A program made the position numbers and the translations under genes. The notes beneath the pieces are model-generated. The model saw only the letters and a program-made list of their open reading frames with translations, had not been told where the DNA came from and ran no database searches. Positions 1-64,000 of a stretch of DNA of 64,000 nucleotides are shown one piece after another (the stretch's first letter is position 1; the number at the start of each line of letters is the position of its first letter). Source of the stretch: Candidatus Eiseniibacteriota bacterium. Lineage in GTDB: Bacteria > Eisenbacteria > RBG-16-71-46 > JABDJR01. The stretch lies in contig CAVYIE010000002.1 of NCBI GenBank assembly GCA_963768615.1, positions 133,930 to 197,929 of the forward strand, given 5' to 3'.

Positions 1-1
1 C

Positions 2-484
2 GTCCCCTACACCATCCTCCGCCCCAACCACTTCTTCCAGAACGACCTCTGGTTCAAGGACCTGCTTCTCGGGGCCGGCATCTATCCCCAGCCCCTGGGG
101 AGCGTCGGGGTGTCGCGGGTCGACGTGCGGGACATCGCCGAGGCCGCGGCGGAGGCCCTGGTGGGGGGCGGCCAGGCCGGCCAGACCTACAACCTGGTGG
201 GGCCGGAAGCGGTGACCGGGACCTCCACCGCCGAGGTGTGGAGCCGGGCCCTGGGCCGGCCGGTGGCCTACATCGGCGACGATCTGGATGCCTGGGAGGA
301 ACAGAGCCTGGCCATGCTTCCGGCCTGGATGGTGTTCGACTTCAAGGAGATGTTCCGGTTCTTCCAGGAGCACGGGCTGAAGGGGGAGGCGGAGGACGTC
401 GAGCGGATGACCGCGCTCCTGGGCCACGCGCCGCGTTCCCTGGAGGACTTCGCCGCCGAGACCGCGGCAGCCTGGAGGGCCTAG
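2..484 (+). CDS. NmrA-like NAD(P)-binding (atypical SDR) protein, 5'-truncated by window edge
   Basis: Frame-2 translation from nt 2 (VPYTILRPNHFFQNDLWF...) is continuous with the listed ORF 110..484. C-terminal region is typical of NmrA/PCBER-like proteins. Confidence 0.6.
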   Translation, partial: VPYTILRPNHFFQNDLWFKDLLLGAGIYPQPLGSVGVSRVDVRDIAEAAAEALVGGGQAGQTYNLVGPEAVTGTSTAEVWSRALGRPVAYIGDDLDAWEEQSLAMLPAWMVFDFKEMFRFFQEHGLKGEAEDVERMTALLGHAPRSLEDFAAETAAAWRA

Positions 485-642
485 CCCCGCGGTCTTCCCC
501 GCCCGCGGGCCGCGGGAGACCGCGGCCCGCCCGGACGCCCGGCACCGGTGCCGGCCCCGGTGCCGGCAGGAGAACGGCCCACCCGCGGTTCGCGCCGCGA
601 GCGGGCCGTGACTTGTCCGGGGTGGATGAAACCGCGGGGCGG

Positions 643-1695
643 CTAGGCCACCGTCACCTTCTTGGAGAGGTAGACGTCCTGGATGGCGTTCAGGAGCTTC
701 ACCCCGTCCTTCATGGGCTTCTGGAACGCCTTGCGCCCCGAGATGAGCCCCATGCCTCCGGCCCGCTTGTTGATGACCGCGGTCCGGACGGCCTCGGCGA
801 GGTCGTTCTTGCCCGAAGCGCCGCCGGAGTTGATGAGCCCCGCCCGCCCCATGTACCCGTTCACCACCTGGTAGCGGGTGAGGTCGATGGGGTGGTCGGT
901 GGAGAGCTCGGTGTACATCTTGGGGTTGGTCTTCCCGAAGCCCAGCGCCTTGAAGCCGCCGTTGTTCTCGGGGAGCTTCTGCTTCACGATGTCCGCCTCG
1001 ATGGTCACGCCCAGGTGGTTGGCCTGGCCGGTGAGGTCCGCGGCCACGTGGTAGTCCTTCTCCTTGGTCTTGAAGTCCTCGTTCCGGGTGTAGCACCAGA
1101 GGATGGTGCCCATGCCCAGGGAGTGGGCCTGCTCGAAGGCCTGGCTGATCTCCAGGATCTGGCGCCGGGACTCCAGGGACCCGAAGTAGATGGTCGCCCC
1201 CACCGCCACCGCGCCCATCTCGAAGGCCTGCTCCACGCTGGCGAACAGGGTCTGGTCGTAGACGTTCGGATAGCTCAGAAGCTCGTTGTGGTTGATCTTG
1301 AGGATGAACGGGATCCGGTGGGCGTACTGGCGGGCCACCGCCCCCAGCACCCCAAGGGTCGAGGCCACCGCGTTGCACCCGCCCTCCATGGCCAGCTTCA
1401 CGATGTTCCCGGGATCGAAGTACTCGGGGTTGGGCGCGAAGGACGCGCCGGCGGTGTGCTCGATGCCCTGGTCCACGGGGAGAATGGAGAGGTAGCCGGT
1501 GCCGGCCAGCCGCCCGTGGTTGAAGAGCTGATTCAGGCTGCGCAGGACCGGCGTGGGCCGGTCGGAGAGCGCATAGACCCGGTCCACGTAATCGGGACCG
1601 GGAAGGTGAAGCTGTTCCTTGGGCACGGTGGTGCACTTGTGGCCGAGCAGGTCCTTGGCCTCCGCGCCGAGAAGTTTTTCCAAATCGAGTGCCAT
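643..1695 (-). CDS. fbaB: Class I fructose-bisphosphate aldolase (FbaB-type, DeoC/LacD family)
   Basis: 350 aa, colinear over the full length with E. coli FbaB ([36 protein letters not shown] motifs). Confidence 0.9.
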
Positions 1696-1840
1696 CCTGG
1701 CCTCCTTTCCTCATCACTGCCAAAGCCGGGGCACAATGGTAGCGCACCCGGGCCCGGCTGTCCCGGGGGGAGATTGCCGCCGCGGGGTCCTGACGGGGAC
1801 CGGCCGCGACCGGCATAATCCCCGGAGCGGGGACCGGGCG

Positions 1841-3049
1841 ATGCGCGCCCCGTCCGCCGCCGGAGGTCCCGTGAACCGAACAAAGCCGTCCGACGGTCCC
1901 CACCGCTTCCTGGTCACCACCGGGGCCGGGCTCGAAGGCCTGCTCCGGGAGGAGCTGGAGGAGATGGGGCTCGCCCCCCGGCCCACCCCGGCCGGGCCCC
2001 TGGTGCTGGCCGGCGACTGGACGGCGGCGGCTACCGTGCTCACCCGGTCCCGGATCGCCTCCCGGCTGCTGCTGTCCCTGCGGGAGTTCTCCGCCCGCCA
2101 CCAGGCCATGCTCTACGACCAGGTCCGCCGGGTGCGGTGGGCGGAGCTCTTCTCCCCGGAGCGCTCGCTGGCCGTCCACACCTTCGGCGATCCCGGCCGG
2201 GCCGACTTCACCCTCCCCTACGCCGCGCTCAAGATCAAGGACGCGGTCTGCGACGAGTACCGCCACCATGGGCTGCCCCGCCCGGACGTGGACCGGCACG
2301 AGCCCGACGTCCGCCTCACCGCCTTCTTCTTCCGGGGCCGGTGCGAGCTCTCGGTGGATCTCTCCGGGGCCCCGCTCCACCGGCGCGGCTACCGGGAGGA
2401 AGGCGCCGAGGCCCCCCTGCGCGAGAACCGGGCCGCGGCCCTGCTCCGCTTCGCCGGCTACGACGGGAGCGGCCCGCTGCTCGATCCCTTCTGCGGGAGC
2501 GGCACCGTGGCCGTGGAGGCGGCGTTGATCGCCCTTCGCCGCGCCCCGGGGCTCCTCAGGCCGGTGGAGGGGTACGCGGCGGCGGTGCTCTTCCCCGAAT
2601 CGGTGGAGCCGCTGGGGGAGGCGCGGGTGCGCGCTTCCGCCGAGGCCTCGGAGGAGGCGCCGGCGCCGATCCTGGGCTCCGACGTCTCCGGGGATACGCT
2701 CGCCGTGGCCCGGTCCAACGCGGCCAAGGCGGGGGTGGCCGGGGCGATCCGCTTCGACCGGGCCGACGCCCGGGAGATCGAGCCCCCGGCGGGCTGGATC
2801 GTGACCAACCCGCCCTACGGCGAGCGCCTGGGGGACGAGGAGAGCGCGGTGGCGCTCCTGGACGCCTTCGTGAGCCGGGTCAAGCACCACGGCGCCGGGG
2901 CGCGTCTGGCCCTGGTCGTGCCCCGGGGCCGGCTGGAGAAGTCGGTGGGGCTCCGGCCGTCCAGGCGGCTGGCGGTGGAGAGCGGCCGCCTGGGGCTGCG
3001 GTTCCTGGTCTTCGAGATCTACGCCGGGAGCCGGAAGGGGCGCGGGTAG
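1841..3049 (+). CDS. THUMP-domain class I SAM-dependent RNA (m2G-type) methyltransferase, RlmL/UPF0020-like
   Basis: THUMP-like N-terminus (FLVTTGAGLEGLLREELEE); SAM motif DPFCGSGT and NPPYGERLG catalytic motif. Start is the ATG at 1841, beyond the fbaB start; the upstream part of the ORF overlaps fbaB. Confidence 0.75.
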   Translation: MRAPSAAGGPVNRTKPSDGPHRFLVTTGAGLEGLLREELEEMGLAPRPTPAGPLVLAGDWTAAATVLTRSRIASRLLLSLREFSARHQAMLYDQVRRVRWAELFSPERSLAVHTFGDPGRADFTLPYAALKIKDAVCDEYRHHGLPRPDVDRHEPDVRLTAFFFRGRCELSVDLSGAPLHRRGYREEGAEAPLRENRAAALLRFAGYDGSGPLLDPFCGSGTVAVEAALIALRRAPGLLRPVEGYAAAVLFPESVEPLGEARVRASAEASEEAPAPILGSDVSGDTLAVARSNAAKAGVAGAIRFDRADAREIEPPAGWIVTNPPYGERLGDEESAVALLDAFVSRVKHHGAGARLALVVPRGRLEKSVGLRPSRRLAVESGRLGLRFLVFEIYAGSRKGRG

Positions 3050-3089
3050 CCGCGGCGGTCCCGCGGCCGGATGCTCGCCCTGCGCTCCC

Positions 3090-3707
3090 TCAGGGAGCGG
3101 GGGCGAACAGCAGCTCCACGTAGTTCCGGTAGTGCTCCAGGGCCCGGGCCACCGCGCCGCGCTCCCCCACGCTCCGGGCCAGCACGTATCCCCCCTCGAA
3201 GGCCACCGTGATCTGGTCGGCCAGGGATTCGGGGGCCACCGGCATCCGGGACGGGTAGCGCTCGGTGACCTCCCGGATCTTGGCCGCCAGGCCGCGCCGC
3301 CAGAAATGGATCGACTCGCGGACGGCGTTCAAGGCCTCCGGCTCCAGGAGCCCGCTCTGGTAGACGTAGGACGCGTAGAGGCAGCCGGGGTTCTCGGTGT
3401 CCAGGTTCTCCATCATCTCGATGCCGAAGCCGATGAAGATCAGGAGCTGCTGGAGCGGGTCCCGGCTGAGTTTCTCCGCCCGTTCCATGAAGGAGTGGTA
3501 GTGGGCGATGTCCTGCGCGGCATAGCGTTCCACCACCGCCCGGGCCAGGTCCGCCTTGGTCTTGAAGTGGTAGAAGAAGGCCCCCTTGGTGATCCCCGCC
3601 CGCTCGATCACGCTGTCCACCGAGGTGCCGCCGTAGCCGTGGTCCATCATCAAACCCTCGGCCGCGTTCAGGATCTTCTCCCGGGTGGCCGCGCCGTCTC
3701 TGGGCAT
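3090..3707 (-). CDS. TetR/AcrR family transcriptional regulator
   Basis: N-terminal HTH (REKILNAAEGLMMDHGYGGTSVDSVIERAGITKGAFFYHFKTK). Start placed at the ATG at 3707, preceded by a GGAGAG RBS. Confidence 0.85.
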   Translation of the reverse strand: MPRDGAATREKILNAAEGLMMDHGYGGTSVDSVIERAGITKGAFFYHFKTKADLARAVVERYAAQDIAHYHSFMERAEKLSRDPLQQLLIFIGFGIEMMENLDTENPGCLYASYVYQSGLLEPEALNAVRESIHFWRRGLAAKIREVTERYPSRMPVAPESLADQITVAFEGGYVLARSVGERGAVARALEHYRNYVELLFAPAP

Positions 3708-3852
3708 CCTCTCTCCTCTCGTTCGGGAACCGCTGAACAGACCATTTAGTTTATTCGCTGACCCGCCGCTCCGGTCAAGCTCTTTCCTATTAGCCCATAA
3801 ACTATTTACAGATAATCGCTTACTCAAAACTATGAAAAGGTACTGTTTGGTC

Positions 3853-3881
3853 TTGACTGGCGGAGTCACGATCCTTATTCT
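3853..3881 (+). promoter_or_regulatory. sigma70-like promoter (TTGACT-N17-TATTCT) in an AT-rich divergent intergenic region between the TetR gene and the desaturase-family gene
   Basis: The 3708-3928 intergenic is far below the window's GC average. It holds a near-consensus -35/-10 pair with 17-nt spacing, 47 nt upstream of the 3929 ATG (GGAGG RBS at 3918). Also has direct 'aaactat' repeats, candidate TetR operator material. Confidence 0.45.
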
Positions 3882-3928
3882 ATACCAACTAGTCTGTACA
3901 TATATTCCCGTCATCACGGAGGTGCCTC

Positions 3929-4738
3929 ATGACCGAGATCCTCGAACTCCTCGGAATCGCCGTCATTCCCGCCTTCCTCCTCGTGGACCTGGCCGGGGGC
4001 GCCCGCCCCTATCCCGGAGGGTGGGCCTGGCGGCTTCGCGCCCTGGGCATGACCCTGGTCACCTTCGCCACCGCGGTGGCGGTCACCCTGGGCTGGGCCG
4101 CCGTCTTCGGCGACCGCCACCTCCTCGACCTCAGCGGCCTCGGCACCTGGGCCGGCGCCGGGGTGGGGGTGCTGGTGAGCGAGCTGCTCCAGTACGGGTA
4201 CCACCGCGCCGTCCACCGCTGGGACTTCCTGTGGCGCCGGCTGCACCTGATGCACCACAGCGCCGAGACCCTGGACGCCTTCGGAGCCAACTGGATCCAC
4301 CCCCTGGACAATGCCTTCTTCACCACCTGGGGGAGCCTGACCTTCTTCCCCCTCCTCGGCCTGACCCCGGAGGCGGGAGCGGCGGCCGCGCTCTTCATCA
4401 CCTTCAACGCGCTCTTCCAGCACACCAACAAGCGCACCCCGCACTGGCTGGGCTACCTCATCCAGCGCCCGGAGAGCCACGCCGTCCACCACGGCCGCGG
4501 AATCCACCGCTGGAACTACTCCGACCTGCCGGTCCTGGACATGATCTTCGGCACCTTCCGGAACCCGCGCTCGGTGGAGGGGCTCCGGGCCGGGTTCTAC
4601 GACGGCGCCTCGGACCGGGTCTGGGACATGCTCGTGTGGCGCGACGTCTCGCGGCCCCGGCCGGCCCCGTGCCCCCCGGCCTGGGATTCGTTACAATCCC
4701 GCCGGCCCGGCCGGAGCCGCGCCGGGCTGCGGACCTGA
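3929..4738 (+). CDS. Fatty acid hydroxylase / sterol desaturase superfamily membrane protein
   Basis: Histidine boxes HRAVHRW, HLMHHS, HAVHHG in a hydrophobic protein. Divergently arranged with the TetR gene. Confidence 0.8.
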   Translation: MTEILELLGIAVIPAFLLVDLAGGARPYPGGWAWRLRALGMTLVTFATAVAVTLGWAAVFGDRHLLDLSGLGTWAGAGVGVLVSELLQYGYHRAVHRWDFLWRRLHLMHHSAETLDAFGANWIHPLDNAFFTTWGSLTFFPLLGLTPEAGAAAALFITFNALFQHTNKRTPHWLGYLIQRPESHAVHHGRGIHRWNYSDLPVLDMIFGTFRNPRSVEGLRAGFYDGASDRVWDMLVWRDVSRPRPAPCPPAWDSLQSRRPGRSRAGLRT

Positions 4739-4754
4739 TCCCGGGAGGAGGTCG

Positions 4755-7700
4755 ATGAAGATGCGCCACGTGCCCGCCGCCGGCTCGGCCGGCTCCGTCC
4801 TGTTCCTCGTACTGGCCCTGTTCCTGGTGGGCCTCCTTCCCCCCGCCCCCGCGGCGGCGGAGAAACCCCCGGAGCGGATGAAGGCCGGGACCTTCGCCGG
4901 CCTCGCCCTCCGCGGCATCGGCCCCGCCGTGAGCTCGGGGCGGATCGGGGACATCGCGGTGGTGCCCGGCCGGCCCTACGCCTGGTTCGTGGCCGTGGCC
5001 TCGGGGGGGGTGTGGCGCACCGACAACGCCGGCACCACCTGGGAGGCGGTCTTCGACACCGCCGGCTCCTACTCCATCGGCTGCGTGACCGTGGACCCCG
5101 GCAATCCCCTCACGGTGTGGGTGGGGACGGGGGAGAACAACAGCCAGCGGAGCGTGGGCTACGGCGACGGGGTCTACAAGTCGACCGACGGGGGTTCCGG
5201 CTGGACGCGGATGGGGCTCGAGCATTCGGAGCACATCGGCAGGATCGTGGTCGATCCCCGCGACTCGGACGTGGTCTACGTGGCCGCCCAGGGCCCGCTC
5301 TGGTCCGAGGGGGGCGACCGGGGGCTCTACAAGACCGCCGACGGGGGGAAGACCTGGGAACGGATCCTGGACATCGACTCCTGGACCGGGGTGAGCGACC
5401 TCGTCCTGGACCCCCGGAACCCCGACGTGATGTACGCCTCCGCCTACCAGCGCGGGCGCCGCGTGTGGTCCCTGGTGGACGGCGGGCCGGGCTCGGCCAT
5501 CTACAAGACCGTGGACGGGGGGGCGCACTGGGACAAGCTCACCACTGGGCTTCCCCACGCCGACCTGGGGCGGATCGGCCTCGCCGTCTCGCCGGTGGAC
5601 CCGGACGTGGTCTACGCCATCGTGGAGGCCTCGGACAAGAAGGACGCCGGGTTCTACCGGTCCACCGACGCGGGGGGGAACTGGAAGCGGATGAGCGGCT
5701 ACCTCTCCTCCAGCCCCCAGTACTACCAGGAGCTGGTCCCCGATCCCGCCGACCCCGACCGGGTCTACTCCCTGGACACTCATCTCATGGTGACCGAGGA
5801 CGGGGGGGCCACCTTCACCCGGGTCAACGGCCGGTTCAAGCACGTGGACAACCACGCCATGTGGATCGATCCCGCCGACACCGATCACCTGCTGGTGGGC
5901 TGCGACGGCGGGGTCTACGAGACCCGGGACCGCGGGGCGAGCTGGGAGTTCAAGGCCAACCTGCCGGTGACCCAGTTCTACAAGATCGCCGTCGACGACT
6001 CCAAGCCGTTCTACTTCGTCTACGGCGGCACCCAGGACAACAACACCCTGGGCGGCCCGTCGCGGACCGCGACCGTCCACGGCATCGTCAACTCGGACTG
6101 GTTCCGGACCGTGGGCGGGGACGGATTCCAGTCCGCCATCGACCCCGTCGATCCCGACATCGTCTACTCCCAGTGGCAGCATGGCGGGCTCATCCGCTAC
6201 GACCGCAAGAACGGCCAGGAAACCGGGATCAAGCCCGAGGCCGCCCCCGGCGACCCCCCGCTGCGCTGGAACTGGAACGCGCCCCTCATCATCAGCCCCC
6301 ACTCCCACACCCGGCTCTACTTCGGGGCCCAGCGCCTGTTCCGGAGCGACGACCGCGGGGACTCCTGGACCGCGGTGAGCCCGGACCTCACCCGGCAGCT
6401 CGATCGGAACCGGATGAAGGTGATGGGCCGGGTGTGGAGCGTGGACGCGGTGGCCAAGAACGCCTCCACCTCCTTCTACGGCACCCTGGTCGCCCTGGAC
6501 GAATCGCCCCTGGTGGAGGGGCTCCTCTACGTGGGGACCGACGACGGCCTGATCCAGGTCACCGAGGACGGAGGAGCCACCTGGCGAAAGTGCGACCGGT
6601 TCCCGGGGGTGCCCGAGCTGGCCTACGTGTCCCGGGTGACCGCCTCCCGTAACGACGCCAACACCGTCTACGCCGCCTTCGACGCCCACAAGCTGGGCGA
6701 CTTCAAGCCCTACCTGCTGAAGAGCACCGACCGGGGCCGCTCCTGGAAGTCCATCGCCGGAGACCTGCCCGCGCGGGGCACGGTCTACGCGCTGGTCCAG
6801 GACGGCGAGAAGCCGGCCCTGCTCTTCGCCGGGACCGAGTTCGGGGTGTTCTTCACCGTGGACGGCGGCCGGCGCTGGGTGGAGCTGACCGGGGGGATGC
6901 CGACCATCGCGGTGCGGGACCTGGCCATCCAGCGGCGCGAGAACGACCTGGTGGTGGGCACCTTCGGCCGTGGGTTCTACATCCTGGACGACTACACCCC
7001 GCTCCGCGGCGTGGACGACGCCGCCCTGGAGCGGGAGGCCGCCCTCCTGCCGGTGAAGGACGCCCCCATGTACGTGCCCGCCACCCCCTTCGGAGGCGAG
7101 GAGAAGGGGAGCCAGGGGGACGCCTTCTTCACCGCGCCCAACCCGCCCTTCGGCGCCGTGTTCACCTACTACCTCCGGGACGAGATCCAGACCCGGCGGG
7201 AGCAACGGCGGGAGCGGGAGAAGGAGCTGGAGAAGGCGGGGAAGCCGGCCTACTACCCGCCGTGGGATTCCCTGCGGGCCGAGGACCGGGAGGAGGCGCC
7301 GGAGGCGGTGCTCACCGTGACCGACGCCGACGGGAACGTGGTGCGGCGGGTGACCGGGCCGGTCAAGGCCGGCTACCACCGGGTGGCCTGGGACCTGCGC
7401 TATCCGGCCGCCAATCCGGTGAACCTCCATCCCCCGGACAACCCCTGGTACGAGCCCCCCCGGGGCCCCCTGGCCGCCCCGGGCACCTACTCGGTGTCCC
7501 TGGCCCTGCTCCGGGACGGCAAGCCGGAGCCGCTGGGGGAAGCCCGGACCTTCCGGGCGGAACCGGCCGAGGCCTCGACGCTCCCCGCCCCCGACCGCGA
7601 GGCCCTGCTCGCCTTCCAGCGCAAGACGGCCCGGCTGCAGCGGGCGGTGCTGGGTTCGGTGAAGTCCCTGGCCGAGGCCAAGGAGCGGCTGGAGTATCTC

Positions 7701-8069
7701 CGGAAGGCCCTGGAAGAGACCCCCGAGGCCGACCGGGGGCTCATGGACCGGACCCGGGACCTGGAGCGGCGCCTGGCCGATCTCTCCATCCGGTTCAGCG
7801 GGGACCCGACCATCGAGAGCCGCCACGAGCCGGTGCCGCCCTCCGTCACCGACCGGGTGAGCCAAATCGTGGACAGCCAGTGGATGTCCACCTCCGCCGT
7901 CACCGCCACCAGCGAGGCGAACTACGCCGCCGCGGCGGACGCCTTCGGAACCGCCCTGGAGGACCTCCGCACCCTGATCGAAACCGACCTCCGCGCCCTG
8001 GAAGCGGACGCGGAAGCGGCGGGGGCGCCCTGGACCCCGGGCCGGGTCCCGACCTGGAAGCGGGAGTAG
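4755..8069 (+). CDS. Secreted BNR/Asp-box repeat protein, sortilin/Vps10-like (glycosyl-hydrolase-like beta-propellers)
   Basis: Signal peptide. More than 10 S/T-x-D-x-G-x-T/S-W Asp-box repeats (STDGGSGW, TADGGKTW, TVDGGAHW, STDAGGNW...). C-terminal coiled-coil-like tail. Confidence 0.85.
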   Translation: MKMRHVPAAGSAGSVLFLVLALFLVGLLPPAPAAAEKPPERMKAGTFAGLALRGIGPAVSSGRIGDIAVVPGRPYAWFVAVASGGVWRTDNAGTTWEAVFDTAGSYSIGCVTVDPGNPLTVWVGTGENNSQRSVGYGDGVYKSTDGGSGWTRMGLEHSEHIGRIVVDPRDSDVVYVAAQGPLWSEGGDRGLYKTADGGKTWERILDIDSWTGVSDLVLDPRNPDVMYASAYQRGRRVWSLVDGGPGSAIYKTVDGGAHWDKLTTGLPHADLGRIGLAVSPVDPDVVYAIVEASDKKDAGFYRSTDAGGNWKRMSGYLSSSPQYYQELVPDPADPDRVYSLDTHLMVTEDGGATFTRVNGRFKHVDNHAMWIDPADTDHLLVGCDGGVYETRDRGASWEFKANLPVTQFYKIAVDDSKPFYFVYGGTQDNNTLGGPSRTATVHGIVNSDWFRTVGGDGFQSAIDPVDPDIVYSQWQHGGLIRYDRKNGQETGIKPEAAPGDPPLRWNWNAPLIISPHSHTRLYFGAQRLFRSDDRGDSWTAVSPDLTRQLDRNRMKVMGRVWSVDAVAKNASTSFYGTLVALDESPLVEGLLYVGTDDGLIQVTEDGGATWRKCDRFPGVPELAYVSRVTASRNDANTVYAAFDAHKLGDFKPYLLKSTDRGRSWKSIAGDLPARGTVYALVQDGEKPALLFAGTEFGVFFTVDGGRRWVELTGGMPTIAVRDLAIQRRENDLVVGTFGRGFYILDDYTPLRGVDDAALEREAALLPVKDAPMYVPATPFGGEEKGSQGDAFFTAPNPPFGAVFTYYLRDEIQTRREQRREREKELEKAGKPAYYPPWDSLRAEDREEAPEAVLTVTDADGNVVRRVTGPVKAGYHRVAWDLRYPAANPVNLHPPDNPWYEPPRGPLAAPGTYSVSLALLRDGKPEPLGEARTFRAEPAEASTLPAPDREALLAFQRKTARLQRAVLGSVKSLAEAKERLEYLRKALEETPEADRGLMDRTRDLERRLADLSIRFSGDPTIESRHEPVPPSVTDRVSQIVDSQWMSTSAVTATSEANYAAAADAFGTALEDLRTLIETDLRALEADAEAAGAPWTPGRVPTWKRE

Positions 8070-8106
8070 CGGCGGCGCAGGAGACGCCCGACGCTGAGGC
8101 AGGGAA

Positions 8107-8140
8107 GGCCCCGGGGAGCGACCCCCGGGGCCTTCGGGTT
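8107..8140 (+). terminator. Rho-independent terminator-like hairpin after the BNR/Vps10 gene
   Basis: ggccccgggg-agcgac-ccccggggcc perfect 10-bp stem, followed by ttcgggtt. Confidence 0.5.
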
Positions 8141-8151
8141 CCCGCCGGACG

Positions 8152-8286
8152 TCGCCGCCGGAGCCTCGGCTCCGGTCGTCTTTTCCGAAGGCTCCGCCGG
8201 AGATCCTCGGTCAGGAGGTCCACGATCCGTTCGATCTCCGGCAGGGTCAGGGGCCGGAACAGCACCACGTCGTCCACCCGGTTCAC
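8152..8286 (-). pseudogene. clpB-derived remnant A: last ~12 codons of a divergent clpB (stop TAG changed to GAG) fused to a 97-bp internal clpB segment
   Basis: Minus-strand translation [34 protein letters not shown] matches clpB residues near its C-terminus. 8152-8190 resembles the resident clpB terminus (13650-13690). 8190-8286 is identical to 12604-12710. Confidence 0.7.
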
Positions 8287-8622
8287 GAAAGCGGGGATTG
8301 AGGCAGCCGTACAGTTCCTGGCGAACAGCCTATACCACCAGATAGGTCCAGGGGCGCACATGGATTCAAACCCGGAGAATCCATTCACTCCCTACCTTCC
8401 GAACCATCCTCATGAACAGATCCCGAGGACGCGATCGTTCGAGCAGGCCAACCTCCTTCCTCCAGATGCCCGTGCGCGTGTCCTTGACGCACCGAAGGAA
8501 CGGGGGAAGATACGGGAGAGGTAGTCAAGGCGCCTCGTCTGCCAACCCGCCATGGATTGTCGCTTGCACATAGGCCCCGTACCGTTTGAGTCTATTTAGG
8601 TCTGTGTAGACCGAGTCCCTGA

Positions 8623-8985
8623 CTCCATAGTGGACTTCCGCCCACGCTCGTCCTCCAGGCGGGGTCGATCACGTTCGACAGCCCGGTCGGGCGCGTCGGG
8701 TTCATATTCGGCGGCAACACGGACAACAGCGTGCCGTTCGCGACCGTGCTCGGCCCGAGCACGACCGGTAACTTCACTCTGACCAGCGTGGCCAACGGCA
8801 CCCCTGGCGTCGACAATTGGACGTTCTATGGGTTCGAGGATACGGACGGGATCACGAGCATCGAGTTCTCCGCCGAGACGAACAACAACTGGTACTACGG
8901 GATCTACGATTTCATCTACGAGGATCTGCAGGCCGTCTCGGCGGAGCCCACCACCTGGAGCGACGTGAAGGCGCTCTTCGAGTAG
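8623..8985 (+). pseudogene. Startless C-terminal gene remnant (secreted-protein-like), low GC
   Basis: Open frame ...SITFDSPVGRVGFIFGGNTDNSVPFATVLGPSTTGNFTLTSVANGTPGVDNWTFYGFEDTDGITSIEFSAETNNNWYYGIYDFIYEDLQ... ends at 8985. No plausible start: the only in-frame start codon is the GTG at 8731. Stops at 8587 and 8620. Local GC is well below the window average. Confidence 0.35.
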
Positions 8986-9006
8986 GAACGCCGCGGCCCA
9001 TCCGCG

Positions 9007-11643
9007 CTACGGTCCGACCGATCCCGGCGTACCGGCACGCATGCCTCGTAGCCACGCCAGTTCCGCGGCGTAACCTGCGCCGGGATCGCTCCTCGCCCAC
9101 TGCTCGATCCTCGCGATCGCGGTGTCGATCGCGAGCGTCGTCTCCGCGTCGAAGAGCGGGAGCGCGGGGAGCGCTGCGTGGAGCAGCGCGAGCGACTCCT
9201 TCTTTTCGCCCATCGCCATGTGCACGAGGGCGAGGTGGGCCTGCGACAGCTCGCGCACCTCGGCCTCGTGAACGCGCTCACCCTCGTCGTCAACGAGGGA
9301 CTGCAGCACCGCACGGGCCTCGGCATAGCGGCCCAGCGCGTAGAGCGTGATGCCGTAGGTGTCGCGCGCGGCGTCCGTGTCGGGGTGATCCGGGCCGCGC
9401 ACCTGGCGGGTGCGGGCGAGGGCGTCGACGATCAGCGGTTCGGCGTCTTTCGCCTCGCCGTTGCGGGTCATCGCCTTGGCCAGCAGCACCAGGGAACTGA
9501 GCGTTCGCGGGTGGTCCTTGCCGAGCACGCCGGCGCGCAGCTCGTAGGTCTGGCGGTGCAGGACCTCGGCCTCGGCCCACTCGCCGAGGACGCCGTGGAC
9601 CTCGGCCACGTTGTTCATGGAGTTCAGCGTCACCGGGTTCTCGGGGCCGAAGACCACCTTCTTCGCGGCCAGGGCGCGCTGCATGTACTGCTGCGCCTCG
9701 CGCATGCGCCCCTGATTGGCGAGGACGTTGCCCAGGTTGTTGAGGATGTTGAGCGTCTCGGGGGCGTTCTCGCCCACCGTGCGTTCCTTAATGGCGAGGA
9801 CCTCCTTGGCGAGGGCCTCGCACTCGGCGTAGCGCCCCACGCGCTCGTAGATGTTCGCGAGCAGGGTCATCGTGCGGGTGGTGTTCGGGTCCTCCTTGCC
9901 GAGCGTGCGTTCCTGGAAGCTGCGCACATCCAGCAGGAGCGACTCGGCCTCCGCGAAGCGCCCCGCGTCCTCGTAGAACAGTCCGAGGGTCGACTTCCAC
10001 TCGGCCACGTCGCGTGCCTCGGTGGGCGAGGCGTGCGCCTCGTAGCGCAACGCGTGGCGCAGCTCGCGCTCCGCGTCGGCATTGCGGCCCAGACGGAACA
10101 GCGCGATGGCCTCGTCGTGGACGGCCCAGGCGGTCTGGATGTCGTCCTCGCCCTGATGCGCGACGCGCAGCGCCACCTCGCGCTCGAACTGCGGGAGCGC
10201 GGCCTCGTAGGCGCCGGTCGAGAGGTACGTGGACCCCAGCGTCTGGCGGATCGCCGCCTCCACCAGGGGCTTGTCGGCGAAGCGTCCACCCGGGGCCGAC
10301 GACGCGTCCAGGCGCTGCGCCGCCACGTCGAGCACCTCGCGCATGCGCACGTCGATGCCCTTGCCCGCCTCGGTCGACGGCGCCGCCGCGGACAGCAGGT
10401 CCTTGTTGAGGAAGTCGTTGACCGCCTGCGCGATGGCGGCCTGCCGTCGTGCTTCACGCGCCTCGCTGGCGGCCACGTGTTCCGCGCGGCGCGCGCGCAG
10501 CAGGCCCCAAGAACTGGCGGCCACGCCGAGCACCAGGATCACGAAGATCGCGATGAGCGCCCGGAAGGCGCCGCGATGGCGGCGGATCAGCTTGCGCAGC
10601 CGATACCCGGCGGTGGGCGGGCGTGCGGCGACGGGCTCGTCATCGAGGAAGCGCGCGATGTCCATCGCCAGGCCGTTCGCCGTCTCGTAGCGGCGGTTGC
10701 GATCCTTCTCCATCGCCTTGAGCACGACCCAGTCGAGGTCGCCCTGCAGCGACCGGTGCAGGCGCGGTAGCAGCGTGGCGCGCCGGTCGGCGACCTCCTG
10801 CGCCTGCGCACCGAGCGTCGCCAGCTTCTTGCTCGGCGTGAGCGGGTCGTCCTCGCGGATGATGCGGCGCATCTCGTCGAAGCCCGCGCGCCGCAGCGCA
10901 TTCACGTCGAACGGCAGACAGCCGGCGAGCAGTTCGTAGAGCATCACGCCCAGGGAGTAGATGTCGGTGCGCGTGTCCACGTCCTCGACGGTGAGGTCGG
11001 CCTGCTCGGGGCTCATGTATTCGGGCGTGCCCAGCAGCGTGCCGACCATCGTGAACATCGTCTGCTCGGTGAGCCGCGGGCCGGCCGCCTTGGCCACGCC
11101 GAAGTCGATGATCTTGGCGACCGGCTTGCCGTCCACCTCGGTGACGAGGACGTTGCTCGGCTTGAGGTCGCGGTGGATCACGGCCTTCTGGTGCGCATGC
11201 TGCACGCCCTGGCATACGCTGACGAACAGCTCGAGACGCTCGCGTGTGGCGAGGCGATGGCGATCGCAATACTCGGTCAGCGGAAGTCCCGGCACGTACT
11301 CCATCACGAAGTAGGGGCCGCCGTCGGGCGTGGTGCCGGCATCGAGCACCTTGGCGATGCAGGGGTGGCTCATCAGCGCCAGGGCTCGACGCTCCGCCTC
11401 GAACCGCACGATGACGTCGCGCGAGTCCATCCCGCGCTTGATGATCTTGAGGGCGACCGTCCTGCGGATGGGCTCGTCCTGCTCGGCGAGCCACACCTCG
11501 CCCATCCCGCCCTCGCCCAGCATGCGCAGCAACCGGTAAGAGTCGATGGTCCACGCCGCCGGAGCCGGTCCGTCGTACGGCAACGTGGCGTCGGGATCGG
11601 GGGGCCGACCGTCATGAGGCGTGTCATGATCCGCCATCGGCAA
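9007..11643 (-). CDS. Serine/threonine protein kinase with transmembrane segment and C-terminal TPR repeat array
   Basis: Hanks kinase motifs (GEGGMGEVW, VALKII, HRDLKPSN, DFGVAK, GTPEYMSPE). Single TM (LIAIFVILVLGVAASSW). ~450 aa of TPR-like repeats. Confidence 0.9.
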   Translation of the reverse strand: MPMADHDTPHDGRPPDPDATLPYDGPAPAAWTIDSYRLLRMLGEGGMGEVWLAEQDEPIRRTVALKIIKRGMDSRDVIVRFEAERRALALMSHPCIAKVLDAGTTPDGGPYFVMEYVPGLPLTEYCDRHRLATRERLELFVSVCQGVQHAHQKAVIHRDLKPSNVLVTEVDGKPVAKIIDFGVAKAAGPRLTEQTMFTMVGTLLGTPEYMSPEQADLTVEDVDTRTDIYSLGVMLYELLAGCLPFDVNALRRAGFDEMRRIIREDDPLTPSKKLATLGAQAQEVADRRATLLPRLHRSLQGDLDWVVLKAMEKDRNRRYETANGLAMDIARFLDDEPVAARPPTAGYRLRKLIRRHRGAFRALIAIFVILVLGVAASSWGLLRARRAEHVAASEAREARRQAAIAQAVNDFLNKDLLSAAAPSTEAGKGIDVRMREVLDVAAQRLDASSAPGGRFADKPLVEAAIRQTLGSTYLSTGAYEAALPQFEREVALRVAHQGEDDIQTAWAVHDEAIALFRLGRNADAERELRHALRYEAHASPTEARDVAEWKSTLGLFYEDAGRFAEAESLLLDVRSFQERTLGKEDPNTTRTMTLLANIYERVGRYAECEALAKEVLAIKERTVGENAPETLNILNNLGNVLANQGRMREAQQYMQRALAAKKVVFGPENPVTLNSMNNVAEVHGVLGEWAEAEVLHRQTYELRAGVLGKDHPRTLSSLVLLAKAMTRNGEAKDAEPLIVDALARTRQVRGPDHPDTDAARDTYGITLYALGRYAEARAVLQSLVDDEGERVHEAEVRELSQAHLALVHMAMGEKKESLALLHAALPALPLFDAETTLAIDTAIARIEQWARSDPGAGYAAELAWLRGMRAGTPGSVGP

Positions 11644-11686
11644 AGTCTACCGCGACGGGGGGTGATCGCGGAAGGAGATTCGGCCA

Positions 11687-11926
11687 TCACGCCACCTGCA
11701 CCACCAGCTTCCCGAAGTGTGTCGCCGCCTCGAGCGTGTCGTAGGCCCTGCGCACGTCGGTGAAGGGGAAGACCTGGTCGACGACCGGCTTCAGGCCGGT
11801 CTGCGCGACGAAAGCGGCGAACGCGCGGAAATGTTCGGCGCTGCCGACGTAGACCTGGTCGACGTGGAGGCGGTCGGCACTGGCCCGGGCGCGGTCGGGG
11901 GCGGCGCGGTCGCCGGTGAAAAGCAT
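11687..11926 (-). pseudogene. C-terminal ~80-aa fragment of an MDR-family quinone oxidoreductase / Zn-alcohol dehydrogenase
   Basis: MLFTGDRAAPD...VDQVYVGSAEHFRAFAAFVAQTGLKPVVDQVFPFTDVRRAYDTLEAATHFGKLVVQVA is a typical MDR C-terminus. No N-terminal catalytic domain upstream; the rest of the ORF is Gly/Arg junk. Confidence 0.55.
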
Positions 11927-12174
11927 AGGTGATTGTATGAGCCCGTCCCAGGGCGGAAAGTTCGTCCCGGCATCCCGGGCACCCGGCCTTCCCCGGAAAC
12001 CACCTCTCCCCGGCAGGCCAGGGACCGTCCGGGGAGCGTGATGGCCCTGAGCGCGCGCAACCGTCCCCACGACACGGGTCTCTCCCCCGTCCTCGAGTTC
12101 CGCGGAACCGGCCCGGCACGCACCTCCACGACCCGCCGGCCCGGTACTCGAGGATCCGGCACGGGGGACGGGAG

Positions 12175-12384
12175 TCAGTTGGGGAGCACGGCCACCGGCT
12201 CCGGCGGCGCCCGCTCCCCGAACGGGTCGTGTCCGCCGCCTCGGGTGACGTGACGCAGGATCCGGTCCACCACCCGCGGCTCGGTCACCACTGACACCAC
12301 CCGCATCTCCACCCCGCACTCCGGGCACAGCAGCGGGTCCACCTCCAGCACCCGGCGCAACAGCCGCGCCCAACTCCCCGTCCG
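12175..12384 (-). pseudogene. Transposase C-terminal fragment (CxxC zinc-ribbon motif, IS91-family-like)
   Basis: SWARLLRRVLEVDPLLCPECGVEMRVVSVVTEPRVVDRILRHVTRGG resembles the conserved C-terminal motif of IS91-type transposases as I recall it. No catalytic domain upstream. Family assignment is tentative. Confidence 0.4.
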
Positions 12385-12544
12385 TGACCCCGCCCGACCA
12401 CCGTCTCCCCGCGCACCGGGTGCCGGGGCCGGTACACCGCCGGGACGCTCGCCCCGACGCCGCCGAGACCCACAGTACCCACTCAAACCAACCGCACCGG
12501 ACGGGCTCAGCCGCAATCAGATCCAGTCTGCACCGCGGGCAGGC

Positions 12545-12715
12545 CGCCCGGCATCAGCTCCCGGGCCGCCTCGCTCAGCTCCAGGCTCACGCTCCCGTCC
12601 GCGAGGCTCCGCCGGAGATCCTCGGTCAGGAGGTCCACGATCCGTTCGATCTCCGGCAGGGTCAGGGGCCGGAACAGCACCACGTCGTCCACCCGGTTCA
12701 GGAACTCCGGCCGGG
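12545..12715 (-). pseudogene. clpB-derived remnant B: ~170-bp internal segment of a divergent clpB
   Basis: Minus-strand translation [47 protein letters not shown] is colinear with resident ClpB ...[46 protein letters not shown]. ~83-85% nt identity to the resident clpB at 13868-14012. Confidence 0.7.
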
Positions 12716-12735
12716 TGAATCACCCCGTCACCGGC

Positions 12736-13386
12736 TCACTCCGCGGCCGGCGCGTCCTCGTCGAACTTCACGTCCCAGTGGGCCCCGCTACAGAACGGCT
12801 TGTTCGTGCTCTTGCCGCAGCGGCAGAGATCGAAGTGATCCAGGGTGGCACCCTCGAGGAGCTCGACGTCCTCCAGGTCGGCGCCGCCGACGATGGCGTA
12901 GGGGCCGTTGGGCCAGAGGGTGACCCTGGGTTCGCCGCCGCGGTCGCGATGCTCGATGCCGTCGATGGAGTAGCTGAGGGCGCCGGAGGGGCACGTGGAG
13001 ATGGCGCGGACGATCTCGTCGCGGGTGGCGCCGTCGGGATCGATCCAGGGCTCGGTGCCGAGGCGGAAGACCGACTTCAGGGTGTCGGTGCACCGGGCCG
13101 AGTGCGCGCAAAGGCCGCGGTTGTCGTGGATGGTGATCTCCTTGCCGGCGTACTCGTCGCGCCGGTCGGGGACGCGGGCGGGGTCCTTGGCGCTGGTGAA
13201 CCCGTTCTTCTTGTGGGTCCCGTCGCAGAAGGGTTTGTTGGAGGAGCCGCCGCAACGGCAGAGGGCGGCGCGGCCGCCCCGGACCTCGAAGACCTTGCCG
13301 TCCGTGGGGCGGACGATGGCGGTGACGTTGGAGACGAGGTAGGGGCCGTTCTCGGTGGGGGTGATCTTGGGGCGGTCGGCGGGCAT
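12736..13386 (-). CDS. CDGSH-type iron-sulfur domain protein (two CDGSH motifs)
   Basis: CRCGGSSNKPFCDGTHKK and CRCGKSTNKPFCSGAHW motifs. Confidence 0.85.
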   Translation of the reverse strand: MPADRPKITPTENGPYLVSNVTAIVRPTDGKVFEVRGGRAALCRCGGSSNKPFCDGTHKKNGFTSAKDPARVPDRRDEYAGKEITIHDNRGLCAHSARCTDTLKSVFRLGTEPWIDPDGATRDEIVRAISTCPSGALSYSIDGIEHRDRGGEPRVTLWPNGPYAIVGGADLEDVELLEGATLDHFDLCRCGKSTNKPFCSGAHWDVKFDEDAPAAE

Positions 13387-13651
13387 GGGTCCTCCGTGGG
13401 GACGAGGGTCTGCGTTGGGGGGCGGTCGGGGCGTCCGGGGGGGCCGTCGGGGGGACAGTAGCAGGCTGGGAGGCCGGAGTCCATGTGACGGGGGTGGCGT
13501 CGGACCCGGGTCGACCGGGGTTCACCCGAGGGGCGGCCGCGACGGGGATCAGCCGGGTAGCCGTGCACCCGGGTCCACATCTGCAGCCACGTTCACGCCG
13601 CCACGGAAACCGATTCGGTGAACCGCCAGCGCCGCCGTTCCGGCCCGGGAC

Positions 13652-16303
<2,652 letters not shown>

Positions 16304-16345
16304 TAAGTTATCCTTTCAATTGATCCGGGCGAGGTGCCTTCCGAG

Positions 16346-16374
16346 AGTATAGCTCCGGGCCCCCGGGGGTCCAA
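16346..16374 (-). promoter_or_regulatory. sigma70-like promoter for clpB (TTGGAC-N17-TATACT on the minus strand)
   Basis: Read on the minus strand: cttgga cccccgggggcccggagc tatact, then the leader with an AAAGGA RBS before the clpB ATG. No CIRCE or HAIR inverted repeat recognised. Confidence 0.4.
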
Positions 16375-16415
16375 GCCGGCCCCGGCCGCGGCTCCGGAAT
16401 CGGGCAACCGCCGGG

Positions 16416-16443
16416 TTGACAGCAAGTTCTACATCTGTAGAAT
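16416..16443 (+). promoter_or_regulatory. Near-consensus sigma70 promoter (TTGACA-N16-TAGAAT) with overlapping perfect palindrome TTCTACA-TC-TGTAGAA (candidate operator), upstream of the ABC transporter operon
   Basis: ttgaca at 16416-16421, tagaat at 16438-16443. The 16-bp palindrome 16427-16442 overlaps the -10. Confidence 0.45.
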
Positions 16444-16506
16444 TACCTGGCAATCACAACCGATCCCTATACAATCTCCACTCGCCCCGGCTTCCCAGGA
16501 GGGACC

Positions 16507-17436
16507 GTGATAGAAGTCGATGCGCTCCACAAGCAGTACGGCGAGCTGACCGCAGTGGACGAGGTGAGCTTCACGGCCGAGGGGGGAGCCATCTTCGGGC
16601 TCCTGGGCCCCAACGGAGCCGGCAAGACCACCACCATCTCCTGCATCTCCGGCCTCCTCAAACCCACCTCGGGCCGGGTGCGGATCCTCGGGCACGACGT
16701 GGTCACCGACGGCATCCGGGCCAAGAAGGCCCTGGGGGTGGTCCCCCAGGAGATCGCCCTCTACGAGGAGGTCTCGGCGGTGGAGAACCTCCGCTACTGG
16801 GGCGGGGCCTACGGCCTCGGCGGCGCCCACCTCAAGCGGCGCATCTCCGAGGTGCTGGACCTGACCGGGCTCCTGGACCGGGCCAGGGAACCGGTCAAGC
16901 GCTACAGCGGGGGGATGAAGCGGCGGCTCAACTTCGCCTGCGGCATCGTCCACGAACCCCAGGTGCTGCTCCTGGACGAACCGACGGTGGGCGTGGATCC
17001 GCAGAGCCGGGTCCGGTTGCTGGAGCTGGTGCGGGAGCAGGCCGCGGCCGGCACCTGCGTGCTCTACACCACCCACTACATGGAAGAGGCGGAACATCTC
17101 TGCGACCGGCTGGCCATCATCGATCACGGCCGGCTCATCGCCCGGGGAACCCTCCCCGAGCTGCGGGCCAGGACCGGCCAGCGGGACGTGGTCCGGCTCA
17201 CCGGAGCGTTCCCGGCCGGGCGTACCGAGGAACTCGTGAACGGCCTGGAGCACGCCGAGGTGGTCCAGGCCGAGCCGGGCCAGATCACGGTGTCCATGGA
17301 GGGAGGCTCCCGCCGGCTGCCGGAGCTGTTCGGAGTGCTGACCGAGGCCGGAGCGGAGATCCGGGAGACGACCCTCACCCAGCCCAGCCTGGAGAGCCTG
17401 TTCATCCAGCTCACCGGCAAGGAACTCCGCGAGTGA
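16507..17436 (+). CDS. ABC transporter ATP-binding protein (ABC-2/exporter type)
   Basis: Walker A GPNGAGKTT, signature YSGGMKRRL, Walker B LLLDEPTVGVD. Confidence 0.9.
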   Translation: MIEVDALHKQYGELTAVDEVSFTAEGGAIFGLLGPNGAGKTTTISCISGLLKPTSGRVRILGHDVVTDGIRAKKALGVVPQEIALYEEVSAVENLRYWGGAYGLGGAHLKRRISEVLDLTGLLDRAREPVKRYSGGMKRRLNFACGIVHEPQVLLLDEPTVGVDPQSRVRLLELVREQAAAGTCVLYTTHYMEEAEHLCDRLAIIDHGRLIARGTLPELRARTGQRDVVRLTGAFPAGRTEELVNGLEHAEVVQAEPGQITVSMEGGSRRLPELFGVLTEAGAEIRETTLTQPSLESLFIQLTGKELRE

Positions 17437-17464
17437 CGGGGGCGCGGGGCGGGAGGGGTTCCCG

Positions 17465-18706
17465 ATGAGCTTCCTCCGCGCCTCCATCGCCAAGGACGTC
17501 GGGCGCATGGTCCGCGATCCGGCCGCGGTGGCCCTCTCGGTGGGGCTGCCGCTCCTGATCGGACTCCTCATCCGCCTCACCCTGGGCGGGGGGGGAAGCG
17601 GCGTTTCCCCCACCGCCGAGCTGCTGGTCGCCGACCGGGACAGCACCTTCGTGAGCCGGTTCCTGGCCGGGGCCTTCGACCAGGGCCCGGCCGCGGATCT
17701 CGTCAACGCGGTCCCGGTCACCGAGGAGGAGGGCCGGAAGCGCCTGGACGAGGGCAAGGCCTCCGGCCTCCTCATCATCCCCGAGGGCTTCGCGGACGCG
17801 GTCTTCAACCGCGAGCCGACCACCCTGGTCCTCCTCACCAATCCCGCCCAGCGCATCCTCCCCGGCATCCTGGAGGGCATGCTGGGGTTCCTGGTCGACG
17901 TGGGCGGGATCGGCCAGCAGATCCTGGGCGGAGCCGGCGAGACCCTGACCATGGAGCCTCCCCCGGGCCGGATCACCCTCGCCGACAGCACCGTGGCCCG
18001 GTTCAGCACCACCGTGAACCGGCTGGTGGAATCGGCCGGCCCCTTCCTCTTCCCGCCCGCGATCAAGGTGGAGACGGTGACCCTGGCCGAGGCCAAGGAG
18101 GAGCGGGGGTTCACCGATCTCTTCTTCCCCAGCCTGTTCCTCATGGCCATCATCTTCGGGGCCCAGAGCCAGAGCGACGACCTGTGGAAGGAACGCATGC
18201 TCGGCACCCTGCGGCGCACCGTGACCACTCCCCGGCGCCTGGCCGTCTTCCTCCTGGGCAAGACGGCGGCCATCTCCTGCCTGCTCGCCCTGGTGGCGGT
18301 GGCCGGCATCGCCGCGGGGAAGTGGATCTTCGGCGTGAACGTCCACCACCCGGTGGCGGCCATGCTCTGGGCCACGGCCTCGGGCGCTTTCCTGTTCCTG
18401 TTCTTCACCCTGGTCCAGATCCTGGCCGCGAGCCGGCGGGGGGGGAACCTCCTCTCCAACGCGGTGCTTTTCCCCATGATCATGGTCGGGGGCTCCTTCT
18501 TCCCCTTCGAGGCCATGCCCGCCTGGCTGGCCCGGATCGGCAAGCTCACCCCCAACGGCTGGGCCCTGGTCCAGCTCAAGGCCATCCTGTGGGGCCAGGT
18601 CGATCCGCCGGTGCTGGCCGCCACCGTGACCGGGTGGGCGGTGTTCGGGGGGCTGCTCTTCGGCCTCTGCCTCCTGCGGCTCCGCCGCTTCGCGAGGGCG
18701 TCATGA
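17465..18706 (+). CDS. ABC-2 family transporter permease
   Basis: N-terminal TM segment, large extracytoplasmic loop, then C-terminal 5-6 TM segments typical of ABC-2 permeases. Stop overlaps the next start (ATGA). Confidence 0.8.
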   Translation: MSFLRASIAKDVGRMVRDPAAVALSVGLPLLIGLLIRLTLGGGGSGVSPTAELLVADRDSTFVSRFLAGAFDQGPAADLVNAVPVTEEEGRKRLDEGKASGLLIIPEGFADAVFNREPTTLVLLTNPAQRILPGILEGMLGFLVDVGGIGQQILGGAGETLTMEPPPGRITLADSTVARFSTTVNRLVESAGPFLFPPAIKVETVTLAEAKEERGFTDLFFPSLFLMAIIFGAQSQSDDLWKERMLGTLRRTVTTPRRLAVFLLGKTAAISCLLALVAVAGIAAGKWIFGVNVHHPVAAMLWATASGAFLFLFFTLVQILAASRRGGNLLSNAVLFPMIMVGGSFFPFEAMPAWLARIGKLTPNGWALVQLKAILWGQVDPPVLAATVTGWAVFGGLLFGLCLLRLRRFARAS

Positions 18707-19845
18707 GCCTCCTCCGCACCGCCCTCTTCATCGCCGGCAAGGATCTCCGCCACATGCTGCGGGCCCGGGAGACCCTGCTCTGGACCTTCTTCATGCCCAT
18801 CGTGTTCTTCTTCTTCATCGGGACCATCACCGGGGGCCAGGGCGGATTCGGCGGCGCGCCCGACCCGCTGGCCTACGACCGCTCCCCCGAGGCCGGCTAC
18901 CTGGCCGACCTCCTGGCCGAGCGGCTGGGCACCATGGACTTCCGCCTGGTGCCGGCGGAGAGCGTGGCCGCCGAGTCCCGCATGACCCGGCTCACCGTGC
19001 CCGCCGGTTTCACCGATTCGGTGACCGCGGGCCGGACCGCCACCCTCACCCTCACCCGCCGCGGGGCGAGCCTCTCCGGCGACTACGCCCGGATCCGGGT
19101 GCAGAGGGCGGCGTGGACGCTCCTGGGGGACCTGGTGGCGGTGTCGGAGCGGGGGGATTCGCTCACCCGGGCCTCGGTGACCGCCATCGCCGAGACCCCG
19201 AAGCCGCTCAAGCTGGAGGTCCGGCAGGCCGGCCGGCGCCGGGAGATCCCCTCCGGCTTCGAGCAGGCGGTGCCCGGGACCATGGTCATGTTCACCCTGC
19301 TGGTGCTCCTGACCTCGGGATCCATCCTGCTCGTGATCGAACGCCGGGACGGGCTGCTCCGGCGGCTGGCCTCCTCGCCCCTTCCCCGCACCGGGATCAT
19401 CCTGGGCAAGTGGGCGGGGCGCCTGGGGCTGGGGGCGGTGCAGCTCGGCTTCGCCATGCTGGCCGGCACCTTCCTCTTCCACATGCGGTGGGGACCCCAC
19501 GTGGGCACCCTGTTCCTGGTGCTCCTGGTCTACGGCTCCCTGGTGGCCATGCTCGGCATCCTCCTGGGGAACCTCTCCCGGAGCGAGGGGCAGGCGGCGG
19601 GGATCGGGGTCCTCTCGGCCAACGTGCTCGCCGCCCTCGGCGGCTGCTGGTGGCCGATCGAGATCACCCCGCCCTGGATGCAGAAGCTCTCCCTGTTCCT
19701 TCCCACCGGCCTGGCCATGGACGCCCTCCACAAGCTGGTCAGCTTCGGGGCGCCCCCGGCGGCGGTGGCCGGGCACCTGGCCGCCCTGGCCGCGGGGGCG
19801 GTGGTGATCGGCTGGATCGCCGTCCGCACCTTCCGGTTCCAGTAG
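18703..19845 (+). CDS. ABC-2 family transporter permease (second subunit)
   Basis: Same architecture. Start ATG at 18703 overlaps the upstream stop. MSLLRTALFIAGKDLRHMLR is typical of ABC-2 permease N-termini. Confidence 0.8.
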   Translation: MSLLRTALFIAGKDLRHMLRARETLLWTFFMPIVFFFFIGTITGGQGGFGGAPDPLAYDRSPEAGYLADLLAERLGTMDFRLVPAESVAAESRMTRLTVPAGFTDSVTAGRTATLTLTRRGASLSGDYARIRVQRAAWTLLGDLVAVSERGDSLTRASVTAIAETPKPLKLEVRQAGRRREIPSGFEQAVPGTMVMFTLLVLLTSGSILLVIERRDGLLRRLASSPLPRTGIILGKWAGRLGLGAVQLGFAMLAGTFLFHMRWGPHVGTLFLVLLVYGSLVAMLGILLGNLSRSEGQAAGIGVLSANVLAALGGCWWPIEITPPWMQKLSLFLPTGLAMDALHKLVSFGAPPAAVAGHLAALAAGAVVIGWIAVRTFRFQ

Positions 19846-19941
19846 CCGGACCCCCGTCCCGGCTTCGGCCGGCGGGCCCGGAATCCGCTACACTCTGCGC
19901 GGCTCGACCGGGGCGTGGGGCCCCGGCGCCGGGAGGATCCC

Positions 19942-20433
19942 ATGCCCGCCATCGATCCCGACCGCAACTTCCGGCCCGCCCGGGCACTCATCCGCCTGTG
20001 GCTGGAGGCCCAGGACCGCTACGAGGTGGCGCTGGACCGGCTCACCCCGCCGGACCTGGAGCGCCCGGTGGACCCGGGGACCCTCTTCACCGAGGCGGTC
20101 CGCCATCCCGCCGCTTGCGGGTACAGCTACCTGGCCTGGATCCGGAAGTGCCTGGAGCTGCCCGATACCCGGCCTCCCCACACTCCCCCGGAGGTGAACG
20201 CGATGGAGAGCCTGGAGGAGATCCGGGCCGCCCTGCTCGCGGTCCGGGCCGATCTGGAGGCCACGGTGGCCCCCATCCCCGCCTCGCGGCTGGAGGGGGT
20301 CAGCTACACCAGCAACTGGGGCGTCCCCTTCGACATCGACACCATGCTGGAGCACGCGGTGATGCACTGGCACCGCCACCGGCTCCAGATCGAGAACATC
20401 CTCGGCAACCCGGCCCCTCCCGGCGACGTATGA
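19942..20433 (+). CDS. DinB/YfiT-like (DinB_2 superfamily) metal-dependent four-helix-bundle protein
   Basis: His-rich C-terminal helix (HAVMHWHRHRLQIENIL). ATG at 19942 preceded by a GGGAGGA RBS. Family call is tentative. Confidence 0.5.
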   Translation: MPAIDPDRNFRPARALIRLWLEAQDRYEVALDRLTPPDLERPVDPGTLFTEAVRHPAACGYSYLAWIRKCLELPDTRPPHTPPEVNAMESLEEIRAALLAVRADLEATVAPIPASRLEGVSYTSNWGVPFDIDTMLEHAVMHWHRHRLQIENILGNPAPPGDV

Positions 20434-20469
20434 CCGACCGGAGGACCGGCCCGCGGACATGACCCCTTC

Positions 20470-22747
20470 ATGAACTCATTCCTGATTCTCGCCACCGTGG
20501 ATCTCGCCCTGGGGGGACTGGTGTTCCTCCTGGGGCTGGTCATCCTGCGCGAGAATCCCCGCCAGAAGCTGAACCGCCTGGTCGCGTTCATGCTCTTCTT
20601 CGGGGGCCTGGGGTCGATCCTGGCCGCCATGGGGTTCCTGGCCCCGGGGCAGATCGCCGGCCCGGCCGGGAACCGCATCCTGCCCCCCGGGATCCTGGGC
20701 CACTTCTCCTACCTGTGGGAGTTCTTCTTCCCCACCCTGCTTCCTCTTCGCCAGCGTGTTCCCCACCGAGCGGGCCTTCACCCGGCGGGTGAGGAGCTTC
20801 GACGTCCTGGTCTTCGTCCCCCACATCTTCCACTTCGTGCTGCTCCTGGGGATCGCGGCCATCGGGCCCCGGGTGGGCGATCTCGGCGTGCACGTCCCCC
20901 ACGTGATCCGGCCCCTGGTGAACCTGGTCGGGCTCCTGTTCGAGCTCTTCCTGGCCATCCACCGGGCGCTGTTCTCCCTGGTCAACATCGGCTACGGCGT
21001 GGCGGGCGCGGTCCTCCTCATCGACAGCTACCGCCGGGCCCGGGTGCCGAGGCTCAAGCAGCAGCTCCGGGTGATCGCGGCCGGCCTCGTCCTCTGCCTC
21101 GCCCTCTACACCTCCGCCTCCTCGGTGCCCACCCTGCTCAATCTCTCCGAGCCGGAGTGGCTGCGCTCGGTGCTCACCATCGCCGCCCTCACCGTGGGCT
21201 CGGGGGCCATCGCCTGGTCCATGGTCCGCTACAAGTTCCTGGACACCAAGCTCCTGGCCCGGCGGGGCATCCTCTACGCGGTGGCCTCGGCGGTGCTGGT
21301 GGGCATCTACCTGGGGGTGGTCCAGCAGCTCAACCTGTTCCTGTCCGGGTTCCTGGCCATGGACACCCGGGTGTTCGAGCCGGTGTTCCTGATCATGGCC
21401 CTCATCCTGTTCCAGCCCGTGCTCGGCCGGCTGGAGGAGCGGCTGGACCTGTTCTTCCTCCGGGACCCCTCCGATTACCGGAACGTGCTCAAGAACCTGG
21501 GCCGGGACCTGTTGACCAAGATCGACCTCGACGACATGCTGGCCGGCTCCATCACCACCGTGGCCGAGGCCCTCATGATCCGGAACGCCTACGTGGTCGC
21601 CCTGGCCCGGGAGGGAGCCATCGTCCACACCGGGGCGGGAAAGCCCCCGGACCCGGGGGACCGGGCCGCCCTCCCCGAGGTCCTGCTCCACCTGGACCAC
21701 GGCATCGAGAGCTTCCGGCTCTACGGACCGGAGGAACAGATGCCCCGCCCCGACCGGGCCTTCCTGGTCAACCGGTTCCACACCTCCCTCCTCATCCCCC
21801 TCCGTTCCAAGGGGGAGACGGTGGGCGCGCTGCTCCTCGGGGACAAGATCACCGGGACCGAATACACCGCCGAGGACGTGAACCTCCTCTCCGCCCTGGC
21901 CGCCCAGATGTCCATCTCGCTCCAGAACGGCCTCCTGCTGCGGGAGCGGGTGGCGGTGGTGCGGATCGAGGAGGAGCTGAACCTGGCCCGGCGGATCCAG
22001 AAGAGCTTCCTCCCCTCCCGGTTCCCCCCCATGGCCCGCTTCGACGTGCACGCGGTCAACACGCCCTCCCGCCAGGTGGGCGGGGACTTCTACGACCTCG
22101 TTCCCACCGGGGACGGGACCTACTACCTGGCCATCGCCGACGTCTCCGGCAAGGGGGTGCCGGCCGCCCTCCTCACCTCCATGCTCCAGGCCTCGCTCCG
22201 CACCCAGGCCGACGCCACCAAGTCGGTCTCCTCCATCCTCGCCAACATCAACTCCCTGGTGGTGCGGAGCACCACCACCGAGCAGTTCGCCACCTTCTTC
22301 CTGGCCCGGCTGGACGAGGCCACCTTGACCATGTCCTTCTCCAACGCCGGGCACAACTACCCGGTCCTGTGCCGGAAGAACGGGGACCGTCTCTACCTCG
22401 AGCGGGGGGGAATGATCCTGGGGATGTTCGAGGGGCTCCGCTTCGAGGAGGAGACCCTGGACCTCTTCCCCGGCGACCGGGTGGTCCTCTACACCGACGG
22501 CATCACCGAGGCGGTGAACGCGAAGGACGACGATTTCGGGGAGGAGCGCCTCGCGGACCTCATCCGGTCCCTTCCCCCGGAGCTCACCGCGCGGGAGATG
22601 ACCGGGCGGATCCTGGATGCGCTGTCGGAGTTCCTGGAGGGCGCCGAGCCCCAGGACGACATCACGGTGATGGTGCTCCGGGTGCTCGAACCCTCCGAGA
22701 CCCTGGAGACCGCGCCCCGGGAGCGGGTGGGGGTGGACGCCCGGTAG
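20470..22747 (+). CDS. Membrane-bound PP2C-family (SpoIIE/RsbU-like) serine phosphatase with N-terminal multi-TM sensor domain and GAF-like domain; reading frame interrupted near 20736-20746
   Basis: Frame 1 from 20470 gives ~95 aa of plausible TM helices, then degenerates into Arg/Pro junk. Frame 2 from ~20740 continues with TM helices, then a PP2C domain (GGDFYD, AIADVSGKGVPAAL, YTDGITEA). A +1 shift in the 'ctgcttcctcttcgcc' stretch reconnects them. Confidence 0.7.
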
Positions 22748-22781
22748 CCCGCGGCCCTTCGGCCCCCGGCCGCTGAACGAG

Positions 22782-22820
22782 ACCGGCCGGGACCCCTGGG
22801 GATCCCGGCCCGGTTTGCTT
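22782..22820. terminator. Bidirectional terminator-like hairpin between convergent genes
   Basis: accggccggga-[cccctgggga]-tcccggcccggt, followed by ttgctt. Confidence 0.4.
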
Positions 22821-22854
22821 CCGTGGACGATCCGGCCGCCGGCCGTCCGGCGCG

Positions 22855-23256
22855 CTAGCCGCGGTCCAGCTCGCGCTTGTAGGCTTCCTTGCCCTCGGCG
22901 AGGGCGCCCTTGACCGCCTCCACCTGGTTCTTGGCGGTGGAGGTCACCTTCTGGGACTTCTCGCGGGCGTACTCACCGGCCTCGTGGGCCTTTTCCTTCG
23001 CCAGCTGGCCGTACTCGTGGGCCTTCTCCTCCACCGTCTCCACTCCGCGGTCCCAGGACTCGTGACCCTTCGTGTAGAGGTCCGAGGACTTGTCCCGGAT
23101 CTTCCGGCGCGTCACCTCGCCCTTGTCCGGGGCGAGCAACAGCGCCGTGACCCCACCGGCCAGGGCGCCGAACAAGAAGGCCACCAAGGTATCCGTGTTC
23201 TTTGCCAAGGTACACCCACCTTCCTTTCTCAAGGTTTCATCGTTTTCCGAAATCAT
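22855..23256 (-). CDS. YtxH-domain protein (general stress, N-terminal membrane anchor)
   Basis: FLFGALAGGVTALLLAPDKGEVTRRKIRDKSSD is the YtxH signature, followed by a Lys/Glu-rich helical tail. Alternative TTG start 36 nt downstream has a strong AAGGAAGGTGG RBS. Confidence 0.7.
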   Translation of the reverse strand: MISENDETLRKEGGCTLAKNTDTLVAFLFGALAGGVTALLLAPDKGEVTRRKIRDKSSDLYTKGHESWDRGVETVEEKAHEYGQLAKEKAHEAGEYAREKSQKVTSTAKNQVEAVKGALAEGKEAYKRELDRG

Positions 23257-23275
23257 CCGCCGCCGGCAAACCGCC

Positions 23276-23656
23276 TCAGTGACGACGGTCCCGCAGGGCG
23301 CTCATGGCCACCTTCGCTCCGGTCACCGCCGCGTTCACGTGGCGGAGAGAGTAGGTGAGGGCGGAAACCTGGGAGACCAGGGGCAGGATCGCCCGGCGAA
23401 CCTCGCCGCTCACGTCCTCCACGTCCCCGGCCATGTGGTCCACCCTCTCGGTGATCGACCGGATCTCCACCAGCTCCCCGTCCAGGTTCTCCAGGATGTG
23501 GTCGATCCTGGGCCGGATGAAGTTGATGTACTGCACCGTGCGTTCCAGCCGGTCCAGGACCGACTTGAACTGCCCGGCAAGCCGGATGGTGAAGATCGCG
23601 CTGAGCACGACCCCGAGAGCGATGACCAGAATGGCGATCTGGACTGCCAGTTCCAT
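23276..23656 (-). CDS. DUF948-family membrane protein
   Basis: N-terminal TM helix then helical domain. Commonly paired with YtxH-domain genes. Confidence 0.65.
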   Translation of the reverse strand: MELAVQIAILVIALGVVLSAIFTIRLAGQFKSVLDRLERTVQYINFIRPRIDHILENLDGELVEIRSITERVDHMAGDVEDVSGEVRRAILPLVSQVSALTYSLRHVNAAVTGAKVAMSALRDRRH

Positions 23657-23852
23657 GAAGAACTCCCGTCGGGGGTCTCGGATGAGCGCTTTGGAGACCT
23701 AAACAAGGAAAACGTTTCAATCGAGCGATTGATCAGAGCCTACCACGTCGATCCTCGGCTTTCAAACCGGCGGCGGGGCACGGGTGGGGATGGGGGGGAT
23801 CCACCGCCCGGACGGCCGGCGCCCGGACGGTGGAGCGGCAAGGCGACCGGGG

Positions 23853-24824
23853 TCAGTCGGTTTTGACCACCTTGACCGTTTCCGCCCCGCCCGGCGCCGA
23901 CACCCGGACCAGGTACACGCCGGCCGGGAGGAGCCGGCCGTACCCGTCCCGGCCGTCCCAGGCCAGGGTGTGATCGCCGGGGGGGAAGGACCCCGAGGCG
24001 AGGATCCGGACCCTGCGGCCGGCCGGATCGAGGACCCCGGCGCGGACCTCGCCCGCCCCGGCCAGCCGGAACCGGATCACCGATCCGGAGCGGAAGGGGT
24101 TGGGGACCGCGCGCAGGGCCAGCCCCGGGGTCCGCGCCCGGGATCCGTCCCCGGGGACCCCGGTGGCTTCGGCCTGGACCATCACCGACCCGGTCATCCC
24201 CATGAATTCGTGGGGGATGCAGAAGTAGGGGAAGCTCCCGGCCTGGCTGAAGGTGTAGCTGAAGCTGGGATGGGCGGCGTCGAGGGGACTGTTCCAGAGG
24301 GCCCCCGGGTTGTCGGCGGGTTGGGAGGAGGCGCCGCTGGTGGTGGTATGGCTGCCGTCCACCCAGAGCCAGGTCACCGTATCCCCGGTCCGCACCGTGA
24401 CCGTGGCGGGGCTGAAGGCGTAGTTCCCGGTCCGGACGAAGGCGGTGTCGCCGGTCACCGTGACCGAACCCCTCATGCCCATCAGCTCGTGGGGGCGGCA
24501 GAAGTAGGGGTAGTCCCCGGGGGTGTCGAAGACGTAGGAGAAATCCGTATTCACCGAGTTGATGGAAGCGTCGAACAAGGCCCCCGGGTCGTCGGCGGGC
24601 TGGGAAGACGCCCCGCTGGTCACGGTGTGCGACCCCGACTCCCACTGCCAGCGCACGGTGTCCCCGCGGGATACCGTGATCGAGGCGGGCGAGAACTCGT
24701 AGTTGCGCACGGTGACGGTGGCGGTGGCGGCGAAAGCGGCGGCGGGGGCGAGAAGGGCGGCGATCGCGGCCGGCAGCAGCCGGGCCGCGGCCGACCGGAG
24801 AGCGGACGCGATGCGGGTGTCCAT
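23853..24824 (-). CDS. Secreted tandem-cupredoxin (two amicyanin/plastocyanin-like type-1 copper domains) protein with T9SS C-terminal sorting domain
   Basis: Signal peptide. Two repeats each with GSHT...YFC-x-PHE-x-MGM (His/Cys/His/Met type-1 Cu ligands, C-x2-H-x2-M spacing). C-terminus ...VPNPFRSGSVIRFRL...GVLDPAGRRVRIL...LAWDGRD...AGVYLVRV matches the Por/T9SS CTD pattern. Start placed at ATG 24824 with a GGAGGAGG RBS. Confidence 0.8.
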   Translation of the reverse strand: MDTRIASALRSAAARLLPAAIAALLAPAAAFAATATVTVRNYEFSPASITVSRGDTVRWQWESGSHTVTSGASSQPADDPGALFDASINSVNTDFSYVFDTPGDYPYFCRPHELMGMRGSVTVTGDTAFVRTGNYAFSPATVTVRTGDTVTWLWVDGSHTTTSGASSQPADNPGALWNSPLDAAHPSFSYTFSQAGSFPYFCIPHEFMGMTGSVMVQAEATGVPGDGSRARTPGLALRAVPNPFRSGSVIRFRLAGAGEVRAGVLDPAGRRVRILASGSFPPGDHTLAWDGRDGYGRLLPAGVYLVRVSAPGGAETVKVVKTD

Positions 24825-25076
24825 GTGGTTCCTCCTCCACGGTGGGGTGGGAACACGCCTGCCGGGCCCGGGACCGGGTGGTGGCCCGGCCCGGCGACGT
24901 GTTCCTCTCGTTCCGTGGACGGGGCCCCGGGCGGCCTGATACATGGCCCGGTGCGATCCCTTCCGGAGCGGGCGCCGGGGGCGAATCACCGGGACCGCCT
25001 CCCGCCTCCCCGCGTGCTAGGCTCGACGTATCGAGCACCCTCCCCCCGGCCGTCATCAGACAATGATCGGAGCACC

Positions 25077-26150
25077 ATGCCGTCCGAAGCCCCCCGGATC
25101 GCCTCCCTGGCCACCGCGCTTCCCCCCCACCGGATGTCCCAGGCCGAGGCCCGGGAGGGAGCCCGCCGGCTCTTCGCCGGCCTTCCCGAGCTGGACCGGC
25201 TGCTCGGGGTCTTCGACCGGTCCGGGGTCGAGTCCCGGGCGCTGGTCCACCCCCGGGACTGGTACCTGGAACCCCGCCCCTTCGGGGAGCGGAACCGGGA
25301 GTACCTCCGCGCCGCCCTGGAACTGGGCGGGCGGGCGGTGGCCGAGGCCCTGGACCAGGCGGGGATCGCCCCGGACCGGGTGGACGCCTTCGTCTTCACC
25401 ACCACCACCGGCCTCGCCACTCCCAGCGTGGACGCCCGGCTGGCCGCCGCCCTGGGCTTCCGGCCCGGCGTGCGGCGGATTCCCCTCTTCGGGCTGGGAT
25501 GCGCGGGGGGGGCGGCGGCGGTCGCCCTCGCCGCGGACCGCCTGCGGGAACGGCCCGGGGAGACGGTGGTGGTGCTCTCGGTGGAACTCTGCAGCCTGAC
25601 CCTCCTCATGGAGGAGGCCAGCAAGGTCAATCTCGTGGGCACCGCCCTGTTCGGGGACGGGGCGGCGGCGGCGGTGCTCACCGCGGGCTCGGGGGACCCG
25701 GCGGGGGGCCGCCGCGGACCGCGCGTCCTCGCCTCCGAATCCCACCTCTTCCCCGGCACCGGCGGCCTCATGGGCTGGGACTTCTCGGAACGGGGCTTCG
25801 GGCTGGTGCTCTCCACCCGGGTCCCCGCCTTCATCCACGAGGCGTTCCCGGAGGTGGCGCGCCGGTTCCTGGCCGGGCAGGGGGTGGCGCCGGAACAGAT
25901 GACCCGCTTCGCCCTCCACCCGGGGGGGAGGCAGGTCCTGGCCGCCTACCGCCGGGGCCTCGGGTTGACGGACGGGGACCTCCGGGCGAGCACCGAGTCC
26001 CTGCGCCGGAACGGCAACCTGTCCTCGGCCGCGGTGCTCTTCGCCCTGGCCGAGCTGGACCGGGGGCCGGAGCCGGAGCCGGGGGAGTACGGCCTCATGG
26101 CCGCCATGGGGCCGGGGTTCGCCTCCGAGCTCCTGCTCCTCGGCTGGTGA
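25077..26150 (+). CDS. Type III polyketide synthase (chalcone/stilbene synthase superfamily)
   Basis: 357 aa. Active-site region LFGLGCAGGAAAV (Cys), HPGG (His), GNLSSAAV (Asn); KAS III-like fold order. Confidence 0.85.
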   Translation: MPSEAPRIASLATALPPHRMSQAEAREGARRLFAGLPELDRLLGVFDRSGVESRALVHPRDWYLEPRPFGERNREYLRAALELGGRAVAEALDQAGIAPDRVDAFVFTTTTGLATPSVDARLAAALGFRPGVRRIPLFGLGCAGGAAAVALAADRLRERPGETVVVLSVELCSLTLLMEEASKVNLVGTALFGDGAAAAVLTAGSGDPAGGRRGPRVLASESHLFPGTGGLMGWDFSERGFGLVLSTRVPAFIHEAFPEVARRFLAGQGVAPEQMTRFALHPGGRQVLAAYRRGLGLTDGDLRASTESLRRNGNLSSAAVLFALAELDRGPEPEPGEYGLMAAMGPGFASELLLLGW

Positions 26151-26207
26151 CCGCCGGCCGGCCGCGGGCCGGACGGCCCCGCCGGACCGGGAACCACGGC
26201 GCCCCGG

Positions 26208-27221
26208 TCAGCGGCGGCGTTCGAGCGCCGAGGCCACCAGCCGCTCGACCAGATCCCCGTAGCTCATGCCGCGGGCCCCGGCGGCCATGGGGACCAGGCT
26301 GGTCTCGGTCATGCCGGGCACGGTGTTGACCTCCAGGCAGTAGAGACCGCCGTCGGGGGCCAGCCGGAAGTCCACCCGGGCCACCCCGGCGCAGCCCAGG
26401 GCGTCGTAGGCCACCGCGCCCAGGCGGGAGGCCTCGGCCGCGGCCTCCCCGGACACCCGGGCCGGCACCTCGTAGCGGGTGTGCCCCTTGGTGTACTTGT
26501 GGCGATAGTCGTAGAAGCCGGCTTCGGGAATGATCTCGACCAGCGGGAGGGGCTCGCCGTCCAGCACCGCCACCGTCACCTCGCGCCCGGGGATGAACCG
26601 TTCCACCAGGACCGGGCCGTAGCCGAAGGCGTCCTCCAGGGCCGGCTCCAGGTCCGCGGCCCGCTCCACGATGTGCACCCCCACGCTCGATCCCTGGGCG
26701 TTGGGTTTCACCACCACCGGGTATCCGCCCAGGGCGTCCACGTCCGGGCGCACGCCCCGGTGGCTCAGGAAGGCGCTGTCGGGGGTGGGCACGCCGGCGG
26801 AGCGAAGCATCATCTTGGCCCGCTGCTTGTCCATGGCCAGGGCGCTGGCCAGCATGCCCGAGCCGGTGTAGGGCACCCCGGCCAGGTCGAGGAGGGCCTG
26901 GAGGGTGCCGTCCTCCCCGATCCCCCCGTGCAGGGCCACGAAGACCACCTCCGCCGCCCCCAGCTCGGGGCTCCGGGCCAGGGCCAGGTTGCGCTCCCCG
27001 GCCGGACCGTCGGGGACCCGTCCGCCCTTCCCGCCCCCGGCCGGGGCCTCGGCGATGGCGTGCCCCTCCAGGGCGTCCAGGGCCAGCCGCCGGCCCGGGG
27101 CCGGGTCCAGGGGGACCACCTCGTGCCCGGCCGCGGCCAGCGCGCGGGCGATCCCTCGCCCGGTGGCCAGGCTCACGTCCCGCTCCATGCTGCTGCCGCC
27201 CATCAGAACCAGGATCCGCAT
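26208..27221 (-). CDS. ddl: D-alanine--D-alanine ligase
   Basis: 337 aa, ATP-grasp. Conserved ddl motifs (GGSSMERDVSLATG, VALHGGIGEDGTLQ, EVNTVPGMT). Confidence 0.95.
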   Translation of the reverse strand: MRILVLMGGSSMERDVSLATGRGIARALAAAGHEVVPLDPAPGRRLALDALEGHAIAEAPAGGGKGGRVPDGPAGERNLALARSPELGAAEVVFVALHGGIGEDGTLQALLDLAGVPYTGSGMLASALAMDKQRAKMMLRSAGVPTPDSAFLSHRGVRPDVDALGGYPVVVKPNAQGSSVGVHIVERAADLEPALEDAFGYGPVLVERFIPGREVTVAVLDGEPLPLVEIIPEAGFYDYRHKYTKGHTRYEVPARVSGEAAAEASRLGAVAYDALGCAGVARVDFRLAPDGGLYCLEVNTVPGMTETSLVPMAAGARGMSYGDLVERLVASALERRR

Positions 27222-27282
27222 GCGCTCCCTCTCCCCTGTCGATTCCCGCCCGGGTTCCGCCGGAGGCCGGCCCGGGCGCCGG

Positions 27283-27777
27283 TCATCCCTCCCGGATGGA
27301 GACCAGGACCACCGCCGAGGCGGCCGCCCCCTCTCCGCTTCCGATGAACCCCATCCCCTCGGTGGTGGTGGCCTTGATGCCCACCCGGTCGGCGGGGAGG
27401 TTCAGGACCTCGGCCAGCCGGGCCCGCATCTCGTCCAGGTACGGGGAGAGCTTGGGGGCCTCCAGATAGAGGATGCAGTCCACCTGCTCCGGGCGGGCCC
27501 CCTTGTGCTGGAGGAGCACCAGGGTGTGGCGGAGGAGGTCCAGGCTGTCGGCGTCCTTCCAGCGGGGCTCCCCGGGGGGGAAGTGGCGGCCGATGTCGCC
27601 CAGGGCCACCGACCCCAGGAGGGCGTCGATGACGGCGTGGGTGAGAACGTCGGCGTCGGAGTGGCCGGCCAGGCCGCGGGGGTGGTCGATGCGCACCCCG
27701 CCCAGGACGAGCAGCCGTCCGCCCGCGAACCGGTGGGCGTCGAATCCATGTCCGACCCGGAACGGTAACGCGCTCAT
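27283..27777 (-). CDS. ispF: 2-C-methyl-D-erythritol 2,4-cyclodiphosphate synthase
   Basis: GHGFDAHRF...GHSDADVLTHA...DIG motifs. Start at ATG 27777; the longer listed ORF upstream is junk. Confidence 0.9.
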   Translation of the reverse strand: MSALPFRVGHGFDAHRFAGGRLLVLGGVRIDHPRGLAGHSDADVLTHAVIDALLGSVALGDIGRHFPPGEPRWKDADSLDLLRHTLVLLQHKGARPEQVDCILYLEAPKLSPYLDEMRARLAEVLNLPADRVGIKATTTEGMGFIGSGEGAAASAVVLVSIREG

Positions 27778-27833
27778 GCTCCCTCCTCGACTGGCCGGAG
27801 ACGGGCCCCGCCCGCCTCGGGACTCCGGCCGGG

Positions 27834-28547
27834 CTAGTCCGCCGGGTCCTCCCGGTATCCCCGCATCCGGAGCACCGCCTCGGCCAGGCGGAGATCCTCC
27901 GGGTAGGTGACCTTGAAGTTGGTGACCTCCCCCTCGATCCAGCTCACGGGATGGTTGATCCGGAGGAGGAGCGAGGCCTCGTCGGTGCCCCGGTAGTGTT
28001 CGGCCCGGGCCCGCTGGTGGGCGTACTCCAGCACCGGACGGTGGAAACCCTGGGGGGTCTGCACGGCCAGGAGCTCGGAGCGGTCCATGTAGGCCTTGAG
28101 CCAGGCCTCGAAGCCGATCCGGGCCACGCTGTCCCGTAGGGGCAGGGCCGGGACCACCGACTCGCCGCCGTCCAGGGTGTCCAGGACCCGGGTGATCAGG
28201 TTCCCGCTGACCAGGGGCCGGGCCGCGTCGTGGACGATCACCCAGTGCGGATTGCCGGACAGGGCGTCGATCCCGTTCCCCACCGAGTCCTGGCGTTCGG
28301 CCCCGCCTTCCACCAGCTCCACGTCGCGCCGGAGCCGGAGCGGGGCCAGCACCCGGGTCCGGTACTCCTCCACCTTGCCCGGGGGCACCACCACGATCCG
28401 CTCCACGATCTGGTGGAAGTCGTCGAAGGCGAGCAGGGTCCAGGCCAGCAGGGGGTGGCCGAGAAGCGGAACCAGGGCCTTGTCCCGGCCGTGGCCGAGC
28501 CGGGCCCCCCGGCCCGCGGCCACGATAATGAGCCCGACATCGGTCAT
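27834..28547 (-). CDS. ispD: 2-C-methyl-D-erythritol 4-phosphate cytidylyltransferase
   Basis: IIVAAGRGARLG...DKALVPL N-terminus, 237 aa. Separate from ispF. Confidence 0.9.
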   Translation of the reverse strand: MTDVGLIIVAAGRGARLGHGRDKALVPLLGHPLLAWTLLAFDDFHQIVERIVVVPPGKVEEYRTRVLAPLRLRRDVELVEGGAERQDSVGNGIDALSGNPHWVIVHDAARPLVSGNLITRVLDTLDGGESVVPALPLRDSVARIGFEAWLKAYMDRSELLAVQTPQGFHRPVLEYAHQRARAEHYRGTDEASLLLRINHPVSWIEGEVTNFKVTYPEDLRLAEAVLRMRGYREDPAD

Positions 28548-30007
28548 CGCGCCCGGTCTCCTCTGGTGCGGCCGAACCGTTCCGGGGCGGACCGGCGTTC
28601 CCGCGGGCGGTCTCCCGCGGGCCCGGGCCCGGCCTCCCCCGGCATCCCCAGGACCTTCTCCAGTGCCTCATCCACCCGGGAAACGGGGATGAGTTCCAGG
28701 GGACTCCCATCCATTTCATCGGCCCCCCGGGCCGGGACCACCGCCCGCTTGAAGCCCAGCTTGGCCGCCTCGTGGACCCTTCGGGGCACCTGCCCCACGC
28801 GCCGCACCTCCCCTCCCAGGCCCAGCTCCCCCACCGCCACCATCCCCGGATCCAGGGGCAGGTCGTGGTAGGAGGAGGCCACGGCCAGGACCAGGGCCAG
28901 GTCGACCGCCGGCTCGGCGATCCGGAAGCCTCCGGCCACGTTCACGAACACGTCCCGGGCGGAGAAGTCCAACCCCGCCCGCTTCTCGAGCACGGCCAGC
29001 AGCACGGCCAGGCGCTTGGAGTCCACCCCGGTGGCCACCCGGCGGGGCACGCTGAATCCGGCTCCGGCCACCAGGGCCTGGACCTCGAGCAGGATGGGCC
29101 GGGTTCCCTCCAGGGCCACCACCACCGCCGAGCCGGACATTCCCTCCCGGCGCTCCTCGAGCAGGAACTGGGAGGGATTCTCCACCGCCCGCAGTCCGGT
29201 GTCGCCCATCTCGAACACCCCCACCTCGTGGGTGGGACCGAACCGGTTCTTGGCCGCCCGCAGCACCCGGTAGTGGTGGAAGCGGTCCCCCTCCAGGTAG
29301 AGCACCGCATCCACCATGTGCTCCATGACCCGGGGGCCGGCCACCGTCCCTTCCTTGGTCACGTGGCCGACCAGGAGGACGGGGATCTGGCTCTGCTTGG
29401 CCAGCTCCATGAAGTAGAGGGTGTTGTCGCGGACCTGGCTCACCGTGCCCGGCGCCCCGCCCGCCTCGCCCCGGTGCAGGGTCTGGACCGAATCCACGAT
29501 GATGGCGTCCACCTCGGCGTCCTCCACCGCCGCCGCCACCGCCTCCAGGCGGGTCGCGGCCAGGACCTGGATCCGGGGATCGATCTCCTCCAGGCGCCGG
29601 CTGCGGAGCCGGAGCTGGCGCTCGGATTCCTCGGCGCTCACGTAGAGCACCGAGAGCCCCCGGCCGGCGTAGGCCGAGGCGGCCTGGAGGAGCAGGGTGG
29701 ACTTGCCCACCCCCGGGTCCCCGGCCACCAGGACCAGGCTGCCCGGCACCAACCCGCCCCCCAGCACCCGGTCGAACTCCCCGATTCCGGTCTGATAGCG
29801 GGGAAGATTCTCGGTATCGATCTCCCCCAGGCGCTTGAGCGGCGCCGGCGGAGCCGGAGCCCGCCGGCCGGCCGGGCGCCGGCCCGGCCTCTCGTCCACC
29901 TGCTTCTGATCGAAGGTGTTCCAGGCCTGGCACTGCGGGCACCGCCCCAGCCACTTGGGGGAGGCGTGGCCGCACTCGCGGCATACGAACTGCGTCTTGA
30001 CCTTCAT
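28544..30007 (-). CDS. radA: DNA repair protein RadA/Sms
   Basis: N-terminal C4 zinc finger (CRECGHASPKWLGRCPQCQAWN), RecA-like ATPase (GDPGVGKST), KNRFG motif, Lon-like C-terminal domain. 4-nt overlap with ispD. Confidence 0.95.
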   Translation of the reverse strand: MKVKTQFVCRECGHASPKWLGRCPQCQAWNTFDQKQVDERPGRRPAGRRAPAPPAPLKRLGEIDTENLPRYQTGIGEFDRVLGGGLVPGSLVLVAGDPGVGKSTLLLQAASAYAGRGLSVLYVSAEESERQLRLRSRRLEEIDPRIQVLAATRLEAVAAAVEDAEVDAIIVDSVQTLHRGEAGGAPGTVSQVRDNTLYFMELAKQSQIPVLLVGHVTKEGTVAGPRVMEHMVDAVLYLEGDRFHHYRVLRAAKNRFGPTHEVGVFEMGDTGLRAVENPSQFLLEERREGMSGSAVVVALEGTRPILLEVQALVAGAGFSVPRRVATGVDSKRLAVLLAVLEKRAGLDFSARDVFVNVAGGFRIAEPAVDLALVLAVASSYHDLPLDPGMVAVGELGLGGEVRRVGQVPRRVHEAAKLGFKRAVVPARGADEMDGSPLELIPVSRVDEALEKVLGMPGEAGPGPAGDRPRERRSAPERFGRTRGDRAR

Positions 30008-30087
30008 TCCGGCTCCAAGTCCGACGGGGGAGTCCAGGGGAGGGGACGAAAGGAGTGTACGGGACGGGACCGGAGGGTGGAAGGCGG

Positions 30088-30993
30088 CTAGAAGACGCTG
30101 ACCTTGAAGTAGCGCCGGGGGTTCTTCTGGATGTCGTCCAGCAGGGCCCGGGCCCGGGCCAGGGTCTCCACCGTCTCCTGGTAGAGCGCCTCGTCGTTGA
30201 CCAGGCGTCCCGCGGTCCCCTGGCCGTCCTCCACCCGGCCGATGAGCCGGTCCAGGTGGTCGGCGGTGTTCTGGAGGGCGACCAGGGTGCTGTCCAGGCG
30301 GTCGCTGGCGGTGGCAGCGTTGTCGATGAGCACCCCCAGCTTGTCCCCCCGGCCCTCCATGGCCCGGTCCATCTCCTTCATGGTCTGGTTGAAGCTGCTG
30401 ATCGCCTCCCCCATCTCCTTCCGGTTCCTGGACAGGAGATCGGCCAGCTGGGAGGTGATGACCTCGGTGTTGGCGAGGGTCTGGGTAAGCTGACCCTGCT
30501 GGGTTTCGTCGAAGGCGGCGAGCAGGGTGTCCAGGCGGGAGGCGAAGCGGTCCAGGGTCTCCAGGGTGCCGCCCAGGCCGGCCATGAGCTGGGGAATCCC
30601 GGGCTGGTAGCCGCCCTGCAAGGTGGTGTCGGGAGGGAGGGGCGGGTTGCTCTCCGGCCCGGGCACGATGGAGACCAGCTTCTGGCCCATGATGCCCACG
30701 TTCTCGATGGTGGCCTTGGTCCCCTGGTAGAGCTGGACGTCGTTCTCCAGCTGGAGGGTGACGGTGGCCTCGTTCCCCTCGTAGGTGATGTCCGAGACCT
30801 TCCCCGACACCACGCCCCGGACCTCCACCGGGTCCCCCTTGACCAGGCCGCTGGTGGTGGGGAATTCCACCTTGAGGTTGTAGGTGCTTCCCCCGATCCG
30901 GAAGTCCTTGAACCACAGCACTCCGGAGATGAGCACGATGATGCCGAGCATGAACACCACACCGACCTGGAGTTGCTGGCTCCGTTCCGACAT
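30088..30993 (-). CDS. mlaD: MlaD-family (MCE domain) lipid-asymmetry transport substrate-binding protein
   Basis: N-terminal TM plus MCE domain. Follows mlaE-mlaF in the same orientation. Confidence 0.8.
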   Translation of the reverse strand: MSERSQQLQVGVVFMLGIIVLISGVLWFKDFRIGGSTYNLKVEFPTTSGLVKGDPVEVRGVVSGKVSDITYEGNEATVTLQLENDVQLYQGTKATIENVGIMGQKLVSIVPGPESNPPLPPDTTLQGGYQPGIPQLMAGLGGTLETLDRFASRLDTLLAAFDETQQGQLTQTLANTEVITSQLADLLSRNRKEMGEAISSFNQTMKEMDRAMEGRGDKLGVLIDNAATASDRLDSTLVALQNTADHLDRLIGRVEDGQGTAGRLVNDEALYQETVETLARARALLDDIQKNPRRYFKVSVF

Positions 30994-31002
30994 ACCGGTC
31001 TC

Positions 31003-31794
31003 CTAGAAGTGTTTGGCGCCGGCGGGTCCGAAGTGGACGTCGGCCTCCGGCTCGCTGGTCAGCGGACCCTCGGCGCTGGCGGTGATGAACTGGTGCACCA
31101 CCGCGTCCTCGCTCTTCTGGATCTCCTCCGGGGTACCATCGAAGTAGATCCTACCCTGGTAGAGAAGGCATAGGCGATCCCCGACGTAGTAGGCGCTGTG
31201 CAGGTCGTGGGTCACCACGATGGAGGTGACGTTGAGCTTCTCCTGGAGATCCCGGATGAGCTCGTTGATCTGCTGGGCCGTCACCGGGTCCAGCCCGGTG
31301 GTGGGTTCATCGTACAGGATGTAGTCCGGATCCATGGCGATGGCCCGGGCCAGGCCCACCCGCTTCCGCATCCCTCCCGAGAGGTCGGCCGGCTTCTTGT
31401 CCTCGATCCCCTCCAGCCCCACCAGGGCCAGCTTCTCGGCCACCTCCCGGGCGATCTCCTCGCGGGACTTCCGGGTGTGCTCCTTCAGGGCCAGGCCCAC
31501 GTTCTCGCCCACGGTCATGGAGTCGAACAGGGCCGCCATCTGGAACAGCATGCCGAAGCGCTTCCGGAGCTCGCCCATACCGGTGTAGCCGAGGCTGCCC
31601 ACCTCCTGGTCGTCGACCTTCACCGAGCCCGAATCCGGGGCCATGAGCCCGATGATGTGCTTCAGGAGCACGCTCTTCCCGGAGCCGGACCGCCCCAGGA
31701 CCACGATGCTCTCCCCGGTGCGGATGTCGAGGTCCACTCCGTCCAGCACCACCAGGGAGCCGAATCGCTTGTGGAGGTCTCGAATCTCGATCAT
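31003..31794 (-). CDS. mlaF: ABC transporter ATP-binding protein MlaF
   Basis: Walker A GRSGSGKS, signature LSGGMRKRV, Walker B ILYDEPTTGLD. Start at ATG 31794. Confidence 0.9.
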   Translation of the reverse strand: MIEIRDLHKRFGSLVVLDGVDLDIRTGESIVVLGRSGSGKSVLLKHIIGLMAPDSGSVKVDDQEVGSLGYTGMGELRKRFGMLFQMAALFDSMTVGENVGLALKEHTRKSREEIAREVAEKLALVGLEGIEDKKPADLSGGMRKRVGLARAIAMDPDYILYDEPTTGLDPVTAQQINELIRDLQEKLNVTSIVVTHDLHSAYYVGDRLCLLYQGRIYFDGTPEEIQKSEDAVVHQFITASAEGPLTSEPEADVHFGPAGAKHF

Positions 31795-31838
31795 GTCGGC
31801 GCGTCCTCGATTCCGCCCGGCCGCGGCCGGGCGTCCGT

Positions 31839-32645
31839 CTACTTGACGGGGAAGATGATCCGGAAGATGACCTCGGCCAGGAAGTAGTCGGCGACGAGGA
31901 TGAACACCGAGCTCGCCACCACCGCCTTGGTGGTGGCCACCCCGACCCCCTCGGCGCCTCCGGTGGTCTGGAACCCGTAGAAGCATCCCTCGATGGCGAT
32001 GATGATCCCGAACACGAAGGACTTGAGCAGGCCGCCGTAGATGTCGTTCACCTCGAAGAGGAGCTTCATCCCCCGGGTGAAGGTGGTGACCGAGATGCCC
32101 ACCCGGGTCACCGCCACCGTCATCCCGCCCAGGATGGCGATGAGGTTGGCGAAGACGGTGATGGTGGGGAGCATGAAGAACGAGGCCACCAGCCGCGGCA
32201 CGGCCAGGAAGCGCACCGGCCGGATGGCCAGGGTCTCCAGGGCGTCGATCTGCTCGGTCACCCGCATGGTGCCGATCTCGGCCGCGAAGGAGGAGCCCAC
32301 CCGCGCCCCCACCACCAGGGCGGTGAGCACCGGCCCCAGTTCGATGAACACCGACTTGGCGATCACCGTGCCCACGTAGATGAGGGGGATGGTGCCCTGG
32401 AACTGGTAGGCGCTCTGCAGCGCGGCCACGCCGCCCACGAACAGGGAGGTGAGCACGACCAGGGGCATGGACCCGACCCCGATGAACTTGGCCTGTTCCA
32501 TGATCAGGCCGAAGTAGCGCAGTCCGGGGACCAGCTCCCGGGCGATCTGGAACAGGAAGATGGCGAAGCGTCCCCAGGCCGCCACCATGTTCAGGACGAT
32601 CCGTCCCAGGAAGCGGACCGGAGCCAGGATATCCACCGATCGCAT
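31839..32645 (-). CDS. mlaE: ABC transporter permease MlaE
   Basis: 268 aa polytopic permease, colinear with MlaE/YrbE. Confidence 0.9.
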   Translation of the reverse strand: MRSVDILAPVRFLGRIVLNMVAAWGRFAIFLFQIARELVPGLRYFGLIMEQAKFIGVGSMPLVVLTSLFVGGVAALQSAYQFQGTIPLIYVGTVIAKSVFIELGPVLTALVVGARVGSSFAAEIGTMRVTEQIDALETLAIRPVRFLAVPRLVASFFMLPTITVFANLIAILGGMTVAVTRVGISVTTFTRGMKLLFEVNDIYGGLLKSFVFGIIIAIEGCFYGFQTTGGAEGVGVATTKAVVASSVFILVADYFLAEVIFRIIFPVK

Positions 32646-32976
32646 GCGGTCGGTTCAGCCCTCCCTCAATCGGTTATGGCGCATGAGCTTTTGACAAGTA
32701 ATCGGCAACCCGGGTTCCGAAGTCCACCCGGAAAGCCCTGGAACAGCATACCGGGCCATACCCGGACCGATAACCCCCCAATCGTCAACGGCTTGAGGCG
32801 GGGGAGGATCGCGGCGGGGGACGGACCGTCCTTTGCCCGGGGGGCGTGAAGCGGGTGGGGCCCGCCGGCCGGGGTCCCCAGGGGGAAACCGGACGAAAAA
32901 TGTGCTATTTATCTGCGGGGGCCCGCCTTGCGTCCCGGCGAGGCCCCCCGCGTGTTACCCCATGAAGGAGCATCCC

Positions 32977-33969
32977 ATGCCTCTGAACCGCAATATCCGT
33001 CCGCTTCTGCTGCTGTTGCCCCTCCTCCTCGCCGCGGCCGTCTCCCCCGGGCCGGCGGGGGCGGCCACGCCCGATCTCGCCACCAGCTGGACGACCACCG
33101 GCCACGTCATCGCCGCCGGGGACATGACCGGGGACGGCGCCGCCGAAATCCTCGTGGACGATCCCTACTCCGGCATGCGCTCGATCCTGAACGGGGCCAC
33201 CGGGGCGGTGTTCTACCAGCTTCCGGCCGAGTTCCAGAACGGACACGATCCGGTGGCCCTCACCGCGGTGCTCCAGGACGTGGACGGGGACGGCGACGAG
33301 GAACTCCTCCTCAACGCCCATCCCATTGCCGGCGGCACCCCCGACGTCATGAGCCTCTTCGATCCCACCGGCGCGGTTCCCCAGCTCTGGGAGCAGAGTC
33401 CCCCCCCCGGTTCCATCGACGGGGTCGTGTTCGGGGATCTTCGCGGCAACGGCACCCTGGACCTGATCTTCCCCGGAGTCCGGGTGGTGGACTGGATGAC
33501 GGGGGTGCTCCTCTACGACTTCGCCGTCGACCACCCGGACTTCATGGTCGAGAGCTTCCAGATCCTGAACCTCGACGCCGACTCCGCCGGGGAGATCCTC
33601 GTCGACGCCCAGCCGCTGAGCGGCCCCGAGACCCTGGTCATGGTCGAGGTGACCAACGCCTCCACCGGCGTGGGCGCCCGTCCCGACGGCCCCCGGCTGG
33701 CCCTGGGCCAGAACGCTCCCAATCCCTTCGCCGGGCCCACCGAGATCCGGTTCGAGGTCCCCGCACGCGGCCCCGCCCGCCTCGACGTCTACGACGCCGC
33801 CGGGCGGCGCGTCCGCACCCTGGTCGACGAGGTGCTCCCCGCCGGGGAGCAGCGGGTGGCCTGGGACGGCCGGGACTCCGGCGGCCGGCCGGTGGCCGCG
33901 GGGGTGTACTTCTACCGGGTGGAGGCCGGCGGCGAACGCCAGGCCCGGCGCATGGTGCGCATCCGGTAG
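32977..33969 (+). CDS. Secreted FG-GAP/VCBS-like repeat protein with T9SS C-terminal sorting domain
   Basis: ATG 32977 with an AAGGAG RBS. Signal peptide (LLLLLPLLLAAAVSPGPAGAA). Asp-rich integrin-like repeats. C-terminus LGQNAPNPFAGPTEIRFEV...LDVYDAAGRRVRTL...VAWDGRD...AGVYFYRV is the canonical T9SS CTD pattern. Confidence 0.7.
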   Translation: MPLNRNIRPLLLLLPLLLAAAVSPGPAGAATPDLATSWTTTGHVIAAGDMTGDGAAEILVDDPYSGMRSILNGATGAVFYQLPAEFQNGHDPVALTAVLQDVDGDGDEELLLNAHPIAGGTPDVMSLFDPTGAVPQLWEQSPPPGSIDGVVFGDLRGNGTLDLIFPGVRVVDWMTGVLLYDFAVDHPDFMVESFQILNLDADSAGEILVDAQPLSGPETLVMVEVTNASTGVGARPDGPRLALGQNAPNPFAGPTEIRFEVPARGPARLDVYDAAGRRVRTLVDEVLPAGEQRVAWDGRDSGGRPVAAGVYFYRVEAGGERQARRMVRIR

Positions 33970-34007
33970 CCCGGGCCGGGGGCGGCGGCCGCGCCGGGAC
34001 GGAAGGC

Positions 34008-34295
34008 CTACACCCCTTCGATCAGGATCATGTTCCCGCGGGAGCAATCCTGCCGGAGCTTCTTGGCCTCGGCGTACTCCTTGGAGGACCACCAGGCCTT
34101 GGCCTGCTCCACGCTCTCGAACTCGAGCACCACCACCCGGTTGGGGGTCCACTCCCCTTCCAGCACCTCGGCCTTGCCCCCGCGAACCAGGAACTTCCCC
34201 CCGTGGGCGGCCAGGGCCTCCCCGGACATCTCCTTGTAGTCGGCGTAGCGTTCGGCATCGATCACGTCCACGTCCAGGATCACGTAGGCAGCCAC
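34008..34295 (-). CDS. DUF1330 domain protein
   Basis: 95 aa. YVILDVDVIDAERYADY...VVLEFESVEQAKAWWSS matches the DUF1330 fold. Confidence 0.65.
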   Translation of the reverse strand: MAAYVILDVDVIDAERYADYKEMSGEALAAHGGKFLVRGGKAEVLEGEWTPNRVVVLEFESVEQAKAWWSSKEYAEAKKLRQDCSRGNMILIEGV

Positions 34296-34374
34296 GGTTC
34301 CTCCTCGATTGGGGCCTCGGGCGGGGGCGCGGACCCCGGGCGCCGGGTCCGGCGCGGCCGGGTCCGGCGCGCGT

Positions 34375-35382
34375 TCACTCGTCCCCCGGGAACGACTCTA
34401 CCGGGTTTCCCTCGGAGAGCGCGAGGAGGGCCCGGGCCGCCTCCTCCACCCGCTCCCGGCGGGCCAGCCTGTCCAGCCACCCGCCGGGGATCCCCGAGGC
34501 CCCGTAGTACGCGCCCGCGATCTGTCCGAAGACCGCCCCGGTGGTGTCGGCGTCGTCCCCGAGGTTCACCGCCCGCAACGCGCCCTCCCGGAAGCCGTCG
34601 CTGCGGTGGAAGGCCCACAGGGCCGCCTCCAGCGAATCGACCACGTAGCCGGTTCCCCGGACTCCGGGAGGGTCCTTGTCCTTGAAGCTCCCCGCCGCCA
34701 CCGCGGCCACCTCCGGGACGAGGGGCCGGCCCTTCCAGAGCCCCTCCACCGGGGCATACCCCGGCCCCAGGAGCTCGTCCTTGGAGGCCCCGCCCAGGGC
34801 GCCGACGATGAGGCCGGAGAAGTAGCGGCAGGCGTCGACCGCGGCCCGGGCGCCGTGGGTGGTGCGCGAGCTCTCCCCGGCCAGGCGGACCGCGGCGGCG
34901 GGGTTCCGGCGCCAGGCCAGGGGGACCGGAGCCAGCCGCATGAGAGACCCGTTCCCCGCCGACATGGGATCGGTGGGGCCGGAGAATGGGTTGCCGGTCT
35001 CCACGTAGCGCACCAGGGCCTGGAGCACGGTGTTCCCCACGTCGAAGCAGGCGCCGGTGCTGCTCAGGTACCCCGTCTTCCGCCAGCGCAGGTACCGGTC
35101 CATCTGGTCGCGGGGATCGAAGCCCCCCCGCACCGCCAGGCTCCGGGCCAGGCAAAGGGCCATGGAGGTGTCGTCGGTCCACTGCCCCGGGGCGAGATGG
35201 AAGGGACCGCCGCCGGTCATGTCGGTGAGGGGCGCGAAGGTCCCCGGAGGGCGGAACTCGAGGGTGGTGCCGAGGGCATCCCCGGCGGCGAGCCCCAGGA
35301 GCGCGCCGAGGTAGCGGTCCTCCAGGCCGGAGCGGTCCGTGGGCCGGGAGCCGCCTACCGGAGGCGGCGGAAGCGGGGACAC
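34375..35382 (-). CDS. ADP-ribosylglycohydrolase family protein
   Basis: [25 protein letters not shown]-terminal signature and ...[21 protein letters not shown]-terminal signature. Start assigned to the GTG at 35382, 11 nt after the upstream ABM gene stop. The longer listed ORF overlaps that gene out of frame. Confidence 0.65.
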
Positions 35383-35392
35383 CGGCGCCCTC

Positions 35393-35689
35393 TCAGCGCA
35401 CCTGCCGGTACCGGAGGAGGTCCGGCTCGCGGGCGACGAGCTCCGAGGCCCGCGAGAGCGCGTCCGCCACGTGTTCGGTGTTGAAATGGTCGTCGAGGGC
35501 GTCCTGGTCCTTCCACGCTTCCACGAAGGCGAAGGCACCGGGATCCTCCCGGCTCTCCAGCAGCTCGTAGCGCAGGCAACCCTCCTCGGTGCGGGTGGGT
35601 TCGACCAGCCCGGCGAGGAGGGCCCGAAGCTCGTCCTCCCTGCCCGGTTTGGCCTTCCACAGGGCCAGGACGTGGAGCGTCTCCGCCAT
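35393..35689 (-). CDS. Antibiotic-biosynthesis-monooxygenase (ABM) domain protein
   Basis: 98 aa ferredoxin-like ABM fold ([16 protein letters not shown]...[21 protein letters not shown]). Confidence 0.7.
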
Positions 35690-35794
35690 GGCTTCAATCC
35701 TCCTGAGCCGGGATGCGCTCCGCGGGTCCCGGGGCCTCGGGAGCGGTCTCCGCGGTTCCGGCGCCGGGGCCTCGGGGACGCCCCCCCCCGGGGG

Positions 35795-37141
35795 CTAGTG
35801 GGGCAGCTCCTCGGCCCGGGTGAGGTTCTCGAACCGGGTGTACTCGGAGATGAAGGTGACCCTGACGTTTCCGGTGGGGCCGTTCCGCTGCTTCCCGATC
35901 AGGATCTCCCCGATCCCCTCGTTCTCGTCGGTGCGGTGATAATGCTCCTCCCGGTAGACGAACGCCACCACGTCGGCGTCCTGCTCGATGGCCCCCGACT
36001 CCCGGAGGTCGCTGAGCATGGGCCGGTGGTCGGTCCGGGCCTCCACCGCCCGGGAGAGCTGGGACAGGGCCACCACCGGCACCCGCAGCTCCTTGGCCAG
36101 GGCCTTGAGGCCCCGGGAGATCTCGCTGATCTCCTGCTGGCGGCTCTCGATCCGGCCCGCCCCTCGCATGAGCTGGAGGTAGTCCACCACGATCACGGCG
36201 AGGTCGGTCTCGTGCTTCAGCCGCCGGGCCTTGGCCCGCATCTCCAGCACGCTCATGGCCGGGGTGTCGTCGATGTAGATCGGGGCCTCGGCCAGGTGCC
36301 CGGCGGCGGTGATCAGCAGCGGCCATTCCTTGTCCCGGAGGTAGCCGGTGCGGAGCCGTTGGGAGCTCACCCGGGCCTCGCCGCAGAGGAGGCGCATGAG
36401 GAGCTGCTCCATGCTCATTTCCAGGCTGAACACCCCCACCCCGCGCTTGCCCCGGATGGCCACGTTGGCGGCGATGTTCAGGGCCAGCGAGGTCTTCCCC
36501 ATGGAGGGGCGGCCGGCGATGATGATGAGGTCCCCCTCCTGGAACCCGCTGGTCATGTTGTCCAGGTCCAGGAACCCGGTCTCGACCCCGGTGACCGCGG
36601 CCTTCTCCTCGTAGAGCTTCTCCACCCGCTTGATGGCGGGGTTGATCAGCTCCCGCACCCGCACGAAGCCCTTGCGGACCCGGGCGTCGGAGATGGCGAA
36701 CATGGCCCGCTCGGCCTGGTCGAGCAGGTCGGCGGCGTCGTCCCGGCCGTCGTAGGCGTTGGCGATGATCTCGGTGGAGACCTCGATCATCCGCCGGAGG
36801 ATGGACTTCTCCTTGAGGATCTGGGCGTGGAACTCGACCGCGGCCGAGGAGGCCACCGCGTCCAGCAGGCCGGCGATGTAGGTGGCGCCTCCCACCCCCT
36901 CGAAGTCCCCGTTCCGCCGAAGCTCATCGGCCAGGGTGATGGCGTCGATGGAGTCTTCCTTGCGCTGCCAGAGATTGACCACGGCGTTGAAGATGCGCCG
37001 GTGGGCGGGGCGGTAGAAGGCGGACTCGTCCAGGATCTCCAGCACCTTGCCGATGGCCCGGGAGTCCAGGAGCATGGCTCCCAGCACCGAGCGTTCGGCC
37101 TCCACGTCCTGCGGCGGCACACGCATGCCCCCGCCCGCCAT
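35795..37141 (-). CDS. dnaB: Replicative DNA helicase DnaB
   Basis: [19 protein letters not shown]-terminus, Walker [14 protein letters not shown]4/RecA-fold motifs, no intein. Start ATG 37141 (alternative ATG at 37126). Confidence 0.95.
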
Positions 37142-37464
37142 GTCTCGTACCTGGGTGTCGGTGCCGGCCAACGTCCTGCTCCCGCCTCCGGGCCGGGCCC
37201 GCGCCCGCCCTGCCCTCCAAGGGCGGGCGGAGCCGGGCTCGTGCCGCAAGGTTCTGGATACCCGTTCGCCACACGCGGGGCCGCGCGCAGCATCTCTCCG
37301 GGAACGTCGTTTCGTCTGTGAACGGGTGAGGCGGGGACGCCTCGCGCCGAAAGCTCCTCGCTCGCGTCGAGCCACTCGGTCGGAGCCACCGGCCGAGACT
37401 ACGGAAACGGGGGAAGTCGAATCAAACGATTCGTTCGCGTTCGAGTGTAGCGCGGTTGAATGGG

Positions 37465-37720
37465 TGTGGAAAGGAATCCCCTTGACACCGTGATTCGGCC
37501 CCAGACCCACGCCAACGACCGAGAATCCCCTACATCGTCACCGTCCCGTCACTTTCCACTTTTCCACTGGCGGTTGTGGAAAACCCGCGGGCGCGGGCGG
37601 CACGGTCTATGAAAATACTTCACAACCGGCAACCTCTTGTAATTCAACGGATTGGATTGGGACGGTTCCTGGACGAAGGCGGCCGGGCCCGGAACCGGTG
37701 GGGATAAATCCGTGGATAAG
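37465..37720. promoter_or_regulatory. Cluster of DnaA-box-like 9-mers in an AT-enriched ~750-bp intergenic region upstream of dnaB (candidate oriC-like or DnaA-regulated region)
   Basis: TGTGGAAAG (37465-73), AGTGGAAAG rc (37552-60), AGTGGAAAA rc (37560-68), TGTGGAAAA (37576-84), GTGGATAAG (37712-20), against the TGTGGATAA consensus. Adjacent AT-rich patch 37608-37665 in an otherwise ~70% GC window. Confidence 0.35.
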
Positions 37721-37898
37721 CCTCTTCATTCCGGATCCCGTCACCGGGCCGCCACCCGGGCCGGCCGGGACGGCGGGCCCCGGAAGGGACGAACTGACGG
37801 GCTTCGGCGACAGCGGGTTCGAGTGGATCATGAAGCGGCGCGACCCGGCGGGCCCGTCCCATCCGGATCCGGGATGACGGAAACGGGGCCCGGAACGG

Positions 37899-38786
37899 TC
37901 AGCGCAGGTACTCCTTGCGAAGGAGCTGCACGTCTTCCCACACCATCCGCTTCCAGCCCGGATTGCGGAGCAGGGCCGCGGGATGATAGGTGGGGACCAC
38001 CATGATCCGGTCCCGGTAGTAGTGGATCCGTCCGCGAAGCCGGCCCATGGGGGCGTCCGGATTGCCGGTCAGGAACTGGGCCGCGAATTTTCCCAGCGCG
38101 CAGATGATCCGGGGCTGCACCAGCTCGATCTGCTCGGTGAGGTACTTGGTGCAGGCGGAGATCTCCTCCGGCCGGGGATCCCGGTTGTCGGGAGGACGGC
38201 ACTTGAGGATGTTGGCCACGTAGACCTCGTCCCGCCGGAACCCGGCCGCGTCCAGGATCTGATCGAGGAGCTGCCCGGCCTTGCCCACGAAGGGCTTCCC
38301 CTGCCGGTCCTCGTTCGCCCCCGGCGCCTCGCCCACGAACATGACCGGAGTGCGGGCCCGCCCGCGGGAGAAGACCACGTGGGTCCGGCTCCGGCAGAGC
38401 CCGCAGTCGGTGCAGGTGGAGGCCTTCCGGTCGAGGCCGGCCAGCCGCTCCATGCGCTCCCGGTAGTCGGCGGTCTCCGGCTCGGGGTCGATGAGCGGAA
38501 GCTTCTTGCCCCGGCCGCCCCCGGCCGGCGCGGACGAAGCGGGCGGCGCCGGGGATGTGGGCGAAGCCGGCGATGCGGACGATCTGAGCGACGCGGGCGA
38601 TGCCGGAATCGCCCGGTCCGCCGGCGGGGCCGGGGCGGCTCTTCGGGGCCTCGGGGGCGCCCCTTCCACCAACACCCGCTTCAGGGAAGCCGACACCAGG
38701 TGGGTGCGGCCGCGCTCGCGCTCGCGGGCCAGATGCCCGCGAAGTCCGGCGCTAAGTGCTGCGAACTCGTCGCGCGGATCGCTCAC
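37899..38786 (-). CDS. Uracil-DNA glycosylase, family 4 (Fe-S cluster type)
   Basis: C-x2-C...C motifs (TCTDCGLCRSRTHVV), GEAPG, KCRPP family-4 signatures. Unusual Pro/Ala/Ser-rich low-complexity N-terminal region. The start is uncertain: the listed start overlaps coaBC by 35 nt. Confidence 0.75.
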   Translation of the reverse strand: MSDPRDEFAALSAGLRGHLARERERGRTHLVSASLKRVLVEGAPPRPRRAAPAPPADRAIPASPASLRSSASPASPTSPAPPASSAPAGGGRGKKLPLIDPEPETADYRERMERLAGLDRKASTCTDCGLCRSRTHVVFSRGRARTPVMFVGEAPGANEDRQGKPFVGKAGQLLDQILDAAGFRRDEVYVANILKCRPPDNRDPRPEEISACTKYLTEQIELVQPRIICALGKFAAQFLTGNPDAPMGRLRGRIHYYRDRIMVVPTYHPAALLRNPGWKRMVWEDVQLLRKEYLR

Positions 38787-40032
38787 CGCTCGCCCTCCGG
38801 GGCGGCGCGCTCCGGCGCGCCACCACCCAATCCAGGATGCGCTGGGCCACCTCGCGCTTGGGAAGCACGGGCAGCCGCTTCCCCGCCTTGCCGGGCTCGA
38901 GCAGGGTGACCACGTTGGTTTCGCCCCCGATCGCCGCCCCGCGGTCGCGGGGGTTGTTCACCACCAGGAGATCCACGCCCTTCCGCTTCAGCTTGGCCTT
39001 CCCCGCCTTCTCCTCCTCGGCGGTCTCCAGGGCGAAACCGACCAGGATCTGGCCGGTCCGCCGCTTGCTGGCCAGGCCGGCCAGGATGTCGGGGTTGGCG
39101 CGCAGGTCGAGGCGGATCTCCCCTTCTCCCCGCCGCATCTTCTCCACCGCTTCCCGGGCGGAGCGGAAGTCGCCCACCGCCGCCGCCATGACCAGGACGT
39201 CGCAGCCCTCGAAGAGGCGGTCCGCGGCCTGGGAGAGTTCCTCGGCGGTGACGATGCGCTCCACCCGCACCCCTTCCGGGGGCGGCACGTCCATGGGACC
39301 GGCGAGCAGGGTGACCTCGGCCCCGCGGGAGAGGGCCTCCTCGGCCAGGGCCACCCCCATCCGGCCGCTGGAGCGGTTGGTGATGATGCGGACGGGATCG
39401 ATGGGCTCCTCGGTGCGCCCGGCGGTCACCAGCACCTTCACCCCGGCCAGGTCCTGGGGCTGTCCGATCAACTCGGTCACCTGCTGGAGGATGGTGACCG
39501 GCTCGGCCATGCGGCCCTTGCCGTACTCGCGGCAGGCCATCCAGCCGTCCTCGGGTTCCACCACCTGGTGGCCCAGCCGGCGGAGGCGGGACAGGTTGTC
39601 CTGGGTCACCGGGTTCTTCCACATGCGGTGGTTCATGGCCGGGGCCCACAGGACCTCGGTGCCCGCCGCCACCAGCACGGTGGAGAAGGCGTCGTCGGCC
39701 AGGCCCCAGGCCCCCTTGGCCAGGGCGTTGGCGGTGGCCGGGGCCACCACCATGAGGTCGGCGTCCTTGACCAGCTCGATGTGCTCGATCCCGCTCTCGT
39801 CGGCCTGGCCGGCGGGGGCGTCGGGGCCGTCGCCGGCCCAGAGAGCGGTGAGCACCGGGTGCCCGGAGAGGGCGCGGAAGGTGAGCGGGGACACGAACCG
39901 GGTGGCGGCCCCGGTCATGACCACGTGGACCTCGGCGCCCTCCTGCATGAACAGCCGCAGGAGTTCGGCCGCCTTGTAGGCGGCGATGCCCCCGGTCACC
40001 CCCAGCACGATCTTCTTGCCTTGGAGCTTCAT
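38752..40032 (-). CDS. coaBC: Bifunctional phosphopantothenoylcysteine decarboxylase / phosphopantothenate-cysteine ligase
   Basis: Flavoprotein N-domain (KKIVLGVTGGIAAYK) plus CoaB C-domain. Start at ATG 40032. Confidence 0.9.
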   Translation of the reverse strand: MKLQGKKIVLGVTGGIAAYKAAELLRLFMQEGAEVHVVMTGAATRFVSPLTFRALSGHPVLTALWAGDGPDAPAGQADESGIEHIELVKDADLMVVAPATANALAKGAWGLADDAFSTVLVAAGTEVLWAPAMNHRMWKNPVTQDNLSRLRRLGHQVVEPEDGWMACREYGKGRMAEPVTILQQVTELIGQPQDLAGVKVLVTAGRTEEPIDPVRIITNRSSGRMGVALAEEALSRGAEVTLLAGPMDVPPPEGVRVERIVTAEELSQAADRLFEGCDVLVMAAAVGDFRSAREAVEKMRRGEGEIRLDLRANPDILAGLASKRRTGQILVGFALETAEEEKAGKAKLKRKGVDLLVVNNPRDRGAAIGGETNVVTLLEPGKAGKRLPVLPKREVAQRILDWVVARRSAPPRRASGERSARRVRST

Positions 40033-40176
40033 GACGCCCTCCCTCCCCTCGGGTGCGAGCCCATCCGGAACGCCCCTAGAAGATAGCAAAAGGCCGGAGG
40101 CAATCCACCTCCGGCCTGCGGGCCGGCCCGTCGGGGAACGGGCGGCCGGGGCGCGGCCCCCGGGACTCGCGTCCGG

Positions 40177-40548
40177 TCAGTCCTCGTCGGCTTCCTCGAC
40201 GTCCACGATCTCGTCCTCGTCGACGTCCTCCGGCTCCTCGTCCTCGTCCCCGGGGTCCTCCACGTCCTCGTCCACCTCGGGAAGCGCGGGGATGCCGGCG
40301 TCCTTGAGCAGGTCCGGGGCCTCGGGCGCGGCCGGAGCCTCCAGCCCGGCCGCCTCCGCCGCCGCCGCGGCGGCGATCTCGGCCTCGAAGGGCTCGCTGG
40401 AATAGGTGTACTTGATCTTGCCCTGGTGGAGCCGGTCCCACGCCACCTTGGTCGGCCGCTCCTTGAGCTCGCGCTCGTTCACGCGGGCGATGTCGTTGAT
40501 CCGGCGGGCCTCGCGGGCCGCGATCATGACCATCTCGTACTTGTTCAT
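40177..40548 (-). CDS. rpoZ: DNA-directed RNA polymerase subunit omega with acidic C-terminal extension
   Basis: MNKYEMVMIAAREARRINDIA is the omega signature. ~60-aa Asp/Glu-rich tail. Confidence 0.85.
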   Translation of the reverse strand: MNKYEMVMIAAREARRINDIARVNERELKERPTKVAWDRLHQGKIKYTYSSEPFEAEIAAAAAAEAAGLEAPAAPEAPDLLKDAGIPALPEVDEDVEDPGDEDEEPEDVDEDEIVDVEEADED

Positions 40549-40790
40549 GGGCACCCTCGCCGCCGCGGGACGCAGGGGACCGCGGCGGATCGGCAGTTGG
40601 GGTCGGTCAGCGGGGGATTCCCGTAACGAGCCAAGAACCGTACCACAGCCGGCCCCGCACCGGCAATGCGGCCCTCGCAACCCATTGTGCACTGGAATGT
40701 TGTGGGAACATTACCCGACCGGAGGGCGGGCGGGGAGGGCACCCGGGGTGGGCGCCGCGGGCCCGGGCGCCGGTGAGCGACCTCCGATGC

Positions 40791-41414
40791 TCAGCCGCCG
40801 GCCTTCCGGAGGCGGGCCACCCGGGACCGCTCGGCGGCGAGGATGGCGCGCACCCGGGCCACCGCGTCGGAGAGGACGTCGTTCACCACCGCGTAGTCGT
40901 AGCGGCGCCATTCGGCCAGCTCCCCCCGGGCGTTCTCCAGGCGGGTGCGGATGACCGCGTCGCTGTCGGTGCCGCGGCCGCGGAGGCGGCGCTCCAGCAC
41001 TTCCATGGACGGCGGGGCGATGAGGATCAGCACCCCCCGGTCGGCCATGAGGCGCTTGACCGAGTGGCCGCCCTGGACGTCCACGTTCAGGATCGGGGAC
41101 CGGCCGGCCCGGAGATGTTCCTCGATCGGCTCCCGGGGCGTGCCGTAGTGATGCCCGTGGACCTCGGCCCACTCCAGGAAGTGACCCTCGTCGATCCCCC
41201 GCCGGAAACGTTCCTCGGTCCAGAAGTGGTAGTGCTCGCCGTCGGTCTCGTCGGTTCGCGGGGGGCGGGTGGTGGCCGAGACCGAGCGGACCAGGAGGGG
41301 GTCGTCGGCGAGGACGCGCTCGCAGATGACCGTCTTTCCCACCCCGCTCGGCCCCGAGATCACGATCACGAAGGGGGGCGGGGCAGGGAGCCCGTGAAGG
41401 GGGGTGTCGGGCAC
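40791..41414 (-). CDS. gmk: Guanylate kinase
   Basis: P-loop GPSGVGKT, 207 aa, colinear with Gmk. Confidence 0.95.
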   Translation of the reverse strand: MPDTPLHGLPAPPPFVIVISGPSGVGKTVICERVLADDPLLVRSVSATTRPPRTDETDGEHYHFWTEERFRRGIDEGHFLEWAEVHGHHYGTPREPIEEHLRAGRSPILNVDVQGGHSVKRLMADRGVLILIAPPSMEVLERRLRGRGTDSDAVIRTRLENARGELAEWRRYDYAVVNDVLSDAVARVRAILAAERSRVARLRKAGG

Positions 41415-41420
41415 CGGCGG

Positions 41421-42302
41421 CTACTCCAGGTTCTGGATCTGCTCGCGAAGGATCTCGATCTCCTCCTTGAGCTGGATCACGTGGCGGGCGACGGCGGAAT
41501 CGTTGGCCTTGGAGCCGATGGTGTTGGCTTCCCGGTTCATCTCCTGGGTGAGGAAGTTGAGCTTCCGGCCCACCGCGCCCCCCTCCCGGATCAGGCTGTC
41601 GAACTGGTCGATATGGGAGCGCAGCCGCACCGTCTCCTCGGTGCAGTCCATGCGGTCGGCCTGGAAGGCGGCCTCGATGAGGATGCGGTCCTCGTCCACC
41701 TCCGCCTCGCCCTTCAGGAGCTCGGTGACGCGGGCGTGGAGCTTCTCCTTGGCCTCCCGGGCCCGTTCCGGCACGCGTTCGGCCACCGCGTCGAGGGAGG
41801 TGCGGAGGGTGCTCATGCGGGCCAGGAGATCGTCGGCCAGGGCGCGGCCCTCGGCCTCCCGCATGGCCACCAGGCCGTCCAGGGCCCTGTCCACCGTCTC
41901 CTTGAGGAAGGACCACGCCTCGTCCTCGTCCAGCTCCGGCTCGCTCCACCGGAGCACGTCGGGCAGGGCCATGAGCTGGCCCAGGGTGACCGGATCCCGG
42001 AAGCCGAAGGAGGCCCTCATCTCCTGGAGGATCTCCACGTAGCGGCGGGCCAGCTCCATGTCCACCGAGAGCACGCCCCCTTCCTCCCGGGAACCCTTCC
42101 AGCTCACGGTGAGATTGACCTTGCCCCGCTCCAGGCGCTCGGAGAGGGAGGCGCGGAGCTTGTCCTCGTGGATCTGGAGTCCGCGGGGAAGACGGGGGGA
42201 GACCTCGAGGAAGCGGTGGTTGACCGAGCGGATCTCGGCGACGAGGGCGCGCCCGTTCCGCTCCACTTCGGCCCGGCCGAAGCCGGTCATGCTGCGTATC
42301 AC
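41421..42302 (-). CDS. yicC: YicC-family stress-induced protein (UPF0701)
   Basis: MTGFG N-terminus and conserved C-terminal NREANTIGSKAND motif. Canonical yicC-gmk-rpoZ-coaBC order. Confidence 0.9.
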   Translation of the reverse strand: MIRSMTGFGRAEVERNGRALVAEIRSVNHRFLEVSPRLPRGLQIHEDKLRASLSERLERGKVNLTVSWKGSREEGGVLSVDMELARRYVEILQEMRASFGFRDPVTLGQLMALPDVLRWSEPELDEDEAWSFLKETVDRALDGLVAMREAEGRALADDLLARMSTLRTSLDAVAERVPERAREAKEKLHARVTELLKGEAEVDEDRILIEAAFQADRMDCTEETVRLRSHIDQFDSLIREGGAVGRKLNFLTQEMNREANTIGSKANDSAVARHVIQLKEEIEILREQIQNLE

Positions 42303-42939
42303 GGGACCTCCGCGCCACCACCGGGTGCCGGCGCCGGGGGCGCCGGGGCGGAGCCGGGGGCGGCGAAGCCAGGGGCCATGAGCCAGGAAACTTCGGGGCC
42401 GTTCGGTTCAGGTTCGGGTCCCGGAAAGGGAGCGGCCGGCACGGGGCTCGCCCGGCTTTTCCGGGGGTGCGCGTAAGCTACGCGGCGGCGCCGGTTCTGT
42501 CAAACCGGACCCGGGGCGGGGCCGGTTCCGTCGAGCCCCTCCGCGCCCGGGGTGGACCCGGGTGCCGCTCCGGCCCCCGCGTTGGACACCCGCGGTGCCG
42601 CCCGCGTGCGCGCTTGGCGCGGTCCCGCACCCGCTCGCTCTGGCCGGCGCGGACCGCCCTCGCGCCGCCGTTCCGCCCCGCGATTCCTCGGCATCTGCGC
42701 GGTCTCGTCCCCGCTCGCGTCGACGGGTCCCCCTGGCGCAGGGATCTTTCCCAACCTCCGCCGCGGCGTTGCGCCAGGCCCATCTTCCGCGCTCGGGGGC
42801 GAGGCCCGCTATCATCCAGCCAGGCTTGCCGGCCCGCCGCCGTCCAGGTTGCCTCGTCATTCGCGGGGCGGCTGCGGCCGGTCGGAGACAGGGCGCCCAG
42901 GTGACCCGGGTACAACTCAGGCGCGAGTTGCACCCGTAT

Positions 42940-44300
42940 ATGGACTCCTCCCGTCAAGAGGATGATGGTTGGTTCGTGTTCATGATCAGAGAGTGGGCGG
43001 GAGGTCGAGACTGCAGCCGTATATCCGGCCCTTGTGTGAAGCGGTTCGTGCTTCTGGCCCAAGAGGAACCGATGCGCGCGGGATAGCCCGATCGGGTGGC
43101 GATCCTTGGGATCAGCGGGTGCAAACGGCTCGATCCCGCGCCGGTCTGACCGGAAGCCCTCTCTCTGTGTGGTACGCGTCCTCCGTGGTGGGTGAACAGG
43201 TTCTGGATCAGGTCTCTCAGGCGTGGGTGCGGAACGGGCGCTGCTGAGTGGCCACCACCCAGGCGAAGCGGGCCATCTTGTTGGCCAGGGCGACGGTGGT
43301 CACGTTGTAGCCCCGGCGGTGGTTCACCTGGACCGCCCAGCGCTGGAGCGGGGTCGGCTGCTGGGCCACCCCGGCCCAGCGGAGCACGGTCCGGGCTCCG
43401 TGGACCAGGAGCCGGCGCAGGTACTCATCCCCCCGTTTGCTGATCCGGCCCAGGCGGCGCTTCAGCCCCGAGGAGACCTCCCGCGGGGTCAGGCCCAGGA
43501 AGTTGGCCAGGGAGCGGCCATGGGGGAACCGCCGGAAGTCCCCCACGAAGGCGGCCAGGGCGGTGGAGGTGATGGGACCGATCCCCGGGATGGTCTGCAG
43601 ATGCTGGACCAGGGGATCATCCCGGGTCAGCACCTTCAGCTGGCGCTCGATGCTCTGGATCCGCTCCTCCTGGTAGCGGACCTCGGCCGCCGCTTCCAGC
43701 AACGCGATCCGCAGCGGCTCCGGGACCGTCTCCGGCTCCAGGGCGTGGATGAAGGGGATCACCTTGCGCGCCCCCTTGGGGATGGTCACCCCGAACTCCC
43801 GCAACAACCCCCGGATGGTGTTGATCCGGGCCACCCGGGTGGCCATGTGCCCCTCCCGGAGCCGGTGGAGGGAGGTCAACGCCTGCTGGTGGACGGACTT
43901 GACCGGAACGGGGCGGAGGATCTCGTTCCGGTCCGCCTCCAGCATGGCCCGGGTGTCGGTGCGGTCGGTCTTGTTGCCGGACCGGTAGCGCTGGGTGTGG
44001 TGCGGGGGAAGCAGGACCGGGGTGTGATGCGCGGCCAGGGCTTGGCGGGCCCAGTGGTGGCTCGAGCCGCAGGCTTCGAAGAGGATCCGGGCGGGGGGGA
44101 TCTGGGCCAGGTACCGCTCGAACTGGCGCCGGCTCAGCCGGAGCTCCCGGGAAACTCTCCCCGGGCGGGGGGACTCGGCCACCTGAAACACGCTCTTGGC
44201 AACGTCGACGGCGATGGTAAGCTGCATCTGGACTCCTCCTTGCTGTTGGCCTTCGGGGCCGTCTTACGGTGAGACACTCAACGTGCCTCATTCAGCGGGA
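42940..44300 (-). mobile_element. IS110-family insertion sequence (approximate boundaries)
   Basis: Contains the IS110-type transposase gene (43217-44227). The 10-mer GGACTCCTCC occurs at 42943 and 44232, with its inverted copy GGAGGAGTCC at 44291. Boundaries are inferred from these repeats and the typical IS110 size (~1.3-1.5 kb). Confidence 0.6.
43217..44227 (-). CDS. IS110-family transposase (DEDD N-terminal domain plus C-terminal helix-hairpin-helix domain)
   Basis: MQLTIAVDVAKSVFQVA... N-terminus (the first D of the DEDD motif within IAVDVAK). C-terminal ...LQTIPGIGPITSTALAAFVGDFRRFPHGRSLANFLGLTPREVSSG is the IS110-family Transposase_20 signature. Confidence 0.9.
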   Translation of the reverse strand: MQLTIAVDVAKSVFQVAESPRPGRVSRELRLSRRQFERYLAQIPPARILFEACGSSHHWARQALAAHHTPVLLPPHHTQRYRSGNKTDRTDTRAMLEADRNEILRPVPVKSVHQQALTSLHRLREGHMATRVARINTIRGLLREFGVTIPKGARKVIPFIHALEPETVPEPLRIALLEAAAEVRYQEERIQSIERQLKVLTRDDPLVQHLQTIPGIGPITSTALAAFVGDFRRFPHGRSLANFLGLTPREVSSGLKRRLGRISKRGDEYLRRLLVHGARTVLRWAGVAQQPTPLQRWAVQVNHRRGYNVTTVALANKMARFAWVVATQQRPFRTHA

Positions 44301-44337
44301 GGAGTCCATTTCATCAGGTACACCCCAGGGGGTGCGG

Positions 44338-45669
44338 TTACCCGGGTGCTCTCCGAGGAGGGTGGCGGCCCGGCGTGGCCGGGCGGACTTCGACCGGACC
44401 GTCGGGCGCATGGTTGGTGGCCGCGGGTGGGGGTGGCACCTGGGGCGGGGACGAGAAGAGCGCGGAGGCACCGGCCCGGGCGCGTTCGCCCAGCTCGTGG
44501 ATGGCCCGGTGGCAGCTACCGCACAGGGCGACTAGGTTCTCGGCGCGGTTCGGGCCGCCCGCCTGGCGCGGCCTCAGATGATGCACGGCCAGGAACCGCG
44601 TGCTCCCGCACCCGGACACCCGGCACCGGTGCCCGTCCCGCTCCAGCACCTCCCTGCGCAGGGCGGGCGGCACTACCGCCCGGTTCCGCTTTCCCGCGAT
44701 GTGTACCCGGGTGTCACAGAGCACCGCCTCCAGCTCCGCCGGCCGGAGCGGCTTCGGGCCCCGGCCGGTCACCACCCGCCCCCGGCCGCAGTCCGGACAG
44801 TGTTGGACCACCACCTGATACGCGGCCTCCCGGCGGGCCGGGGCCGCTCGGGCAGTCCCGGTCGCCACACTAGCCGCCGCGAGCCCCCCATCCGGCTTCG
44901 GCGCCTCCCGGCTCTTCCGCTCGCTGTGCTCCCCGGCCGGACCGGGTCGCTTGGAGTCCGATCCATCGGCCCGGGACCCGGCGCGGCCCTGCTCCGCCAA
45001 CGCGGCCAGCCCGGCCACGATCAGTTCCTCCGTCGAGCCACGGAACCCGCGCTTCCGGAGCGCCTCCACCAGCGCCCCGTACTCCGCGTAGAGCAGCGCC
45101 GGGAACCGCAGGCGCACATCCTCCGGGATGGCGGCCGGTATTGCCGCCCCCTCGGGCGCCGGTTCTTCCGCGGCCGGGCTCGCTGCCTTTGGAACCGGGC
45201 GATCTTCCGAGCCCGCGTCGAGCGCCAGCGCCGCCTGCCCCCGCCCCGATCCCCGCGCCGCCGCCGCCCGGCCTCGGGCCACGGCCACCTTCAGCTCCAG
45301 CGCCCGCCGCCCCACCCGCTTCGCTTCCCGGACCCACGCCCCCTCCGTCTCCCGGGTGGCCACCTTCACCACCTCCCGCGCCTTGGTCCAGGGCATCTCA
45401 CCCGCCGCCACCGATCGCCGCAGCTCCGGCAGCTCCTCCAGCGACCCCACCACCCGCAACAACTGCGCGCAGCGGCTCCGCGAGAACCCGTGCCGCTCGA
45501 AGCTGTACGCGTAGATCGAGGTGTAGCCGAGTTCCAGGTACAACCGCCGGCGGACCAGGTCCGCGAACCAGAGCACCAGGTTCCGCTGGACCCGCTCCGA
45601 CTCGCGCACGGTCCGGGCAAAGCAACGATCGACCTGCCGCGCGGGCAGGCCGGGAACAAACGAAGGCAT
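44338..45669 (-). CDS. DUF222-HNH endonuclease protein (13E12-repeat-like)
   Basis: N-terminal DUF222-like region. C-terminal HNH motif CRVSGCGSTRFLAVHHLRPRQAGGPNRAENLVALCGSCHRAIH. Start at ATG 45669 with a GGGAGGA RBS. Confidence 0.75.
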   Translation of the reverse strand: MPSFVPGLPARQVDRCFARTVRESERVQRNLVLWFADLVRRRLYLELGYTSIYAYSFERHGFSRSRCAQLLRVVGSLEELPELRRSVAAGEMPWTKAREVVKVATRETEGAWVREAKRVGRRALELKVAVARGRAAAARGSGRGQAALALDAGSEDRPVPKAASPAAEEPAPEGAAIPAAIPEDVRLRFPALLYAEYGALVEALRKRGFRGSTEELIVAGLAALAEQGRAGSRADGSDSKRPGPAGEHSERKSREAPKPDGGLAAASVATGTARAAPARREAAYQVVVQHCPDCGRGRVVTGRGPKPLRPAELEAVLCDTRVHIAGKRNRAVVPPALRREVLERDGHRCRVSGCGSTRFLAVHHLRPRQAGGPNRAENLVALCGSCHRAIHELGERARAGASALFSSPPQVPPPPAATNHAPDGPVEVRPATPGRHPPRRAPG

Positions 45670-45953
45670 GGACGTCCTCCCGGAAGGCCGGTTGGACGGG
45701 GGAAGCAACTACCAGAAGTATGCCTAGTATCCGATGTCGGATCAACCCAAAACCGCCCGCACCCGCATTTTTTGAAGGTCTTTATACAATCGCCGAACAA
45801 GCGCACCATGCGCGGCCCGGCCCGAAGGCGACGGAAGGTGTACCCGGGTCCAACTCCCGACCCACGCGCGCCTCGCCGTCCCCACCCGGCTGCATCCCGC
45901 CACCCGGGGGGGCGGAGACCGCTTCCGGACCCGCCTGCTAGACTCTGGCCACC

Positions 45954-47915
45954 ATGAACAGCCTGACCCTGCGCGCGGTGGTGGCCGAACTGCACCCCTA
46001 CCGCGGTCTTCGCCTCGACGCGGTCGCCGCCGCCGATCCCTGGGAGTTCCACCTGCGCCTGGAGAAGCAGGTGACCCTGGTGGTGTGCGTCCACCCGGAG
46101 CACAACGCCCTCTTCCCCGCCCCGGGCGACGCCCTGGCCGCGGAGGGGACCCACCCCTTCACCCGGGCGCTGGCCAAGGCGCTGGAGGGAGCCCGGTTCG
46201 CCGGCGCGTCCCAGGCCGGGCTGGACCGGGTGGCCGCCCTCACCTTCGAGCGCCGCGACCGGCTCGGGGACGCCCGCCGGACCCACCTGGTGGCCGAACT
46301 CACCGGCAAGGGGGGAAACCTCCTCCTCGTCGACGGAGACGATCCCTGGACCGGCCGCATCCTGGACCGCCTCCGCGACGATCATTCCCGACGGGCCCCG
46401 CGGCACTTGGCCCCGGGCGCTCCCTACGAGCTTCCCGCCTCGAGCAAGACCGACGCCACCCGCTCCGGGGCCCCGGCGCTCGCCGACGCTCTCCGGGCGG
46501 CCATGGAACGGCGCGGGGAATCCCCGCGGGCCCTGGTGGACGCCTGGATGGGGGTGGGGCCGGTCACCGCCGAGGCGGTGTGGCGCGAGGCCGGGCCCGA
46601 CCCGGAAACGGACCTCCTGGCCCGGACCTGGCTCGACTTCCTGGAAGCGGTCCGCCCCGAGGGCCCGGCTATCCCCCCCCACACCGTCTCCGCCCCCCAC
46701 GCCGCCGCCAACCAGCCCGGAGCTACCACCCAACCTGCCGCCACCAACCAACCCGGCGCCACCGCCCAACCCGGCGCCACCAACCAACCCGGCGCCACCG
46801 CCCAACCCGGCACCACCGCCACCGGCCGGCCCGGGCCCCGCTTCGCGCCCACCCTGGTCACCGGCCCGGAGCATGGCGCCGAGGCCTTCGCCTTCGCCCC
46901 CGGGCCCGAGCACACCGGACCCGAACCTCCCGCGGAGGAATCGGACCGGGCGTCCCGGGCCCACTCCAGCGACCGGCGTTCCTACCCCACCGCCTCGGCC
47001 GCGGTGGCCGCCGCCCACCGCCGGTTCCGGCGGGAGCATGCCGCCGGCCCCCACGAACCGCTCCATCGCCCGGTCCGCCAGGCCCTGGCCCGCACCCGGC
47101 GCGCCCTGGAGTCCCTGGACCGGGACGCCCGGGACGCGGAGGAGGCGGGAACCCTGCGCCGCCTGGGGGAAGCCCTCCTGGCCTCGGCGCACACGATCAC
47201 CCGGGGCGCGGACCGGGTGCGGGTTCCGGACCCGGCCGGGGGGCCCGACCTCGAGGTGGACCTGGACCCCCGGCTCACCCCGGCGGAGAACGCCGAGCGC
47301 TACTTCAAGCGGGCCAAGAAGGCGGAGCGGGCGGGGGCCAAGCTCCCCCGCCGCCGGCGGGAGCTGCTCAAGCGCCGCGAGAGCCTGGAGGGACTGGTCC
47401 GCGGGCTGGAGGAAGCGGGCAGCGACGGGCCGGATCCGGCGTGGTTCGAGGAGGCGGCCCGGCTGGGAGTGAGCCTCCCCCGGGAGGAGCTTCCCCCCGA
47501 GCCCGAGTCCGGCCCCGGGGACCGGCTCACCGCCGCCCTCCGCCCGCGCCGCTACGAGCTGGGGAACGGCTGGGAGGTCCTGGTCGGCAAGAGCAACCGG
47601 GGGAACGAGGTCCTGACCCTGGAGATCGCCCGCCCCCACGACGTGTGGATGCACGCGGACCAGGTGCCCGGCTCCCACGTGGTGCTCCGGCATCACGAGA
47701 AGGGGAAGGAGGCCCCCAAGGAGGTGCTCCTGGCCGCCGCGGCCATCGCCGCCTTCTTCTCCAAGGCCCGGGGCTCGGGGAAGGTGTCGGTGCTCATCAC
47801 CGAGAAGCGCCAGGTGCGCAAGCCCCGCAAGGCCCCGGTGGGGACGGTGACCGTGGGCCAGCACCGGACGGTCATGGTCTCCCCCGCCGACCCAGACCGG
47901 AGGGGGCGCCGATGA
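45954..47915 (+). CDS. NFACT-family RNA-binding protein (RqcH/Rqc2-like, FbpA N-terminal plus DUF814)
   Basis: N-terminal NFACT-N region, central coiled-coil (AERYFKRAKKAERA), C-terminal DUF814 (GWEVLVGKSNRGNEVLT...DVWMHADQVPGSHVV). Contains a tandem (N/T/A)QPGAT peptide repeat. Confidence 0.8.
   Translation: MNSLTLRAVVAELHPYRGLRLDAVAAADPWEFHLRLEKQVTLVVCVHPEHNALFPAPGDALAAEGTHPFTRALAKALEGARFAGASQAGLDRVAALTFERRDRLGDARRTHLVAELTGKGGNLLLVDGDDPWTGRILDRLRDDHSRRAPRHLAPGAPYELPASSKTDATRSGAPALADALRAAMERRGESPRALVDAWMGVGPVTAEAVWREAGPDPETDLLARTWLDFLEAVRPEGPAIPPHTVSAPHAAANQPGATTQPAATNQPGATAQPGATNQPGATAQPGTTATGRPGPRFAPTLVTGPEHGAEAFAFAPGPEHTGPEPPAEESDRASRAHSSDRRSYPTASAAVAAAHRRFRREHAAGPHEPLHRPVRQALARTRRALESLDRDARDAEEAGTLRRLGEALLASAHTITRGADRVRVPDPAGGPDLEVDLDPRLTPAENAERYFKRAKKAERAGAKLPRRRRELLKRRESLEGLVRGLEEAGSDGPDPAWFEEAARLGVSLPREELPPEPESGPGDRLTAALRPRRYELGNGWEVLVGKSNRGNEVLTLEIARPHDVWMHADQVPGSHVVLRHHEKGKEAPKEVLLAAAAIAAFFSKARGSGKVSVLITEKRQVRKPRKAPVGTVTVGQHRTVMVSPADPDRRGRR
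46705..46825 (+). repeat. In-frame tandem repeat (15/30-nt period; peptide NQPGAT / AQPGAT, ~7 units) inside the NFACT gene
   Basis: caaccaacccggcgccaccgcccaacccggcgccac repeated; translation AANQPGATTQPAATNQPGATAQPGATNQPGATAQPGTTATG. Confidence 0.8.
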
Positions 47916-49356
47916 AGACCCTGCCCGCCTTCTTCCTCGCCCGCCGGGTCCTTGCCCCCGCCGCGCTGGCCGCGGCGCTGGCCCTCGCCGCCGGGTGCGG
48001 GAGCGACAACCCCACCGCCCCCCGGAACCGCGCCCCCCGGGTGGAGCGGATCGTGACCACCCCGTCCTCGGTGGTGCGGGGCGGGGAGGCCCGGGTGGTG
48101 GCCCTGGCCGGCGACCCCGACGGGGACCCCATCACCGTCCGCTGGACCGCGACCGGCGGGACCTTCAGCGACACCACCGCCACCAGCACCACCTGGACCG
48201 CCCCCGACACCGCCGGGCTCTACGTCCTCTCCGTCACCGTGCGGGACGCCGAGCTGGCGGTCACCGACACCGTGTCCATCGCGGTGGGAAACGCCTCCGT
48301 GACCGTGCTCTCCGATCCCCCCGGCGCCTTCATCCTCATCGACGGGGTGGACACCGCCGTCCGCGCCCCGCACACCTTCGAGCCGCTTGCTCCCGGATTC
48401 CACGGGTTCAACGTGAGCGAGGCCGACTTCCTCTACGAGCCCGGCGAGACCACCCTGGAGCTGGCTGAAGGCACCGTGGACACCGTGCGCTTCGCGGTGG
48501 CCCAGGCCCGGGCGGACCTCCTGGACCTGGGGCGGGACGACCTCCTGGAGGTGGGGGGCGTGGTCTTCCTCCCCGCCGGCACCGGCTACCTCTACGCCGC
48601 CCGCACCCCCGACGGCACCGGCATCTTCAACTCGCCGGTCTCCCCCCGGCGGGGCGAGCCCAACGGGGTGCGCCTCCTCTCCGGGGTCCGGGTGGAGGAG
48701 CCGCTGGCCCTGGCCCCCGGCGGGACGCGTCTCTTCTACGTGGGGGAGGACGACACCCTCCGAAGCGCCAGCGTCTTCGATTTCAACGCCGACGGAAGGG
48801 TGGATTCGGTGGGGGCGGCCGTCGCCGCCACCGGGCGCTCGGCCTACGGCCCCGCGGTGAACGAGTTCGGCGAGTTGGCCTTCTCCTCCACCCCGTCCGC
48901 GGACCCGGCCGCGGTGCCGCTCCTGTGGAGCGAGTCCGCCGACGGCATCCTCACCGACATCCGCATCGCCACCTCCTCGGTGGGGAAGCTTCCCACCTGG
49001 GAGCCGGGGGGGACGGCCGCCTGGCCTTCATCCGGAACGGCATGCTCCTCGATGCCCGGGTGCTGGCGGGAAGCGCCGCGGCCACCGACACCCTGGTCGC
49101 GGACGGGAACAACACCGCTCCCGCCTGGGGGCGGTGGGGCCGGCACCTGATCGCCTTCCTGACCGGGGTGGGGGCCGGGGAGACGCCGGCGGTCCGGCTC
49201 ACCGCGCGGGGAACGCCGGCCCCGGCCTCGGTGTTCGCCGCCCCCGAGGCCCCGGCGTTCCTGGCCTGGAGCCCGGTGCAACGGGCGTTGCTCCTCAGCG
49301 CGAACCCCGGCGGCTCCCCCGAGGTGCGGCTGGTCTACGACCTGCCGGTGCCCTGA
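47912..49356 (+). CDS. Lipoprotein with beta-propeller / TolB-like C-terminal region; frame interrupted at a G7 homopolymer (49006-49012)
   Basis: ATG 47912 overlaps the upstream stop (ATGA) and has a GGAGGGGG RBS. Lipobox LALAAGC. Frame 2 runs to 49150; frame 1 (48961-49356) continues as ...DGRLAFIRNGMLLD... A G8 tract would join them in frame. Confidence 0.55.
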
Positions 49357-49465
49357 GCGGGCGGGCCCGCCCCCGGCGAGGAGCAGGCGTTGGAGGCCCG
49401 GCAAACCCTGCGCCGCGATGCGATTCCCGGCCCGGCCGTCCGGACCCCGCATCCCGATCCCCGGC

Positions 49466-50488
49466 CTACATCTCCCCGTTCACGAAGCGCAGGTACTCCT
49501 TCACGTCCTCCTCGCTCCCGATCACCAGCGGGGTGCGCTGGTGCAGCTCATCGGGCTCGACCTCCAGGATGCGGCGTTTCCCGTCCACGGCCATGCCTCC
49601 CGCCTGCTCCACCACGAAGGCCAGGGGCGAGGCTTCGTACAGGAGCCGCAGCTTGCCCTGGGGATGACCGCGGTCGGCGGGGTAGAGGAAGATGCCGCCG
49701 TAGAGAAGGGTGCGGTGGAAGTCGGCCACCAGGCTCCCGATGTAGCGGGACTTGTAGGGGTGGCCGTTCCCGTCCTCGGTGCGGAGGTAACGGATGTAGC
49801 GGCGGGTGGAGTCGTCCCAGCGGTCGAAGTTGCCCTCGTTCACGCTGTAGATCTTGCCCTTCCTGGGGATGCGGATGTGATCGTGGCTGAGCAGGAACTC
49901 CCCCACGCTGGGATCGTAGGTGAACCCGTGCACCCCCTGCCCGGTGGAGTAGACCAGCATGGTGCTGGAACCGTAGACCAGGTAGCCGGCCCCGACCTGG
50001 CGGTCCCCCTTCTGCATCACGTCCTCCCGGGTGCCCTGTCCGTCCCCGGGGGTGACCCGCCGGTGGATGGAGAAGATGGTCCCGATGGAGACGTTGGCGT
50101 CGATGTTGGAGGAGCCGTCCAGGGGATCGAAGTTGAGCACGTACTTGCCGCAGGGGTACTCGGGGGGGATGTGGAGGATCCCCTCCTCCTCCTCCGAGGC
50201 CATGGCGCAGAGATGCCCGGTGTGATCCAGGGTCTGGTAGAGGACCTGGTTGGCGAAGGCGTCCAGCTTCTGGACCTCCTCCCCCTGCACGTTCACGTTC
50301 CCCGTCTTGCCCAGGATGTCGAGCAGGCCCGCCTTCGACACCTCCCGGTGGATGATCTTGCCGGCCAGCATGATCTCCGATAGGAGATCGGAAAATTCTC
50401 CGGTGGCTTCTGGAAAATGACGCTCCTGCTCCATGATGAAGCGGGCCACGGTGACGACTTTTCCCTGGTGCTCCTTCGAGACAGGCAT
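49466..50488 (-). CDS. fbp: Fructose-1,6-bisphosphatase class 1
   Basis: Colinear with class 1 FBPase ([39 protein letters not shown]). Start ATG 50488 with an AAGGAG RBS. Confidence 0.9.
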
Positions 50489-50799
50489 CGGGGGGGGCTC
50501 CTTTGCGGGTGCGGGGAGGGTTCGTGCGGCTTTTCCCTCGCCGCGGGGACATGATGGTTCAATAAACACGCCTGAAGGCAGCCTCAGTATACGGGACCGC
50601 TATCGGGCGACCAAGGGAAAGCCGTCCCGGGGCCCCGCCAGCGCAGGGCCGCCGCGGCTTCATCGCGGGGTGGACCGGTCCACCGCGCATCGCGGCGGGC
50701 GGACAAGGGAAGAGGGCGCCCCGAAGGGCGCCCTCCCCAGGATCCGGGAACGGGGCGGCGGCCCGCGCCGGCCCGCCCCCCGGCGGCGATGGCCGGGGG

Positions 50800-52146
50800 T
50801 CAGATGGAGGCCTTGATGGCCTGGTCGAGGATCTCGACTCCCCGCTGGATCTCGGCGTCGGTGACGTTCAACGCGGGCCGGAACCGGATGCTCCGCGGAC
50901 CGCAGGGCAGGCTCAGCACCCCGTTGTCCCGCGCCTTGCCCAGCACCGTGTTTCGCATGTCGCCGTCGGCGAGGTCGAAGGCGGCCATGAGCCCCCGGCC
51001 CCGGGCCTGGGTCACCGCGGAGTACTTGCCCTCCAGTTCCCGGAGCCCCTTGAGCAGGGTCTCGCCGCGGAGCCGGGCGTTCTCCACCAGCTTCTCCTCC
51101 TCGATGATCTCGAGGTAGCGCTGGCCCCGCACCATGTCCACCAGGTTCCCGCCCCAGGTGGAGTTGATGCGGCTGGACTCCCGGAACACGTTCTTCTCCA
51201 CCTCGTCGAAGCGCTTCCCGCCCAGGAAGCCGCAGATCTGCATCTTCTTCCCGAAGGCCATTGCGTCGGGCTCCGCGCCCTCGAAATGCTCGAAGGCCCA
51301 GAACTTGCCGGTGAGGCCGACCCCGGTCTGGACCTCGTCGTAGATGAGGATGAAATCCAGGTCGTCGGCCAGGCGGCGCAGCTCCCTCAGGAACTCGCCC
51401 CGGAAGTGGTTGTCCCCGCCCTCGCCCTGGATGGGCTCGATGATGAGGGCGGCGATGTCGTCCCCGTAGCGCCCGGCGGCCTCGTGGATCTCGTGGACCG
51501 CCCGCCGCTCGGACTCCATCACCATCTCCAGGTTCATGCCCGTGAGCGGGTAGATGCACTTGGGATTCTCGATCCGCGGCCACTGGAACTTGGGGAAGAA
51601 CATCGTCTTCCGGGGGTCGGCGGTGTTGGTCAGGCTCATGGTGTAGCCGGTCCGCCCGTGGAAGCACTGGCGGAGGTGGATCACCTTGTTCCCGTACTCG
51701 CCGCGCACGCCCTTGGCCTGGTTCTTCCGCACCTTCCAGTCGAAGGATGCCTTGAGGGCGTTCTCCACCCCCAGGGCGCCTCCGGCCACGAAGAAGGCGT
51801 GGGGCAGGTAGTCGCGCTGGGCGATCCGGCGGAAGGTCTCCACGAACTCGGCGTATTCGACGGTGTAGACGTCGCTGTTGGCCGGATTGGAGACCGCGGC
51901 CCGGAGGAGCTTCTTCTGGAAGTCCGGGGACTTCATCTTGGGGTGGTTGTGGCCCACGGGCAGGCTGGCGAAGTAGGTGTAGAAGTCCAGGTACTCCTTG
52001 CCGTCCCGGGCGTCCACGAGCAGGGAGCCGTGGCTCTTGTCGAGGTCCACGACCACGTGGAACCCGTCCACGAGGATGGACTTCTTGAGGGTCTCGAAGA
52101 CGTCTTCGGGAGCGACCCGGTTGCGCTCGAAGGTCGGGGTGGACAT
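50800..52146 (-). CDS. lat: L-lysine 6-aminotransferase (lysine epsilon-aminotransferase, class III PLP transaminase)
   Basis: Colinear with actinobacterial/mycobacterial Lat over ~448 aa (FVAGGALGVENALKASFDWK, EPIQGEGGDNHFR, FILIYDEVQTGVGLTG, NSTWGGNL). Confidence 0.8.
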   Translation of the reverse strand: MSTPTFERNRVAPEDVFETLKKSILVDGFHVVVDLDKSHGSLLVDARDGKEYLDFYTYFASLPVGHNHPKMKSPDFQKKLLRAAVSNPANSDVYTVEYAEFVETFRRIAQRDYLPHAFFVAGGALGVENALKASFDWKVRKNQAKGVRGEYGNKVIHLRQCFHGRTGYTMSLTNTADPRKTMFFPKFQWPRIENPKCIYPLTGMNLEMVMESERRAVHEIHEAAGRYGDDIAALIIEPIQGEGGDNHFRGEFLRELRRLADDLDFILIYDEVQTGVGLTGKFWAFEHFEGAEPDAMAFGKKMQICGFLGGKRFDEVEKNVFRESSRINSTWGGNLVDMVRGQRYLEIIEEEKLVENARLRGETLLKGLRELEGKYSAVTQARGRGLMAAFDLADGDMRNTVLGKARDNGVLSLPCGPRSIRFRPALNVTDAEIQRGVEILDQAIKASI

Positions 52147-52608
52147 GGGATTTCCTTTCCGGATCGGAGCCCGGCGGGCTCCGGAGGATCGGCGGGCGGA
52201 CCCGCACTGCGACTCGTGCCGGGCGTCCCGGCCGTGGACGGGACGCGGGGAGACGGGAGGGCCCGGTACGGCTAGCCCCAGCCCCGGAAGGGGGAGTACC
52301 GAAACGACGTTTCGGGCTTGAGGATGGAGAACGTCAGCAAGCTCACCATGGAATCGGCACCGGTTCGGGGGCCCGTCCAGGAGGTCGCGAGGCGGTTCGC
52401 GAGCGGGATTCCGAGGCCCCAAGCGGCCCCAAGTCTATCAGGTGGCCCGAGGCCGGGTCCACAAAACTCGGACCGCTCCCGGCCCTGTAACCCGCATGAA
52501 TTGGGTTATTTAGCGCGGCGAGGGGCCCCGGGCGGGCGGGGCGGCGGGTGGGAGCCTCGGGCGCGCGGACGCGGGAGCCCGGGAGGGCCCGGCCGGCCCG
52601 GCTGCCGG

Positions 52609-53115
52609 CTAGGCGGAGCGGTAGTTCCCGAACCGCAGCTCCACCCCGAAGTCCTTGTCCTTGAGCATCTGGATCACCTCCTGGAGATCGTCCCGCTTGG
52701 GGCCGGTCACCCGGACCTGATCCTCCATGATGGCGGCCTGGACGCGCTTGAGCTTGGCGTCCTTGATGGCCTTCACGATCTCCCGGGCCAGCTCGCTGGA
52801 CAGCCCCTGGACCAGGTCGATCTTCTGGCGCACGGTGCCGGCGGCGGCGTCCTCGAGCTTCCCCCGCTGGAGGTTCTTGAGGGGGACCCCGCGCCGGATC
52901 ATCTTGGACTGGAGGACGTCCCACACCGCTTCCAGCTTGTAGCCGTCGGGGCCGGCCAGGACCAGGGCCCCCTCCTTGCGATCGAAGTCGATCTCGAACT
53001 TGACCCCCTTGAAGTCGTAGCGGTTGATCAGCTCCTTGCGGGCCTGGTTGACCGCGTTGTCCACTTCCTGGAGGTCCACCCCGGTGGTGATGTCGAAGGA
53101 TTCCTTGGCGGCCAT
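52609..53115 (-). CDS. yajQ: YajQ-family (UPF0234) nucleotide / cyclic-di-GMP-binding protein
   Basis: MAAKESFDITTGVDLQEVDNAVNQARKELINRYDFKG is the YajQ signature. 168 aa. Confidence 0.85.
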   Translation of the reverse strand: MAAKESFDITTGVDLQEVDNAVNQARKELINRYDFKGVKFEIDFDRKEGALVLAGPDGYKLEAVWDVLQSKMIRRGVPLKNLQRGKLEDAAAGTVRQKIDLVQGLSSELAREIVKAIKDAKLKRVQAAIMEDQVRVTGPKRDDLQEVIQMLKDKDFGVELRFGNYRSA

Positions 53116-53236
53116 GGCGTACTCCTGTTGGGGGCCCGGAACCCGACTGTACCGGTCGCGGCCGGGGCCGCCAAGGGCCCCGGAACTCCGGACCGGCCTT
53201 GTTTCCGGGGGTCTCCGGGGGTAGGCTATGTCGGCC

Positions 53237-54751
53237 ATGAAACCGTTGTTCAAGCGCGTTCTGGTGGCCAATCGCGGCGAGATCGCGGTGCGGGTGAGCC
53301 GGGCCCTCCGGGAGGAGGGGATCGAGTCGGTGGCGGTGTTCAGCGACGCCGACCGCGACTCCCTGCACGTGCGCTTCGCCGACCACGCCTACCGGATCGG
53401 CCCCCCGCCCTCCGCCGAGTCCTACCTGAACCAGGAGGCCATCCTGGACGCCGCCCGCCGTTCCGGCGCGGAGGCCATCCACCCCGGCTACGGGTTCCTG
53501 TCCGAGAACGCCGCCTTCGCCCGGGCGGTGCGGGAGGCCGGCCTCACCTTCATCGGCCCCGACGCCGACACCATCGGCGCCATGGGGGACAAGCTCCAGG
53601 CCCGGGCCGCGGCCCGCGCCGCCGGGGTGCCGGTGGTGCCGGGCAGTCCGGGCCCGGTGGCGGACCCCGATCAGGCGGCGGCCACGGCGGCGGAGATCGG
53701 CTACCCGGTCATGCTCAAGGCCTCCGCCGGGGGCGGGGGCAAGGGAATGCGCATCGTCCGCGACGAGCGCGAGCTGCGCACCGCCTTCGACCTCACCCGC
53801 GGGGAGGCCGAGAACGCCTTCGGCGACGGGACCCTGTACCTGGAGAAGTTCGTGGAGCGCCCGCGCCACATCGAGATCCAGGTCATGGGGGACGGCCGGG
53901 GGAACCTGGTCCACCTCGGCGAACGCGAGTGCTCGCTCCAGCGCCGGAACCAGAAGGTGGTGGAGGAGGCTCCCTCCACGGTGGTGGACGCCCGGCTGCG
54001 GGCGGAGATGGGCGAGGCGGCGGTGCGCCTGGCCCGGGCGGTGAACTACCGCAACGCGGGCACGGTGGAGTTCATCCACGGAGCCGGCGGGCAGTACTAC
54101 TTCCTGGAGATGAACACCCGCCTCCAGGTGGAGCACCCGGTCACGGAGCTGGTCTACGGAGTGGACCTGGTCCGGGAACAGCTCCGGGTGGCGGCGGGAC
54201 TCCCCCTGTCCTGGAAGCAGGAGGAGCTGGTCCCCAAGGGCTGGGCCATCGAGTGCCGCATCTACGCCGAGGATCCCTTCAACGGCTTCCTCCCCTCCCT
54301 GGGGACGATCTCCCGCCTCCGGGCGGCGGCGGGACCGGGGATCCGGAACGACATCGGGATCATGTCCGGGGTCGAGGTCTCGCGCTGGTACGACCCCATG
54401 CTGGGCAAGCTCATCGTCCACGGGGCGGACCGGGAGGAGGCCCGCCGGCGCATGCTCCGCTCCCTGGGCGAGGCCCTGGTGGAGGGCGTGCGCACCAACA
54501 TCCCCTTCCACCGCTGGGTCCTGGCCCGGGAGGAGTTCATCCGGGGGGAGTTCGACACCCGCTTCATCGAGACCGTGTTCAAGGACATGGTCTTCGAACC
54601 CAACCCGGAGCGGGAGCGGGCGGCGGTCATCGCCGCGGTGATCGCGGTGCACGAGGAGAGCCGGCGGCTGCGGCCGGAGCGCGGCGGGAACGGCGGGGTG
54701 AATCCCTGGCGGCTCCTGGGGCGCCCGGGCGCGCTGTCGCGGGAGCGCTGA
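53237..54751 (+). CDS. Biotin carboxylase subunit of an acyl-CoA carboxylase (AccC-like)
   Basis: [19 protein letters not shown]-grasp, [14 protein letters not shown] motifs. 505 aa, no fused carrier domain. Confidence 0.9.
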
Positions 54752-54753
54752 GC

Positions 54754-55272
54754 ATGTCCGCACGCTACATCGTCCACAACGGCCGGGAGCCGGTCACGGT
54801 GACCATCGTCGAGGACGGCGACGGCTACCGGCTGGAGCTGGACGGCGAGACGGTGCGGGTGGACACCCGTTCCGTGCCCGGGAGCCCCACCCGCTCGCTC
54901 CTGATCGACGGCCGAAGCTACGAGGCGGCCACCATGGCCGTCCGCGACGGCCTGGACGTGTACATCTCCGGCGAGGTGTACCGGGTCCGGGTCACCGACG
55001 AGCTGTGGGCGCGGGCCGAGGCCGCCGCCCACGCGGCGGGGGCGGGCGAGGAGATCGCCTCCCCCATGCCGGGAGCGGTGGTGAAGGTGCTGGTGGAGGA
55101 GGGCGCGGCCGTGGACCCCGGGGACACCGTGGTCGTGGTCGAGGCCATGAAGATGCAGAACGACCTCGCCGCGGTGCGCGGCGGGGTGGTCAAGGAGATC
55201 CGCGTCCGGGCCGGCGACGTGGTCGAACAGGGCACGGTGCTGGTGGTCCTGGGGGCGGAGGAGGAGGCATGA
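54754..55272 (+). CDS. Biotin-carrier (biotinyl/lipoyl) domain protein
   Basis: C-terminal biotinyl domain with the EAMKMQN biotinylation motif. Start 3 nt after the accC-like stop; stop overlaps the next start (ATGA). Confidence 0.8.
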
Positions 55273-56936
55273 TGGGCGGGGACCGGGGCGGACGGGCGAC
55301 GGAACCGGAGCGGAAGGCGGAGAAGCCGGCGCGGAGCGGCGGCGGGCGGATGCGGAAGGAGCGGTTCGAGACCACCTCCGGGTTCGAGATCCGGGGGTCC
55401 TACGGCCCCGGCGACCTGGAGGGGTTCGACCCCCGGCGGGACCTCGGGGAGCCGGGCGCCGCGCCCTACACCCGGGGCGTGTACCCCACCATGTACCGCG
55501 GCCGCCTGTGGACCATGCGCCAGTACGCCGGCTTCGGGGACGCCGCCGACACCAACCGCCGGTTCAAGTACCTGCTGGAGGCGGGGCAGACCGGGCTCTC
55601 CACCGCCTTCGACCTTCCCACCCAGATGGGCTACGACTCCGACCACGCCATGGCCGCGGGCGAGGTGGGCAAGGTGGGGGTGGCCATCGACTCCATCGAG
55701 GACATGCGCACCCTCCTGGACGGGATCCCCCTGGACCGGGTCTCCACCTCCATGACCATCAACGCCACCGCGGCGGTGCTGCTGGCCATGTACCTGGTGG
55801 TGGCCGAGGAGCAGGGGGTGGGCTGGGACAAGGTCTCGGGGACGGTCCAGAACGACCTGCTCAAGGAGTACGTGGCCCGGGGCACCTACATCTATCCGGT
55901 GCGGCCCTCGCTGCGGATCACCACCGACATCTTCGCCTTCTGCCGGGATCACGTGCCGGGCTGGAACACCATCTCCATCTCCGGCTACCACATCCGCGAG
56001 GCCGGCTCCACCGCGGCCCAGGAGCTGGCCTTCACCCTGGCCGACGCCCGGGTGTACGTGCGGGAGGCGGTGAACCGGGGCCTGGCCGTGGACGACTTCG
56101 CCCCCCGGCTCTCGTTCTTCTTCAACGCCCATTCCAACCTCCTGGAAGAGGTGGCCAAGTTCCGGGCCGCCCGCCGGCTCTGGTACCGGATCATGACCGA
56201 GGAGTTCGGGGCCAAGGATCCCAAGAGCTGCCTGCTGCGGTTCCACGCCCAGACCGCGGGGTCCTCGCTCACCGCCCAGCAGCCGGAGAACAACATCGTC
56301 CGCACCGCCATCGAGGCCCTGGCCGCGGTCCTCGGCGGGGCCCAGTCCGTCCACACCAACAGCATGGACGAGGCCCTGGGGCTCCCCACCGAGAAGGCGG
56401 TCCGGACCGCGCTCCGCACCCAGCAGATCCTGGCCGAGGAGTCCGGGGTGGCCGACACCGCCGATCCCCTGGGCGGGGCCTACTACCTGGAGCACCTCAC
56501 CGACCGGCTGGAGGAGGCCGCCCGGGACTACTTCGCCGAGATCGAGAAGAGGGGGGGGATGATCGCCTGCATCGAGGCGGGCTGGGTCCAGCGGGAGATC
56601 CACCAGGCCGCCTACCGCTACCAGCGCGCGGTGGAGACCGGGGAGCAGGTGGTGGTGGGGGTGAACCGGTACACGGTGGCCGAGCCTCCGCCCGAGATCT
56701 TCGCGATGGACCCCGCCCTGGAGGCGGCCCAGAAGGAGCGCGTGGCCCGGGTGCGGGCGGAGCGGGACGACGGCGCCGTGCGCCGGGAGCTGGCCCGCCT
56801 GGACGAGGCCGCCCGGGGGGAGGCCAACCTGGTGGCGGTGATCGTGGACGCGGTCCGGGTCCGGGCCACCCTGGGAGAGATCTCCGATGTGCTCCGCAGG
56901 GTGTACGGGACCTTCGACCAGCACGGGAGCGCCTAG
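55269..56936 (+). CDS. Methylmalonyl-CoA mutase-family large (catalytic, substrate-binding) subunit, without a fused B12-binding domain
   Basis: 555 aa, colinear with the MCM alpha catalytic TIM-barrel ([46 protein letters not shown]). Ends before the B12-binding module; no B12 subunit is adjacent. Confidence 0.85.
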
Positions 56937-57055
56937 GCCCGCTCTCGCGTGGGCCCCGGGGCCCGTTCCGGACCGCCGCGGGGCCGAAGCCATGAAAGCG
57001 GGGGTGGGCGCCCCGGGCACCCACCCCCTCGCCGCCGATGCCGGGAGATCCGGCC

Positions 57056-58177
57056 TCAGTTGTCCCCGGCGTACTTCTTCTTGAGCGCCCCCCAGGAGGA
57101 CGTCTCCCCCACCGTGCCCGGCTCCCCGGCCGGCGCCACCCCGGGAGAGGCGGGGTCCAGCACGCTCACCCGCCCGTCCTGGACGCTCACCGAGAGGTCG
57201 CCCAGTCCCCGGGCGGCCAGGCCGTCGTGGAGCGCGGCGGCCAGCTCGGCGTCGGTCATGGAGGCCGGGTCGTCCACGGTCACGGAGGCGGAGCGGTCCC
57301 CGGCGGTCACGTCCAGGCTCAGGTGCTCCCCGGCCTCGTCGCGCAGGCGGCGGACCCCGACCGCCACCCGGGACTGCTCGTCCGGGACCTCCCCCCCGGT
57401 CGTGATCTGGATCTCCGGCTCCACCGCCGGCCCGGTCCCCGGCTCGCCCTGGGACTCGGCCTGGACCTGCACCTCCATCCGGTCCGGGCTCTCGCGGTTC
57501 ACCGTGACCTGGGCGTTGGGCACGCCGGCCTCGGAGAGACGGGCGGCGATCTCGCTCTCCAGCTCGGCGTCGGTCTTGCCGTCCGCCTCCACCCGGATCA
57601 CGTTGTCGCGCACCATGGCGTACACCGAGCCCGACACCTTCCGCTTCAGGGGCTCCAGGTCCGTGCTCACGGTGTAGCCCTTGCCGGTGAGGGTGCCGGC
57701 GAAGGCCGCGGCCACCCCCCCGGCCGAGACGCCGGTGCCGGCGGGGACGTCGGCGGCGAGGGTGAACACGGTCCCCGCGTCGCCGGCCTCGGCCTGGAGG
57801 CGGACCGCCTCCACCCCGAGGGCGGACTTGAATTCCCGGGCCACCTGGCCGGCCACGGCCGGGGTCAGGTCGGGGCCGGAGAGGTCCAGGGTCACCCGTT
57901 GCCCCACCGTGCGCTGGTAGGACACCGGGATCAGGAGCAGGGCGGCGGCCACGGCCACCGCGCCGGCAGCGGCGGCGAGCCGGGGCAGGGTTCCGAACCG
58001 GAAGCGTCGGGTCATGCGTCGTTCCTCCATGCCCCGCGCCGGAGCGGGGGCCAGGTCGTCGAGCGATAGCGCGTCCCTCCGGGAGCGCGCCCCCAGGGCG
58101 CCCAGGTCCCGGTCGATGCGGGCATCGTTCGAGGTTGATTCCGGGGACCCGGACCGGGTCCCGAACTCAGTGGTCAT
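57056..58177 (-). CDS. Putative membrane-spanning anti-sigma factor cognate to the upstream ECF sigma factor
   Basis: Immediately downstream of, and overlapping, the ECF sigma gene. Cytoplasmic N-terminus, one TM (LAAAAGAVAVAAALLLIPV), periplasmic domain. Call is by position; no recognisable conserved domain. Confidence 0.45.
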   Translation of the reverse strand: MTTEFGTRSGSPESTSNDARIDRDLGALGARSRRDALSLDDLAPAPARGMEERRMTRRFRFGTLPRLAAAAGAVAVAAALLLIPVSYQRTVGQRVTLDLSGPDLTPAVAGQVAREFKSALGVEAVRLQAEAGDAGTVFTLAADVPAGTGVSAGGVAAAFAGTLTGKGYTVSTDLEPLKRKVSGSVYAMVRDNVIRVEADGKTDAELESEIAARLSEAGVPNAQVTVNRESPDRMEVQVQAESQGEPGTGPAVEPEIQITTGGEVPDEQSRVAVGVRRLRDEAGEHLSLDVTAGDRSASVTVDDPASMTDAELAAALHDGLAARGLGDLSVSVQDGRVSVLDPASPGVAPAGEPGTVGETSSWGALKKKYAGDN

Positions 58178-58844
58178 AGCGCCCTCCTCGTCTGGAGTGG
58201 CTGTCGGGCACGGAGGAATAGACGGGGGACAGGAGCCCGGGGGGCGCCCCGGGGTCGGACCGGTCCCGGCCGCGGGCGGACCCGGGAGGAGGCGGCACCG
58301 CCTCCGGCGCGTCCGCGCGGTCGAGCCCGAGGGCCCGGTAATGGCGCCGGAGCCGCTCCCGGCCCCGCAGCACCCGGGATTTGACCGCGGACAGCGAAAC
58401 CCGTTGCATGGCTGCGATCTCCTCCAGGGTGAACCCCTCGATCACGTGAAGCACCACCGCCTCCCGTTGCACCGCGGGCAGCCGGGCCAGGGCCCGGGCC
58501 GCCCGGCGGGCGCCGAGAAACTCCTCCGCGTCGGCCTGGCCGTCCCTTCCCGCCGGCTCCCGGCCGCCGGCGTCGTCCAGGGGCAGGAATCGCCGCCAGA
58601 ACGCCCGCCGGCTGCGGGACCGGTGCAGGGAAAGGAGCACCGCGAAGAACCAGGAACGGAAACGGGACTCGTCCCGCAGGGTGTCGAGCTTGCGGAAGGC
58701 GCGGAGGACCGCCTCCTGGTAGAGGTCGTCCCCCTCGTCCGGCGACCGGCTCAGGTTCCGCGCGGTCGCCGCCGCCTGCTCGTGGATCGGGTCGAGGAGG
58801 CGGAGCAATCTCCGCCATCGCCCGTCCGCATCGGTTCGCTTCAT
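58167..58844 (-). CDS. ECF-type RNA polymerase sigma-70 family factor
   Basis: Region 2 (DDLYQEAVLRAFRKLDTL...RFRSWFFAV) and region 4 (TLEEIAAMQRVSLSAVKSRVLRGRERL). Confidence 0.85.
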   Translation of the reverse strand: MKRTDADGRWRRLLRLLDPIHEQAAATARNLSRSPDEGDDLYQEAVLRAFRKLDTLRDESRFRSWFFAVLLSLHRSRSRRAFWRRFLPLDDAGGREPAGRDGQADAEEFLGARRAARALARLPAVQREAVVLHVIEGFTLEEIAAMQRVSLSAVKSRVLRGRERLRRHYRALGLDRADAPEAVPPPPGSARGRDRSDPGAPPGLLSPVYSSVPDSHSRRGGRYDH

Positions 58845-58965
58845 GCACCCTCCGGAAGGTGTCGGCGTTTTCGGCCTTCATGGAGGAGACGCTTCGAGGG
58901 GCCGGAAAGGATGCAGCTGATTGTAGGGGATCGGTCCGGATCCGGCGGGACCCGGGTTCCGGCCG

Positions 58966-59021
58966 GGGCCAGGGGCCAGGGGCCGGGAGCCGGGCCAGGG
59001 GCCAGGGGCCGGGAGCCGGAC
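58966..59021. repeat. GC-rich ~27-bp tandem duplication (gccaggggccaggggccgggagccgg x2) in a 675-bp untranslated gap
   Basis: Two direct adjacent copies at 58967-58993 and 58994-59020 between the divergent ECF sigma and mce genes. Confidence 0.7.
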
Positions 59022-59524
59022 CAGGGGCGCCGCTCCCCCGGCCGGAGGCGGCGCGGCCGGAGGCGGCGAAAGAACACCCTCTCCGCCCCCGGCCGTCCGG
59101 CGAGGAGGCCTGGGGCGACCGGACGGCCGGGAAACGGAGAAGGCAGGTCGGCCGGGATGCGGCCCGGGCGGCCCCGGCCCCAAGGAGGGCGAAAGGCCGG
59201 GGGCGGCCGAGCCGCACCACGGAACCGGTCGGCGGTGCCGGATCGGGCTGCGTTGTCGGTGCCGCCCGGTTCCGCGTGGCGGACTTCTCCCAATGCAAGG
59301 CCGGGGCCAATCCGGGCCCCGGCCGGCCGGCGTAACCGCCGGAGTCTCGGGGGGGCGGACGGCGGAGCAGGGGGCGGGCGACGAAGGCCGGGGGAAGGGC
59401 GACGGCCCGGCGTCGGCCCGGCCCCGAAAACCCCTCCCGGCGTCGTGCTATCCTTGATCCGAGGCTTCGCCGATCCGGTACGGCATCCCCCGGCGCGGGC
59501 CGCTCACTTCGCCAAGGAGCAATC

Positions 59525-59938
59525 ATGATCCGCCGGCTCGACCACATCGGCATCGCGGTCCGGGACCTGGAGGCCGCCGTCCGCACCTACACCGAAGGGC
59601 TCGGCCTCCGCTGCGAGCACCGGGAAACGGTGGAGGATCAGAAGACCAGGACCGCCTTCCTGCCCGTGGGCGAGACCCACGTGGAGCTTCTGGAGACGCT
59701 CTCCCCGGACGGACCGATCGGGAAGTTCGTGGAGAAACGGGGCGAGGGCATCCACCATCTCTGCTTCGAGGTCGAGGACATCGGCCGGGCGCTGGCCGCC
59801 TGCGAGGCGGCGGGCATGACCCTGATCGACCGGGAGCCCCGGGCGGGGGCCCACAACAAGTGGGTGGCCTTCGTCCATCCCCGGAGCACCCACGGGGTGC
59901 TTCTGGAGCTGAGCCAGGATCGCGGCGGCGCCGACTGA
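59525..59938 (+). CDS. mce: Methylmalonyl-CoA epimerase (VOC/glyoxalase-fold)
   Basis: 137 aa. LDHIGIAVRDLEAAVRTY...GIHHLCFEVEDI...GVLLEL matches the MCE pattern. Confidence 0.85.
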   Translation: MIRRLDHIGIAVRDLEAAVRTYTEGLGLRCEHRETVEDQKTRTAFLPVGETHVELLETLSPDGPIGKFVEKRGEGIHHLCFEVEDIGRALAACEAAGMTLIDREPRAGAHNKWVAFVHPRSTHGVLLELSQDRGGAD

Positions 59939-59969
59939 CGGCGGGCGCCGGCCACCGGGGGAACGCATC

Positions 59970-60503
59970 ATGAAGAGCGAGGCCGAGGTCCTGGGGAGCG
60001 AACCGCTCCTGACCGACCGCAGCGCCCACACCTTCGGGACCGATGGCGAGCGGTTCAACGTGCGTTCCAACGGGGTGCTCACCCTGACCGGCGACCGGCT
60101 CCTCTTCGAACACGCCCTCACCGGCGTCCGGGTGGAGATCCCGGTGGCGGAGATCGAGAGCGTGTCCCTGGGGGTCTGGCACCGGCGTCCCAGGCGCCCC
60201 GAGAACCTGCTGCGCATCCTCTACCGGGGAAACCTCCTCTTCGCGGTGGCGGTGGCCCGTCCCCAGGCGTGGTTGAACGCGATCGAGCACCTCACCCTGC
60301 CCCCGGACCGGAGGACCCCGGTGGTCCGGCGGGCCCCCGTGCACCGGGAGATTCCCCGGGTCCGGCTCATCGTGGTGCTGGTGCTGCTGTTCGTGGCCCT
60401 GCTCACCGTGGTCCTCCCCCTCTTCTTCACCTGGATGCACACCCGCACCGTGCGGGAAGTGGGCGGCGAGGCTCCGCCCCAGTCCACCGGAACCACGGGG
60501 TGA
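59970..60503 (+). CDS. Hypothetical protein with a PH/GRAM-like N-domain and C-terminal TM helix
   Basis: ORF with a C-terminal hydrophobic helix (LIVVLVLLFVALLTVVLPLFF). No confident family call. Confidence 0.35.
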   Translation: MKSEAEVLGSEPLLTDRSAHTFGTDGERFNVRSNGVLTLTGDRLLFEHALTGVRVEIPVAEIESVSLGVWHRRPRRPENLLRILYRGNLLFAVAVARPQAWLNAIEHLTLPPDRRTPVVRRAPVHREIPRVRLIVVLVLLFVALLTVVLPLFFTWMHTRTVREVGGEAPPQSTGTTG

Positions 60504-61300
60504 GCCCGGACCCCCTCTTCTCCCATGCCGGGCGCCGGGTGGTGCTGACCGGAGGCGGTTCGGGCATCGGCCGCGCCGCCGCCCTCGCCTTCGCCGGACG
60601 GGGAGCGCGGGTGATGATCCTGGGCCGGGGGGAGGAGGCGCTGGCGGAGACGGTGCGCCGGGGAGCCGGAGCCGCGGCGGCCGCGGGGGGCGAGATCCGG
60701 GGGCGGAGGGCCGACGTGACCCGCCCCGGGGACCTGGAGGCCGCCGCCGAGGCCGCCGCCGCCGCCTGGGGGGCGATCGACGTCTGGATCAACAACGCCG
60801 GGGCCTCGGAGCGGGCGGTGCTGCCCGAGCCCGGGGCCGACGCGGACCACCTGGAGCGGCTCCTGTCCGTGAACGTGACCGGGGTGTGGAACGGCTGCCG
60901 CGCCGCGGTGGCCCGCATGCGGGGCCGGGGCGGGGTCATCCTCAACGTCTCCTCGTACCTCTCCCGCCACGCCGGGGCCTCGGCCGGCGTTCCCGCCTAC
61001 ACCGCGTCCAAGGGGGCGGTGAGCGCGCTGACCCGCTCCCTGGCCGTGCGCCACGGGCCGGACGGGATCCGGGTGAACTCGGTGGCCCCGGCCCTGGTCC
61101 TCACCGGATTCAACCGGGAGCTGTGGGAGGACTCCCCGGACCTCCTCACCCGGGCCCGGGAGCTGGGGGAGCGCTATCCCCTGGGCCGGTGCGGCCTGCC
61201 CGGGGACGTGGCCGCGGCGCTGCTCTTCCTGGCCAGCGACGAGGCGGGCTGGATCACCGGCCACGAGCTGGTGGTGGACGGCGGGGTGAGCGCGCGCTGA
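60500..61300 (+). CDS. SDR-family short-chain dehydrogenase/reductase
   Basis: TGGGSGIGRA Rossmann motif, NNAG, catalytic YTASK. GTG start at 60500 overlaps the upstream stop (alternative GTG at 60537). Confidence 0.8.
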   Translation: MSPDPLFSHAGRRVVLTGGGSGIGRAAALAFAGRGARVMILGRGEEALAETVRRGAGAAAAAGGEIRGRRADVTRPGDLEAAAEAAAAAWGAIDVWINNAGASERAVLPEPGADADHLERLLSVNVTGVWNGCRAAVARMRGRGGVILNVSSYLSRHAGASAGVPAYTASKGAVSALTRSLAVRHGPDGIRVNSVAPALVLTGFNRELWEDSPDLLTRARELGERYPLGRCGLPGDVAAALLFLASDEAGWITGHELVVDGGVSAR

Positions 61301-61411
61301 CCGTGCCCCGGGCCCCGGTGGAAGCGGTCTCGTGGGGGACGCTGAAGTCGCGGTATCGTTAGGGCCCGCGCCGGGTGGTCCGGCCGCGGATCACTCACGG
61401 AGTCCGGAACC

Positions 61412-61855
61412 ATGCCCGTCATCGCCACCTGGCGCCGGGAGGAGGAGTTCGAGGTCGGTTTCCCCGGGGGCGAGCGGATCGTCCTGGCCAGCCTGCCCGC
61501 GGAGCAGCGTCCGGGGCCCGGACCCGGCCCCATGGATGCGGTCCAGGCCGCCCTGGCCGGCTGCACCGGCGTGGACGTGGTGTCCATCCTGGCCAAGATG
61601 AGGAAGACCCTGAAGTCGCTCCGGATCCAGGTCGACGCCACCCGGCGGGAGGAACAGCCGCGGATCTACACCCGGCTCCACCTCACCTACCACGTGGACG
61701 GCCCGGATCTCGACCCGGCCTCGGTGACGCGGGCGGTGCGCCTCTCCCAGGACAAGTACTGCTCGGTGGCGGCCATGCTCCGGCCCGCCGTGGACCTGAG
61801 CTGGGGCATCGTGCTGAACGGGGAGGAGCTCCCGGCCCCGCCCGGGGAGGAGTGA
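61412..61855 (+). CDS. OsmC/Ohr-family peroxiredoxin-like protein
   Basis: 147 aa OsmC fold with the two conserved Cys (ALAGCTG, DKYCSVAAML). Confidence 0.8.
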   Translation: MPVIATWRREEEFEVGFPGGERIVLASLPAEQRPGPGPGPMDAVQAALAGCTGVDVVSILAKMRKTLKSLRIQVDATRREEQPRIYTRLHLTYHVDGPDLDPASVTRAVRLSQDKYCSVAAMLRPAVDLSWGIVLNGEELPAPPGEE

Positions 61856-61881
61856 GCCCGGCGCCGCCCCGGGACCGGTCC

Positions 61882-62271
61882 TCAGTCCTGGAAGGCGAGC
61901 ACGGGCTTCACGGTGCCGTCCGCACGGGCCTGGTCCCGGTAGTCCAGGATCAGGACCACGCTCCGGCCTCCCGCCCCCGAGGTGACCGTGCGGGGCCGGC
62001 ACTCCAGCTCCGGATGCCGGACCGTCACCACGTGCCGGCCGTCCTCGACCTCGAAGGCGGTCCGGGTGGCGGCGCCGAAGCCCTTCAGCACTCCCGCCAC
62101 CTCGCCGTCGATCTCGACCTCGAGGCCGGCGAAGTCCCTCGGGTACATCCCGTATTCGATCACGATGGTGGACCTGGGGCCGAACCTCCCCCCCGCGGCC
62201 AGGAAGCCCCCCAGCACGGCCAGCCCGGCCACCACGAAGACCATCTTGACCTTGAAGACGTTGAGAAACAT
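61882..62271 (-). CDS. Hypothetical membrane-anchored protein
   Basis: N-terminal TM (MVFVVAGLAVLGGFLAAGG) plus ~100-aa soluble domain. No family recognised. Confidence 0.35.
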   Translation of the reverse strand: MFLNVFKVKMVFVVAGLAVLGGFLAAGGRFGPRSTIVIEYGMYPRDFAGLEVEIDGEVAGVLKGFGAATRTAFEVEDGRHVVTVRHPELECRPRTVTSGAGGRSVVLILDYRDQARADGTVKPVLAFQD

Positions 62272-62400
62272 GGGGTTACCTCCGCGGATGCCGGGCCGGA
62301 ACCGCGACCGGCGCCGGCGCGCTCAAGATCCATATCGGCCGGCCGATCCTGAATCCTGACGAGAATCCGTGACCTATCCAAGCACCGGCGGAGGATCGAG

Positions 62401-62955
62401 ATGAACGGAAAGGGAACCCCCGGCCGGAGCCGCCGGGATCGCCTCGGCCCGGCGGCGGCCCTCCTCGTCCTCTGGGGCCTGGCCGGCTGCTCCCAACCCC
62501 TGATGGACGGGGCCCAGGTCCCCGGCCGGCCCGAGGGCTTCGTCTTCGACGCCAACTCCTCGGCGGCGCGGAAGGTGTTTCCCGACCGGCAGGTGCTCGA
62601 CCAGCGCAGCTACTTCACCGTCTCCGGGGAGTACTCCAACAGCATCATGATCACCGAGTACGCGGGGGAGACGGGCTACGAGGAGGTGCAGGCGGCCCGG
62701 GAGGCGGCGGAGGCCCGCTACGGCGGCAACACCGCGTACGGGCCCATCGACGCCACCGTGATCGACAAGCGCCCGGCCTGGACCTACCTGGTCACCCAGC
62801 GCTACCGGGGGGATATCTCCAGCCTCACCTATACCGCGGTGGTGTCCTACGGGAAGACCGGCCGCACCTACTCGGTGGAGTTCCACGCCTCCGATCCACG
62901 GTACATGGACGAGGCGCTCCTGGCCGGGGTGGTGAAGTCCTTCACCGTACGGTAG
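62401..62955 (+). CDS. Hypothetical lipoprotein
   Basis: Signal plus lipobox (LLVLWGLAGCS), ~150-aa mature domain. Confidence 0.5.
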   Translation: MNGKGTPGRSRRDRLGPAAALLVLWGLAGCSQPLMDGAQVPGRPEGFVFDANSSAARKVFPDRQVLDQRSYFTVSGEYSNSIMITEYAGETGYEEVQAAREAAEARYGGNTAYGPIDATVIDKRPAWTYLVTQRYRGDISSLTYTAVVSYGKTGRTYSVEFHASDPRYMDEALLAGVVKSFTVR

Positions 62956-62980
62956 GACTTGCGGCCCGCCGCCGCGCCTG

Positions 62981-64000
62981 CTACTTCGAGCCGCCGGGCA
63001 CGTCCCGGGCCACCAGCCCCTTCTCGTAGTCGCGGAAGAGCCGGCCCCAGTCCGTCTCGTCCAGGGTGGCCTGGACCCGCTTCCGGCCGTGGGTGGGGTA
63101 CCAGTAGACGTCGTGGTAGAGCTTGGAGGCGGCGTAGGACCAGGGCACGATGGGGCTCTGGAGGAGCATCTTCTCGAAGGGCTTGAGCGGCCCGTGGTAG
63201 ATCGCCTTCTGGCCCCTGGAGGCGAAGGTGTCCTCGTCCCCGTGGAACCCGAAGTTGATCTTGGAGATGTCCTCCCCCCTGACCTCGATGTCCCGCACGT
63301 CCCCGGTGCCCAGCTTCGCCTCGTGGGCCAGCCGGATGAACTTGATGGAGAGGGGGTCGAAGCCCATGAGCGAGGCCGAGACGGCGTCGATGGCCACCTG
63401 GTCGGCGGAGGCCAGCATGTAGCCCTTGATGTGGGGACGGATGGCCCGGGGGCCGGGGCCGTCGCCGCAGAAGGAGCCGTCGGTGACGGCGAAGATCCCG
63501 GGATGGATGTCCTTCTGGATGCGGAGGAGATCGACCAGGGTCTCGTGGATGACGGCGTGGGTCCAGTGCCGGCGGAAGTGGAGCAGGCCCCCGAAGGCGT
63601 TCTTCATCGCCCCGGTCATGGTGGTGAAGACGTGGGTCTTGACCGTGGGCAGGTGGATGATGTTCTTCCCGACCAGGAACCTGGGGATCCGGATCCCGTC
63701 CTTCTTGTAGACCTCGGGGAGGACCAGCATCTTCTCCTTGGGGACGTACTCGATCCACTCCTGGTCGGGATCGTTCAGGAAGGTCCGCTTCACCCCGTAC
63801 TTGTCGCACACCGGCTTCTGCTTGTTGGAGACCTCCCCCGCCCGGGAGTCCACCACCACGGTGTCGTTGTGGACCCCCCACAGGGTCTCGGGCCGGAAGC
63901 CGTCCTCGAGCAGGGTGCGGACCACCCCCTCGATCTGCCAGGGGGTGGTGGACACCCCCGGCATGTACAGGTGCCAGGACACGTTGATCTTGAGGCAGGT
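62981..64000 (-). CDS. DUF362-domain protein (ferredoxin-like), 5'-truncated by window edge
   Basis: The minus-strand ORF continues open past 63982 to the window end. DUF362-like conserved core (TVKTHVFTTMTGAMKNAFGGLL, AVTDGSFCGDGPGP). Confidence 0.7.
   Translation of the reverse strand, partial: TCLKINVSWHLYMPGVSTTPWQIEGVVRTLLEDGFRPETLWGVHNDTVVVDSRAGEVSNKQKPVCDKYGVKRTFLNDPDQEWIEYVPKEKMLVLPEVYKKDGIRIPRFLVGKNIIHLPTVKTHVFTTMTGAMKNAFGGLLHFRRHWTHAVIHETLVDLLRIQKDIHPGIFAVTDGSFCGDGPGPRAIRPHIKGYMLASADQVAIDAVSASLMGFDPLSIKFIRLAHEAKLGTGDVRDIEVRGEDISKINFGFHGDEDTFASRGQKAIYHGPLKPFEKMLLQSPIVPWSYAASKLYHDVYWYPTHGRKRVQATLDETDWGRLFRDYEKGLVARDVPGGSK

Follow-up and report, generated by a model that had tools for sequence, protein, structure and literature searches.

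How two near-identical pieces of a divergent clpB came to bracket a small patch of unrelated genes and gene fragments is the question raised by a locus just downstream of the clpB gene of a Candidatus Eiseniibacteriota bacterium. We examined it in a window of 64,000 nt (the whole stretch of DNA analysed, from contig CAVYIE010000002.1), in which the original prediction had seen the scar of mobile or recombined DNA involving the 3' segment of a second clpB allele. This part of the prediction is supported by the clpB repeats and by an IS91-family end lying between them. The 4.4-kb patch downstream of clpB most plausibly represents what decay has left of an IS91-family rolling-circle insertion sequence (IS) and neighbouring DNA. 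With no more than moderate confidence, we take 8290-12548 to be dead mobile DNA around this IS, embedded in what remains of the 3' end of a clpB allele that is older or foreign, called clpB' hereafter. The features of the locus are listed in Table 1.

Table 1. Features at and around the clpB/Vps10 interval, in window coordinates
Position	Strand	Feature	Basis or remark
4755-8069	+	Vps10/sortilin-like BNR protein gene	Pfam Sortilin-Vps10, BNR and FlgD_ig; right-hand anchor
8104-8135		GC-rich hairpin, Vps10-like stop to clpB' 3' terminus	Inverted repeat, self-match
8152-8198	-	clpB' 3' terminus	Last ~12 codons and a few nt, mutated stop; out of frame with copy A
8189-8289	-	clpB' internal fragment, copy A	Gene positions ~2287-2387; 100/101 identical to 12604-12704
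8290-8622		Low-GC (58-62%) non-coding stretch	Composition profile
8623-8985	+	5'-truncated gene, C-terminal ~110-120 codons of a ~200-aa protein	Homology
9007-11643	-	Ser/Thr kinase, intact, predicted TM and TPR repeats	Likely start ATG at 11637
11687-11920	-	MDR/quinone oxidoreductase, last ~78 codons	Cut at the IS end
11921-12174	-	IS91-family non-coding region, putative oriIS side	254 nt; terminal motif ATACAATCACCTATGCTT at 11938->11921
12175-12480	-	C-terminal ~100 codons of an IS91-family Y2 (HUH) transposase	5' ~80% and terIS missing
12481-12548		Stretch between transposase stub and copy B	68 nt; no clpB, IS-locus or other homology found
12549-12722	-	clpB' internal fragment, copy B	Gene positions ~2271-2442; starts 14-19 nt past the CDGSH stop
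12736-13386	-	CDGSH/Fer4_19 iron-sulfur protein gene	Pfam zf-CDGSH x2 and Fer4_19
13652-16303	-	Intact resident clpB	883 aa, full ClpB domain set; left-hand anchor

The longest exact match in the window self-comparison is a direct repeat of 97 nt (8189-8285 and 12604-12700), and realignment thus confirmed the identical pair that had been claimed. With one mismatch (8286 C vs 12701 G) the repeat reaches 101 nt (8189-8289 and 12604-12704). By our own estimate, a 97-mer would recur by chance in 64 kb with an expectation of ~1e-49, effectively zero. Translated on the minus strand, both copies give the ClpB D2-small region: copy B was matched by Pfam PF10431 (ClpB_D2-small) at positions 1-37 and the ORF holding copy A by TIGR03346 at positions 747-787, in line with the predicted ClpB C-terminal-domain sequence. 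The predicted origin from an allele other than the resident one was likewise borne out, with 88 of 101 nt (87%) identical between copy A and resident clpB and 142 of 166 (85.5%) between copy B and the same gene (13862-14027). Overall, clpB' and the intact clpB (13652-16303) share ~86% identity. The differences from the resident gene fall on the three codon positions as 8/4/12, a third-position bias like that of orthologue pairs, and 55 codons can be read without a stop; clpB' diverged while it was a working gene. The two repeats are copies of one internal stretch of a single clpB' allele (gene positions ~2287-2387 of 2652) and not the duplicated protein-coding 3' end that had been proposed; copy B exceeds copy A in extent on both sides. 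A single decayed second clpB paralogue was ruled out as the source, since the two copies cover overlapping gene positions. No metagenome contig in the scan matched a 43-nt repeat core exactly. The repeats probably lack any function of their own and could at most permit RecA-dependent loss of the 4415-bp block.

Copy A is continuous with the clpB' 3' terminus apart from a 241-nt deletion. Positions 8158-8198 are identical to 13645-13685 at 35 of 41 nt (85%), the stop TAG has become GAG (8165-8167), and the encoded peptide AEPSEKTTGA is the C-terminus of a relative (P0152); the junction of copy A with a 3' terminus carrying a mutated stop, as originally described, is therefore sound. The fusion corresponds to a frameshifting deletion at a 10-nt microhomology, AGGCTCCGCC (8189-8198), with register offsets across it of 5728 vs 5487. 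The terminus lies 95 nt from the Vps10-like stop. In the relative L164, where the site is empty, clpB and the Vps10-like gene are directly convergent and the whole clpB ends 78 nt from its neighbour. The arrangement in L164 suggests that the clpB' 3' end of copy A is a vestige left in situ.

Further into the patch, the transposase stub and the 254 nt downstream of it probably represent the oriIS-side end of an IS91-family element, whose terminus abuts the truncated oxidoreductase gene. A zinc-ribbon transposase tail had been placed at 12175-12384; its transposase nature stood but its extent did not, as homology spans 12468 down to 12178, and the family is probably that of the IS91/ISCR rolling-circle elements. 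The stub matches the NCBIfam ISCR clade Ia profile at positions 414-495 of 509 (E=1.3e-8, far below the family cut-off) and was without a Pfam match in the profile search. PF04986 (Y2_Tnp) is present in 6 of 26 fragment homologues of the stub, and its full-length relatives, 445-557 aa long and 68-76% identical in the tail, carry both Zn_Tnp_IS91 (PF14319) and Y2_Tnp. By tblastn, residues 60-159 of P0124 match 12468-12202 at 70%. DNA identity of 80-86% to three related loci (L083, L084 and L089) continues beyond the tnpA stop. A terminal motif, ATACAA[T/C]-N3-CTAT-NCNT (ATACAAT here; ATACAA invariant), is found 236 nt past this stop and at 184-300 nt in at least 20 other copies, whose flanks diverge thereafter; L100 and L102 are identical as far as CTATGCGT and different beyond. 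These comparisons point to the motif as the element boundary downstream of tnpA, the putative oriIS end. Here the last base of the motif is 11921 and the oxidoreductase frame opens at 11920, a base-exact abutment. At the boundary the copies read GCGT, CCGT, GCCT, GCTT and similar, and the target tetranucleotides of the IS91 family, CTTG, GTTC and GTCC (PMC13181058), were not seen beside the terminus.

Members of the IS91 family have distinct oriIS and terIS ends, make no target duplication and, at a frequency of 1-14%, mobilise DNA next to their terIS side (PMC13181058). In the present element, terIS is absent along with most of tnpA and all upstream element sequence, leaving a remnant. With the transposase reduced to a stub and terIS gone, activity of the IS at this site is at most putative. 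The 76 related IS loci yielded no terIS motif and no match to 12481-12548 or 8290-9010, and no conserved subterminal or consensus hairpin emerged in the oriIS region among the copies compared. Likewise, no clpB fragments were found beside other copies of the IS, and no further copy was found within the window.

The kinase gene matches Pfam Pkinase and TPR_12/TPR_10, and 95-98% of its 876/878 aa is covered by homologues that are 859-878 aa long and 69-72% identical, in agreement with the view that it is intact. One protein (P0001) is 100% identical to it at 876 aa; the next relatives stand at 72, 71 and 69%, and two of these are named Gemmatimonadota or Ca. Eisenbacteria. An oxidoreductase gene upstream or the 200-aa gene downstream was absent around the 72% and 71% homologues. 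Since these homologues lack the same flanking genes, we only infer that 8623-11920 was contiguous in a donor. The kinase could be the sole gene in the block that is still expressed; the promoter scan returned 0 sites for an outward sigma-70 promoter toward it. The remaining content between the repeats had been called fragmentary, which the truncations of the oxidoreductase gene, the 8623-8985 ORF and the transposase gene bear out. The oxidoreductase tail matches ADH_zinc_N_2 at positions 87-134 of 134 and TIGR02824 at positions 283-324 of 325. It had been drawn at 11687-11926; the remnant is real, but its proper start is 11920 and the last 6 nt are the IS end. In a phmmer search against representatives, residues 8-117 of the 8623-8985 ORF align to ~85-195 of 197-218-aa proteins. 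The low-GC stretch beside this ORF (8290-8622) gave nothing in plasmids, Rfam, the tRNA search or IS91-like loci.

Both anchors of the interval have close counterparts in relatives. Resident ClpB is 89-91% identical in amino acids to 883-aa relatives, with conserved upstream synteny, and the Vps10-like gene is 77-78% identical (DNA, ~3.2 kb) to orthologues in L088, L163 and L164. Apart from the empty site of L164, the interval between clpB and the Vps10-like gene is occupied by different genes in other relatives, kinases included, and no two of the five genomes compared are alike there, suggesting that this interval is a site of repeated gene gain and loss in the lineage. The CDGSH gene appears to be lineage-specific cargo of the variable site: its protein has a best genome-collection match of 64%, clpB was beside CDGSH in 0 of 80 loci in the genome-collection scan, and the gene is absent from all four relatives examined (L087, L088, L163 and L164). 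With CDGSH absent from all four, the Vps10-like gene was not seen abutting a CDGSH-clpB pair, as had been expected of relatives.

The likeliest history would comprise an IS91/ISCR-style capture, re-integration by a single crossover via the clpB' fragment, and then deletions, in an order of events that we infer. Recombination between related strains would have left a ~390-nt clpB' 3' remnant beside the Vps10-like gene. Aberrant (one-ended) rolling-circle transposition may have linked an IS91-type element, on its terIS side, to a clpB' fragment, and the oriIS side would have been linked to a segment made of the oxidoreductase 3' part, the kinase gene and the 3' part of the 200-aa gene. A circular form of ~4.4 kb could have integrated into the chromosomal remnant through one homologous crossover, which would have duplicated the shared clpB' stretch, as proposed for ISCR1 between duplicated 3'-CS segments. 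A model of circle formation and homologous recombination was reportedly put forward for ISCR1 by Toleman et al. in 2006. Later deletions would have removed terIS and ~80% of tnpA, as well as 241 nt of copy A. The near-coincident 5' ends of the copies in the clpB sense (~2280 for copy A vs ~2265-2271 for copy B) are not predicted by the circle model. No circle, donor genome or intermediate state was found in the relatives and metagenome contigs searched.

On the minus strand, the order is clpB' copy B, tnpA stub, oriIS end, oxidoreductase 3' part, kinase, other fragments and clpB' copy A. This is an ISCR-type arrangement, with a duplicated host segment on both sides, the IS fused by its terIS side to one of them, and variable genes on the oriIS side. 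ISCR1 is located within the 3'-CS of class 1 integrons and has variable captured genes on its oriIS side (PMC6218425). Its complex class 1 integrons (3'-CS1, ISCR1, captured genes, 3'-CS2) share with our block an IS91-related element that has lost terIS and is fused on that side to a host segment, a run of unrelated captured genes from the oriIS end, and a second direct copy of the host segment closing the block. The oriIS regions are also similar in length, with 232 bp after the transposase gene of ISCR1 (PMC6218425) vs 254 nt past the stop here. In contrast, the duplicated segment here is a 101-170-nt fragment of a clpB pseudogene and not an integron 3'-CS, only ~100 codons of the transposase are left and there is no integron, the cargo is a Ser/Thr kinase and gene fragments rather than resistance genes, the host is an uncultured bacterium and not a gammaproteobacterium, and the terminal motif is unrelated in sequence.

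The one-ended transposition of IS91, IS801 and IS1294 offers a second comparison. As in these elements, full-length relatives of the stub have a Y2 HUH transposase with a zinc-binding N-terminal domain, a single defined end lies downstream of tnpA, host DNA is adjacent on the terIS side, and inverted repeats and target duplication are not visible, only one end being comparable here. However, the terminal sequence and the bordering NCNT differ from the canonical CTTG/GTTC/GTCC (PMC13181058). Moreover, terIS is absent here and only half of the element can be compared. Helitrons are eukaryotic rolling-circle transposons that capture gene fragments. They too leave a mosaic of unrelated 3' gene fragments next to a rolling-circle transposon end, but their transposase lineage and host domain are different, and the block has only 2-3 fragments, whose truncations can be explained by simple deletion.

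Four other explanations of the block were weighed. In the first, which we consider unlikely, everything happened locally: an IS91-like element inserted in the in-situ clpB' remnant at ~2442/2443 would have undergone one-ended transposition, a read-through copy with adjacent clpB' landing ~4 kb away in a resident oxidoreductase gene, and the original IS copy would have been lost through the deletion with the 241-nt scar, followed by loss of the oxidoreductase 5' part and most of tnpA. The 3'-proximal end of copy B (2442, at 12549), where the IS-side sequence starts, indeed falls within the interval deleted from copy A (2388-2628), and the oriIS end abuts the oxidoreductase break. The copying of terIS-side adjacent DNA at 1-14% frequency by IS91-family elements (PMC13181058) and the unrelated cargo genes, kinases included, at the site in relatives are also compatible with such a course. 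It would nevertheless require at least four separate deletions and extra trimming of copy A, as copy B is ~10-15 nt longer at the 5' side, and it leaves the 5'-truncated 200-aa gene and the low-GC stretch unexplained; in addition, the 68 nt at 12481-12548 matched no terIS-side sequence.

It is quite unlikely that the block consists of recombination scars only, arising from at least two imports from related strains by homology-anchored illegitimate recombination, or from tandem duplication and decay, with the IS91 stub as a passenger. A site that is different in all five genomes compared, a clpB' whose divergence from the resident gene is on a par with that of sister-lineage orthologues, and junctions of the microhomology-deletion type would all suit this explanation. 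On the other hand, copies identical at 100 of 101 positions and overlapping in gene coordinates need one recent duplication event, and an IS terminus placed exactly at the oxidoreductase break indicates a genuine IS insertion or joint and not a random fragment.

An assembly artefact, in which a 4.4-kb loop belonging to another genome or to a separate circle was mis-threaded via the short clpB-like sequence, is very unlikely. The window comes from a metagenome-derived contig, the nearest kinase relatives are labelled with other phyla, the low-GC stretch is unlike the host in composition, and the true paths could in principle be x1-R-y2 and a 4415-bp circle. Against this, the kinase and clpB are recorded on one 800,390-bp contig, which indirectly favours a long-read assembly, and Flye-style names in sister assemblies suggest long reads, which make a 97-nt repeat irrelevant. 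The copies also have distinct and explicable flanks (a microhomology deletion, an IS junction, a place just after the CDGSH stop), and neither the 8286/12701 mismatch nor their unequal extents are expected from a graph loop.

Genomic islands in the 3' ends of tRNA, tmRNA or protein genes resemble the block in having gene-derived direct repeats around foreign DNA, but here no integrase was found, the repeat is internal to a pseudogene, its copies are unequal and the target gene is not reconstituted, the intact clpB lying 1 kb away behind the CDGSH gene. An integrase-mediated island aimed at the 3' part of clpB and bounded by the 97-nt repeats in the role of attL and attR, as the original prediction implied, would fit gene-fragment repeats bracketing foreign-looking DNA but is highly unlikely and was set aside because neither an integrase nor any att logic could be made out: no integrase or recombinase was recognised among the ORFs of 60 aa or more at 8100-13600 (the main ones drew no such match in Pfam or NCBIfam), the repeat lies in a pseudogene allele rather than in functional clpB and restores no reading frame, the sole mobility gene is for a rolling-circle transposase, a type of enzyme that creates no att sites (PMC13181058), and no islands with an integrase were found at clpB in the four relatives examined.

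Read as the remains of an IS91-family element and its neighbouring DNA, the block is a legible but ordinary genomic scar that calls for no new biological principle. A bolder proposal, unlikely in our judgement, is that an undescribed IS91 clade with the terminal motif ATACAATCCCCTATGCGT, common across metagenomes from soil and sediment, acts as an ISCR-like gene-capture system in uncultured Acidobacteriota and Gemmatimonadota, the block being a re-integrated 4.4-kb circle, still excisable via its 101-nt repeats, with a TPR Ser/Thr kinase carried between phyla. The locus is a worked example of how rolling-circle ISs and homologous recombination can build small gene-fragment mosaics in uncultured soil bacteria, with an architecture known from ISCR1 of clinical integrons. 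It also defines an end motif for an environmental IS91 clade, which could help to annotate elements of this kind, and the DNA they have captured, in metagenomes, and it singles out the clpB/Vps10 interval as a place of gene exchange in the lineage. Hairpins similar to the one at 8104-8135 are present in the 78-nt clpB/Vps10 spacer of L164.

The original prediction of direct repeats of a divergent clpB allele around a mosaic was correct and well described. The repeat is exact over 97 nt (8189-8285 and 12604-12700) and reaches 101 nt when one mismatch is allowed; its copies start 4415 nt apart. A repeat of 97 nt within 64 kb is not explicable by chance. Both copies encode the beginning of the ClpB D2-small domain, copy A being 87% (88/101) and copy B 85.5% (142/166) identical to the intact resident clpB. 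Differences between clpB and this second, broken allele (clpB') fall 8/4/12 at codon positions 1/2/3 over 55 stop-free codons, as they do between orthologues, and clpB' therefore diverged as a working gene and was broken later. Sister-lineage clpB genes differ from the resident clpB to the same degree as clpB' does. The two copies are not halves of a single decayed gene, since they overlap in clpB gene coordinates.

Features of the clpB' repeats and of the segment they enclose
Feature	Position	Strand	Description
Copy A	8189-8289	minus	clpB gene positions about 2287-2387
Stretch between copy A and 8623	8290-8622		58-62% GC
Gene fragment	8623-8985		C-terminal half, family of ~200-aa proteins
Ser/Thr kinase	9007-11643	minus	Pkinase + TPR
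MDR oxidoreductase fragment	11687-11920		last ~78 codons
Copy B	12549-12722	minus	clpB gene positions about 2271-2442
Resident clpB	13652-16303	minus	intact

The kinase is the one complete gene in the enclosed segment. The databases contain an identical 876-aa protein, and alignments with homologues (859-878 aa, 69-72% identity) span 95-98% of it. The stretch following copy A had no match in plasmids, Rfam or IS91-like loci, nor did 12481-12548 match related IS loci. The ORF at 12175-12516 matches the NCBIfam model 'ISCR element clade Ia transposase' (positions 414-495 of 509). Relatives of this tail contain Pfam Y2_Tnp, full-length metagenome relatives (445-557 aa) combine it with the IS91 zinc-binding domain, and a transposase fragment closely related to it could be aligned over 12468 to 12202. 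Three independent contigs shared 80-86% DNA similarity with the window, extending beyond the transposase stop codon. The otherwise isolated motif ATACAA[T/C]-N3-CTAT-NCNT was found in at least 20 copies, 184-300 nt past the transposase stop, with different flanks beyond it. Two metagenome loci with one and the same element, L100 and L102, agree completely as far as CTATGCGT and are unrelated thereafter, which places the element boundary there. The transposase tail thus represents one end of an element of the IS91 family. In the window, the motif is found 236 nt past the stop and its last base (11921) adjoins the start of the oxidoreductase frame (11920); the break in the oxidoreductase gene therefore coincides with an IS91-type end and was probably made by one.

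IS91-family elements have two different ends, terIS and, downstream of tnpA, oriIS; they insert without target duplication and frequently mobilise adjacent DNA (PMC13181058). In ISCR1 a 232-bp oriIS region is followed by variable captured genes (PMC6218425). The window element is in keeping with known family features, although neither the canonical target tetranucleotides nor a conserved subterminal hairpin was matched and terIS is deleted. The 74 metagenome loci L089-L162, together with L083-L086, represent a clade of the IS91 family that is apparently uncatalogued and occurs commonly in soil and sediment metagenomes from JGI and ENA, with many copies cut down, like that in the window, to a C-terminal transposase stub and the oriIS-side end. 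One contig (L085) holds two tail remnants 2.3 kb apart (10281-10482 and 12566-12740), adjoining a contractile-injection-system-like cluster (phage sheath, Pvc16, gp19, AAA ATPase). L121 has a TPR Ser/Thr kinase (106-2544; 35% identity to that of the window) some 1.5 kb away from an IS tail of this clade (4001-4165), which may be coincidence because kinases of this type are very numerous there.

Read on the minus strand, the block runs from copy B through a transposase stub that lost its terIS side, the oriIS end and a foreign segment to copy A. It parallels ISCR1 between duplicated 3'-CS in complex class 1 integrons, a known kind of structure. The unusualness first claimed for it is unsupported; this is one more example, and what it modestly adds is the terminal motif of an IS91 clade from the environment. 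Rolling-circle elements form circles and take up neighbouring DNA. We infer, with a slight preference, that a circle carrying a clpB' stretch entered the chromosome by a single crossover and that deletions followed. Such a crossover would be the simplest single event duplicating a host stretch around an insert. The circle would have measured 4415 bp, and later deletions would have removed tnpA and terIS and left a 241-nt gap in copy A. The data themselves establish what the IS is, where it ends, the truncated genes, the empty site and the duplication. A local hop seems rather unlikely, in which the IS, lying in the clpB' remnant at position ~2442, copied itself and the adjoining clpB' stretch into a nearby oxidoreductase gene and its original copy was lost by deletion. 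In favour of this variant, copy B's IS-side end lies within the segment missing from copy A, but more deletions and some trimming would be required. Recombination scars only, a marginally weaker proposal, are also doubtful. An assembly artefact is improbable given the 800-kb source contig and junctions that are each explicable. The idea of a decayed mobile element scar proves correct in outline, with an IS91-family end and truncated genes, but not its att-like reading: an integrase-type island is very improbable, as no integrase was recognised (ORFs in 8100-13600; Pfam/NCBIfam on main ORFs), the repeated stretch lies inside a pseudogene, and mobility is represented solely by the gene for a rolling-circle transposase.

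Judged by its ClpB, the host falls among Thermoanaerobaculia-like Acidobacteriota. Four relatives (ClpB identity 89-91%) share upstream genes (ABC transporter, SpoIIE-type phosphatase) and differ downstream. In L164, clpB converges directly on the Vps10-like gene at a distance of 78 nt; in L088 and L163, the two are separated by an Rce1-like gene and an unrelated kinase; L087 lacks Vps10 and carries other genes. In the window, the interval from clpB to Vps10-like/RlmL (8069-13632) holds the CDGSH gene and the mosaic. The comparison makes this interval a variable site and a hot spot of gene exchange, whose empty state is seen in L164. Across the five related genomes, the cargo differs and the anchors are conserved. 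The double-CDGSH + Fer4_19 gene (12736-13386), found in none of the four relatives, has its best match (64%) in a Vicinamibacterales MAG from a species-level genome collection. Without a close relative there and absent from the four nearest genomes, it is further acquired cargo. Recombination with a related strain would have brought in either the intact clpB and CDGSH gene or, conversely, the clpB'-Vps10 side.

Copy A runs into the final ~12 codons of a clpB (8158-8198 versus 13645-13685, 85%), with the stop changed from TAG to GAG (8165-8167). At the joint, 241 nt have been deleted across a 10-nt microhomology, AGGCTCCGCC, which shifts the frame; the register offsets on either side are 5728 and 5487. 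From this pseudo-stop to the Vps10-like stop there are 95 nt with a hairpin between, the same arrangement as in L164, and the copy A 3' terminus therefore resembles a vestige that stayed where it was. In both clpB (13645-13662) and clpB' (8157-8176), the final codons make up a GC-rich hairpin that spans the stop; on the plus strand a T-rich run follows, and the score is terminator-like. At copy A, this could act on transcription leaving the Vps10-like gene. Upstream of clpB (16304-16510), GC falls to ~60%, with palindromic AT-rich stretches such as CTACAGATGTAG (16430-16441) and a promoter-like pair, CTTGGA...GCTATACT; it is possibly a heat-shock regulatory region.
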